This document shows, piece by piece, positions 1-34,340 of a stretch of DNA of 34,340 nucleotides. The notes under the pieces are model-generated. The model ran no database searches. It worked only from the letters and a program-made list of their open reading frames with translations, and was not told the DNA's origin. The position numbers and the translations under genes were made by a program. Location: the IMG/VR virus record IMGVR_UViG_3300020045_003826, positions 1-34,340 of that record, one strand, 5' to 3'. Within the stretch, counting starts at the first letter, position 1. The number at the start of each line of letters is the position of its first letter. The stretch comes from a virus. Lineage: Duplodnaviria; Caudoviricetes.

Positions 1-485
1 GTTTGTTCGTAAACGGAATTTATAGTGTATTGATTTTTAGTAGCTTCTTTATTTATATCGTCTAATGCTTTTGTACTTCTTGCAATTTCTTTATTTGCCT
101 CACTTTGTATTTTCGCTCTCTTTTGATATTCGTTTTGTGCCTGTTTTGATAAAGCTATTTCGTAAGAAACTTGCGCTTTTAGCTCCCTTGCGGACGCCTC
201 TCTAATTTTTGCTAATGCAACCTCTGTTTTGGCGGCCGATTGTTTTAATACTTCTAAATTCTTTAATTCTTTTGCGGCCTCAGCGGTTAAAAATGCTTGT
301 TGTTTTAAATCGGCTGAATTATTAAGTTTAATAGAAGTTAAAGAGCCTTGTGTTATTTTCAAATTAGCAGATAAAACACCCGTTAACTCTTTATTAATTA
401 CAAGAAACTCCTCCGCTTTCTTAATGGCAGCATCAAGAAATTTCGGGTCTATTATTTCTTCTGATTTAATCGGTTGCTCTGCCAT
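1..485 (-). CDS. Tail tape measure protein, N-terminal part (runs off window)
   Basis: Hand-translated frame from ATG 485 (MAEQPIKSEEIIDPKFLDAAIKKAEEF...) stays open to position 1; Ala/Lys/Glu-rich helical; follows major tail and chaperone-like genes. Not in ORF track. Confidence 0.75.
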   Translation of the reverse strand, partial: MAEQPIKSEEIIDPKFLDAAIKKAEEFLVINKELTGVLSANLKITQGSLTSIKLNNSADLKQQAFLTAEAAKELKNLEVLKQSAAKTEVALAKIREASARELKAQVSYEIALSKQAQNEYQKRAKIQSEANKEIARSTKALDDINKEATKNQYTINSVYEQ

Positions 486-915
486 TATCTTCTTTTATTG
501 CTTCTAAATAATTATAATACTTTAATACACTTACTTGTTTTTCATCAAGCGCAAACTTCATATACTTTTCAATCATAACGGTTGTCGAAGTTGTTTTAAC
601 TTGCTTAACATTCAATTTATCAGCCAATTCTAATTCTTTTAGCATAATAAAAGATGTAATTGTGTTATCATTCGTTAATGCTTTGTCAATCTTCAATACC
701 AATATTTCATTCTGTAAATCAATAATATCTTTTAACGGTGTGCTTATTCCAAACGTATCAATATACTGAGCGTATAACTCACTAAATGTATTCTGACACT
801 CTATCAACTCGCTTTCAGTACATTCTTTTCGTACACGTAAACAATAACTGTAATCTTTTAAATCAATACATTTAAACCAATTGTAAACAGGAAACTCATC
901 TATATTTTTGTACAT
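466..915 (-). CDS. Putative tail assembly chaperone-like protein
   Basis: 149 aa helical ORF directly before tape measure; positional inference. Confidence 0.45.
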   Translation of the reverse strand: MYKNIDEFPVYNWFKCIDLKDYSYCLRVRKECTESELIECQNTFSELYAQYIDTFGISTPLKDIIDLQNEILVLKIDKALTNDNTITSFIMLKELELADKLNVKQVKTTSTTVMIEKYMKFALDEKQVSVLKYYNYLEAIKEDNGRATD

Positions 916-916
916 A

Positions 917-1366
917 TTACCTGGTTAGTATTGTTTTTTTAACGTGTGGTATTAAAATCTCCTTTGCCTTTTCTCTTAATATTGATAAACTTTCACCCGT
1001 TAAGCCTAATATGTTTTCACCCCAATCAACTATTAAATCACTTGTATCTTTTATGGTATCGGCTGAAATTGTCAGCATTCCATTATCAAAAAACACTTTA
1101 AATGATGCGTAAAAGTCCCCTGTATCGTATAAAGTAATCTTATCAGCTATCTTTTCGGGATGTAATTGTAATGTAAATGGGCTGTAATTGCCACCTATAT
1201 CAGACAAAGAGCGTCCTTTACTATCAATACCTTTATCAAAGAGCTGTTTTTTTGTATTCAAATCAATAATTAGATCAGTAAATGACTTGTCATCTGCTAA
1301 TACTTTTATTAATCCTAATACCTTAAGACTTTTTACTCGATTTGCTAGGCTTACTAACGCTCTCAT
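917..1366 (-). CDS. Putative virion morphogenesis/neck protein
   Basis: 149 aa; YSPFT...ITLYDTGDFYAS resembles the LxDTG motif of HK97-gp10/virion morphogenesis-like proteins; in tail operon. Confidence 0.45.
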   Translation of the reverse strand: MRALVSLANRVKSLKVLGLIKVLADDKSFTDLIIDLNTKKQLFDKGIDSKGRSLSDIGGNYSPFTLQLHPEKIADKITLYDTGDFYASFKVFFDNGMLTISADTIKDTSDLIVDWGENILGLTGESLSILREKAKEILIPHVKKTILTR

Positions 1367-1505
1367 AGTTTCCGTTTGCTTTTTGTAATCCTAAATAAAA
1401 CTCTTCAAAATCTTCATTTAATCCGCCTTTAACGGCTTCTAAAACTTGTTCTTTTGTCATATCCTTTGAAGATTCGATATGTATAATTCCTTTGTAATAT
1501 TCCAT
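1323..1505 (-). CDS. Hypothetical protein (tail module)
   Basis: 60 aa ORF after major tail terminator. Confidence 0.55.
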   Translation of the reverse strand: MEYYKGIIHIESSKDMTKEQVLEAVKGGLNEDFEEFYLGLQKANGNYESVSKPSKSSKKS

Positions 1506-1518
1506 TTTAGTATTTATT

Positions 1519-1554
1519 AAAAAAGCCTACCCACAATTCAATGAGTAGGCTTTT
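1519..1554 (-). terminator. Intrinsic terminator (possibly bidirectional) after major tail gene
   Basis: AAAAGCCTAC-N14-GTAGGCTTTT inverted repeat flanked by A/T tracts. Confidence 0.8.
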
Positions 1555-1574
1555 ATAGTTTGTAATTAATTTAA

Positions 1575-2510
1575 TTAAACAACAGTTGCAGTTTGTGCTA
1601 TTACGTTTGTAAAGTCATACTTAGCTAATGTTGGAGTAATACGAATTATATCCCCAGCCGTTGCAGTTGCATACGTTAAAGTGTAAGTTCCAGGAGTTCC
1701 TACCGTTTCAACAGCAGTTATAACAGTTACAGCCCCTGGAGTATTATTTGTTCTTAATAGAGCAAAATCAGCAGCTAATAAACCTGTAATAGCTACTGGA
1801 GTAGCAGCACTACCACCTTTAGCGTATAACTTAAACACCATTGAAGCCGTACCCGTAGATGTTTGTGATTTAATTGCATCAATTAAACCATCGTACCCGT
1901 TTAATAAGTTAACACTTACCATATCAGCAGAATCAATTTTAACAATCTCTTCATCTTTTTGATCAGTGTCAAATTCAAACATATATTCGATGTTAGTTCC
2001 GGTTGCATCGGTTGCCCACTTCATGATAGCATCAATTGTGTTAGCGTTTAAAGCAAATGGATATAAAACATCTTCTTCACCGTTTGACAAACCAACTAAA
2101 GCACCGTTTTTATCAACAATGTAAGCTGCCATTTCAGTACAACGTCCAGACTTAAGAATACTTAAGAAATTAGGTTGCATTGATGGATAAACACATTTAA
2201 AAGAACTAACGCCTTCGTGTACAAATTTCTTTGAACCATCGTTAAAAGATTCATAAGTTGAAGCCTCTTTAGAGATTTCAGCGTTAACGTGCTTTGGTAA
2301 TGGGTACCATCTTACTGAACGGTCAACGTTATTAATTAATCCGTTAAAAAAAGCAGCATTCATTGTCTGAGGCAAACTAATTTTATTTAAAACTCCATCG
2401 TTATCGTATTTTGATACCATAATGATTTTACGAGATGCTTTGATTAAAGCACCAGAACAGGATGGAGAGCCTGTGTTATCGTATTTACTTGTACATGAAC
2501 ATGATGACAT
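1575..2510 (-). CDS. Major tail (tube) protein with C-terminal Ig-like extension
   Basis: 311 aa, Cys-rich N-terminus, Thr/Ala/Val-rich beta C-terminus, followed by a terminator; between neck genes and tape measure. Confidence 0.7.
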   Translation of the reverse strand: MSSCSCTSKYDNTGSPSCSGALIKASRKIIMVSKYDNDGVLNKISLPQTMNAAFFNGLINNVDRSVRWYPLPKHVNAEISKEASTYESFNDGSKKFVHEGVSSFKCVYPSMQPNFLSILKSGRCTEMAAYIVDKNGALVGLSNGEEDVLYPFALNANTIDAIMKWATDATGTNIEYMFEFDTDQKDEEIVKIDSADMVSVNLLNGYDGLIDAIKSQTSTGTASMVFKLYAKGGSAATPVAITGLLAADFALLRTNNTPGAVTVITAVETVGTPGTYTLTYATATAGDIIRITPTLAKYDFTNVIAQTATVV

Positions 2511-2528
2511 TTATTTTATTTTTAGAGG

Positions 2529-3473
2529 TTAAATTATTGGGTCTATTATTGTTGTTGTATTATTATCAATCGTATCTACTATTTCTGTTAATTGTTCTAC
2601 TGAGTACGAGCCACCACTTATTACCGTTGTTATTACTAATCCTGTTTCAATATCAATGATGTCTACTCCCTCACATGGAGTTCCGGTAATGTAAATCTCA
2701 TTAGAGTAAAGAACTGCCAACAAACCACCAATCATATCATAAACGTAGCTTGGTGCCGGTCTGTGATCTAAAGTATTTGTATCGCAACATTCACAATCTT
2801 TTAAAAACGGTATTCCAATTTTTAACTGAACACCTGACAAATACATATTGAATATGTTTTTTAGCGTTCCATTATCATTGTAATTACCGAAAACGTTATA
2901 GTTTTTTACATTACCTACTCCAGTTAAATCTGCAACATATTGACTAACTGACAAACATTTTAAGAACTCATTACACGCATTTCGCATTGGTTGGATTCCT
3001 AAAGTGTCGCCTTGTAATTGAGTCCAGTTGGCAAAATCGCAATCAGTTAAAAAATATAATCTAACATCTACATCGTTATCTATTGCATCAATTGGATCTA
3101 AATGTATTTTCTCTTCAACTATTTCATGGAGGAAAACCAACGGTAACTTTGTTTTAAAATTCGGTTCGCTGTCTAACTCCTGGCTAACTTTTTGAATGGT
3201 GCCATGTTTAAAAATCAATGGGTATAAATCAAAAGTTAAAACAGTTGGTAAAGATGCACCGCTAACCGTTATAGATTCGTTACAAACAAAACTAGTGATC
3301 GTATAGGTTACTAATCCAATCGTTACATCATATCCGGCTGTTAACCATTTAGTATAATTACACGCAAAAGTATAAGTTCCGTTACCGTTATTAACCACCG
3401 ATTGACAAATCACTGACTTATCAATTTGGTCAATAATAACCTTTAACTTATTATATGTTTGGCTTTGTAGCAT
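2529..3473 (-). CDS. Putative neck/tail-terminator structural protein
   Basis: Start probably ATG 3473 (TAATG coupling to upstream stop; track gives 3485); immediately upstream of major tail. Confidence 0.5.
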   Translation of the reverse strand: MLQSQTYNKLKVIIDQIDKSVICQSVVNNGNGTYTFACNYTKWLTAGYDVTIGLVTYTITSFVCNESITVSGASLPTVLTFDLYPLIFKHGTIQKVSQELDSEPNFKTKLPLVFLHEIVEEKIHLDPIDAIDNDVDVRLYFLTDCDFANWTQLQGDTLGIQPMRNACNEFLKCLSVSQYVADLTGVGNVKNYNVFGNYNDNGTLKNIFNMYLSGVQLKIGIPFLKDCECCDTNTLDHRPAPSYVYDMIGGLLAVLYSNEIYITGTPCEGVDIIDIETGLVITTVISGGSYSVEQLTEIVDTIDNNTTTIIDPII

Positions 3474-3985
3474 TAGATTGACCAATGATTAATTACTTTC
3501 ATTTTACCATTAAAATCAAAGTAATCAGTAGAATTATTGCAAACATAAATTTGAATGTTTCTATAAGTATTAACCGCCTCATTGTAGTTACTGTAAATAG
3601 GAGTACTATTCCAATCAATAAGATTACTTACCTCATTAGATGCAACCACAAAGCCGGTAGATGTATTTTTAACAGGGTTATTTATGCAATAATCCCAATA
3701 AATAAAACCTAAAAGCATTTCTTTTATTCCGTTACTCCTAATTTCAATAGGTACATCAGTAGCCATTAAATTAAAAATAGTAGAATATTTTGCAGTTACC
3801 GGTGGCAAGAAAGTTGAGGCTGCTATATCAGCATATAACAAATCTGCAATAGTTACACCTAGTAAATCTATTAGATATTTTTTCTCGTACTTGTCAATGA
3901 ACGCTTGTAATTTAGTGACATCAAAACTGCTTTGACTTATCGAATATTTACCAATAAAATCAGTAGGTTTAACTATCTTTGACAT
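3473..3985 (-). CDS. Putative head-tail connector/adaptor
   Basis: 170 aa; FIDKYEKKYLIDLLG helical pattern and position downstream of capsid genes. Confidence 0.55.
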   Translation of the reverse strand: MSKIVKPTDFIGKYSISQSSFDVTKLQAFIDKYEKKYLIDLLGVTIADLLYADIAASTFLPPVTAKYSTIFNLMATDVPIEIRSNGIKEMLLGFIYWDYCINNPVKNTSTGFVVASNEVSNLIDWNSTPIYSNYNEAVNTYRNIQIYVCNNSTDYFDFNGKMKVINHWSI

Positions 3986-3999
3986 TACAATTTATTTAG

Positions 4000-4071
4000 T
4001 AGCGGTGGGCTGAATCGAACAGCCGAAATTTTGATAATGAGTCAAACGAGATACCACTTCTCCACACCGCA
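4000..4071 (-). tRNA. tRNA-Met(CAT), initiator-like scaffold; CCA not encoded
   Basis: Cloverleaf on minus strand: T-GCGGTG TG GAGA AGTGGTA TCTC G TTTGA CT-CAT-TA TCAAA ATTTC GGCTG TTCGATT CAGCC CACCGC-T A; anticodon 4039-4037. Confidence 0.9.
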
Positions 4072-4082
4072 ATATTTAGTAT

Positions 4083-4484
4083 TTACTTAGTAATCTTAAA
4101 AACTCCGGCATTTGTTGCAACCATTGTTCCTGTTCCTGTAGTATATAATTTAAAGTAGTTAAATGGACAATCGGCAACTTTTAAAAACCCTACATTAACC
4201 GCCTGATCTGCTAACATTACAGAATCTAAACCACCTACACGTTTATAATTAACACCATCCAAAGAACCTAACAAAGTAATTTTACCGGCAACCGTTCCTG
4301 ATACCTTAGTGACATTTACCTGAAAAGATATTTGTTTGTAGATATCACTTGCAACAGCCGTTAAGGTTCCTGTTCCTGTGTTTGTAATTGATGCACTTGC
4401 AACTGTTAAAGTTTTAGTGTTTTGTGCTTGTGATACAAAATTAATTGCTAAAAGCGTTACGCATATTAAGATGAATTTTTTCAT
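4083..4484 (-). CDS. Beta-rich protein with Sec signal peptide; possible capsid decoration-like fold
   Basis: MKKFILICVTLLAINFVSQA|Q signal peptide; mature part beta-strand rich (VSGTVAGKITLLGSLDGVNY). Confidence 0.6.
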   Translation of the reverse strand: MKKFILICVTLLAINFVSQAQNTKTLTVASASITNTGTGTLTAVASDIYKQISFQVNVTKVSGTVAGKITLLGSLDGVNYKRVGGLDSVMLADQAVNVGFLKVADCPFNYFKLYTTGTGTMVATNAGVFKITK

Positions 4485-4672
4485 TATTTCTTTTTGGTTT
4501 TAATTATTGGTTTAATTATTTCTTTTACTTCAACTGTTTTATTTAAAGTGTATTCAGCTACTCCTTTTTTGACTAACTCTTGAGCCATATCTTTAGAACA
4601 TATAAAGACTTCGCCACTAGTTTTAATAGCGAAGTCCTTAATGAATGTTATAGATATTAATCCCTTAGTCAT
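4484..4672 (-). CDS. Small basic hypothetical protein after capsid
   Basis: 62 aa, TAATG-coupled to next gene, Lys-rich tail. Confidence 0.65.
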   Translation of the reverse strand: MTKGLISITFIKDFAIKTSGEVFICSKDMAQELVKKGVAEYTLNKTVEVKEIIKPIIKTKKK

Positions 4673-4675
4673 TTA

Positions 4676-5896
4676 CTAAGATGCTAATGTTACTAAAGCA
4701 GCAGTGATGTCAGTTACTTTTGCAAAACCACCTTTATCAGCAGCTCTGATTAAGAACGCTAAACGCTTACGAGCTTTTAAAGTCATTTCATCTTCTGTAA
4801 ACTGAGCATTGATTTGTCCTTTTGATAAAACGATACCGCCTTTTTCGTAGATACGAGCGAAACGTCTGTCACCTACTACCATTGTATTTGCAGTGATAAT
4901 ATTTGATTCAATAACAATTACACTAGCAACTTGAGCACCGTCACGGCTAACAAAAGGAGGTAAAATATAATTATGATTTAAATCTTTTTTCAACTTCATT
5001 TTGTTGATGTCTGCAATGTTCATTACTGCAAAGTCAGGTTGATATTTTGCGCCACCTAAAACAGTAATAGACTCACTTACTTTTACAATTAGATCATAAA
5101 TAGAAGCATCAACAATACCACTAGCAACCGGAGCAAAAGCGTTTACGCTTGCTTTTAAACCTACGATAGTATTTGCTGTACCGTCACCATCAGCTAATTG
5201 ACGATCAATTTCTAAAGCAACATTTGTTTCTAAAAACAAACCTAACTCAGCAGCAAATAAAGTTTCATCTTCAAAAAACTCTTCTGTTACCGGTAAAGTG
5301 TCACCAATTTTTTGTAATACAACTGATCCTTTTTTAAACTTTGCAGTTGACTCAGGAAAAGCAGCGCCTTCTGCAACAGCAGCAGCAGCACGAGCGATTG
5401 TATCTTCATCCCAATCATAATAACGAACAGTTCCGTTATCCTGACCGTTACCTAAGTTTAATTTAGGGAAAATGTCATACAAAGATAATTTACGAGTTGC
5501 TAATTGACCGATATCCGGTAAATCATAAGCTGTTTCATTGTTAGCAATAAAAGAGCGTAAAGTCAAAGCCTTAATAGTGATTTCATCAGATGAAACTTTA
5601 TTAGCAATGTCTTTTAATTTTGCTTTGTTTTCTTTAATCTCAGTAGATAAAGATGGTTTACCGTTTGAAGTACCAACTTCTTTAAGAGCTTTTAACTCCT
5701 CAGCTAAACGAATAACTTCTGCTTTAATTTCAGTGTTATCATTTGCTTTTAAAGAAGTTTCTAATTCAGCAACTAATTTATTAATTGCATCTACTTCTGT
5801 TTTGTTTGCAAAACCTTTAGTAGCGATAAGTCCTTCAACTTCGCTTTTTAGTTTTGCGATTAGTGCATTTTGTGCAGCTATTTCTTGTTCGTTCAT
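4676..5896 (-). CDS. HK97-fold major capsid protein
   Basis: 406 aa; N-terminal coiled-coil delta domain; AAAVAEGAAFPES, QLADGDGT..GL, VVGD motifs. Confidence 0.92.
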   Translation of the reverse strand: MNEQEIAAQNALIAKLKSEVEGLIATKGFANKTEVDAINKLVAELETSLKANDNTEIKAEVIRLAEELKALKEVGTSNGKPSLSTEIKENKAKLKDIANKVSSDEITIKALTLRSFIANNETAYDLPDIGQLATRKLSLYDIFPKLNLGNGQDNGTVRYYDWDEDTIARAAAAVAEGAAFPESTAKFKKGSVVLQKIGDTLPVTEEFFEDETLFAAELGLFLETNVALEIDRQLADGDGTANTIVGLKASVNAFAPVASGIVDASIYDLIVKVSESITVLGGAKYQPDFAVMNIADINKMKLKKDLNHNYILPPFVSRDGAQVASVIVIESNIITANTMVVGDRRFARIYEKGGIVLSKGQINAQFTEDEMTLKARKRLAFLIRAADKGGFAKVTDITAALVTLAS

Positions 5897-6699
5897 TACG
5901 ATAATTTTAAATTGTTAGTTAAATAATAAATTGATTCTGTTTTCTTTTGAGTGTCAGTTGACGGCTCGGATTTATGAGTGGATGTAACCGGCTCAATATT
6001 TTCTTTTACTGATAATGTTGGAGTAGCATAATTTGAACCTTTAACAACGGCTGAACCTTCAATGATTTTAGCCTCAGTAACCGCCCAGAAGTAACCGTTA
6101 TCGATTGCATCTTGCTTATTTGCAACGTCAACGATATACTTATCCCAATTCTCTTTCTCTTCTAAGTAATATTTTTCAGTTGAATTGATACACAAATACA
6201 TTGTAACGTATCTCATACCAATAGAATGTTCTTTTACATAGCCTTTAGCGTATTGCTCAAACATAAACTCGTTACGCTTAGAACTTACATTAGCGTCGAA
6301 TATTAAAGCCTGGGTTTCGCCTTCTAATTTATCAAAACCTAATTCTGAAAACGTCATGCTTTTTACGCTTGCCGTTACTTCATCAGTAATAATTTTACTA
6401 AAAGACATTTGATGCTCTTGTAATAAATATAAATTCTTTTGCTCTTTTAAAGACTTATTCCAAATTCCTTTTATATGAACGTCACCATGACTATCTAAAA
6501 TATTAGTAGTATTGATTACTACTTTTACTTTGATGTTATCCAATTCTAATAAATTAGTATTTGAATCCGCTTTTACAGCTTCGCCTTTATGAGTTGTAGT
6601 TGTTGGAATAAAAACAATAGCATCAGCCTCTTTTACTTTAAATTTCTTTTCAGCAATTAAAGCAGCCTTATTATCTTTTAAGTGTTTGAAAATATCCAT
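5896..6699 (-). CDS. Prohead (maturation) protease, HK97-type
   Basis: LDSHGD, LLQEH, HSIG, IEGSAVVKGSN motifs; upstream of capsid. Confidence 0.82.
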   Translation of the reverse strand: MDIFKHLKDNKAALIAEKKFKVKEADAIVFIPTTTTHKGEAVKADSNTNLLELDNIKVKVVINTTNILDSHGDVHIKGIWNKSLKEQKNLYLLQEHQMSFSKIITDEVTASVKSMTFSELGFDKLEGETQALIFDANVSSKRNEFMFEQYAKGYVKEHSIGMRYVTMYLCINSTEKYYLEEKENWDKYIVDVANKQDAIDNGYFWAVTEAKIIEGSAVVKGSNYATPTLSVKENIEPVTSTHKSEPSTDTQKKTESIYYLTNNLKLS

Positions 6700-6794
6700 T
6701 ACTTATTAACGATTAGATTAGCGTTAATAATAGCTTGCTTCTTAGCCTTTAAAGCCTTGATTTGCTCAGGTGTAAGTGTGTTTTCTTTAACCAT
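6699..6794 (-). CDS. 31-aa basic peptide, first ORF of capsid operon
   Basis: MVKENTLTPEQIKALKAKKQAIINANLIVNK*, TAATG overlap with protease start; below track cutoff. Confidence 0.6.
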   Translation of the reverse strand: MVKENTLTPEQIKALKAKKQAIINANLIVNK

Positions 6795-6832
6795 TAATGA
6801 AAGTGATACGGTTTTATCGTATAAACTTTAGA

Positions 6833-6870
6833 CAAATATAAAACATATTTAGGTAACACGCAAACCGTTA
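6833..6870 (-). promoter_or_regulatory. Capsid/tail operon promoter with shared 24-bp motif
   Basis: TTTG (6864-6861)-N20-TATATTTG (6840-6833); motif TAACGGTTTGC-GTG-TTACCTAAAT at 6870-6847. Confidence 0.75.
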
Positions 6871-6884
6871 TGAAATAAATTTTG

Positions 6885-6892
6885 TATTTTTG
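6885..6892 (+). promoter_or_regulatory. Portal promoter -7 box
   Basis: TATTTTTG 18 nt upstream of the portal ATG; divergent from capsid promoter. Confidence 0.6.
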
Positions 6893-6910
6893 TAACAAAT
6901 ACTTAAAATA

Positions 6911-8137
6911 ATGCTGGATAATTATCAAGACCCAAATTTCTTTGAACGATTAATAGGAGCATTTAGAGGCTCAAAACACGCCAAAAAACAATTTTATAAT
7001 AGTAGAGTACCATACATGATGAACTCAGGTAAGGTTTATATAAATACAGACGTACCGTATACTGTTTATAATTCCATACCTCAAATAGGATTAACGGTTG
7101 ATAAGATAGCTGCTATGTTTAGTAATGGCGTGTTTAAATATCAAAAGATTGGTAGTGATAAGTTTGATGCCATGCCTAAAGAGTTAGCGACATTACTTGA
7201 AAAGCCTAATATATTTCAGGGTCAAAACGCTTTTATGAAACAGTATATTTTACAGTACTTGATTTATGGTAATCAATACATAAGAAAAAACCAAGCAAGT
7301 GCGTTATCTAAAGTTCCAACATCTTTATTAAATATTAGTCCTGCTTATTTAACACCTGTATTAACCGGTAAAACATTTGACCAGGTAGATATGAATGGAG
7401 TAGTTAAGAATTATGAGTATACCGAAAATAGCACAAAGAAAACATTTGAAACTAGCGAGATACTTTGGAGTAAAGTAGCTGACTTAGACAATCCTGTTAT
7501 TGGTTGCAGTCCTTTATTATCGTTACAATTTCCAATATCAAACAGTGAATTAGCTTATAAGTATTTAAACTGTATTAGTGGTGAAAAGGGTGGTATTGGT
7601 ATACTAAGCCAAACTCCTGTAAAGGATGTGTTTGGTGCTTTGCCTAATAGTCCAGAAGCTAAAACAGCATTAGAAAAACAGTATAGGGAGTCAAACGGTA
7701 TTGAAGATGACCAAAAGAAAATACTTATTACAGATGCTCCTATTGGTTGGACTCCTATGAGTTATCCTACCGCTCAATTATTATTATTAGAGCAAATAGA
7801 TGCAAACTTTTTAACTATCCTTGCTAAATACGGTGTTAATTCAAACGTCTTTGTAAATAGTACCTATGAGAATTTAAGACACGGCTTAATGTCAACTCAT
7901 AACGATACGATACAACCTCATGCAGATCAATTTTGTCAACATTTATCAGAGTTTATTGGTATTGATAAGGGTTATAAATTAGTATTGGATTATAGTCATT
8001 TACCGTATTTGCAAGCGGATAAATCAAGTGAAGCTAACGTTTTCAGTACTGTAAGTGCAGCCTTAACGTCATTGTCTACGAGTGGTATTATAACACCGGC
8101 AGAGGGCAAAGTAAGATTGACTAATCAGTTTGGGTAG
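6911..8137 (+). CDS. Portal protein (HK97-like), inverted relative to neighbours
   Basis: 408 aa; LLEKPNIFQ, YLIYGNQY, GCSPLLSL, STYEN, LDYSHLPYLQ motifs. Confidence 0.88.
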   Translation: MLDNYQDPNFFERLIGAFRGSKHAKKQFYNSRVPYMMNSGKVYINTDVPYTVYNSIPQIGLTVDKIAAMFSNGVFKYQKIGSDKFDAMPKELATLLEKPNIFQGQNAFMKQYILQYLIYGNQYIRKNQASALSKVPTSLLNISPAYLTPVLTGKTFDQVDMNGVVKNYEYTENSTKKTFETSEILWSKVADLDNPVIGCSPLLSLQFPISNSELAYKYLNCISGEKGGIGILSQTPVKDVFGALPNSPEAKTALEKQYRESNGIEDDQKKILITDAPIGWTPMSYPTAQLLLLEQIDANFLTILAKYGVNSNVFVNSTYENLRHGLMSTHNDTIQPHADQFCQHLSEFIGIDKGYKLVLDYSHLPYLQADKSSEANVFSTVSAALTSLSTSGIITPAEGKVRLTNQFG

Positions 8138-8345
8138 TAAATGTTTGGTAACGCTCTTTTGGTAAATCTAAAGGAATCGGTTCTGGTATAGACTCACCAA
8201 CGTTATGATTCTCCCAATATGATTTAGATTCTCTATTGTTTCGGAACACTTTTAATTTATTATCACTAAACAATCTATTGCATAAATCAGTGAATGGTTT
8301 ATGTTTCTCTTCAAAAGTATATCGGCATTCGTAGGGGTTATTCAT
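8121..8345 (-). CDS. Hypothetical protein (moron)
   Basis: 74 aa; ATGA-coupled; 3' end overlaps portal 3' end. Confidence 0.6.
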   Translation of the reverse strand: MNNPYECRYTFEEKHKPFTDLCNRLFSDNKLKVFRNNRESKSYWENHNVGESIPEPIPLDLPKERYQTFTTQTD

Positions 8346-8521
8346 ATACTTAATCTAAAGTGTTTTAATAAATTTTTACTAATAATGTGTTTAATAAAAT
8401 CTTCATGTATCGGCTTATTAACTACCCACCAATTTTTTATATCAAAACTATTAAACTCTCCGTGTATTGTGCCTATTTCACATTCAATAGTACTGCTATC
8501 TGTTAAATTTTCTTTTGTCAT
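8342..8521 (-). CDS. Hypothetical protein (moron), 59 aa
   Basis: MTKENLTDSSTIECEIG...KHFRLSI*, ATGA overlaps on both sides; not in track. Confidence 0.6.
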   Translation of the reverse strand: MTKENLTDSSTIECEIGTIHGEFNSFDIKNWWVVNKPIHEDFIKHIISKNLLKHFRLSI

Positions 8522-8646
8522 ATACTTAATATTTTTACAGCAAAGTTAATAAACCAAACCCATAAATAAAACGATCCTATTAAAATACTTGTTGCTACTG
8601 TAATTGAAAGAGTATAACCTAATATTGTTTTAATACGTTTATTCAT
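8518..8646 (-). CDS. Small membrane protein (moron), 42 aa
   Basis: MNKRIKTILGYTLSITVATSILIGSFYLWVWFINFAVKILSI*, ATGA-coupled. Confidence 0.6.
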   Translation of the reverse strand: MNKRIKTILGYTLSITVATSILIGSFYLWVWFINFAVKILSI

Positions 8647-9038
8647 ATCTTCAAAGTGTTAATGTCTATTGGTAGTTCTTTGCCAACTAATGCAAAGTAA
8701 AGGTTTTGTAATTGATGCAAATAATCTAAATTAGGATTAAAGTCATGACTCATAAATTCAAACCTTTCTCTTAAATCAACTCCTAATCTTAATTTAATAA
8801 TAGTAAATACGTTTGTTTCAATCGTAAATTCATTACTATCTTTATCATGCTCAAATCCACATTGCAAAAGTATTGATTCGGTTAGGGGGATTGGTTTCGC
8901 TTGCCACCCATCAGGTAATTTTTCTCCTTTTGGATTAAAAAAATTAATCTCGTCTTGTGTAATTCCGATTACTAATAATGCGTTTTTAGTTAAATTATCA
9001 ATAAATACATTTCCTATTCTTAATTCAGTTGGTTTCAT
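8643..9038 (-). CDS. Hypothetical protein of a type common in Bacteroidota phages
   Basis: ELRIGN...PIPLTESILLQCGF...YLHQLQNLYFAL pattern recalled from such phages. Confidence 0.7.
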   Translation of the reverse strand: MKPTELRIGNVFIDNLTKNALLVIGITQDEINFFNPKGEKLPDGWQAKPIPLTESILLQCGFEHDKDSNEFTIETNVFTIIKLRLGVDLRERFEFMSHDFNPNLDYLHQLQNLYFALVGKELPIDINTLKI

Positions 9039-9039
9039 A

Positions 9040-9137
9040 TAAACTAAAACGCCTCATTCCAATAGGTTACAGCTACCGAAACAAGGCTTTTAAAATGTGG
9101 TTAATATTGTAGGCTGTAACACTACAAGGCAAATATA
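9040..9137 (-). promoter_or_regulatory. Moron promoter and structured leader/attenuator
   Basis: TATATTTG 9137-9130; 15-bp hairpin 9087-9051 with five G.U pairs and a U-rich tail; loop complementary to 5' leader. Confidence 0.65.
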
Positions 9138-9172
9138 GTAATAATAACTTAGTTCTCTAAACGTTATAGAAA

Positions 9173-10354
9173 TTACCTAAAATAGTGCGTATAAACACCG
9201 TATCTTATAGCGTCCATTAAATGGTTAAATTGATCTATTGGTTCATTTGTTGATTTGCCTGTAACTTTATCAACTAACCACATATATTTACGCTTCTCAA
9301 TATCTAAATTCAAACTTGATGCTGTATAGAATACCTTAAATTCGTTTAATTTTGCTATTCCTGCTTTTATACTACCCGGTCCTTTATTTGCAGGAAGAGC
9401 CATAACTTGTAGTCTTCTAAGTTGGCTAACAATATCTTTATCATGCTCACAATATATTGGTAACCCGTCCTTTAATCCATTAGCATTTAGTATTTGCTTT
9501 AAATTAGTAGGAGTTATGCCTGGAGTATAACATAATTCGTGTATAAATATTGATTCTCCTATCCGGACCAACTTAACGCCTGCAGTAGGATCATTTGTAT
9601 AACCAAAATCTAAACCTCCAAAACTTGGTTCATTCCACGGATATTGATCGTCTGGTATTTTCTGCCAATTAGGGAATATTAAACCAATTAAGTTTCCGGT
9701 TAATCCTCGCGCGTAAACATTCCATAAATTTTTATCTTTTATTCCCTCAGTTCTTGCGTGTTCTTTTTCCGATAAGAATGGATTATGCCTATGATCACTA
9801 ATTATTAATTGAACGTTAGCGGACAAATCATTGCTTTCATTATCGGTCCCTATTAATTTTTCATGTGCCCAGAATGGTGCCGATGGATTATAATCAATAA
9901 ACGTTTTTACTCTGGTCCTCTTAGCTATTTGCCAAAATATAAGCCACGAAATACCATTAGCCTCATTAAAAAATGAATATTGTCTTTTACCTTGTTTTGC
10001 GGACTGCTCAGTATCGCAACTAATAAATTCCATAATCCACCCAGATTTAAAATAGATGGTCCGGTCCGTTTCATTCCAATTTTTAATATGAGATTTTAAC
10101 TCATCATTGGAGTTACATATTGATTTAGCTGTACGATAAGCCCCCTTCTTTAAATTGTTAACCGTTTCGCCAACTATTGTTATGATCGGGTCCTCATCAG
10201 GTGCAATTGTAGAAGTTGCAATAGTTAATAATACTTGAATAATTGAATAAGTTTTGCCAGAATCTGTTCCACCCTGGTTTACTACAATATCCGCTTTTGA
10301 ATTATAATTAGCCTCAAATACAATTGAGGTATTAAACATTGGATTACTTAACAT
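9173..10354 (-). CDS. terL: Terminase large subunit (PBSX/Terminase_3 type)
   Basis: Walker A QGGTDSGKT, Walker B FFNEAN, DYNP, nuclease GLDFG and NHLMDAIRY; start likely 10354 or 10339 (track 10396). Confidence 0.93.
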   Translation of the reverse strand: MLSNPMFNTSIVFEANYNSKADIVVNQGGTDSGKTYSIIQVLLTIATSTIAPDEDPIITIVGETVNNLKKGAYRTAKSICNSNDELKSHIKNWNETDRTIYFKSGWIMEFISCDTEQSAKQGKRQYSFFNEANGISWLIFWQIAKRTRVKTFIDYNPSAPFWAHEKLIGTDNESNDLSANVQLIISDHRHNPFLSEKEHARTEGIKDKNLWNVYARGLTGNLIGLIFPNWQKIPDDQYPWNEPSFGGLDFGYTNDPTAGVKLVRIGESIFIHELCYTPGITPTNLKQILNANGLKDGLPIYCEHDKDIVSQLRRLQVMALPANKGPGSIKAGIAKLNEFKVFYTASSLNLDIEKRKYMWLVDKVTGKSTNEPIDQFNHLMDAIRYGVYTHYFR

Positions 10355-10898
10355 CTTTTTCTGATCCTGATAAAGGTGGTCCAGATTGGTAAACATTTAT
10401 TATTGGAGCCTTAATAGCTTCATCTTTCTTTTGCTTATTATCATTCTCAAAGAAGCCTAAGTGTTTCCCTATACTTTCAAGCGCCTTGATTTTATCGTGC
10501 ATTTTAAATTCTATAACCTCAGTTTCCCCGGAGTCATTAGAAAATGTCGTTCGCTTAACTGATCCTATTGCTTGCGCCTTATCGGGATCTACTTTCATTA
10601 AATCTTTTGCTGTTAAATCTCCGTTAAAATAATCTTGAATATTAGAAAACCCTATTTTAGCAAATTCATTTAATACCATTTCTTGAGTTATCCCTACCTT
10701 TTCAGCTAATGGCTTGCGGAGCGTGCACAGCCTTTTTGAGACGTTATCATTTGTTAGCAACCTACTAGCCTCTTCTTTTGCCGATCTCTCGCTATACCCT
10801 GCCCTAATAGCTGCTTTAGCACCATTTAAATCAATAAGGTATTCCTGGCAAAATCTCTCTTGCTTTTCGGTTAATCCTATTTCTTTGTCAAATGCCAT
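10344..10898 (-). CDS. terS: Terminase small subunit (Terminase_2)
   Basis: LTEKQERFCQEYLIDLNGAKAAIRAGYS; DKIKALESIGKHLG. Confidence 0.93.
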   Translation of the reverse strand: MAFDKEIGLTEKQERFCQEYLIDLNGAKAAIRAGYSERSAKEEASRLLTNDNVSKRLCTLRKPLAEKVGITQEMVLNEFAKIGFSNIQDYFNGDLTAKDLMKVDPDKAQAIGSVKRTTFSNDSGETEVIEFKMHDKIKALESIGKHLGFFENDNKQKKDEAIKAPIINVYQSGPPLSGSEKDVK

Positions 10899-10992
10899 AA
10901 TCAGTTACAAAACACTATATAAAACCTATAACGACTTTCTAACCGTTCTATTATCGGCTCAATGTATAGAAGCTCGAATGATTTCATTAATA

Positions 10993-11029
10993 CAAAGTTA
11001 TAACAATTTAGGCAATTAGCAAACCGTTA
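10993..11029 (-). promoter_or_regulatory. Terminase promoter with shared 24-bp motif
   Basis: TTTG (11023-11020)-N19-TAACTTTG (11000-10993); motif TAACGGTTTGC-TAA-TTGCCTAAAT. Confidence 0.75.
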
Positions 11030-11118
11030 GTAAAATATACGTGAAATTTTAGGGTTTATGCGTTTTACGTATCGGTAAGACACCAATGATTACGGGAAAT
11101 TCTGTTTTTTGGAGGGAA

Positions 11119-11370
11119 TTAAATCATATTCTCGATATAGATTTTCAAAAGCCTTTTTAACTCATCATTAATAGCCGGCATAGTGTTTAATCTTAATAAT
11201 GCAAAATCCCTTATACTCTTATCGCTTGTAGTAATCTTTAAGGCTTTGTACTCAATTGGATAATTTGCCTTTAAAAACTCTTCATAATGCACCATTACCT
11301 TCATTAGCTTGGTTTGTTCTACAATAATAGAACTGATAATGTGTATTGAAAAGTTTTCTGAAACCTCCAT
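11119..11370 (-). CDS. Hypothetical protein (immunity region)
   Basis: 83 aa ORF downstream of lipoprotein. Confidence 0.55.
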   Translation of the reverse strand: MEVSENFSIHIISSIIVEQTKLMKVMVHYEEFLKANYPIEYKALKITTSDKSIRDFALLRLNTMPAINDELKRLLKIYIENMI

Positions 11371-11393
11371 GAGTCATTAAGTAACCTAATTTC

Positions 11394-11729
11394 TTATAGA
11401 TTAAAGCTAATCGTACCTATTGTGTTATTGCACTTTAATCCTTTTTGCTGAACAGTTCCTTTATACGTTACCTTTAAGTGGATGCTGTCACTTGCTGACT
11501 GAACGTTATTTTTAAGTGTTATTGTGAACTTTAAATCCTCTTCTGATACATTGTAAGTGTTTGAATAGTTAGTTGATGTAACAACTTGTTGAGCCTGGAA
11601 TACCTTTAATGTACTATTGCTTTTAGTGTTATATACTTCTACCGTTACGGTTTCAACAGGTTTTACTTCATCTTTCTTTTTACAAGCAGTTAAAGAGATT
11701 ATTGCAGCTAATATTATTACTTTTTTCAT
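11394..11729 (-). CDS. Lipoprotein, candidate superinfection exclusion
   Basis: MKKVIILAAIISLTA|C lipobox then KKKDE; same strand as and downstream of repressor. Confidence 0.75.
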   Translation of the reverse strand: MKKVIILAAIISLTACKKKDEVKPVETVTVEVYNTKSNSTLKVFQAQQVVTSTNYSNTYNVSEEDLKFTITLKNNVQSASDSIHLKVTYKGTVQQKGLKCNNTIGTISFNL

Positions 11730-11762
11730 GATTTTAGTTTTTTAAGTTTTTCGTAAATGTAT

Positions 11763-11915
11763 TTAATTTAAACAAATATCTGAAATTAGGTTAATCACTC
11801 TTCTATCTAATTCTATTGATTTCTCTAGGTCTTTTATAATTCTATTTGCGGATTCAAGTGTGCGTATTAGGTTATTGTAATTAGGGCAGGACGAGCAGGA
11901 CAGTATTTGGATCAT
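11763..11915 (-). CDS. 50-aa protein with CxxC and coiled coil, coupled to repressor
   Basis: MIQILSCSSCPNYNNLIRTLESANRIIKDLEKSIELDRRVINLISDICLN*, ATGA overlap; not in track. Confidence 0.55.
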   Translation of the reverse strand: MIQILSCSSCPNYNNLIRTLESANRIIKDLEKSIELDRRVINLISDICLN

Positions 11916-12298
11916 TTATTTAGTTTAGTTATTAGCTCGATTAATTTATTGTTTTGTTCAAATAGTTTGAGATTAAGCCTTTTCAATTCTATTATTTCCT
12001 GAGTTAGTTTGTTGTTTTCAATCTTTAATGTCTCAATATTAGTCAATAAGTAGGCATCCTGTAATGCGTTTGGGTTGCAAACTTCATGCTTCTTATCATT
12101 CTTTTGTTCTTTTTTAATATGTTCGAACACTTGTTTTAGTTGTTCATTTCCATTAATTGCCTTGATTATCTCACTTGAAACGGTTGCATTATCGAATAAG
12201 CCGTATAGCTTAGTTCTACCAATGCCAAGCAGTTTAGCGAAATCAACGCCAGTTAAACCACTTTCTATATAAATTTTATTTAATATATCGCCAGTCAT
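11912..12298 (-). CDS. Putative immunity repressor (XRE HTH + C-terminal coiled coil)
   Basis: GLTGVDFAKLLGIGRTKLY HTH; divergent from early operon; operator-like palindromes adjacent. Confidence 0.75.
   Translation of the reverse strand: MTGDILNKIYIESGLTGVDFAKLLGIGRTKLYGLFDNATVSSEIIKAINGNEQLKQVFEHIKKEQKNDKKHEVCNPNALQDAYLLTNIETLKIENNKLTQEIIELKRLNLKLFEQNNKLIELITKLNK
12120..12129. promoter_or_regulatory. Operator-like palindrome inside repressor gene
   Basis: Perfect TGTTCGAACA, identical to 12364-12373. Confidence 0.55.
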
Positions 12299-12331
12299 TC
12301 TATTTTTTTATTCAGCTACTGTGTTAATAAC

Positions 12332-12388
12332 TATTCGAACAATTCCGAACATTTTATTTGTTTTGTTCGAACAGTGTCCGTACATTTG
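12332..12388 (+). promoter_or_regulatory. Early (lytic) promoter overlapped by four operator-like sites
   Basis: TTTG 12357-12360, N20, TACATTTG 12381-12388; sites TATTCGAACA 12332, ATTCCGAACA 12342, TGTTCGAACA 12364, TGTCCGTACA 12375. Confidence 0.8.
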
Positions 12389-12428
12389 TATTGTCGAAAG
12401 TAAATTTAATAAATCACTACTTAAAAAG

Positions 12429-12436
12429 CAAATATA
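12429..12436 (-). promoter_or_regulatory. Candidate repressor promoter -7 box
   Basis: TATATTTG on minus strand; no clear -33 box. Confidence 0.45.
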
Positions 12437-12694
12437 ATGGAAACAACTACTAAAACTACCACAAGTGATAACTCTCACTTTATCCCAACTAAATTAAAAC
12501 TGTCGTACGAAACATCATGTTGTTTAAATGATAAAGAAGGAACAACAGCATTGTTCACAGCTTACAAATATGATGATAACACAGGATTTAAAAATGAAGT
12601 AGTAAAACGTTACAACAATTATTCATGGGTTTATAGTACAATGATAGTGTTTGCTTGTTCAACTGTTATTTTATTAACTGCCTTAATATTCTAA
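12437..12694 (+). CDS. Hypothetical protein with C-terminal TM helix
   Basis: 85 aa, hydrophobic C-terminus; first early gene. Confidence 0.65.
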   Translation: METTTKTTTSDNSHFIPTKLKLSYETSCCLNDKEGTTALFTAYKYDDNTGFKNEVVKRYNNYSWVYSTMIVFACSTVILLTALIF

Positions 12695-12696
12695 TC

Positions 12697-12876
12697 ATGG
12701 ATGAGTTATCAATGAATACCCCTTTATATGATAAGGATAGAGAATACACAGATTGTGAAACGTGTTATGGAGATGGTCAAATAATGACGGCAAAATTATA
12801 TCCAGGCGGTCATACAGAAGTTATTGAAACTTGCCCTACTTGTCATGGCGAAGGATATATCGAAATAGAAAACTAA
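12697..12876 (+). CDS. DnaJ-type zinc-finger mini-protein
   Basis: CETCYGDG and CPTCHGEG (CxxCxGxG); start at ATG 12697. Confidence 0.7.
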   Translation: MDELSMNTPLYDKDREYTDCETCYGDGQIMTAKLYPGGHTEVIETCPTCHGEGYIEIEN

Positions 12877-12892
12877 CCCTTAAAATATAAAC

Positions 12893-13114
12893 ATGAACTA
12901 CACTAAAAAAAAGATTGAAAAATTATTAAAAGAGGCTTCGGATAGAGGCTTTGTAATAGGAGCAACATTTAAGGATTTACACACCTATCATACTAGAGAA
13001 ATAATCGATGGTGTTTTTTGGCAAGATGATTCTTATGACTTGCGAAATGAAAAAGATTGGGGGGCGTGTATTTATCATGGTGGAAATTGGGCTGAATTAA
13101 TAACTAATCATTAA
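12893..13114 (+). CDS. Hypothetical protein
   Basis: 73 aa, A-rich pre-start region. Confidence 0.65.
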   Translation: MNYTKKKIEKLLKEASDRGFVIGATFKDLHTYHTREIIDGVFWQDDSYDLRNEKDWGACIYHGGNWAELITNH

Positions 13115-13123
13115 AATATAAAT

Positions 13124-13288
13124 ATGACAAACGAAAACAAAATTATCCTTTTAAAAGGAAGTAAAAACGACTACCTAAATCAATTAGATGAAACCCCTGA
13201 TTGTGAAGTTGATAAATCACTTGGATTGATTGAATGTATTGAAAACTGTGATAAGCAGATAGAGGAGTTGCAGAGTAAAATTAAGTAA
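13124..13288 (+). CDS. Hypothetical protein, 54 aa
   Basis: MTNENKIILLKG...IEELQSKIK*; not in track. Confidence 0.6.
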   Translation: MTNENKIILLKGSKNDYLNQLDETPDCEVDKSLGLIECIENCDKQIEELQSKIK

Positions 13289-13319
13289 TGGTTTGTGTGG
13301 GTTCGATTCCCACGCTTAA
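13281..13319 (+). ncRNA. tRNA-like minihelix (T-arm plus closing stem)
   Basis: GTGGG-TTCGATT-CCCAC (13297-13313) closed by TTAAGT/GCTTAA; no D or anticodon arm. Confidence 0.4.
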
Positions 13320-13477
13320 ACAAAATTAAAGTTCTTTCTCGTATGGACGTTTGACCCACGGTAACAGGGTGGAATTACACAAATGTTTAACGTTTTGATA
13401 TGAAAACGTAGGCTCTCTTACTTATGGTGATGTTGAGAGATTTAGAACAACCATGAAACAATATTAAAAATAAATAT

Positions 13478-13672
13478 ATGAAAACAGGAATAGTATTAAC
13501 AGTCTTTTATATCGCTTTAGTAGTTGGTTTATTAGTTGGTGAAATTAAATGTGTAGTAAAGGCTTTTCAATGTAATTGGGATCCAATCGGAAAATCAGAG
13601 ATTATTTATACAGCTTCGGCTTGTTGTGGTCTTGGAGCCATTGTAGGTTATATCGACATACAAGACAAATAA
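13478..13672 (+). CDS. Small membrane protein
   Basis: 64 aa, two hydrophobic segments. Confidence 0.65.
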   Translation: MKTGIVLTVFYIALVVGLLVGEIKCVVKAFQCNWDPIGKSEIIYTASACCGLGAIVGYIDIQDK

Positions 13673-13789
13673 AGTACTACAATCCTTTGCTTTTGGTGCT
13701 GCTAGGATTTGAAAAACAACCATACTCCCTACTCATTTAAGATGTAGCATCGAAGCAAGGTAGGGACTTAACAATTTAAAAAAAATAAG

Positions 13790-14290
13790 ATGAGTAGAAT
13801 TACAAAAGACATAGCGAATCAGGTTGCTAAAAAATTGACTGATAAAAGAAAAATAGCAGTTGATAAAAAATATAAAGAGTTTCAAGAAGATGCTTTTGAG
13901 GCATATAAAAAGAAAATACCAAAAGATGTGTTAGAGTTTTATGCAACACATAAGACTTGGGTTAAAGAGGTGAGTCAATATAAATTAATCGGTCATGGTT
14001 GGAATCATGAATATGTTTATATGAGCGGTCTTTTACCCTCAAAAGATGGAAATTATATTAATGTTCCACTAGATGAGAAAACTAGTAAAGCGTTATTAAT
14101 AAAAAGTGATTACGTTAAAGAAGAAAGACAAAAGATAGAAGTTTTAAAGGACGAAATTATAACGGCTCTTTTAAGATTAGGAACTTTTAAAAGAGTAGAA
14201 GCTGAATTTAAAGAGGCTTATTTATTACTACCAAAAACAGTATCGCAAGCCTTAGTAGTTAACATTGATAAAATTAGAGAGAAACTATAA
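13790..14290 (+). CDS. Nmad5-like phage protein
   Basis: MSRITKDIANQVAKKL start and TFKRVEAEFKEAYLLLP end recall nucleotide-modification-associated domain 5 proteins. Confidence 0.5.
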   Translation: MSRITKDIANQVAKKLTDKRKIAVDKKYKEFQEDAFEAYKKKIPKDVLEFYATHKTWVKEVSQYKLIGHGWNHEYVYMSGLLPSKDGNYINVPLDEKTSKALLIKSDYVKEERQKIEVLKDEIITALLRLGTFKRVEAEFKEAYLLLPKTVSQALVVNIDKIREKL

Positions 14291-14314
14291 CAACCTTAAA
14301 ATAACCAAAGCATA

Positions 14315-14536
14315 ATGGAAACAGAAATTAAACCTAACCCATTTATCCGAAAAGTAGACAATGAAAATTGGAAAACGTTTAGCGATAAGTGTCGAGATGA
14401 TGCCTACAAAATTAGACATAAATCAGTTTTAAGATATACAATAGGAGCAACCGCAGTAGCTAACTACTTTTTAAGACAAGATGCCTCTGAACAAATAGAA
14501 ACAATTATAACCGAATATTTTAATAATCTAAAGTAA
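14315..14536 (+). CDS. Hypothetical protein
   Basis: 73 aa ORF. Confidence 0.6.
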   Translation: METEIKPNPFIRKVDNENWKTFSDKCRDDAYKIRHKSVLRYTIGATAVANYFLRQDASEQIETIITEYFNNLK

Positions 14537-14537
14537 T

Positions 14538-14633
14538 ATGAGATTAAAACTAAACGAGTGGCAAAAAGTAATATGTATGGCGGTTACGCTATTTATTTTC
14601 GGAATGATTTTAACCTTTACAATTTTATTATGA
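14538..14633 (+). CDS. 31-aa membrane peptide
   Basis: MRLKLNEWQKVICMAVTLFIFGMILTFTILL*, ATGA-coupled to next ORF. Confidence 0.55.
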   Translation: MRLKLNEWQKVICMAVTLFIFGMILTFTILL

Positions 14634-14758
14634 CAGAATTTACACCAATAGAATATGCACAACTTATGGGAGTTGTAGTCTTTATGGCAGTTCTTTTCGC
14701 TATCGGATGCGTATTAAGTAGATGGAATGATGATTTTAATAATGATAAAAACGACTAA
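14630..14758 (+). CDS. 42-aa membrane peptide
   Basis: MTEFTPIEYAQLMGVVVFMAVLFAIGCVLSRW...; start ATG 14630 rather than track GTG 14558. Confidence 0.55.
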   Translation: MTEFTPIEYAQLMGVVVFMAVLFAIGCVLSRWNDDFNNDKND

Positions 14759-14760
14759 TT

Positions 14761-15009
14761 ATGAGCTCAAATACAACCACAACAGACCCACTAACTAAAA
14801 TAGAGAATTTAGAGCGTTACGCTTGCGATACTGCCTTATCAAAAGAAGATAGAGCTTCTATTATTTCAGACATGAATAATCGTACTAGAGTATTATTAGG
14901 TGAAAGAGTTGGATTACCTGCCACATGGTGCGATAGAATGTGTGAATTAGAATCGTTTTACGGAATTCATAAAAACAAGTTTTCGAATAACAAAAAAGCC
15001 CCGAATTAA
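14761..15009 (+). CDS. Hypothetical protein
   Basis: 82 aa ORF. Confidence 0.6.
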   Translation: MSSNTTTTDPLTKIENLERYACDTALSKEDRASIISDMNNRTRVLLGERVGLPATWCDRMCELESFYGIHKNKFSNNKKAPN

Positions 15010-15055
15010 CAGAGCTTATTTGCGTCGAAAGTCAGCAAATGGATTGGCAACTAAC
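14992..15055 (-). ncRNA. Candidate antisense sRNA (~64 nt)
   Basis: Promoter TTTG(15092-15089)-N21-TATATTTG(15067-15060); hairpin ATTTGC[TGACTTTCGAC]GCAAAT; terminator AAGCTCTG-TTAATT-CGGGGCTT-TTTT whose G.U pairs form only on the minus strand. Confidence 0.7.
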
Positions 15056-15091
15056 AGTACAAATATAATAAATAATTAATAAATAAAGCAA

Positions 15092-16147
15092 ATGGATAAT
15101 TTAACACAAATCGAATCTACTGAATTAACAGTAGTCGCTCAAAATTCAGGAATAGAATTTAGTAGAGCTGAACAAATAACATTAAAATACGTGCCTTTTC
15201 TTTTAAAGATTCGGGAAGTAGAAGAACAAAGTAGAAAAATAGACTTTGAAAACCCTACCGATATTGATGAGAAAATTGCCAGAGAATTACGTTTATCATT
15301 AGTTCCAAATAGAACTGAAGCGGATAAATTTAAGAAAACAGAAAAAGCAGAAACTATTTTATTAAACGGCTTACATGATGATGCTTATGGTATTGTCGAC
15401 AAGACAAGTAAATTATTAGAATTAAAATTATCTAATGTTGAAAAGCAGCGAGAAATTGCAACTAAAGCAAAAATTGAAACATTAAGAATTGGACGTGTAG
15501 AATTAATTAAACCGTTTGGCGAACATTACGCAGCGATGGATTTAGGTAATATGGATGACGTCATGTTTGAATCTATTTATTCAGGGGCTAAATTAAGTCA
15601 TGAAGCCAAAATAAAAGCAGCCTTAGAAGTTGAGGCGGCTCGTATTGAAAAAGAAAAACAAGCAGCTATTGAATCGGAAAACCAACGTATTGAAATGGAA
15701 CGTTTGCGAAAAGAAAACGAGATTAAAGAAAAGCAAATTGAACTTGAAAGAATAGAAGCCGCAAAAAAAGAATTAGCCGCAAAAGAAAAAGCGGATGCTG
15801 AATTAAAAGAAGTAAATCGTTTAGCGAAAATTGAAAATGATAAGCAAGTGGCTATTTTATTAGAGCAGCAAAAAGCTAATGCAAAATTACAGGCTGAATT
15901 AAAAGCAAAAGCGGATGCTGAAAAAGCTGAACAAATAAGAATTGAAGATGAAAAGAAAGCTGTAATGGTTGCTGAAAAGAAAGCTGCAAAAGCACCTGAT
16001 AAAGTCAAGATGCTTGTTTGGATTGATGAATTAACGCTACCATTTATTGAGCTAAAACAAAACGAATCCAACATTAAAGCCTCTGATATTAAGGTAAAAT
16101 TTGAAGCCTTTAAAAACTGGGCTAAATCACAAATAGAAACAATTTAA
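15092..16147 (+). CDS. Long coiled-coil protein (recombination module)
   Basis: 351 aa, E/K/A-rich heptads. Confidence 0.7.
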   Translation: MDNLTQIESTELTVVAQNSGIEFSRAEQITLKYVPFLLKIREVEEQSRKIDFENPTDIDEKIARELRLSLVPNRTEADKFKKTEKAETILLNGLHDDAYGIVDKTSKLLELKLSNVEKQREIATKAKIETLRIGRVELIKPFGEHYAAMDLGNMDDVMFESIYSGAKLSHEAKIKAALEVEAARIEKEKQAAIESENQRIEMERLRKENEIKEKQIELERIEAAKKELAAKEKADAELKEVNRLAKIENDKQVAILLEQQKANAKLQAELKAKADAEKAEQIRIEDEKKAVMVAEKKAAKAPDKVKMLVWIDELTLPFIELKQNESNIKASDIKVKFEAFKNWAKSQIETI

Positions 16148-16158
16148 TAAATAAAATT

Positions 16159-16695
16159 ATGGCAAAAGAAACAAATATAGATTCTATGAAATATCGTAAA
16201 TCTACTCACCTGGCAGGTGTCGACATTGAAACAATTGTAGCTGATAAAGGCAATTGCATATTAACAATAAAAGAAGCGTTTTATAATACAAACGTTGACG
16301 TATCAGGAAATAAAACAAGCGGTTACTTTTTGGAGTTTAACGAAGATATAAAGCCAATGGTTGTTAATTCTGGTAATAGAAAAACAATTGCTTTAATCGT
16401 AAAAAACCTAACTAATTGTACATCAACTGAAAGTAGAAATATAGGTAATTGGGCAGGTAAAACTATTGAATTAATTTTTGATCCAAACGTTAAAATGATG
16501 GGGCAAATTGTTGGAGGTATAAAAATAGTGCCACCAACCGTTATAGTTATTTCAGATGAAAGCGGATTGCAAAAATTATCTGAATGTAAAACAATAGCCG
16601 ATTTAGTTGCTACATGGGAAACATTATCAATTGGAGAAAAGAAGTTGCCGACTATTTTGGCTAAAAAAGAATCACTAAAAACCACACTTAAATAA
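16159..16695 (+). CDS. Putative ssDNA-binding/annealing protein
   Basis: 178 aa directly upstream of exonuclease; function from context only. Confidence 0.45.
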   Translation: MAKETNIDSMKYRKSTHLAGVDIETIVADKGNCILTIKEAFYNTNVDVSGNKTSGYFLEFNEDIKPMVVNSGNRKTIALIVKNLTNCTSTESRNIGNWAGKTIELIFDPNVKMMGQIVGGIKIVPPTVIVISDESGLQKLSECKTIADLVATWETLSIGEKKLPTILAKKESLKTTLK

Positions 16696-16696
16696 T

Positions 16697-17347
16697 ATGA
16701 AAGCGCATTACGACATAATACAAGGATCTGACGAATGGCATGAAATACGTTACGGTAAAATAGGGGGCACTTTAGCAAGTGGCTTATTTATTAAATCTGA
16801 TAATTTATTACATGAAATTTTAGCAGATAAGACTGAGGAATTTGAATTAGATTTTGATTCTTTTACTTCAAAAGAAATGCAACGAGGTAATGATTTAGAA
16901 CCAATTGCAAGGGAACATTTAACTAAATATACCGGGATTGAATTTAAAGAATGTGGGTGGTTACAATGTTTAGAAAACGAATTGATGGGAATAAGTCCCG
17001 ATGGAATAAATGAAGATGAAACTATACAATGTGAGATAAAGTGTCCAGGTTCTAAAGCTCACATTAAAATGATTTTATCTAATGAAATACCTTTAGAATA
17101 TATTAATCAATGCTTACACGCTTTTACTGTTAATCCTAAATTAGAAAAACTTTGCTTTTGTTCGTTTAGACCGGAAAACATTAAGCCGTTATTCGTTAAG
17201 GAGCTTTATAAGGATAGTATGATTAATATGGGTACAAATGCTAAGCCTGTAATGATGACTGTTAATGATGGGGTTATTTTAGCAAAAGGCGCTGCTTTAC
17301 AATTAAGTAAGCAAGTTGATGAAAAATTAAAACAAATTTCTTTTTAA
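16697..17347 (+). CDS. YqaJ/lambda-type exonuclease
   Basis: QGSDEWHEIRYGKIGGT, MQRGNDLEP, SPDG, EIKCP motifs. Confidence 0.9.
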   Translation: MKAHYDIIQGSDEWHEIRYGKIGGTLASGLFIKSDNLLHEILADKTEEFELDFDSFTSKEMQRGNDLEPIAREHLTKYTGIEFKECGWLQCLENELMGISPDGINEDETIQCEIKCPGSKAHIKMILSNEIPLEYINQCLHAFTVNPKLEKLCFCSFRPENIKPLFVKELYKDSMINMGTNAKPVMMTVNDGVILAKGAALQLSKQVDEKLKQISF

Positions 17348-17682
17348 TGTATAGAGTAGAACTAAAACCCTTATCAGTAAATGCTGCATGGAAAGGTAGG
17401 CGGATGCGTTCACATTTATATAACGCATACGAAAAAACTTTAATGCTCATTTTACCTAAAGTAAATATTGAATTGGATAAAAAGAAACGCTATCAAATTA
17501 CTTTAAAATGGGGTTTTAGTTCTGCCTCATCTGACTGGGATAATCCTATAAAACCAACTCAAGACGTTATTGCTAAAAAATACGGATTCAATGATAAGTT
17601 AATTAAACGAGCTATTGTAGAAGTTGAAAATGTAAAAAAAGGTAAGGAGTATTTTGAATTTAATATTGAAGAAATAAACTAA
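17347..17682 (+). CDS. rusA: RusA-like Holliday junction resolvase
   Basis: PLSVN, DWDNPIKPTQD, FND motifs. Confidence 0.8.
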   Translation: MYRVELKPLSVNAAWKGRRMRSHLYNAYEKTLMLILPKVNIELDKKKRYQITLKWGFSSASSDWDNPIKPTQDVIAKKYGFNDKLIKRAIVEVENVKKGKEYFEFNIEEIN

Positions 17683-17731
17683 CGCTTTACACCCTTACTT
17701 TAAACTGTTGAAAAAGTCTTGATTTTGTTAC

Positions 17732-17877
17732 TAACGTTTTACGAGTTGCCTAAATTATTATTTGTACTTTTACAGAACTTCCTCACTATGAAAAAATTAA
17801 ATAATCCAATTACGTACATTGCCAATAGCTAATTCTTAGCGAGTGGGGAAGTCTTTGTGCGTAGTTGGTTGTTATTT
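17732..17877 (+). promoter_or_regulatory. Replication-module promoter and structured leader with 14-aa uORF
   Basis: 24-bp motif 17732-17755; TACTTTTA 17765-17772; 13-bp stem 17806-17818/17856-17868; uORF 17788-17832. Confidence 0.6.
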
Positions 17878-17880
17878 CAA

Positions 17881-18036
17881 ATGACTACATTAAAATTAGC
17901 AAGGGAAGAATTTAACCGTACTTCTCCATTACTTAAACCTCATTTATGTAAAGATAAATTGACTGGTAAGTATTTCGTAACACTCATTTTCTCAAAAGAA
18001 TTTTGTATTAAAAAAGGATTTAAAGTACTTAAATAA
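17881..18036 (+). CDS. Hypothetical protein, 51 aa
   Basis: MTTLKLAREEFNRTSPLLKPHLCKDK...GFKVLK*; ends 1 nt before initiator start. Confidence 0.6.
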   Translation: MTTLKLAREEFNRTSPLLKPHLCKDKLTGKYFVTLIFSKEFCIKKGFKVLK

Positions 18037-18037
18037 C

Positions 18038-18628
18038 ATGGCAAAAGACCCGGCATTTTTATTTTATCCAGGAGATTTTATGACAGGAACTCAGTTTTTT
18101 TCAGATGAACAAGTGGGTAAATATTTACGTTTATTATTAGCTCAACATCAATTAGGGCATTTAAAGGAATCTCATATGATTATGATATGTAAATCATATG
18201 ATAATGATATCTTTTCTAAGTTCGTTAAAGATAGTGATGGTAATTACTTCAATCAAAGACTTGAAGAAGAGATAGTTAAACGCAAAAATTATAGTCAAAG
18301 TAGGGGTAAAAATAGGAGTAGTAAAAATCTCATATCAAAATCATATGATAATCATATGGAAGATAGAAATAAAGATATAAATATAACTACTACTACTATA
18401 AATATAATAGACACGTTTTTTGAAAGTTTAGAAAATTCATCTGACTTTGAAAACATAGTAAGGATTAACAAATTTGAAAGAGAGCTGACAAAACAAAAGT
18501 TAGCTGAATTTAGAAAGTTTGCAGAATTAGAATATCCAAACTATGCAAAGTTTGCGTCTCATTTTAAAAATTGGATTATCAAAAACCCTCCGATTGATTC
18601 AAACACACCCTTAAAAATGGTTTACTAA
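18038..18628 (+). CDS. Replication initiator (DUF1376/YdaU-like)
   Basis: MAKDPAFLFYPGDF...EQVGKYLRLL...NQRLEEE; contains iteron-like repeats. Confidence 0.8.
   Translation: MAKDPAFLFYPGDFMTGTQFFSDEQVGKYLRLLLAQHQLGHLKESHMIMICKSYDNDIFSKFVKDSDGNYFNQRLEEEIVKRKNYSQSRGKNRSSKNLISKSYDNHMEDRNKDINITTTTINIIDTFFESLENSSDFENIVRINKFERELTKQKLAEFRKFAELEYPNYAKFASHFKNWIIKNPPIDSNTPLKMVY
18168..18360. repeat. Iteron-like repeats, probable replication origin
   Basis: AAATCATATGATAAT at 18191 and 18338; AATCTCATAT at 18168 and 18326; ATCATATGG at 18351; AT-rich tract follows. Confidence 0.65.
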
Positions 18629-18629
18629 C

Positions 18630-20420
18630 ATGGCAGATTTAAAAGTAATCAACCTGGTTGACAAAAAAGAATACATCATTTCACCTAATAAAACAGGGGA
18701 AAACACAATCATTTGCCCGGTATGTAGTCATGATAGAAAAAAGAAAACTGATAAATGTTTTGGTTTTAATCTTCATAAGGGAGTAGGAAAATGCAATCAT
18801 TGTGGAGTTGTTTTAGTTGAGCATAAAGAGTTTGAAAAGAAACACACACAAATTGAATATAAGCGACCTAAATATGTAAGTGGCACTATGTATTCAAAAA
18901 ACGTTTTGGAGTTCTTTACTGCACGTAAGGTTAGTGAAAACACCCTATTAGAGTTAAAAGTTTCAGAGGGCTTGGAATGGATGCCACAATTTAACGCAAA
19001 CGTTCCAACAATTCAATTTAATTATTTTAGAAATGGCGAACTCATAAATACAAAATTTAGAGGTAAAAGCAAATCATTTAAATTATTTAAAGATGGGGAA
19101 TTGATTTTATATAACCTGGACTGTTCTATTAATCATGAAACTATAATAATTGTTGAGGGCGAAATGGACTGTTTAGCAATTTATGAATGTGGTTTTAAAA
19201 ACGTTGTATCTGTTCCAAACGGTGCTAATACAGGAAAAAATAACCTCACTTATTTAGATAATTGCATCGATTCATTTTCAGAAAATACAAAGTTTATTTT
19301 AGCCTTAGACAACGATACCGCTGGGATTAATCTACAAAACGAATTAGCCAGGCGATTAGGTTTTGAAAATTGCACAAAGGTAACGTTTAAGGACTGTAAG
19401 GATGCAAATGACTGTTTAATTAAATACGATAAGCAAACGGTTATTAATTGCATCCAGGAAGCTAAAGAGTTTCCGATAACGGGAGTTTTTAACGCTAATG
19501 ATATTGAAGCGGATATTTACAATTACTACAATAACGGTTTACCTAGTGGGTGTGGTATTGGAATGGCTGAAATGGATATGCACTTGAAATTTCAAGAGGG
19601 ATATTTAACTACAATTACAGGAATACCGGGACATGGCAAAAGTGAGTTTTTAGATTTTTTATTATGCCGTTTAAATATTTCACATGATTGGAAAACCGCT
19701 TTATACAGTCCCGAAAACCACCCTTTAGAATTACACTTTAGTAAGTTTGCTGAGAAAATTACCGGGAAATCATTTGAGGGAAATAACAAAATGAGCCCCT
19801 TAGACTTACGGCAAATGATTAAATACCATGCTGAAAACTTCTTTTTTATTAACCCGGAAACGGATTTTAAACTAGAAAATATTTTAGATAGTGTTAGGCA
19901 GTTAGTAAGGAAAAAAGGAGTAAAGGCTTTTGTTATTGATGCCTGGAATAAATTAGACCACCAATACACTACAAACGAAACCAAGTACATATCTGAACAG
20001 TTAGATAAGATTACAATGTTTTGCGAAAAAAACAAAGTCCATTGTTTCCTGGTTGCACATCCTACCAAAATACAAAAAGATAAAGCTACCGGGAAATATG
20101 AGATTCCTAACCTTTATTCAATTAGTGGATCTGCTAACTTTTACAATAAGACCGCAAACGGAATAACAGTTTACCGGGACTTTGAAACCGGGACTACTGA
20201 AATTTATATCCAAAAAGTAAAGTTCAAACATTGGGGTAAAGTTGGATGTGTTCAGTTTGCATGGGATTACACAAATGGCAGGTATTACAAAGGGCAGCCT
20301 AATTCAGATTCATGGATTAATGTTGAACAACCCAAACCATTAGAAAACAACACTAATTTTTTAACCGAAACCAAAGAACCCGATTTAGTATTAAATACTG
20401 ATTTAGCAAACCCTTTTTAA
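18630..20420 (+). CDS. Primase-helicase (T7 gp4/Twinkle-like)
   Basis: Zn finger CPVC/CNHC, TOPRIM EGEMD and DND, Walker A GIPGHGKS, VIDAW, LVAHP. Confidence 0.93.
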   Translation: MADLKVINLVDKKEYIISPNKTGENTIICPVCSHDRKKKTDKCFGFNLHKGVGKCNHCGVVLVEHKEFEKKHTQIEYKRPKYVSGTMYSKNVLEFFTARKVSENTLLELKVSEGLEWMPQFNANVPTIQFNYFRNGELINTKFRGKSKSFKLFKDGELILYNLDCSINHETIIIVEGEMDCLAIYECGFKNVVSVPNGANTGKNNLTYLDNCIDSFSENTKFILALDNDTAGINLQNELARRLGFENCTKVTFKDCKDANDCLIKYDKQTVINCIQEAKEFPITGVFNANDIEADIYNYYNNGLPSGCGIGMAEMDMHLKFQEGYLTTITGIPGHGKSEFLDFLLCRLNISHDWKTALYSPENHPLELHFSKFAEKITGKSFEGNNKMSPLDLRQMIKYHAENFFFINPETDFKLENILDSVRQLVRKKGVKAFVIDAWNKLDHQYTTNETKYISEQLDKITMFCEKNKVHCFLVAHPTKIQKDKATGKYEIPNLYSISGSANFYNKTANGITVYRDFETGTTEIYIQKVKFKHWGKVGCVQFAWDYTNGRYYKGQPNSDSWINVEQPKPLENNTNFLTETKEPDLVLNTDLANPF

Positions 20421-20430
20421 AATAGAAATT

Positions 20431-20688
20431 ATGAAAAAACTAACAGAACAAGAGATTGAGAAATTGGCATTGGATAATTTGGAATATTATTCAGATGATG
20501 ATAAAAATAGATGTTCAAAACAGATAAAAGAATCATTTATAGAAGGCTTTCAATCCTGCCAAGAGTTGAATGAGAAAGAGAGTGATGTTTATACAGATGG
20601 CGAACTGTTACAAATATTATTAAGTGAAGATATGAATGATGTTCGTATTACTAAAATTAACCAACTGTTCAAACAATCTAAAAAATAA
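20431..20688 (+). CDS. Hypothetical modular protein
   Basis: 85 aa; shares segments with next ORF. Confidence 0.65.
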   Translation: MKKLTEQEIEKLALDNLEYYSDDDKNRCSKQIKESFIEGFQSCQELNEKESDVYTDGELLQILLSEDMNDVRITKINQLFKQSKK

Positions 20689-20694
20689 GTAAAG

Positions 20695-21027
20695 ATGAAT
20701 CTAATAGAACAAAATATCAAATATATATTAAAAAATAAAATATTTCCTGTATTAGATGAATGCATGGACGCTAATATAGATGAGTCGTGCTTCACTAATG
20801 CTGCGAAAGAAATATTTAAACTTTTCCAATCCTGTCAAAAGTTGCATGATAGTGATAATATCACTGATGCTATTGAATTTCAAGAATGGATTAATGGAAA
20901 AAAATCAATGTATATATTAGAACAAAGTCATCCTTTGAATATATGGGTTTTTTATGGTTCTGGATATGAAAAAAAAGTCACATTGAATGAACTTTACCAA
21001 CTATTCAAACAATCTAAAGAATACTAA
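20695..21027 (+). CDS. Hypothetical modular protein
   Basis: 110 aa; shares FQSCQ and QLFKQSK with previous ORF. Confidence 0.65.
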   Translation: MNLIEQNIKYILKNKIFPVLDECMDANIDESCFTNAAKEIFKLFQSCQKLHDSDNITDAIEFQEWINGKKSMYILEQSHPLNIWVFYGSGYEKKVTLNELYQLFKQSKEY

Positions 21028-21028
21028 A

Positions 21029-21505
21029 ATGCAAACCCTAGACAATGCCGTTAAAATGTTTGTAGCTATATCTACAACTTTAGACGATGAGAGAATAAGA
21101 TTTACAGGAACGTTTACAAAGCGAGAAAAACAAGGTTTTAACGCTTTAATTGAATCGCTAAACTCTTTCAAAGGAACTATTAAAGCTAATATGAAAGCCG
21201 ATAATATCAATGAATGTGAACGAATACAAGACTATATCCATGATTTAGTTTCTGATTTAATCAAAGACGGTTCAAAAGATATTCAAGTGTTTGCTGCTTT
21301 ATGTAGGATGCTTAAAATAATCTATCTAAAGTATATCGGTGGTAAATTTAAACATAACGATAAAGAAAAGTTTGTAAGCCTTTATTTAATAGCTAATGGA
21401 TTTAGCAATATGATTGAGAATAACGAATTAATTAATTCAGACATGGAGCATTTTTGTTTGACTTTGATTGAGGGTAGGGAGTTTAAAAGAAATAAAGTAG
21501 CGTAA
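21029..21505 (+). CDS. Hypothetical protein
   Basis: Start likely ATG 21029 just after upstream stop. Confidence 0.6.
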   Translation: MQTLDNAVKMFVAISTTLDDERIRFTGTFTKREKQGFNALIESLNSFKGTIKANMKADNINECERIQDYIHDLVSDLIKDGSKDIQVFAALCRMLKIIYLKYIGGKFKHNDKEKFVSLYLIANGFSNMIENNELINSDMEHFCLTLIEGREFKRNKVA

Positions 21506-21559
21506 TGCTTTAACAGATATGAGAAAAGAATTAAATAAACAAAATAAATAGTAGAAATT

Positions 21560-22390
21560 ATGATATACAGAGACCATTTCCAAAATTACAAATCGTACGG
21601 AATACCAAAAGCACAATTAATAATAGCAGATATACCTTACAATTTAGGTAATAACGCCTACGCATCAAATCCGGCATGGTATAAAGACGGTGATAATAGC
21701 AACGGAGAAAGTGCTTTAGCGGGTAAAAGTTTTTTTGATACCGATGAAGACTTTAGACCTGCTGAGTTTATGCACTTTTGTAGCACAATGTTAAAAGCTG
21801 AGAAAAAAACCGTAAAAATTGAAGGCGAAGCGAGGCAAAAAGGTGATGCTCCTTGCATGATTATATTTTGCGCTTTTGACCAACAAATGTATTTAATTGA
21901 ATTGGCAAAAAAACATGGTTTAAAAAATTACATAAACTTAGTTTTTCGCAAAAACTTTTCAGCTCAGGTTTTAAAAGCAAATATGAAAGTTGTAGGTAAT
22001 TGTGAATACGGCTTAGTTTTATACAGAGACAAATTGCCAAAATTCAGAAACAACGGCAAAATGATTTTTAATTGTATTGACTGGCCAAGAGACGGAGAAA
22101 GTGAAAAAATACACCCAACACAAAAACCTGTTGAATTATTAAAAAAATTAATATCAATTTTTACTGATGAAGGTGATGTAGTAATTGACCCATGCGCTGG
22201 GAGTGGCTCAACTTTGATAGCAGCCGAAAGATTAAACAGAAAAGGTTTTGGCTTTGAAATTAAAAAAGAGTTTTGGACTAAAGCTAATCAATGGCTAACT
22301 GAAGAAAAACAAATAAGGTCTGATGTATCAGAGTTTGGATTTAATAAATCTCAACTTGAAAAGGTGGCGCCTACTTTGTGGACTATTTAA
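21560..22390 (+). CDS. Orphan N6A/N4C DNA methyltransferase (beta class)
   Basis: Motif IV DIPY N-terminal, HPTQKP, motif I DPCAGSGS C-terminal; no cognate REase recognised. Confidence 0.9.
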   Translation: MIYRDHFQNYKSYGIPKAQLIIADIPYNLGNNAYASNPAWYKDGDNSNGESALAGKSFFDTDEDFRPAEFMHFCSTMLKAEKKTVKIEGEARQKGDAPCMIIFCAFDQQMYLIELAKKHGLKNYINLVFRKNFSAQVLKANMKVVGNCEYGLVLYRDKLPKFRNNGKMIFNCIDWPRDGESEKIHPTQKPVELLKKLISIFTDEGDVVIDPCAGSGSTLIAAERLNRKGFGFEIKKEFWTKANQWLTEEKQIRSDVSEFGFNKSQLEKVAPTLWTI

Positions 22391-22462
22391 CCCCCCTTTT
22401 TACAACAAATCTAACCTATTGATTGACATGGGTATAATATCAAAAGACAAAGTAAAAGAGAT

Positions 22463-22645
22463 ATGAAAAACGAAACTCCATTTAAAGGCTCGCAGTTAGA
22501 AACGGAAATAAGAAATACAACTGATTCTGAAAAACTTAAAAAAATGCACCAACTAATAAATGGAGGTTTTGAAAATCAACCCGAATCTATATTTTGGAAA
22601 GAAGCATTTGAAATGATTGATAAAAAAATTAAAACCAATAATTAA
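22463..22645 (+). CDS. Hypothetical protein
   Basis: 60 aa ORF. Confidence 0.55.
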   Translation: MKNETPFKGSQLETEIRNTTDSEKLKKMHQLINGGFENQPESIFWKEAFEMIDKKIKTNN

Positions 22646-22678
22646 ATAATAACCAATATTACACAGATAATTTAAAAT

Positions 22679-22927
22679 ATGGATAAGCAAACACAAATAA
22701 ACCTCATAGCGGGTAGGATAATTGACGAGCACAGAAAGCACAGTTTACGGATGCCTGATGAATGGCACTTAATAGCTGCTAGTAAAATCTATTCACAATG
22801 GAGTGAGTATTATCAAACTAATGAATCTATAACTATTGAAATGTTAAAGCAACAAATTAATAACATGGATAGTGAGATTGCAAGATTAAAGGAATTTGAA
22901 TTTATGTATAACGGATTAAACAAATAA
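22679..22927 (+). CDS. Hypothetical protein
   Basis: 82 aa, C-terminal coiled coil. Confidence 0.6.
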   Translation: MDKQTQINLIAGRIIDEHRKHSLRMPDEWHLIAASKIYSQWSEYYQTNESITIEMLKQQINNMDSEIARLKEFEFMYNGLNK

Positions 22928-22931
22928 CACC

Positions 22932-23219
22932 ATGAAACCAACATTAGAACAAACGCCCGATATGTTAGCCAATCTAACTACTATGGTAGAAAATTTAACA
23001 AAGTCATTAAGTGATACAAAAGAACGAGAGGAAATACTTTGCCGTCAACAAGTAGCTAATATGTTTTTGGATAAAAACGGTAAACCTGTTAGTCCCGATA
23101 CTATAACAAGATGGGTAAATAACGGCTCACTTCCTGCTTATGGTCAGGGTAAAGGAATGTATTTTTTCCGTTCAGAGGTGTTTCAATTTCTTAAGGGTTG
23201 TAAATATAAAGCAGCGTAA
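22932..23219 (+). CDS. xis: Excisionase (MerR/HTH_17-like)
   Basis: LCRQQVANMF...VSPDTITRWVNNGSLPAY...YFFRSEV; convergent with integrase. Confidence 0.75.
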   Translation: MKPTLEQTPDMLANLTTMVENLTKSLSDTKEREEILCRQQVANMFLDKNGKPVSPDTITRWVNNGSLPAYGQGKGMYFFRSEVFQFLKGCKYKAA

Positions 23220-23221
23220 TT

Positions 23222-23416
23222 ATGAAAACGGCAATACAGCTATTACAAGAAAGATTACTAAATGATTTAAAAATATTCCCACAGTACAAAGAATATATTG
23301 ATGGAATATTATATGATATTTATAATGAATTAGAAGCTATTGAGGAAAATCAAATAAAAGAATCTTATGAATTAGGATGTAGAACTGCTGCTGATGATAT
23401 ATTTAGCAGAATATAA
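23222..23416 (+). CDS. Hypothetical protein
   Basis: 64 aa, MKTAIQ...EENQIKESY pattern. Confidence 0.6.
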   Translation: MKTAIQLLQERLLNDLKIFPQYKEYIDGILYDIYNELEAIEENQIKESYELGCRTAADDIFSRI

Positions 23417-23436
23417 ATAACTAAAACAAAATAATT

Positions 23437-23760
23437 ATGAAAACAAAACTATACGGAGCATCGGATGACTTAATCGAAATTGAAGGATTTGCATATGATG
23501 AAATTGATTGCTATGAACATAAAAGACCTATAAAATTTGAGTGTTCAGATGGAACTATTGGAACTATTTTTTATAATGGAGAGTGGAAAATAAATGTAAA
23601 AATATGTGGGAATAAATATTTAAGAGTAATTGATTCGGTTGGTGACGAAAACAGACACGATGAACCAAATGCAACTATTCCATCATATTCAGATATTTTA
23701 ATTTTAGATTCTGGCATTGAGTGGATTAAAATTAAAGGTATGGTAATTAAGGATAATTAA
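23437..23760 (+). CDS. Hypothetical protein
   Basis: 107 aa, YGASDDLIEIEG motif. Confidence 0.65.
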   Translation: MKTKLYGASDDLIEIEGFAYDEIDCYEHKRPIKFECSDGTIGTIFYNGEWKINVKICGNKYLRVIDSVGDENRHDEPNATIPSYSDILILDSGIEWIKIKGMVIKDN

Positions 23761-23814
23761 CTAAAAATACTCAGCTAATTGCAAAGCCTTTTGTGTATCA
23801 CTTTTACCGATATA
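23757..23814 (-). pseudogene. Orphan duplicate of integrase 3' end
   Basis: Encodes YIGKSDTQKALQLAEYF* versus integrase YIGKSDSQKALQLAEYF* (24099-24152); offset 338 bp. Confidence 0.9.
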
Positions 23815-23833
23815 AAACTTAAAAATATTAAAA

Positions 23834-24085
23834 ATGGAAACAAAGAAAAATAAAAAAGATTGCGATAATGGATTTCATGGTGATTGTTGCTGTAACTGCG
23901 CTAAACTATGTGTAATAAATAAACATCCATGGAATATTACCGAAATAGCCAAAGGAAGTATATTAGAATCTTTTGCGTATGGGTGTATGAATACGTTTGG
24001 AGATGAAAAGAAAAACAAAATAAGGTCTATAACATTCTCGGATAAATTACATGGTATGTGTGAATGTCATCAAAGAAATAAATAA
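23834..24085 (+). CDS. Cys/His-rich small protein carried between the two integrase tails
   Basis: 83 aa; CCCNC, KHPW, HGMCECH; probable metal binding. Confidence 0.7.
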   Translation: METKKNKKDCDNGFHGDCCCNCAKLCVINKHPWNITEIAKGSILESFAYGCMNTFGDEKKNKIRSITFSDKLHGMCECHQRNK

Positions 24086-24098
24086 TATTTTATTTTAA

Positions 24099-25304
24099 CT
24101 AAAAATACTCAGCTAACTGTAACGCTTTCTGACTATCTGATTTACCGATATACTCCAAAAACATTTTTTCAGTTGAATGTCCTGTAACCCCGATTAGTAA
24201 AGACGTAGGAATAATACCATAGTTATTTGTGGCAAAAGACCGCCTACCGATATGACTTGTTACCAATTCCCATTTTTCAAAAGTTCCCGATTCTTTGCGT
24301 GTAATTCCATTTTCCGTTTTAGTCTTTGAGCCTTTAACCTTTTCGTTAAGTTCTGCTATTTTACAGACTTCTTTGATGTAAAGGTTATAATTTACGTCTG
24401 AAATTTGTCTAGGAAATTCGCCATCTCTTTTATCCAAAATCCTTAAAACTCTTTTACTTAAAGGTACAGTCATATCTTTTTTTGTCTTTTTTTGAGTAAA
24501 TTCAATTAAAGGTTTATTGTTTTCCTGCCTTCTCATTTTTTTATCAAATCGTAGAAAGTCGGAAACCCTTTGACCTGTTTCGCAGGAAATCAATAACCAA
24601 TCCCGGGCATTATCCAAATATCCATTATCTAAACTTTCATCTTCTATTTTTTGCAGTTCATCAAGTGTTAAATATATCTTATCAATTTTATGGTATTTTG
24701 CCGTAAATAAATCCAATTCAGAATGGGTAGGTATTTGTTTAATTCGAGCGTGTAAGCATATCGTTTTAATCATATTGATATATTTAGCTGAACTATTTGC
24801 AGCATATTTTTGCTCGCTAAAGTAATTTTGACAAAGTAATTTAAAATCCAATCCCACCTCCTTAACTTGAAATTCCCTTTTAACTGACTTTTGGAATCTT
24901 AAAAGTATATCCTTAATGACCTTTATTTTATTTATTGTTGCATAGCTTAATTCCTTGCCTCGTGCTGTTAAATAATACTCAAAGTAATCAACTAACTTGT
25001 TTGGAATTTCAGTCTGTTCTATCGGGTTAATAAATGCCTTTAACCATGTGCTATTTATTATTTCATTTTCCGATTTATTGTAGTAGTTTAGCAGCTTAGA
25101 TTTAAAACTCTCCAAATCAAAATCGAGGTTTCTTAAATCAATGTTCTTTGTATGCTTTGGCTTTCCTTTTGAATCGCTCCAATCATCGGGATTAATAGAT
25201 AGTTTAGTCTTTGCTTTGGCGTCTACTTTGCGACCATCTCTTAAACGTACATAGATTCCAGAGGGGTTTGTTTTGGATTGAATAAAGAAGTTAATCGTAG
25301 GCAT
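24099..25304 (-). CDS. int: Tyrosine integrase (Bacteroidota arm-binding + SAM-like + catalytic)
   Basis: TGQRVSD, KKT, SHIGRRSFAT, TGHS, catalytic Tyr in EYIG; ATG 25304 lies 3 nt after TATATTTG (track TTG 25310 lies inside the promoter box). Confidence 0.95.
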   Translation of the reverse strand: MPTINFFIQSKTNPSGIYVRLRDGRKVDAKAKTKLSINPDDWSDSKGKPKHTKNIDLRNLDFDLESFKSKLLNYYNKSENEIINSTWLKAFINPIEQTEIPNKLVDYFEYYLTARGKELSYATINKIKVIKDILLRFQKSVKREFQVKEVGLDFKLLCQNYFSEQKYAANSSAKYINMIKTICLHARIKQIPTHSELDLFTAKYHKIDKIYLTLDELQKIEDESLDNGYLDNARDWLLISCETGQRVSDFLRFDKKMRRQENNKPLIEFTQKKTKKDMTVPLSKRVLRILDKRDGEFPRQISDVNYNLYIKEVCKIAELNEKVKGSKTKTENGITRKESGTFEKWELVTSHIGRRSFATNNYGIIPTSLLIGVTGHSTEKMFLEYIGKSDSQKALQLAEYF

Positions 25305-25319
25305 GGGCAAATATAATAA

Positions 25320-25547
25320 TTTAGTCCACCATTAGCCCACAATCATACGGTCTAATGTTGTTAATTAACGTTTAAACAAGTAAAGAGAATTGTAAAAGGT
25401 TAGTGTTTAAAAGGTTTAAACGGTTTTGAATTTGTTTAGATTTGTTTAATCTGTCCTTAGCAAAGCCACTTTTTAAAATTAAGTTTGTAATGATAGTAAA
25501 GGTTTACAAAGATTGAGTGTTTATTTTAGTCCACCATTAGACCACAA
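25320..25547. mobile_element. attP with paired arm-type direct repeats
   Basis: TTTAGTCCACCATTAG(C/A)CCACAA at 25320-25342 and 25525-25547 flanking an AT-rich spacer with repeated GTTTA(A); core not pinpointed. Confidence 0.75.
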
Positions 25548-25571
25548 AGGATTAATTAGTATATTTGATTT

Positions 25572-25802
25572 GTGGGTAAATCAATAAAATCGGGCATAAA
25601 AACTAAAAATCACATCACGAAAAAAGTGCAAAATTTTTTATACCGTGACGATGTGGTTAATGTATCTACGATTAAACGAATATTTAAAGCGAACAGTTTA
25701 GAAGAGCAGCCTCAGTTAGATATTATTGACCATGATTATTATTACGGAACAGAAAACTGCAGTTGTCAGTATTGTTTAATGCAATTTTATTATTACGAGT
25801 AA
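25572..25802 (+). CDS. Moron beside attP with CxCxxC, probably leaderless
   Basis: TATATTTG 25560-25567, GTG at the fifth nt after it; convergent with lysis genes. Confidence 0.55.
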   Translation: MGKSIKSGIKTKNHITKKVQNFLYRDDVVNVSTIKRIFKANSLEEQPQLDIIDHDYYYGTENCSCQYCLMQFYYYE

Positions 25803-26372
25803 TTAAGGAATAACCTTACCAACTCCAAACCTCAAACTTTCATCAGTAGCAACTCCTAAAATAAAACCATGTTTTGCACCTTTCCAATATCCAGAACGTT
25901 TTGCTTTTGGTATTGAATCGTTACGAAGTGATACTATTTTAGTACTGTCCGTATATCGGGTATAGTTTTTAAGTGTAATTACATCTTTTTGATTACCAAT
26001 AATACTATCACTTTTATGCTGTGCTTTTGTTTGACTACTGATAATATTATTGTTTATACTATCAGTTTTAAGGCATTCAACATACAATACTTCAACTGCT
26101 TTTTTACAAGTGGAATCTACTACATAAATAAGGCTGTCATGGATTCTAGTTTTACCGGCAATATATTTAGGCTTCAACTTTAACAAACTATCGGTTTTAT
26201 TCTTTTCAATTCCTAATTCATAAGTTAACCGTTCAACTTCTTTTAGTTTTTGGGCTTCTAATGGATTGGTAATTGTTGAGATAGTCGGTTTTTTGTCGCA
26301 TCCGTTAAAGTAGATTATAACACCTACTAAAACTGCTATAATTATTAGGTAAATATATTTTGGATTTTTCAT
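25803..26372 (-). CDS. Spanin-like membrane/lipoprotein
   Basis: Start ATG 26372; N-terminal hydrophobic helix ending FNGC, coiled coil, Gly-rich hydrophobic C-terminus; last lysis gene. Confidence 0.5.
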   Translation of the reverse strand: MKNPKYIYLIIIAVLVGVIIYFNGCDKKPTISTITNPLEAQKLKEVERLTYELGIEKNKTDSLLKLKPKYIAGKTRIHDSLIYVVDSTCKKAVEVLYVECLKTDSINNNIISSQTKAQHKSDSIIGNQKDVITLKNYTRYTDSTKIVSLRNDSIPKAKRSGYWKGAKHGFILGVATDESLRFGVGKVIP

Positions 26373-26394
26373 AATTGTTTTATATATTTGTACA

Positions 26395-26486
26395 ATAATA
26401 AGTGTAACCCATTTTTTATTCAAATAAAACCTCTCACAGTTTTTTTTATAAATGAGCCAGTAATAGAAATGTTCCTGGCTTTTTTT
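26395..26486 (+). ncRNA. Candidate sRNA antisense to the lysis operon
   Basis: TTTG 26359-26362, N20, TATATTTG 26383-26390; terminator AGCCAG-N14-CTGGC-T7 at 26455-26486. Confidence 0.6.
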
Positions 26487-26491
26487 GTAAG

Positions 26492-26677
26492 CTATTCTAC
26501 GCCTTTAATAGTTGAAATTTTACCACCCAATGCAGGCAAACAAACTACTAATATTTTTATAATATCATTTGGTTTCGATAAATCAATAGTATTGAAATCA
26601 ATTAAAGCTAAAGCCATTACTAATGAGGTAATTAATCCAAAAGCAGTTGCTGCTAAATCCTTTTTTTTCTTTGTCAT
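26492..26677 (-). CDS. Holin (2 TM)
   Basis: 61 aa, two hydrophobic helices, basic N-terminus, next to endolysin. Confidence 0.65.
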   Translation of the reverse strand: MTKKKKDLAATAFGLITSLVMALALIDFNTIDLSKPNDIIKILVVCLPALGGKISTIKGVE

Positions 26678-26679
26678 TA

Positions 26680-27270
26680 TTATAAATTTTTAAGCATTTC
26701 TATTAAATTAAATTGAGGACTCATATCGTTTTTATCTGTCCGATACGAAACGTGTGTATAAATCCCATTTTTGCCCGATAAAGCATTTTGTGAAATATCC
26801 CACATATCAGAATTATAAGTACGGTTAATTGAATATTTAGCGCAAAGTTCTAAAATCAGTTTCCTTAAAGCTGCTAATTGTAAGTCGTTGTATTTATGGT
26901 AATATTCGAAACCTCTGAACTTTGCGATTTGAACAACTTGATCTGCAGGAACTTCTTTATTTATGTAGTTTAAATATTTATCCCCTACCTTTTTTAATTG
27001 TCCCCAATTACATACTTCAATACCGATGCTATTTTTATTTAATTGGGTATTACTAATTGATTTTAAACCTAAATGATAAGCCCAATATTGGTCTTCAAAA
27101 GCAGTTTTAACAATTCCTAAACTATCAATTACATAAGCCGTTCCAACTCGTTCAGGATTAAAATCCCAACCATGTATAACGTTATCAGCATTACCACCTC
27201 CTGCAGTATGATGCAAAACGATTTGATTTTTAAATGATTTTTCTTTGAAGTATTGAGTATCTTTTATCAT
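26680..27270 (-). CDS. Endolysin, N-acetylmuramoyl-L-alanine amidase (Amidase_2)
   Basis: IVLHHTAG, AYHLG, SIGIEVCN, THVSYRTDKND. Confidence 0.88.
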   Translation of the reverse strand: MIKDTQYFKEKSFKNQIVLHHTAGGGNADNVIHGWDFNPERVGTAYVIDSLGIVKTAFEDQYWAYHLGLKSISNTQLNKNSIGIEVCNWGQLKKVGDKYLNYINKEVPADQVVQIAKFRGFEYYHKYNDLQLAALRKLILELCAKYSINRTYNSDMWDISQNALSGKNGIYTHVSYRTDKNDMSPQFNLIEMLKNL

Positions 27271-27272
27271 AG

Positions 27273-27620
27273 TTATTTAAAAAAATGTTCTTTAATTAAT
27301 GTTAGTATATAAAATACAACACCACCGACAGCTCCAATAATCCACTTAACCCAACCTTTATCATTCTTTAATAAAGCATCTTCTATTACTTTAGTTTTCT
27401 CTATAACTATAACTTTAGCTTCCACATCTATAATATATCCCCTCAATTTTCCAAGCTCCTTTATAACTCCTAAATGACTAATTTCATCATCACCAAATAA
27501 CCCTTGTTCAATCCTATGCAAAGATTTTTGAGCATTCGATATGCCTTGTTCTAAATTAGCGACCTTATGACTTAAGTCGTTATTCTGTTTTGTTAGTGTA
27601 GTTATTTCGGCTGTACTCAT
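27273..27620 (-). CDS. Coiled-coil protein with C-terminal TM (holin/antiholin-like)
   Basis: 115 aa; WIIGAVGGVVFYILTLI; upstream of endolysin. Confidence 0.55.
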   Translation of the reverse strand: MSTAEITTLTKQNNDLSHKVANLEQGISNAQKSLHRIEQGLFGDDEISHLGVIKELGKLRGYIIDVEAKVIVIEKTKVIEDALLKNDKGWVKWIIGAVGGVVFYILTLIKEHFFK

Positions 27621-27648
27621 ATATTAATCTGTTCTTTGAGGCAAGGGG

Positions 27649-28284
27649 TTAAATAAGTGATTGGATTTTAGTTACTAATGTTGGTATTACTGTACTATCT
27701 CTACCAACTTTAGTGTGATGTAATTTATCCGTAAAGTAATTAGTCGCATTACTAGCGTCGGCTCTTGTATCAAAAATCAACTCTGCTCCAATATCCCAAA
27801 CCGAATATCCATAGGTTGATGCATTACTTCTAACTAATGCGTTGTAGTCTGAGATCCTGGTCATTAAGTCACCAGGATCCGAAACATAATCGCGAGCAGT
27901 AACTGTACCTATAATTATCTTATTTGTTTTAGTTGTTACTAAATTTAACCACCCAACAACATTAGCAAACGCACTAGCTCCACTTAATGCATTTAAGTAC
28001 ATATCGTTTGTCCCTTCCCAATAAACTACAATATCATTTGACTGTAAATTATTCATTATTTTAGAAGATGCTGCTGCCAAAATTTGAGTTCCTGTTTGTC
28101 CGCTAATTGCAAATGAAAACATTGCTAAATTATTTCCTAATAATTGTGAATAAGCCTGAGATGGCACGTATTCAAATCCGTAATTGGAAGTTGCAGAACT
28201 ATCGGCACTACCTAAATCAAACAACGAATTACCTTCAAAAAATAATTTCCTTTGTTTTATTGGTGGTAATTTTCTCTTTATCAT
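27649..28284 (-). CDS. SGNH/GDSL esterase
   Basis: Blocks EGNSL, ISGQT, EGTND, DKLH; TAATG-coupled to tail fibre. Confidence 0.85.
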   Translation of the reverse strand: MIKRKLPPIKQRKLFFEGNSLFDLGSADSSATSNYGFEYVPSQAYSQLLGNNLAMFSFAISGQTGTQILAAASSKIMNNLQSNDIVVYWEGTNDMYLNALSGASAFANVVGWLNLVTTKTNKIIIGTVTARDYVSDPGDLMTRISDYNALVRSNASTYGYSVWDIGAELIFDTRADASNATNYFTDKLHHTKVGRDSTVIPTLVTKIQSLI

Positions 28285-29594
28285 TATTGTGCCTCATATG
28301 TAATTAAGAAAAGAACATTTTTAGTACTGCCAGACGCACCCCATGCAGCACCAGCCACACTAGTCGTTATAACAGCTACATTACTTCCAGAAGTTATAGA
28401 CACCTTACCTTGCTTTACGGTACTAGAAGTATCTACAACAGTACACGCATAAGACATTGTAATATTTGAAACATGAGATAGTGTAATGGTGCAAGTTGTT
28501 CCGCTTGACGTTCCTAATCCAGAAGCGTATAAACTATTTATAACAGTCTTGCTACCATCATTATATACTTTTGCCACTATTCCCGTAGGGTCAGCACTAA
28601 ACCCTGTATAAGTTGGAACCCATGTAGTCCACACCCCAGCTTGATTTGGTTGGTACGAGGCACATTTCCAATTACCACTACCCTCACTAATAAATGTAGC
28701 TGAGTCGCCTGCGATTGTTGTAATATTTAAACCGCCTGGCAAAATTAAAGATGTTGCATTATGCGTTAATGTCAATATCCCATCAAAAACAACATCTATT
28801 TTAGTGCCTGCCTGTAAAGTTCCAAACGCTGTTATTGTTGTGGTTCCTGTAATGTGAACTAAATTTCCAGTTGCAGTTGACAAATCGGTTGTTGTTGCAC
28901 TTGCTATATTTGTGCTTTTGGCTAGTTTTAATAATCCTGTTAATGCGCCACCAGATAATTGTAGGTAAGTGCTATTTAAAGTAGCTTTAATATTTGCCCA
29001 TGTAACCGATTTAAACAAACTATTTGCAACATCCCAAATACCTATTTTATCAGCGTCTAAAGGGGTTGGATAATTTGTTGCTATATTATTTTGATTAACC
29101 GTTGCAACTTCAACACCGTTTTTTGTTACGCTCGGAGCGTCTAAATCAATTTGAGTACCGTGTTTAATTACGGTCTTGGCTATCTTAACTTGAATGTATC
29201 TAGGTGAAAGAGGTGTGCCCTCAAATACACCAACAATACCGTTATCATTAGCAATTTGCGCTAATGCCTCAGAAACATAAACATAGCCTTTATTACTTGT
29301 ACCTGACCTTATATCGGTATATCCGTTTTTAATTGATGTAGTTGATGTACCGTCATCGCTAGTAATATCTTGTTCGCCCGTTTTCTTATCAACAGCTAAT
29401 GTTTGAGCAAGTGATTGAGCTGAGCCACCACCTAAGAATGGTAAAGCGGATAAGGTAGTGATGCCGTCACCTTTTTTGAAAGTTCCACTATTATCATTTA
29501 AATAAACTAACTGTCCATCCGCTAATAATCTTGATGCATTAGCTGTAAACCATGCACTGCTTTTATTACCTAATCTAACTATTGCATTTGCCAT
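28284..29594 (-). CDS. Tail fibre with Mtd-N/hyaluronidase-type N-terminal anchor
   Basis: LADGQLVYLND..FKKGDGITTLSALPF; Thr/Gly/Ser-rich mosaic modules. Confidence 0.75.
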   Translation of the reverse strand: MANAIVRLGNKSSAWFTANASRLLADGQLVYLNDNSGTFKKGDGITTLSALPFLGGGSAQSLAQTLAVDKKTGEQDITSDDGTSTTSIKNGYTDIRSGTSNKGYVYVSEALAQIANDNGIVGVFEGTPLSPRYIQVKIAKTVIKHGTQIDLDAPSVTKNGVEVATVNQNNIATNYPTPLDADKIGIWDVANSLFKSVTWANIKATLNSTYLQLSGGALTGLLKLAKSTNIASATTTDLSTATGNLVHITGTTTITAFGTLQAGTKIDVVFDGILTLTHNATSLILPGGLNITTIAGDSATFISEGSGNWKCASYQPNQAGVWTTWVPTYTGFSADPTGIVAKVYNDGSKTVINSLYASGLGTSSGTTCTITLSHVSNITMSYACTVVDTSSTVKQGKVSITSGSNVAVITTSVAGAAWGASGSTKNVLFLITYEAQ

Positions 29595-32500
29595 TAACTT
29601 CTAAACTTTTTTAATTTATTAAATTCCTGTATAAACGTTAATACTACCGATGCTAATTTTGACTTTTTAGGATAAAATTTAGGATCATAACCACTTTTTA
29701 CAATAACTTTTTTCTTATAATAATTCTCAAAGTTACTAAAATTATAATCAGTAATCAACTTATTGTCAGCCATTAAAATGTCAGTACGGAGAACGTTATG
29801 TTTAAATGCTGGAATTGGTTTTAATTCAAGTGTATATTCTGGCTCTTGTTCTAATTCAACAGCCTGTCTTTGCCCACTTGTATAAACAACATCCTCTTCT
29901 TTTAAAGGAGCTGATTTAAACATAAACATTCCATTAAATCTATGTTGATTATACCAATTTAACTGACCGAAATCTCTTTGCTTTTCATCATTTTTAGAGT
30001 CACCTAATAATCCATTTATAATATATTCAATTCTAACTGTACCGTTAGCCCGTGAATCGTTATACTGAGATAGACAGTAAGTTTCTGAGTACTGAGTAGT
30101 AGTACCTCCAAAAATAGAAGTCGATACGCATTTTAACTGATAAGAACCCTCGCCAATTACGGTTAAAACTTTTTTCCACTCAATCTCATAACCTACCATT
30201 TTCTCGTTAAATCCATTGGTATTGAATCCGTAATTATAAGGAGTGCCGTAAGTAGTTACACTATTTAAAGCTACGCTAGTACCGTCTGGCTTAATTAAAC
30301 TAATTATAGCGGTATCAATAGCCTCTTCATTAAACCACCATAAGAAGCGGTTTTTATCGTTTTTAAGTTCATCACTTGTTGCTGTATCTGCTAAAACATT
30401 CCATACTAAGTCACCACAACAATCTAATTGATTAGGTGGTAAAACAATAGTTTCAGTAAATACAGGATTCTCGCTAATCATTGTAAACTCAGCGCTTGCT
30501 AAATATCCGTAAGCATCTATATCCATAGCAACTGAGGACATTTTATCTGTATCGTTGTCAACCCTGGCTGTTATTTTCCATTTATTTTTACCTACCAAAG
30601 ACTGTATTGCTAAATAATCAATTTCAACCTCTGCTAATATGGTTGTAGATGTAGGATTTGATACCTTAACTTTTGTTTCGCCTGTTAATGGTATGAACCA
30701 CGTATCAGAATCACTAACGTATAAACTTGACATCCTACGCTTACCAATAGTACCACCCTCTTCAAAAACTTCTAATCCTATAACCACTTCTGGCTTTGAT
30801 GAAGTCATTGTAGGGCAATTAAATAAGGCTTTTACTAATGTATTTTTATACCCTAAAATATATCTCGTACCGGTTCCGTTTACTAATTCAGTTGCACCAT
30901 CATATGTTTTAATAGTAAATGTGATGTCGTTATCTGGAGCAACGTGCGTGTAATTCCTATCAAATGATTTGAAGTTTGTGTATCCAGTATATGAAGCTGG
31001 CGAACCGTTAACCTTTGTTGATATTTCACATTCATATCTTAATATCCAGTCACCACCGTAACCAATGTTACTATACTTATACCAATCATTATTTAAATTA
31101 TTATTTGGTTTTGTTGAATCAAAGAAAAAAGAGTTACCGTTTTCGATAGCGGTCCAGTAATCCCATCTAACTAAAAACGGGTAAGAAAATTGAAATTCAC
31201 CTGGAGTTGATAAACTTTTAGCTGTTAATTGCTTTCTAATTTCAGTAGATGGAACCCTTATATTTATATCCTGAGCTATATCAAAGTTTTGAAAACCACT
31301 AACTACATTTACATAAGGCAAAGTAATGGTTTTACTTTCTAATGTAAATTTTTCATCTGTTACCGTATTATAAGCGATAATTCTATGAGCAACTTTTGTT
31401 AATTCAACAGATGTCACTAAGGGGTCAGTACCTACTGTTATTTTAGTATAACCGACTAACTCATCCTCTGCAAAAGTAGTTCCAATTGAATAGGCTGTTG
31501 CATCTAAAACGTTTGTTATATGTGGAATTAATTTTTTACGATTGAAGGTTATTAAATTTGGGAATGCTGCCTTATAATAAAATTTATTAAAATCAACTTT
31601 TACATTTGCTCTGTCAGCTAATACGCCTAATGTTGTATGATCTTGAATTGATACCCAAAACATATAGCTAGGTACATCCGACTCTTCAAAAACAGAAACG
31701 CTATTAGCATGGAATGAAAGTTTCCCTGTGATTGTTATTTTAGTAGAGCTATTTCTAGTCGCCTTTAAATCACTTAAAGAACGCATTGTTGTATCTGCGT
31801 AATTATCTCCATTTACTGCAACTGGTACTGCCTGAACGGTTAATAGTGCTTTATCCCAAACAAAGTTGTGTTTTAAGTCCCTACCGTTTGCCTGGTATTC
31901 AGTTTCAGAGATACAAGCCTTTGCAAAATTTATAACTAATTTAGAAGATGCTGCCACAAAAACAGGATCCGTGTTGTTTATTTCAAAACTGAAACTCGTT
32001 ACATTTCCAGGTAATAATTGAGGGGTTGGTATTGCAACAGCTAAACTATCAGTATAAGCTAAATTACCTAAACTAAAATTAGTTAAACTGCTATTAAAAT
32101 TTTCGTTAAAATAGCCCGTGTTACCTAATGTTAAATCATCTTCAAAAGTTTGTATTCTATTAGGGTCAGTTAAATTATAACGAGCCTCAAAATAAAATAC
32201 AGGCTTCATACACGCTAAATCATAGAATGTAGGAGGTTTAATTCCAGCTTGTATATCATCCCATTGTTCAGCTAACATGACGGGTGTTATTCTACACGTA
32301 TGTTTGATTATAAAGTTTGAACTATAAATTGGACTAGTAACCAAACTAACCTCGTCAACCGTTATAGTACCATCTTGATAACAAAGTGATCCAATCATAG
32401 CCATAGGTAAATTTGTACCAGCTCCAGCTGGATTAAGACCTGTTATTGTGGCTAATTGTGTAGTACCATCTATTTTTGAATAGTAGTTAGTTGCCTCATC

Positions 32501-32932
32501 ATTTTCAATCCAATTATGTTTATATGAAAGTGATGTTACAGGCGTAGCTAAACTTAAGGCAGTCGTAGTTCCAGCAGCATTGGCAGCCCACGCTACCGGA
32601 TTAGTGGCAAATTGTATCTCGGTATTTGATAATTTATCGACAATAACTAAACCTGTTGTTAATGTAGCTAAACCAAAATCGTAATAACTTAAAGTGTCAC
32701 CTATGTTGAATTTAGAAAAGTCACCACCCGTTACCCACGGTTTGCCAGCCGTTACAATATAACCGTCTGTATTATTTAATACCCATGCTGAACTAGATGA
32801 GGCTAAAACATATTCTTTAACTGAAATATTATGAGTTATCACAATTTTTTCCCCAACATTTGCCAAAGCAAAATTAACAGGTGTACTATCTAATTCGTTT
32901 GTGAATGTTCTTGATGTTATGTATACTGACAT
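29594..32932 (-). CDS. Large tail/baseplate structural protein
   Basis: 1112 aa, beta-rich, in tail operon. Confidence 0.65.
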   Translation of the reverse strand: MSVYITSRTFTNELDSTPVNFALANVGEKIVITHNISVKEYVLASSSSAWVLNNTDGYIVTAGKPWVTGGDFSKFNIGDTLSYYDFGLATLTTGLVIVDKLSNTEIQFATNPVAWAANAAGTTTALSLATPVTSLSYKHNWIENDEATNYYSKIDGTTQLATITGLNPAGAGTNLPMAMIGSLCYQDGTITVDEVSLVTSPIYSSNFIIKHTCRITPVMLAEQWDDIQAGIKPPTFYDLACMKPVFYFEARYNLTDPNRIQTFEDDLTLGNTGYFNENFNSSLTNFSLGNLAYTDSLAVAIPTPQLLPGNVTSFSFEINNTDPVFVAASSKLVINFAKACISETEYQANGRDLKHNFVWDKALLTVQAVPVAVNGDNYADTTMRSLSDLKATRNSSTKITITGKLSFHANSVSVFEESDVPSYMFWVSIQDHTTLGVLADRANVKVDFNKFYYKAAFPNLITFNRKKLIPHITNVLDATAYSIGTTFAEDELVGYTKITVGTDPLVTSVELTKVAHRIIAYNTVTDEKFTLESKTITLPYVNVVSGFQNFDIAQDINIRVPSTEIRKQLTAKSLSTPGEFQFSYPFLVRWDYWTAIENGNSFFFDSTKPNNNLNNDWYKYSNIGYGGDWILRYECEISTKVNGSPASYTGYTNFKSFDRNYTHVAPDNDITFTIKTYDGATELVNGTGTRYILGYKNTLVKALFNCPTMTSSKPEVVIGLEVFEEGGTIGKRRMSSLYVSDSDTWFIPLTGETKVKVSNPTSTTILAEVEIDYLAIQSLVGKNKWKITARVDNDTDKMSSVAMDIDAYGYLASAEFTMISENPVFTETIVLPPNQLDCCGDLVWNVLADTATSDELKNDKNRFLWWFNEEAIDTAIISLIKPDGTSVALNSVTTYGTPYNYGFNTNGFNEKMVGYEIEWKKVLTVIGEGSYQLKCVSTSIFGGTTTQYSETYCLSQYNDSRANGTVRIEYIINGLLGDSKNDEKQRDFGQLNWYNQHRFNGMFMFKSAPLKEEDVVYTSGQRQAVELEQEPEYTLELKPIPAFKHNVLRTDILMADNKLITDYNFSNFENYYKKKVIVKSGYDPKFYPKKSKLASVVLTFIQEFNKLKKFRS

Positions 32933-32933
32933 A

Positions 32934-33155
32934 TTATTTAAAATTAAAATCTTGTTTAAATCCTTTTACTGATTGTTTTATTTCCTCTAGTTTGTCAGAA
33001 ACATTGTTACTATTCATGGTGTTTTGAAATTCAATTGCTTGATCTGGAGTCATGTGTTTAAATGATGCCTCGATGTTTCCAGGCAAAGTAGCCATTAACG
33101 AAGTAACGGATTTCATCATAGCCTCTAAGTGTATTTTCATGTCGTTATTTTCCAT
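32934..33155 (-). CDS. Small hypothetical tail-module protein
   Basis: 73 aa between tail genes. Confidence 0.6.
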   Translation of the reverse strand: MENNDMKIHLEAMMKSVTSLMATLPGNIEASFKHMTPDQAIEFQNTMNSNNVSDKLEEIKQSVKGFKQDFNFK

Positions 33156-34340
33156 CGGGTTCTAAATAAGATTGTTTTAAATTGTTAGTATATAATTTAT
33201 TAATTCGAACTTCAATAGTTGCTGTTTGATGCCAGGGATTCCATTTTACAGAATCGTAAATAGCATCTTCGTTATCACTCGTAAAACCAGTATTATTGTC
33301 TTTTAACTTTTCGTAATCTTCAAAAGTGAACGGTACATTGTCGTATGGTTCAATATAAAATTGGTTTCCATTTGGTTTATCGGCCGTTGGTAAAAAAGAA
33401 TTTACATAATGGTAATTATCCCATAAATATTTAGCTGAGAAATACGCATAATTTTGAGCGTGTAACTTATTAAACTTTGACTCACTACCCAAAGTCATAA
33501 CAAAAACCTTTGGCACGTTAATCATATCCTTTTCAATCTTTAGCATCCCGATTCTGTTACTCATCAAGTTTTTAAAGTTTGGCATATTGACCTTTGGAAT
33601 TAACGGTAATTGAAACTTCATTTTTATTCCAATAGTTGCTAATTTCTTTAGGATGTTATTAACCAAAGTGATAATAAGGTTAAGAACCGTTATGATAGCG
33701 TTTACCACCTTTACCAAAGCCCCTACAATTACATCAAATATCTTTAAGAACTCGCTTAGCACTTGTTCAGGCACCGTTAAATCTTCTTTACGTTTAGCTA
33801 ATGCACATTCCAATCTAACCTCTTCTAAACCTTTCATCATAACCATATTAGCATGATTTATAACGTTTGGCTCACATATTACTTGATAAGAAGTCCCCAA
33901 ATAATCCTGCATCGTATTTTTATCCACGCTATCAGTAGCAAATGAGATTAAATAATTTGCTTTAAACTCATCTAAGTTTAATTTAAAAGATGGGTTTCTA
34001 AAGTCGTAATTATTAGCTAAAGCAGGTAAAGTATACTGATTAGCTGAATCTATATGATCTACTCGATACATATAAATCACATTGTTTTTTATAATTATTT
34101 TAGCGTTATAAGTCTTTTTACAGAATCTGATTAAGTCACCGTAACTACCTTTATAAAACCCCTCCTGAGTAATGGATGGATCTGTAAATCCTAAAATAGA
34201 TTTCTCTTTTTTATTCGGTTCGTTAAAATACTTCTGAGGCATTAAATATGCATCGTTAAAAGGAGCAGTATCAAAAATAGGACTGCTAAAAGTCATACCT
34301 AAATACTCAGCACCTTTCTCTAATTGTGTTTTAATCGACA
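33145..34340 (-). CDS. Tail-tip/minor tail protein, 5'-truncated by window
   Basis: Frame stays open upstream of track ATG 34296 (SIKTQLEKGAEYLGM); amphipathic segment FDVIVGALVKVVNAIITVLNLII. Confidence 0.6.
   Translation of the reverse strand, partial: SIKTQLEKGAEYLGMTFSSPIFDTAPFNDAYLMPQKYFNEPNKKEKSILGFTDPSITQEGFYKGSYGDLIRFCKKTYNAKIIIKNNVIYMYRVDHIDSANQYTLPALANNYDFRNPSFKLNLDEFKANYLISFATDSVDKNTMQDYLGTSYQVICEPNVINHANMVMMKGLEEVRLECALAKRKEDLTVPEQVLSEFLKIFDVIVGALVKVVNAIITVLNLIITLVNNILKKLATIGIKMKFQLPLIPKVNMPNFKNLMSNRIGMLKIEKDMINVPKVFVMTLGSESKFNKLHAQNYAYFSAKYLWDNYHYVNSFLPTADKPNGNQFYIEPYDNVPFTFEDYEKLKDNNTGFTSDNEDAIYDSVKWNPWHQTATIEVRINKLYTNNLKQSYLEPDGK

Follow-up and report, generated by a model that had tools for sequence, protein, structure and literature searches.

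The window, the whole 34.3-kb virus record analysed here (34,340 nucleotides), carries genes for head, portal, terminase and lysis proteins, an integrase, a YqaJ exonuclease and a primase-helicase. It belongs to a temperate phage of Bacteroidota, and the integrase matches with a named host are themselves Bacteroidota phages. A tRNA gene (4000-4071, minus strand; Rfam E=4e-9) lies between the head genes, and the portal gene (6911-8137, plus strand), near which divergent -7 boxes are located at 6885 (plus) and 6840 (minus), occupies the strand opposite to the other head genes. The features of the switch region and of the early operon are collected in Table 1.

The leftward gene of the switch likely encodes an XRE-type repressor; it has no Pfam HTH match itself, its relatives match HTH_3 and Peptidase_S24, though only weakly or with scores under the curated cut-offs, and one of them bears the name of an XRE regulator. 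Operator-like palindromes form an array between this gene and the early operon, with a further one at 12120, and the palindrome at 12375 overlaps the early -7 box. Given that transcription in F. johnsoniae begins 4-5 nt after the -7 box (PMC6847099), the early start is predicted at 12393 or 12394. Facing this promoter is a leftward -7 box, the sole canonical candidate for a repressor promoter, which overlaps the bases just 5' of the first early start codon; as predicted, the early and repressor leaders would be mutually antisense over ~31 nt. Face-to-face promoters are known from coliphage 186. Farther downstream, in a gap between early genes, a hairpin resembling a tRNA T-arm (13297-13313, plus strand) coincides with a weak tmRNA-fragment match (E=0.019).

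Table 1. Coordinates of the predicted features of the switch region, the minus-strand unit and its putative targets.
Feature	Position	Strand	Basis and remarks
Likely XRE-type repressor	11912..12298	-	128 aa, leftward gene; family matches of relatives
Array of operator-like palindromes (12332, 12342, 12364, 12375)	12332..12384		Operator matrix
Early (lytic) promoter -7 box, TACATTTG	12381..12388	+	Box scan
First early leader with its start, as predicted; complementary blocks at 12393-12401, 12427-12433, 12438-12440, 12444-12449	12393..12449	+	Cofold
Leftward -7 box, probably of the repressor promoter, face to face with that of the early operon	12429..12436	-	Box scan; function inferred
Predicted small RNA, ~64-65 nt	14992..15055	-	Inferred from box and terminator
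Intrinsic terminator, minus-strand specific	14992..15017	-	Two G.U pairs; overlap with the ORF 14761-15009 stop
Seed C, in the loop region of the terminator; 10-nt complement of 15122-15131	15003..15012	-	Sequence match
Perfect 6-bp inverted repeat, 11-nt loop with the 9-mer	15018-15023 / 15035-15040		Can fold on either strand
Seed B, the 9-mer, complementary to 12393-12401	15024..15032	-	Sequence match
Seed A, 11-nt complement of the sequence around the gene 15092 start codon	15034..15044	-	Sequence match; partly matches starts 12437 and 14315
9-codon mini-ORF on early mRNA, covered by the antisense RNA	15039..15068	+	Predicted ORF
Bacteroidota -7 box of the small RNA, TATATTTG	15067-15060	-	Box scan; predicted start 15055 or 15054
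Target A, start-codon region of the 351-aa gene 15092	15087..15097	+	Sequence match
Hairpin in codons 9-15 of gene 15092, loop complementary to the terminator loop	15117..15134	+	Fold and match

Within the early operon lies the sole short box-to-terminator unit that the genome scan returned for the minus strand (14992-15055). The initial annotation had placed a promoter, a 6-bp hairpin and a terminator with strand-specific G.U pairs here, and all three were found again: the TATATTTG box, the perfect inverted repeat with its 11-nt loop, and a terminator with two G.U pairs, the plus-strand counterparts of which are C.A mismatches. The extent given for the unit, to 15092, was too long, as the predicted RNA starts near 15055 and ends near 14992. 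The terminator stem (15017-14996) is followed by a U tract, and the fold of the whole unit has a z-score of about -2.8. A sigma-70 scan, which addresses the wrong promoter type, performed at chance level. Just beyond the terminator lies an operator-like 10-mer (14980-14989; matrix rank 14), although operator-like sites with two mismatches occur genome-wide at chance level. A second box-to-terminator unit (26383-26486, plus strand), beside the lysis genes, is antisense to late-strand gene 25803-26411 at its start.

Matches to TAnnTTTG are frequent on both strands, and terminator-like sites between 12200 and 18700 stand at chance level as a set (3 versus 2.6 expected); both figures would suit a unit that makes no stable RNA, its box being a chance or silent one and its hairpin merely stopping stray antisense transcription from the replication genes. 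This we regard as quite improbable, as the box has the TATATTTG form, lies within an AT-rich gap and stands 70 nt from the U tract of the terminator, as in many phage units. Judged by its sequence, the candidate sRNA gene is real and well formed, and its complementarity to targets goes beyond what the initial annotation had noted. Because the predicted RNA overlaps both the stop of ORF 14761-15009, which has neither a PHROG or Pfam family nor a homologue, and the mini-ORF, it would first of all be cis-antisense to the early operon.

The hairpin in which the 9-mer had been placed is, in the folding model, one of two near-equal folds. The inverted repeat and its loop exist, but the stem pairs with a probability of only 0.11-0.17 for RNA starts at 15057-15055, compared with 0.66-0.79 for a start at 15054. 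In the rival fold, which is 0.9 kcal/mol lower, the 5' end is paired with GCUGAC, 7 of the 9 nt of the 9-mer are unpaired, and most of seed A lies in a loop.

The first putative distant target is the start of the early transcript. GTCGAAAGT, the plus-strand form of the 9-mer, occurs exactly twice in the genome, at 12393 and 15024 (0.19 expected; two copies reached in 1 of 100 shuffles), and its copy at 12393 begins, as had been annotated, at the fifth base after TACATTTG. A match of at least 9 nt would arise by chance with a probability of 0.002 in the 17 nt that open the leader, 0.014 in the leader as a whole and 0.05 when both strands of the entire switch region are counted; among the 14 promoter leaders within 8 kb, seed B has p=0.003. 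Since the unit has 15 matches of at least 9 nt genome-wide, the 9-mer is notable for its position rather than its length, and, having been picked from among these after being seen, it is by itself suggestive only. Cofolding of the small RNA with the leader from 12393 yields four in-order blocks of 9, 7, 3 and 6 pairs, which run from the predicted +1 to beyond the first start codon, with a ddG of -18.5 kcal/mol versus -5.9 +/- 2.2 for shuffles; the leader is comparable to the best genome window (-18.3 kcal/mol, among 500 rescored out of 5700). When the 9-mer was held fixed and the 5' 23 nt were shuffled, the two extra in-order blocks (7+6 nt) gave P=0.02 by length, the energy gain from the remaining pairing was not significant (P=0.15), and the 7-nt block is partly forced by the promoter consensus, given that it overlaps the leftward promoter box.

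Two other accounts of the repeated 9-mer were weighed. Were the early mRNA itself the actor, it would fold at 15018-15040, expose GUCGAAAGUC and pair with the repressor leader, thereby lowering repressor levels after induction, with the minus-strand RNA serving as antidote. The hairpin forms on the plus strand as well, the repressor leader would contain ACUUUCGAC (12401-12393) because the only canonical repressor box faces the early promoter, and cofolding pairs the loop with that leader at a net of about -4.8 kcal/mol. Nevertheless, the early 5' end is already a perfect ~31-nt antisense to the repressor leader, the site lies ~95 nt upstream of the repressor start and the energy gain is small, and we therefore consider this course of events improbable. 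Still less credence is given to a role of the two GTCGAAAGT copies as sites, on DNA or RNA, to which a phage or host protein binds; protein-binding sites had been raised in the initial annotation. One copy does lie at the early start and the sequence includes the TCGA core of the operator palindrome, but there are only two copies, they are non-palindromic, and seeds A and C would be left unexplained; as a repressor operator the 9-mer was rejected, its copies ranking 290 and 4854 in the operator matrix (one of whose five training sites was one base off register).

Whereas the first 9 nt of the lytic transcript had been annotated as the target, no short match of the RNA is stronger than that to the adjacent gene 15092, at its start codon. 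This gene encodes a 351-aa viral protein without a family and heads a block with YqaJ, a RusA-like gene and the primase-helicase. The 11-mer of seed A was reached in 0 of 5000 shuffles when compared with this start alone and has p=0.017 with each of the 31 starts within 8 kb as a possible target; as the initial annotation had not singled it out, it constitutes partly independent evidence. The seed A target is present a third time, on a non-coding strand at 2052, which indicates that such 11-mers can arise by chance. The motif AGCA-W(1-7)-ATGG, which was chosen post hoc, is present at 3 of 26 early starts (12437, 14315 and 15092) versus 0 of 30 others, a top-three statistic reached by none of 250 shuffles. 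Together with seed C, the unit has two matches of at least 10 nt within 100 nt downstream, an arrangement found in 0 of 20000 shuffles and in 4 of 3414 real windows. The order of seeds A and C relative to that of their targets rules out one continuous duplex, and a simple tandem duplication is not the expected source of the matches.

With these complementarities in hand, we consider the chances evenly balanced that the small antisense RNA pairs, in the lysogen, with early (lytic) mRNA from leaky transcription and thereby silences it. It would be made in the lysogen, given that its promoter lacks a repressor-type operator (the box coincides with no operator-like site among the top 16 operator-matrix matches). 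It would pair with its own template at the ORF 14761 stop and the mini-ORF, with the start of gene 15092 through 11 nt and perhaps a loop-loop contact at 15122, and, through the four in-order blocks, with the leader of the early message from +1 across the first start codon. Starts of the Bacteroidota type rely on upstream adenines, not on a Shine-Dalgarno sequence (PMC6847099). Pairing may cover such starts, block initiation and convert the mRNA into a nuclease substrate; on induction, the derepressed early promoter would out-produce the small RNA. The link between an antisense sRNA and the early leader, as originally drawn, thus survives as the best reading and gains extra in-order blocks, but the RNA would in the first place be cis-antisense to its own operon.

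A plain cis-antisense unit resembling OOP, in which the RNA or convergent transcription damps the surrounding operon and the short matches are incidental by-products of a shared start-codon motif, the mini-ORF start and chance, is a possible though somewhat doubtful alternative. Such units are common: the strict box-plus-terminator pattern is present in an estimated ~190 IMG/VR stretches, and 19 of 56 distinct units are located, in antisense orientation, between ORFs of one strand. Opposite-strand ATG is enriched in them (43 of 67 versus 30.9 expected), which by itself yields matches to gene starts, and both the 15 genome-wide matches and the very large scan from which the candidate was drawn favor an incidental origin. 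What such a unit leaves unexplained is a match that begins exactly at the predicted +1 and then continues in order (P=0.02), as well as the reversed order of blocks A and C, which does not follow from simple tandem duplication.

By analogy, the silencing RNA is best read as working like OOP, Sar or C4 while belonging to none of them; each of the named classes (OOP, C4, CI and Sar) departs from the unit in at least one defining feature. An Rfam search returned no relevant family, with no c4 model (RF01695) among matches up to E=10, and no antirepressor family was found among the early proteins scanned, many of which have no family at all. Complementarity of a seed to a translation start is present, and exposure of the seed varies with the RNA start site. 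C4 RNA is cut from a same-strand transcript. In P1 and P7 its structure exposes short complementary segments against a ribosome-binding region (PMC12197685), and Rfam lists C4 for Proteobacteria and their phages (PMC2864571). The unit resembles C4 in aiming short segments at starts, but C4 targets an antirepressor message. P4 CI RNA pairs with two separate sites of the early transcript and keeps the replication genes off in the lysogen (PMC4825925), a plan that the unit may share in having two separate early targets and in holding replication genes off. However, CI is processed from the transcript that it controls, whereas the small RNA would have a box and a terminator of its own on the other strand, and CI acts through premature termination, whereas the scans returned no plus-strand terminator beside the targets here. 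The likeness to P4 CI and P1 C4 proposed at the outset accordingly extends to mechanism only, in view of the opposite strand and the Rfam and antirepressor results above.

The 77-nt OOP RNA of lambda is small, cis-encoded and transcribed from its own promoter, lies antisense in the early operon and overlaps the 3' end of a gene (PMC7067206; PMC12197685). Likewise, the terminator loop of the unit overlaps the 3' end and stop of the early ORF 14761-15009; nevertheless, OOP targets cII and favors lysis, whereas no recognizable cII is present here and the unit has additional short seeds for distant and adjacent starts. Decay of the OOP target depends on RNase III. Sar RNA of P22 (68/69 nt) blocks translation initiation by pairing and supports lysogeny (PMC12197685), and the small RNA is of similar size and may also pair at a translation start in support of lysogeny. 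Sar differs in having a single target, ant, with a Shine-Dalgarno start, compared with Bacteroidota-type starts without one (PMC6847099).

No homologue of the small RNA or of the switch was found among the viral and metagenome contigs, GenBank phages and plasmids searched. The repressor led to no relative locus in viral or metagenome contigs or in 5 genomes, and to one 64% relative on a 1-kb contig; gene 15092 has relatives at 4 loci, with the unit upstream in none, and a search with ORF 14761 returned no relative. DNA patterns for the early start, the hairpin and the RNA 5' end gave 4, 22 and 24 matches, respectively, with no homologue among them, although 2 of the 24 were a similar unit without a clear target. 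Over the unit itself, GenBank phages and plasmids gave no match. The query used for the YqaJ gene gave no match in 401 Bacteroidota genomes, and the unit pattern gave 13 matches in 401 Flavobacteriaceae genomes. Loci fetched via the primase-helicase contained the repressor in 0 of 184 cases and gene 15092 in 1 of 184, and a short antisense unit was seen in 1 of the 75 that were scanned, a figure uninformative on the unit because these loci lack this early module.

The primase-helicase relatives have a feature of their own, a sense-strand leader (a box, ~90 nt and a terminator), mostly 0.7-1.5 kb upstream of the primase (L174:1783, L177:6175, L183:9059, L187:2226 and 4805, L254:3522, L257:8935, L258:231, L261:4071, L265:2533, L269:2910, L278:5382 and 8788, and L346:7097). 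In 18 of 18 units picked by eye, representing about ten sequence pairs, a 5' segment of 6-10 nt complements the terminator-loop region; the leader is likely a covarying attenuator or pseudoknot before replication genes. It has no Rfam match in 7 loci and is absent from the window.

Comparable complementarities were sought across the class. From 119 loci, 80 of them with flanks, 48 units were retained after removal of duplicates, units without a predicted terminator and loci below 4 kb; a few of the loci are probably not from Bacteroidota. Matches to leaders were found in 5 of 48 units at p<=0.05 and in 1 of 48 at p<=0.02, and matches to starts in 5 of 48 and 4 of 48 at the same thresholds, so class-wide enrichment for either is weak at best. 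Terminator loops were excluded from this test, which hence missed a case in Porphyromonas. Among 11 antisense-in-operon units inspected closely, the two-loop design was present in that one, and the scanned early regions of four GenBank phages of Bacteroidota were free of antisense units. Short units at L073:8001-8082 (match p=0.003-0.007), L034 and L085 have a free region that complements the leaders or starts of 2-4 same-strand genes. C4-like same-strand units with a 5' segment that recurs 130-215 nt downstream in both direct and inverted orientation were seen at L044 and L047, and those at L039 and L131 resemble them.

The Porphyromonas gingivalis prophages phage016a/017a/018a/019 (L106:7431-7522; L376-L378, that is, BK068097, PP754931 and BK068099) carry an antisense box-to-terminator unit within an operon, both loops of which complement the leaders of 2-3 repeated operator-plus-promoter cassettes upstream. 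One compensatory stem change (G-C to A-U) is present in phage016a; the loops are invariant across the four full loci compared, with no loop-target covariation. The arrangement parallels that of the window in placing an antisense unit in an operon with two loops complementary to upstream leaders. It is no homologue, however, having been found by an architecture pattern with only a short motif in common, and its targets are 2-3 repeated promoters with one common leader. The words promoter, ncRNA and non-coding are absent from the main text of the paper on these prophages (PMC10367356).

A more ambitious reading, which we advance tentatively and consider rather less likely than silencing as such, is that a single 65-nt RNA clamps the whole primary lytic leader, +1 and the first start codon included, while the same seed shuts the start of the recombination/replication block, providing a repressor-independent layer of immunity suited to Bacteroidota starts without a Shine-Dalgarno sequence, whose design would have arisen repeatedly in Bacteroidota prophages, including those of the culturable Porphyromonas. 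Titles and the beginnings of abstracts, among which subscription papers are thinly covered, revealed no antisense RNA controlling lysogeny in a Bacteroidota phage. If borne out, the proposal would mean that, in a phylum prominent in gut and aquatic habitats, the lysis-lysogeny switch has an additional layer made of RNA, and would show how antisense control operates at starts without a Shine-Dalgarno sequence, and the Porphyromonas analogue offers a cultured system in which this design is testable.

Follow-up and report, generated by a model that had tools for sequence, protein, structure and literature searches.

The integrase locus of this phage raises the question of how the last 17 codons of an intact tyrosine integrase gene came to be present twice, 338 bp apart and with one gene between the copies, and whether the integrase itself had a part in this. 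The window, i.e., the whole stretch of DNA that was analysed, has a size of 34,340 bases and represents the whole virus record, which is linear and estimated to be 88% complete. It encodes a terminase, portal and major head proteins, a primase/helicase, and a YqaJ/RecE-like exonuclease (16697..17347, plus strand), which is a candidate part of a phage recombination system and whose adjoining gene (16159-16695) had no annealase match. A tRNA-Met (CAT) gene lies within the head-gene region (3999-4071). The named homologues of the window integrase belong to the Bacteroidota. Searches of viral contigs with the integrase, the 83-amino-acid protein encoded between the tail copies, and the alignment confirmed neither a close relative of the phage nor an empty allele of the int locus, one of the signs of cassette exchange proposed in the preliminary description; tail patterns gave no match, and the excisionase query gave a single match at 33%. 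Integrases of GenBank phages reached at most 35% identity to that of the window, and all atlas matches were below 0.9. Rfam gave no match across 22400-25900, and the region 23400-24400 contained neither a terminator nor an excess of promoters.

The integrase gene int (24099..25304, minus strand) is intact and encodes 401 amino acids when read from its ATG, upstream of which the ORF finder had placed the start (TTG at 25310). Its product matched Phage_int_SAM_5 (28 bits), phrog_1, and Phage_integrase with 26.9 bits, just below the cut-off of 27.1, but no solved structure. The tyrosine following the HxxR...GH motif is the nucleophile of tyrosine recombinases, and this role was assigned to Tyr385 on that basis; Tyr385, R246, K273, H351, R354, and H376 are invariant among 69 homologues, the closest of which is 84% identical. 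With this R-K-H-R-H-Y set, a SAM-like domain, and tandem arm sites upstream, the protein corresponds to an arm-binding tyrosine integrase of Bacteroidota elements. The gene is oriented leftward (25304 to 24099) and points towards a row of small rightward genes, among them a convergent excisionase-like HTH gene (xis; 22932..23219, plus strand; Pfam HTH_17, phrog_66 E 5e-4). Upstream of int, an attP-like region without assigned strand (25317..25547) carries two pairs of arm-type sites (25317-25342 and 25522-25547), which flank both sides of a 230-bp region as expected of an attP; this region is likely the true target of Int. In most family members, the int start is closely preceded by two or three tandem arm-type sites and, at a distance of approximately 180-200 nt, by the boundary of the element. 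This boundary presumably reads as the reverse complement of the 3′ end of a tRNA or tmRNA; ARAGORN called no full tRNA or tmRNA gene on 300-nt boundary pieces, and a 16-nt guess at the attP core matched none of 185 genomes. The integrase family occurs mostly in small chromosomal elements consisting of int, a variable gene, xis, and replication genes (L011, L144, L149, L252, and others); no member was found among the viral contigs of the collection, and the int of this phage may therefore derive from an element of that kind.

Codons 385-401 of int and the stop codon (24099-24152) recur at 23761-23814 on the minus strand. The two copies differ at 10 of 54 nucleotides and at 1 of 17 amino acids (Ser to Thr at position Tyr+6), and they also show a switch between the serine codons TCA and AGT. 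When the four nucleotides following the stop are included, the functional tail (24095..24152, minus strand) and the stranded tail (23757..23814, minus strand) match at 48 of 58 positions, compared with 32 for the next best match, the window average being 16.5 ± 3.4 (blastn E 6e-10). Identity is perfect at both ends: over 12 bp in the YIGK codons (23803..23814, minus strand; partner 24141-24152), ending at the novel joint 23814/23815, and over 22 bp comprising the LAEYF codons, the stop, and the four following nucleotides (23757..23778, minus strand; partner 24095-24116), which is the longest perfect stretch. In-register identity extends to the first base of the Tyr codon and no further; of the 15 preceding bases, 8 match, an ordinary level that 3 of 22 other gene starts of the phage also reach. 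All these details had been given in the preliminary description and held upon realignment. The stranded copy is unlikely to be translated, since ATG, GTG, and TTG are absent from the 20 open codons preceding its Tyr codon. No inverted repeat bracketing the ORF between the copies was found among the 25 longest of the 130 repeats listed. A second direct repeat in the window (20654-20687 and 20990-21023; 34 nt, 88%, spacing 336) consists of the 3′ ends of two neighbouring small genes with similar terminal peptides and is another shared gene end in the same phage.

A fresh tandem duplicate that diverged by neutral decay was rejected as the source of the two tails. In 20,000 simulations of such decay, 10 random substitutions caused 6.4-7.0 amino acid changes and one change or none was obtained with P ≤ 5e-5, while pairs of family members with at most one amino acid difference in the tail are a median of 9 nt apart (n = 258 pairs). 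Judging from the single amino acid change and this family median, the copies look like the tails of two working parent integrase genes, which bears out the earlier proposal that both evolved under protein-level selection. The stranded copy is probably the native (recipient) one, and the functional copy, from Tyr385 to four nucleotides past the stop, would then be the incoming (donor) tail. This assignment draws on the alignment and on codon usage, as the middle codons of the stranded copy fit the codon usage of int better than those of the functional copy (lnL -7.1 vs -11.2, from eight codons only). The 84%-identical homologue carries Thr like the stranded copy; this supports the assignment weakly, because 96 of 120 homologues have Thr at Tyr+6. 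Since the remaining homologues include 22 with Ser, so that both residues are common at this position, the exchange has no evident functional meaning and would leave the function of Int unchanged, contrary to the idea of a meaningful swap of the C-terminus.

The distribution of the differences is unexpected for random family genes, as perfect identity at both ends together with seven differing codons within a stretch of eight has a P of 0.0025; the 12-mer is shared by 5.2% and the 18-mer by 3.2% of the family pairs. The double-ended identity in the window therefore needs luck, closely related parents, or later conversion. It would be explained, as would the atypical codons in the middle of the functional copy, if the tail had been duplicated exactly when the gene was gained and a 24-bp middle segment of the functional copy had then been replaced by a patch from a third integrase. 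This sequence of events is judged improbable: it requires two non-homologous joints plus a later patch, the differences in one of the related loci described below (L071) run along the entire tail, and the 22-mer of the window is present in 1 of 47 family integrases, namely in an unrelated one (L011, 57% amino acid identity), so that identity at the end can arise independently.

The gained gene (23834..24085, plus strand) starts 19 nt after the joint and codes for a Cys/His-rich protein of 83 amino acids. In a word-index protein search this ORF had appeared to be an orphan, a result overturned by a full HMMER search that retrieved 182 relatives at E ≤ 1e-3, one of them in the Flavobacterium phage filifjonk9-1. 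The family shares an invariant CCxC, HPxN, and C as well as near-invariant H/CE positions, and from the invariant Cys and His residues the protein is predicted to bind metal; Pfam, PHROG, PADLOC, NCBIfam, and PDB contained no match. In all 17 viral loci of the family the gene stands in a row of small co-oriented genes, and neither an integrase nor a tail is nearby (17/17, within 3 kb or to the contig end). It is an ordinary, widespread accessory phage gene and not a cassette tied to int. The gene on the other side of the stranded tail (23437..23760, plus strand; 107 amino acids), whose stop abuts this tail, is itself mobile: it is about 90% identical on the nucleotide level in two otherwise unrelated phage contigs, and the similarity stops within the final codons of int, where 7 A-rich nucleotides match. 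In these contigs (L154, 3940-4350; L155, 1850-2280) it is bracketed by common non-coding sequences that the window lacks, a pattern that suggests repeat-bounded single-gene modules in freshwater-type Bacteroidota phages. With an ordinary accessory gene and a mobile neighbour, the gap between xis and int reads as a mosaic end-of-operon slot. Across 271 related loci, the genes that directly follow int form 110 clusters.

Related integrase loci were surveyed for further stranded tails by comparing each int, from 300 nt before the Tyr codon to the stop, with the 6 kb that follow. A total of 332 loci were gathered (the window, 151, and 180), including distant subfamilies; the tail was located in 327 of them, the five others were dropped, and the remainder collapsed to 305 distinct loci, 254 of which had at least 2.5 kb downstream. 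Clear stranded tails were present in 3 of the 304 related loci, i.e., about 1%. In L071, the stranded tail begins 1 nt before the Tyr codon and lies 2,025 bp away, the cargo encodes a T9SS-sorted protein, and the upstream int is truncated. In L149 it begins 28 nt before the Tyr codon (1,065 bp away), and in L252 it begins 16 nt after this codon (1,320 bp away) with mobile mystery proteins A and B as cargo. Different cargo beside stranded tails in relatives had been anticipated in the preliminary description, as had arrays of tails, but none of the 305 loci had more than one extra tail within 6 kb. Two further tails are doubtful (L127, +23 nt, with HigBA cargo, E 3e-4; L267, E 2e-4, stopping short of the stop codon), and a match inside a real gene (L011), L222, L100, and other weak matches were rejected as chance. 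One locus was left out of the breakpoint count as a 100% duplicate of the whole int region (L046); it carries a perfect 1,939-bp duplicate at about 2460-4400 and 8900-10840, 6,441 bp apart, which is either a tandem element or an assembly duplicate. Tail-only matches were limited to that of L071 in 185 genomes; none were found in sets of 68, 401, 27, and 18 genomes, nor among the matches listed for another 401 genomes.

The same anatomy in three independent assemblies also bears on whether the window joins two co-occurring phages by an assembly error, which would be conceivable for a single metagenomic record. Such a mis-join requires shared sequence, yet the joint 23814/23815 lies in unique sequence, and the copies differ at 10 positions; an artefact is regarded as extremely unlikely.

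The tails in two of the relatives are synonymously biased as well (L071, P ≤ 2.5e-4; L252, P ≤ 5e-4), whereas the stranded copy of L149 has seven amino acid changes, which indicates that decay contributed there. In a single-unit relative of the latter (L144), int and its tail are followed by a single gene for 289 amino acids, a spacer, and xis. In L149, a homologue of this gene and a truncated version of the same spacer follow the int tail, after which come the second tail, another gene, the spacer in full length, and xis. The spacer is cut within 5 bp that match the His codon of int, and the stranded copy begins, just past the joint, with L144-type codons, unlike the int of L149 itself. This is a product of homology plus microhomology, without sign of Int action. 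In L071, the region 4470-12230 is a pile of mobile-element remains, including a frameshifted fragment of a family int followed by the cargo and the stranded tail, and presumably, as judged from motifs, also an IstB-like ATPase, a serine recombinase, and a second tyrosine integrase.

With breakpoints at -28, -1, and +16 nt relative to the Tyr codon in the relatives and at 0 in the window, the non-homologous joint varies. This scatter is the outcome that the preliminary description had itself set against its claim of a breakpoint fixed at the Tyr codon. Its conserved 12-bp core fared no better, as the YIGK codons exist in 38 DNA versions among 191 genes and the version of the window is present in five of them. 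That reading was borne out in part, namely in the protein-level selection on both tails, the rejection of a fresh tandem duplication, and the presence of other cargo beside stranded tails. Insertion or excision of tail-plus-cargo cassettes at a YIGK core by Int or another site-specific recombinase, in the manner of e14 in icd, would fit the anatomy of an insertion into the 3′ end of a gene, and two of the four clear cases start at the Tyr codon or 1 nt from it. The four breakpoints do cluster, all lying within 45 nt (P 0.008 against a uniform distribution from -300 to +40, and smaller still against the whole gene; P 0.046 for the three relatives alone), and no long stranded int fragments were seen in the survey. 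Given the cluster, however, one of three relatives falling within 1 nt of the Tyr codon has a P of 0.19, and the other two breakpoints lie 28 nt before and 16 nt after it. In addition, the unit in the window holds only the 83-aa ORF and no recombinase, no arm site within one mismatch was found in or beside the 338-bp unit or four other units, the cargo is unlinked to int in the viral loci of its family, and arrays are absent. The joints showed no enrichment of the family att motif in a model of the att junctions (77 of 89 sites), a weak test because the model also misses the attP of the window. The att region lies upstream of int, and NCBIfam gave no IntI-type match for Int, which matched SAM-like and, weakly, arm-binding domains instead. 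An Int-dependent or integron-like route, as initially proposed, is accordingly considered very improbable.

Codons 381-400 form the 20-codon block of int that is best conserved on the DNA level (0.72, compared with 0.52-0.70 elsewhere; 80 genes, 3157 pairs). This peak explains the clustering only partly, being too mild alone, and a survival filter may add to it, as long repeats would be deleted. A bolder reading is that Bacteroidota integrase genes offer a preferred docking zone in their last 50 nt, around the catalytic Tyr codon, through which phages and small integrative elements trade toxin-antitoxin pairs, secreted proteins, and small phage genes. A dedicated activity would drive this trade, for instance Int at a secondary site or a phage annealase that captures small circles of tail plus gene; the reading is put forward as a speculation that is probably wrong.

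What is observed is an intact int whose tail is present in two synonymously diverged copies, with a common phage gene in between. The stranded tail is probably, though by no means certainly, the scar left when two related Bacteroidota phages recombined once without the integrase, in an event that likely combined homology in int with a microhomology joint. That 3 of 304 related loci carry the same scar with different breakpoints makes ordinary recombination likely, not an integrase-driven cassette system. In the donor, the 83-aa gene would have stood at the end of a rightward operon that converged on the int of that phage. Crossing over between homologous sequences within int, at or upstream of the YIGK codons, would have brought in the donor tail together with this gene, and the far end, 19 nt upstream of the gene start, would have been joined at the Tyr codon of the recipient, likely by a short microhomology. 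The last 17 codons of the recipient would thereby have been left behind with their old neighbour, the 107-aa gene. The scar could persist with a longest perfect stretch of 22 bp (9, 22, and 26 bp in the three relatives), which is under the length for efficient homologous deletion; the minimal efficient processing segment (MEPS) is 31-34 bp in the case of RecA and 23-27 bp in that of Red-beta (PMC3945230).

Apart from the double-ended identity, the clustered breakpoints, and the decay in L149, three points count against this recombination event. Neither parent was found. Homology-facilitated illegitimate recombination is rare in experiments (PMC3240628). Moreover, the perfect run that starts exactly at the joint in the window (12 bp) and in L252 (22 bp) fits a single crossover better. 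Such a crossover would occur if a microhomology deletion in the donor had freed a 338-bp circle of tail and gene, which then entered the int of the recipient through the 12- or 22-bp identity with the help of host or phage recombination proteins and without Int. The end product would be identical, and the exonuclease of the phage speaks for this circle route. It is nevertheless rated as rather unlikely: the run at the joint of L071 is only 3 bp, three of its four YIGK codons differing between the copies; 12-22 bp is under the published lengths for efficient pairing; and two rare steps plus a non-replicating circle are required.

The recombination between two phages preferred here would make the locus a clean and small example of gene gain by a phage next to an essential gene that stays unharmed, and with the survey such scars can be given a frequency (3 of 304 relatives) and a range of breakpoints. 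If the clustering near the Tyr codon were enzymatic, it would point to a route of cargo loading that has gone unrecognised in a very common class of elements. Among known processes, the mosaicism of temperate phages is attributed to relaxed homologous recombination, by which diverged phages exchange DNA at short homologies (PMC3945230). The RecE-like exonuclease and other mosaic joints nearby agree with that account; pure homologous exchange gives a clean replacement, whereas a stranded tail needs one non-homologous joint. In the Myxococcus phage Mx8, attP lies inside int, and the swap resulting from this location is the integration event and lowers integrase activity (PMC4701971); this site was reportedly described by Magrini in 1999. 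Recombination inside a tyrosine integrase gene that alters the C-terminus is common to both cases, but in the window and its relatives the arm sites and the boundary of the element are upstream of int, and the swap is from Ser to Thr. The 15-kb prophage e14 resides in icd of E. coli, is accompanied by the pseudogene icdC, and excises on SOS induction (PMC13626634). There, too, a gene is restored by a synonymously diverged 3′ end and the other copy is a pseudogene across the insert. The 338-bp unit differs in having neither recombinase nor arm sites, and the breakpoints in its family vary.

Displaced 3′ ends were reportedly treated by Jackson et al. in 2009. At T6SS effector-immunity and rhs loci, such displaced (orphan) 3′ ends have been attributed to homology-facilitated illegitimate recombination (PMC5361080), and by analogy this is the closest known system. 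As found here, a conserved anchor gene receives a new 3′ end and a new downstream gene, while the old 3′ end and the old neighbour are pushed back, with no evidence of an integrase. The window differs in having an integrase gene as the anchor and a new tail of equivalent function; moreover, only single units without arrays occur, in about 1% of the loci. No description of stranded tails of integrase genes was found in the open-access literature; the type of scar is thus already known, and the integrase gene as its anchor is a new instance.
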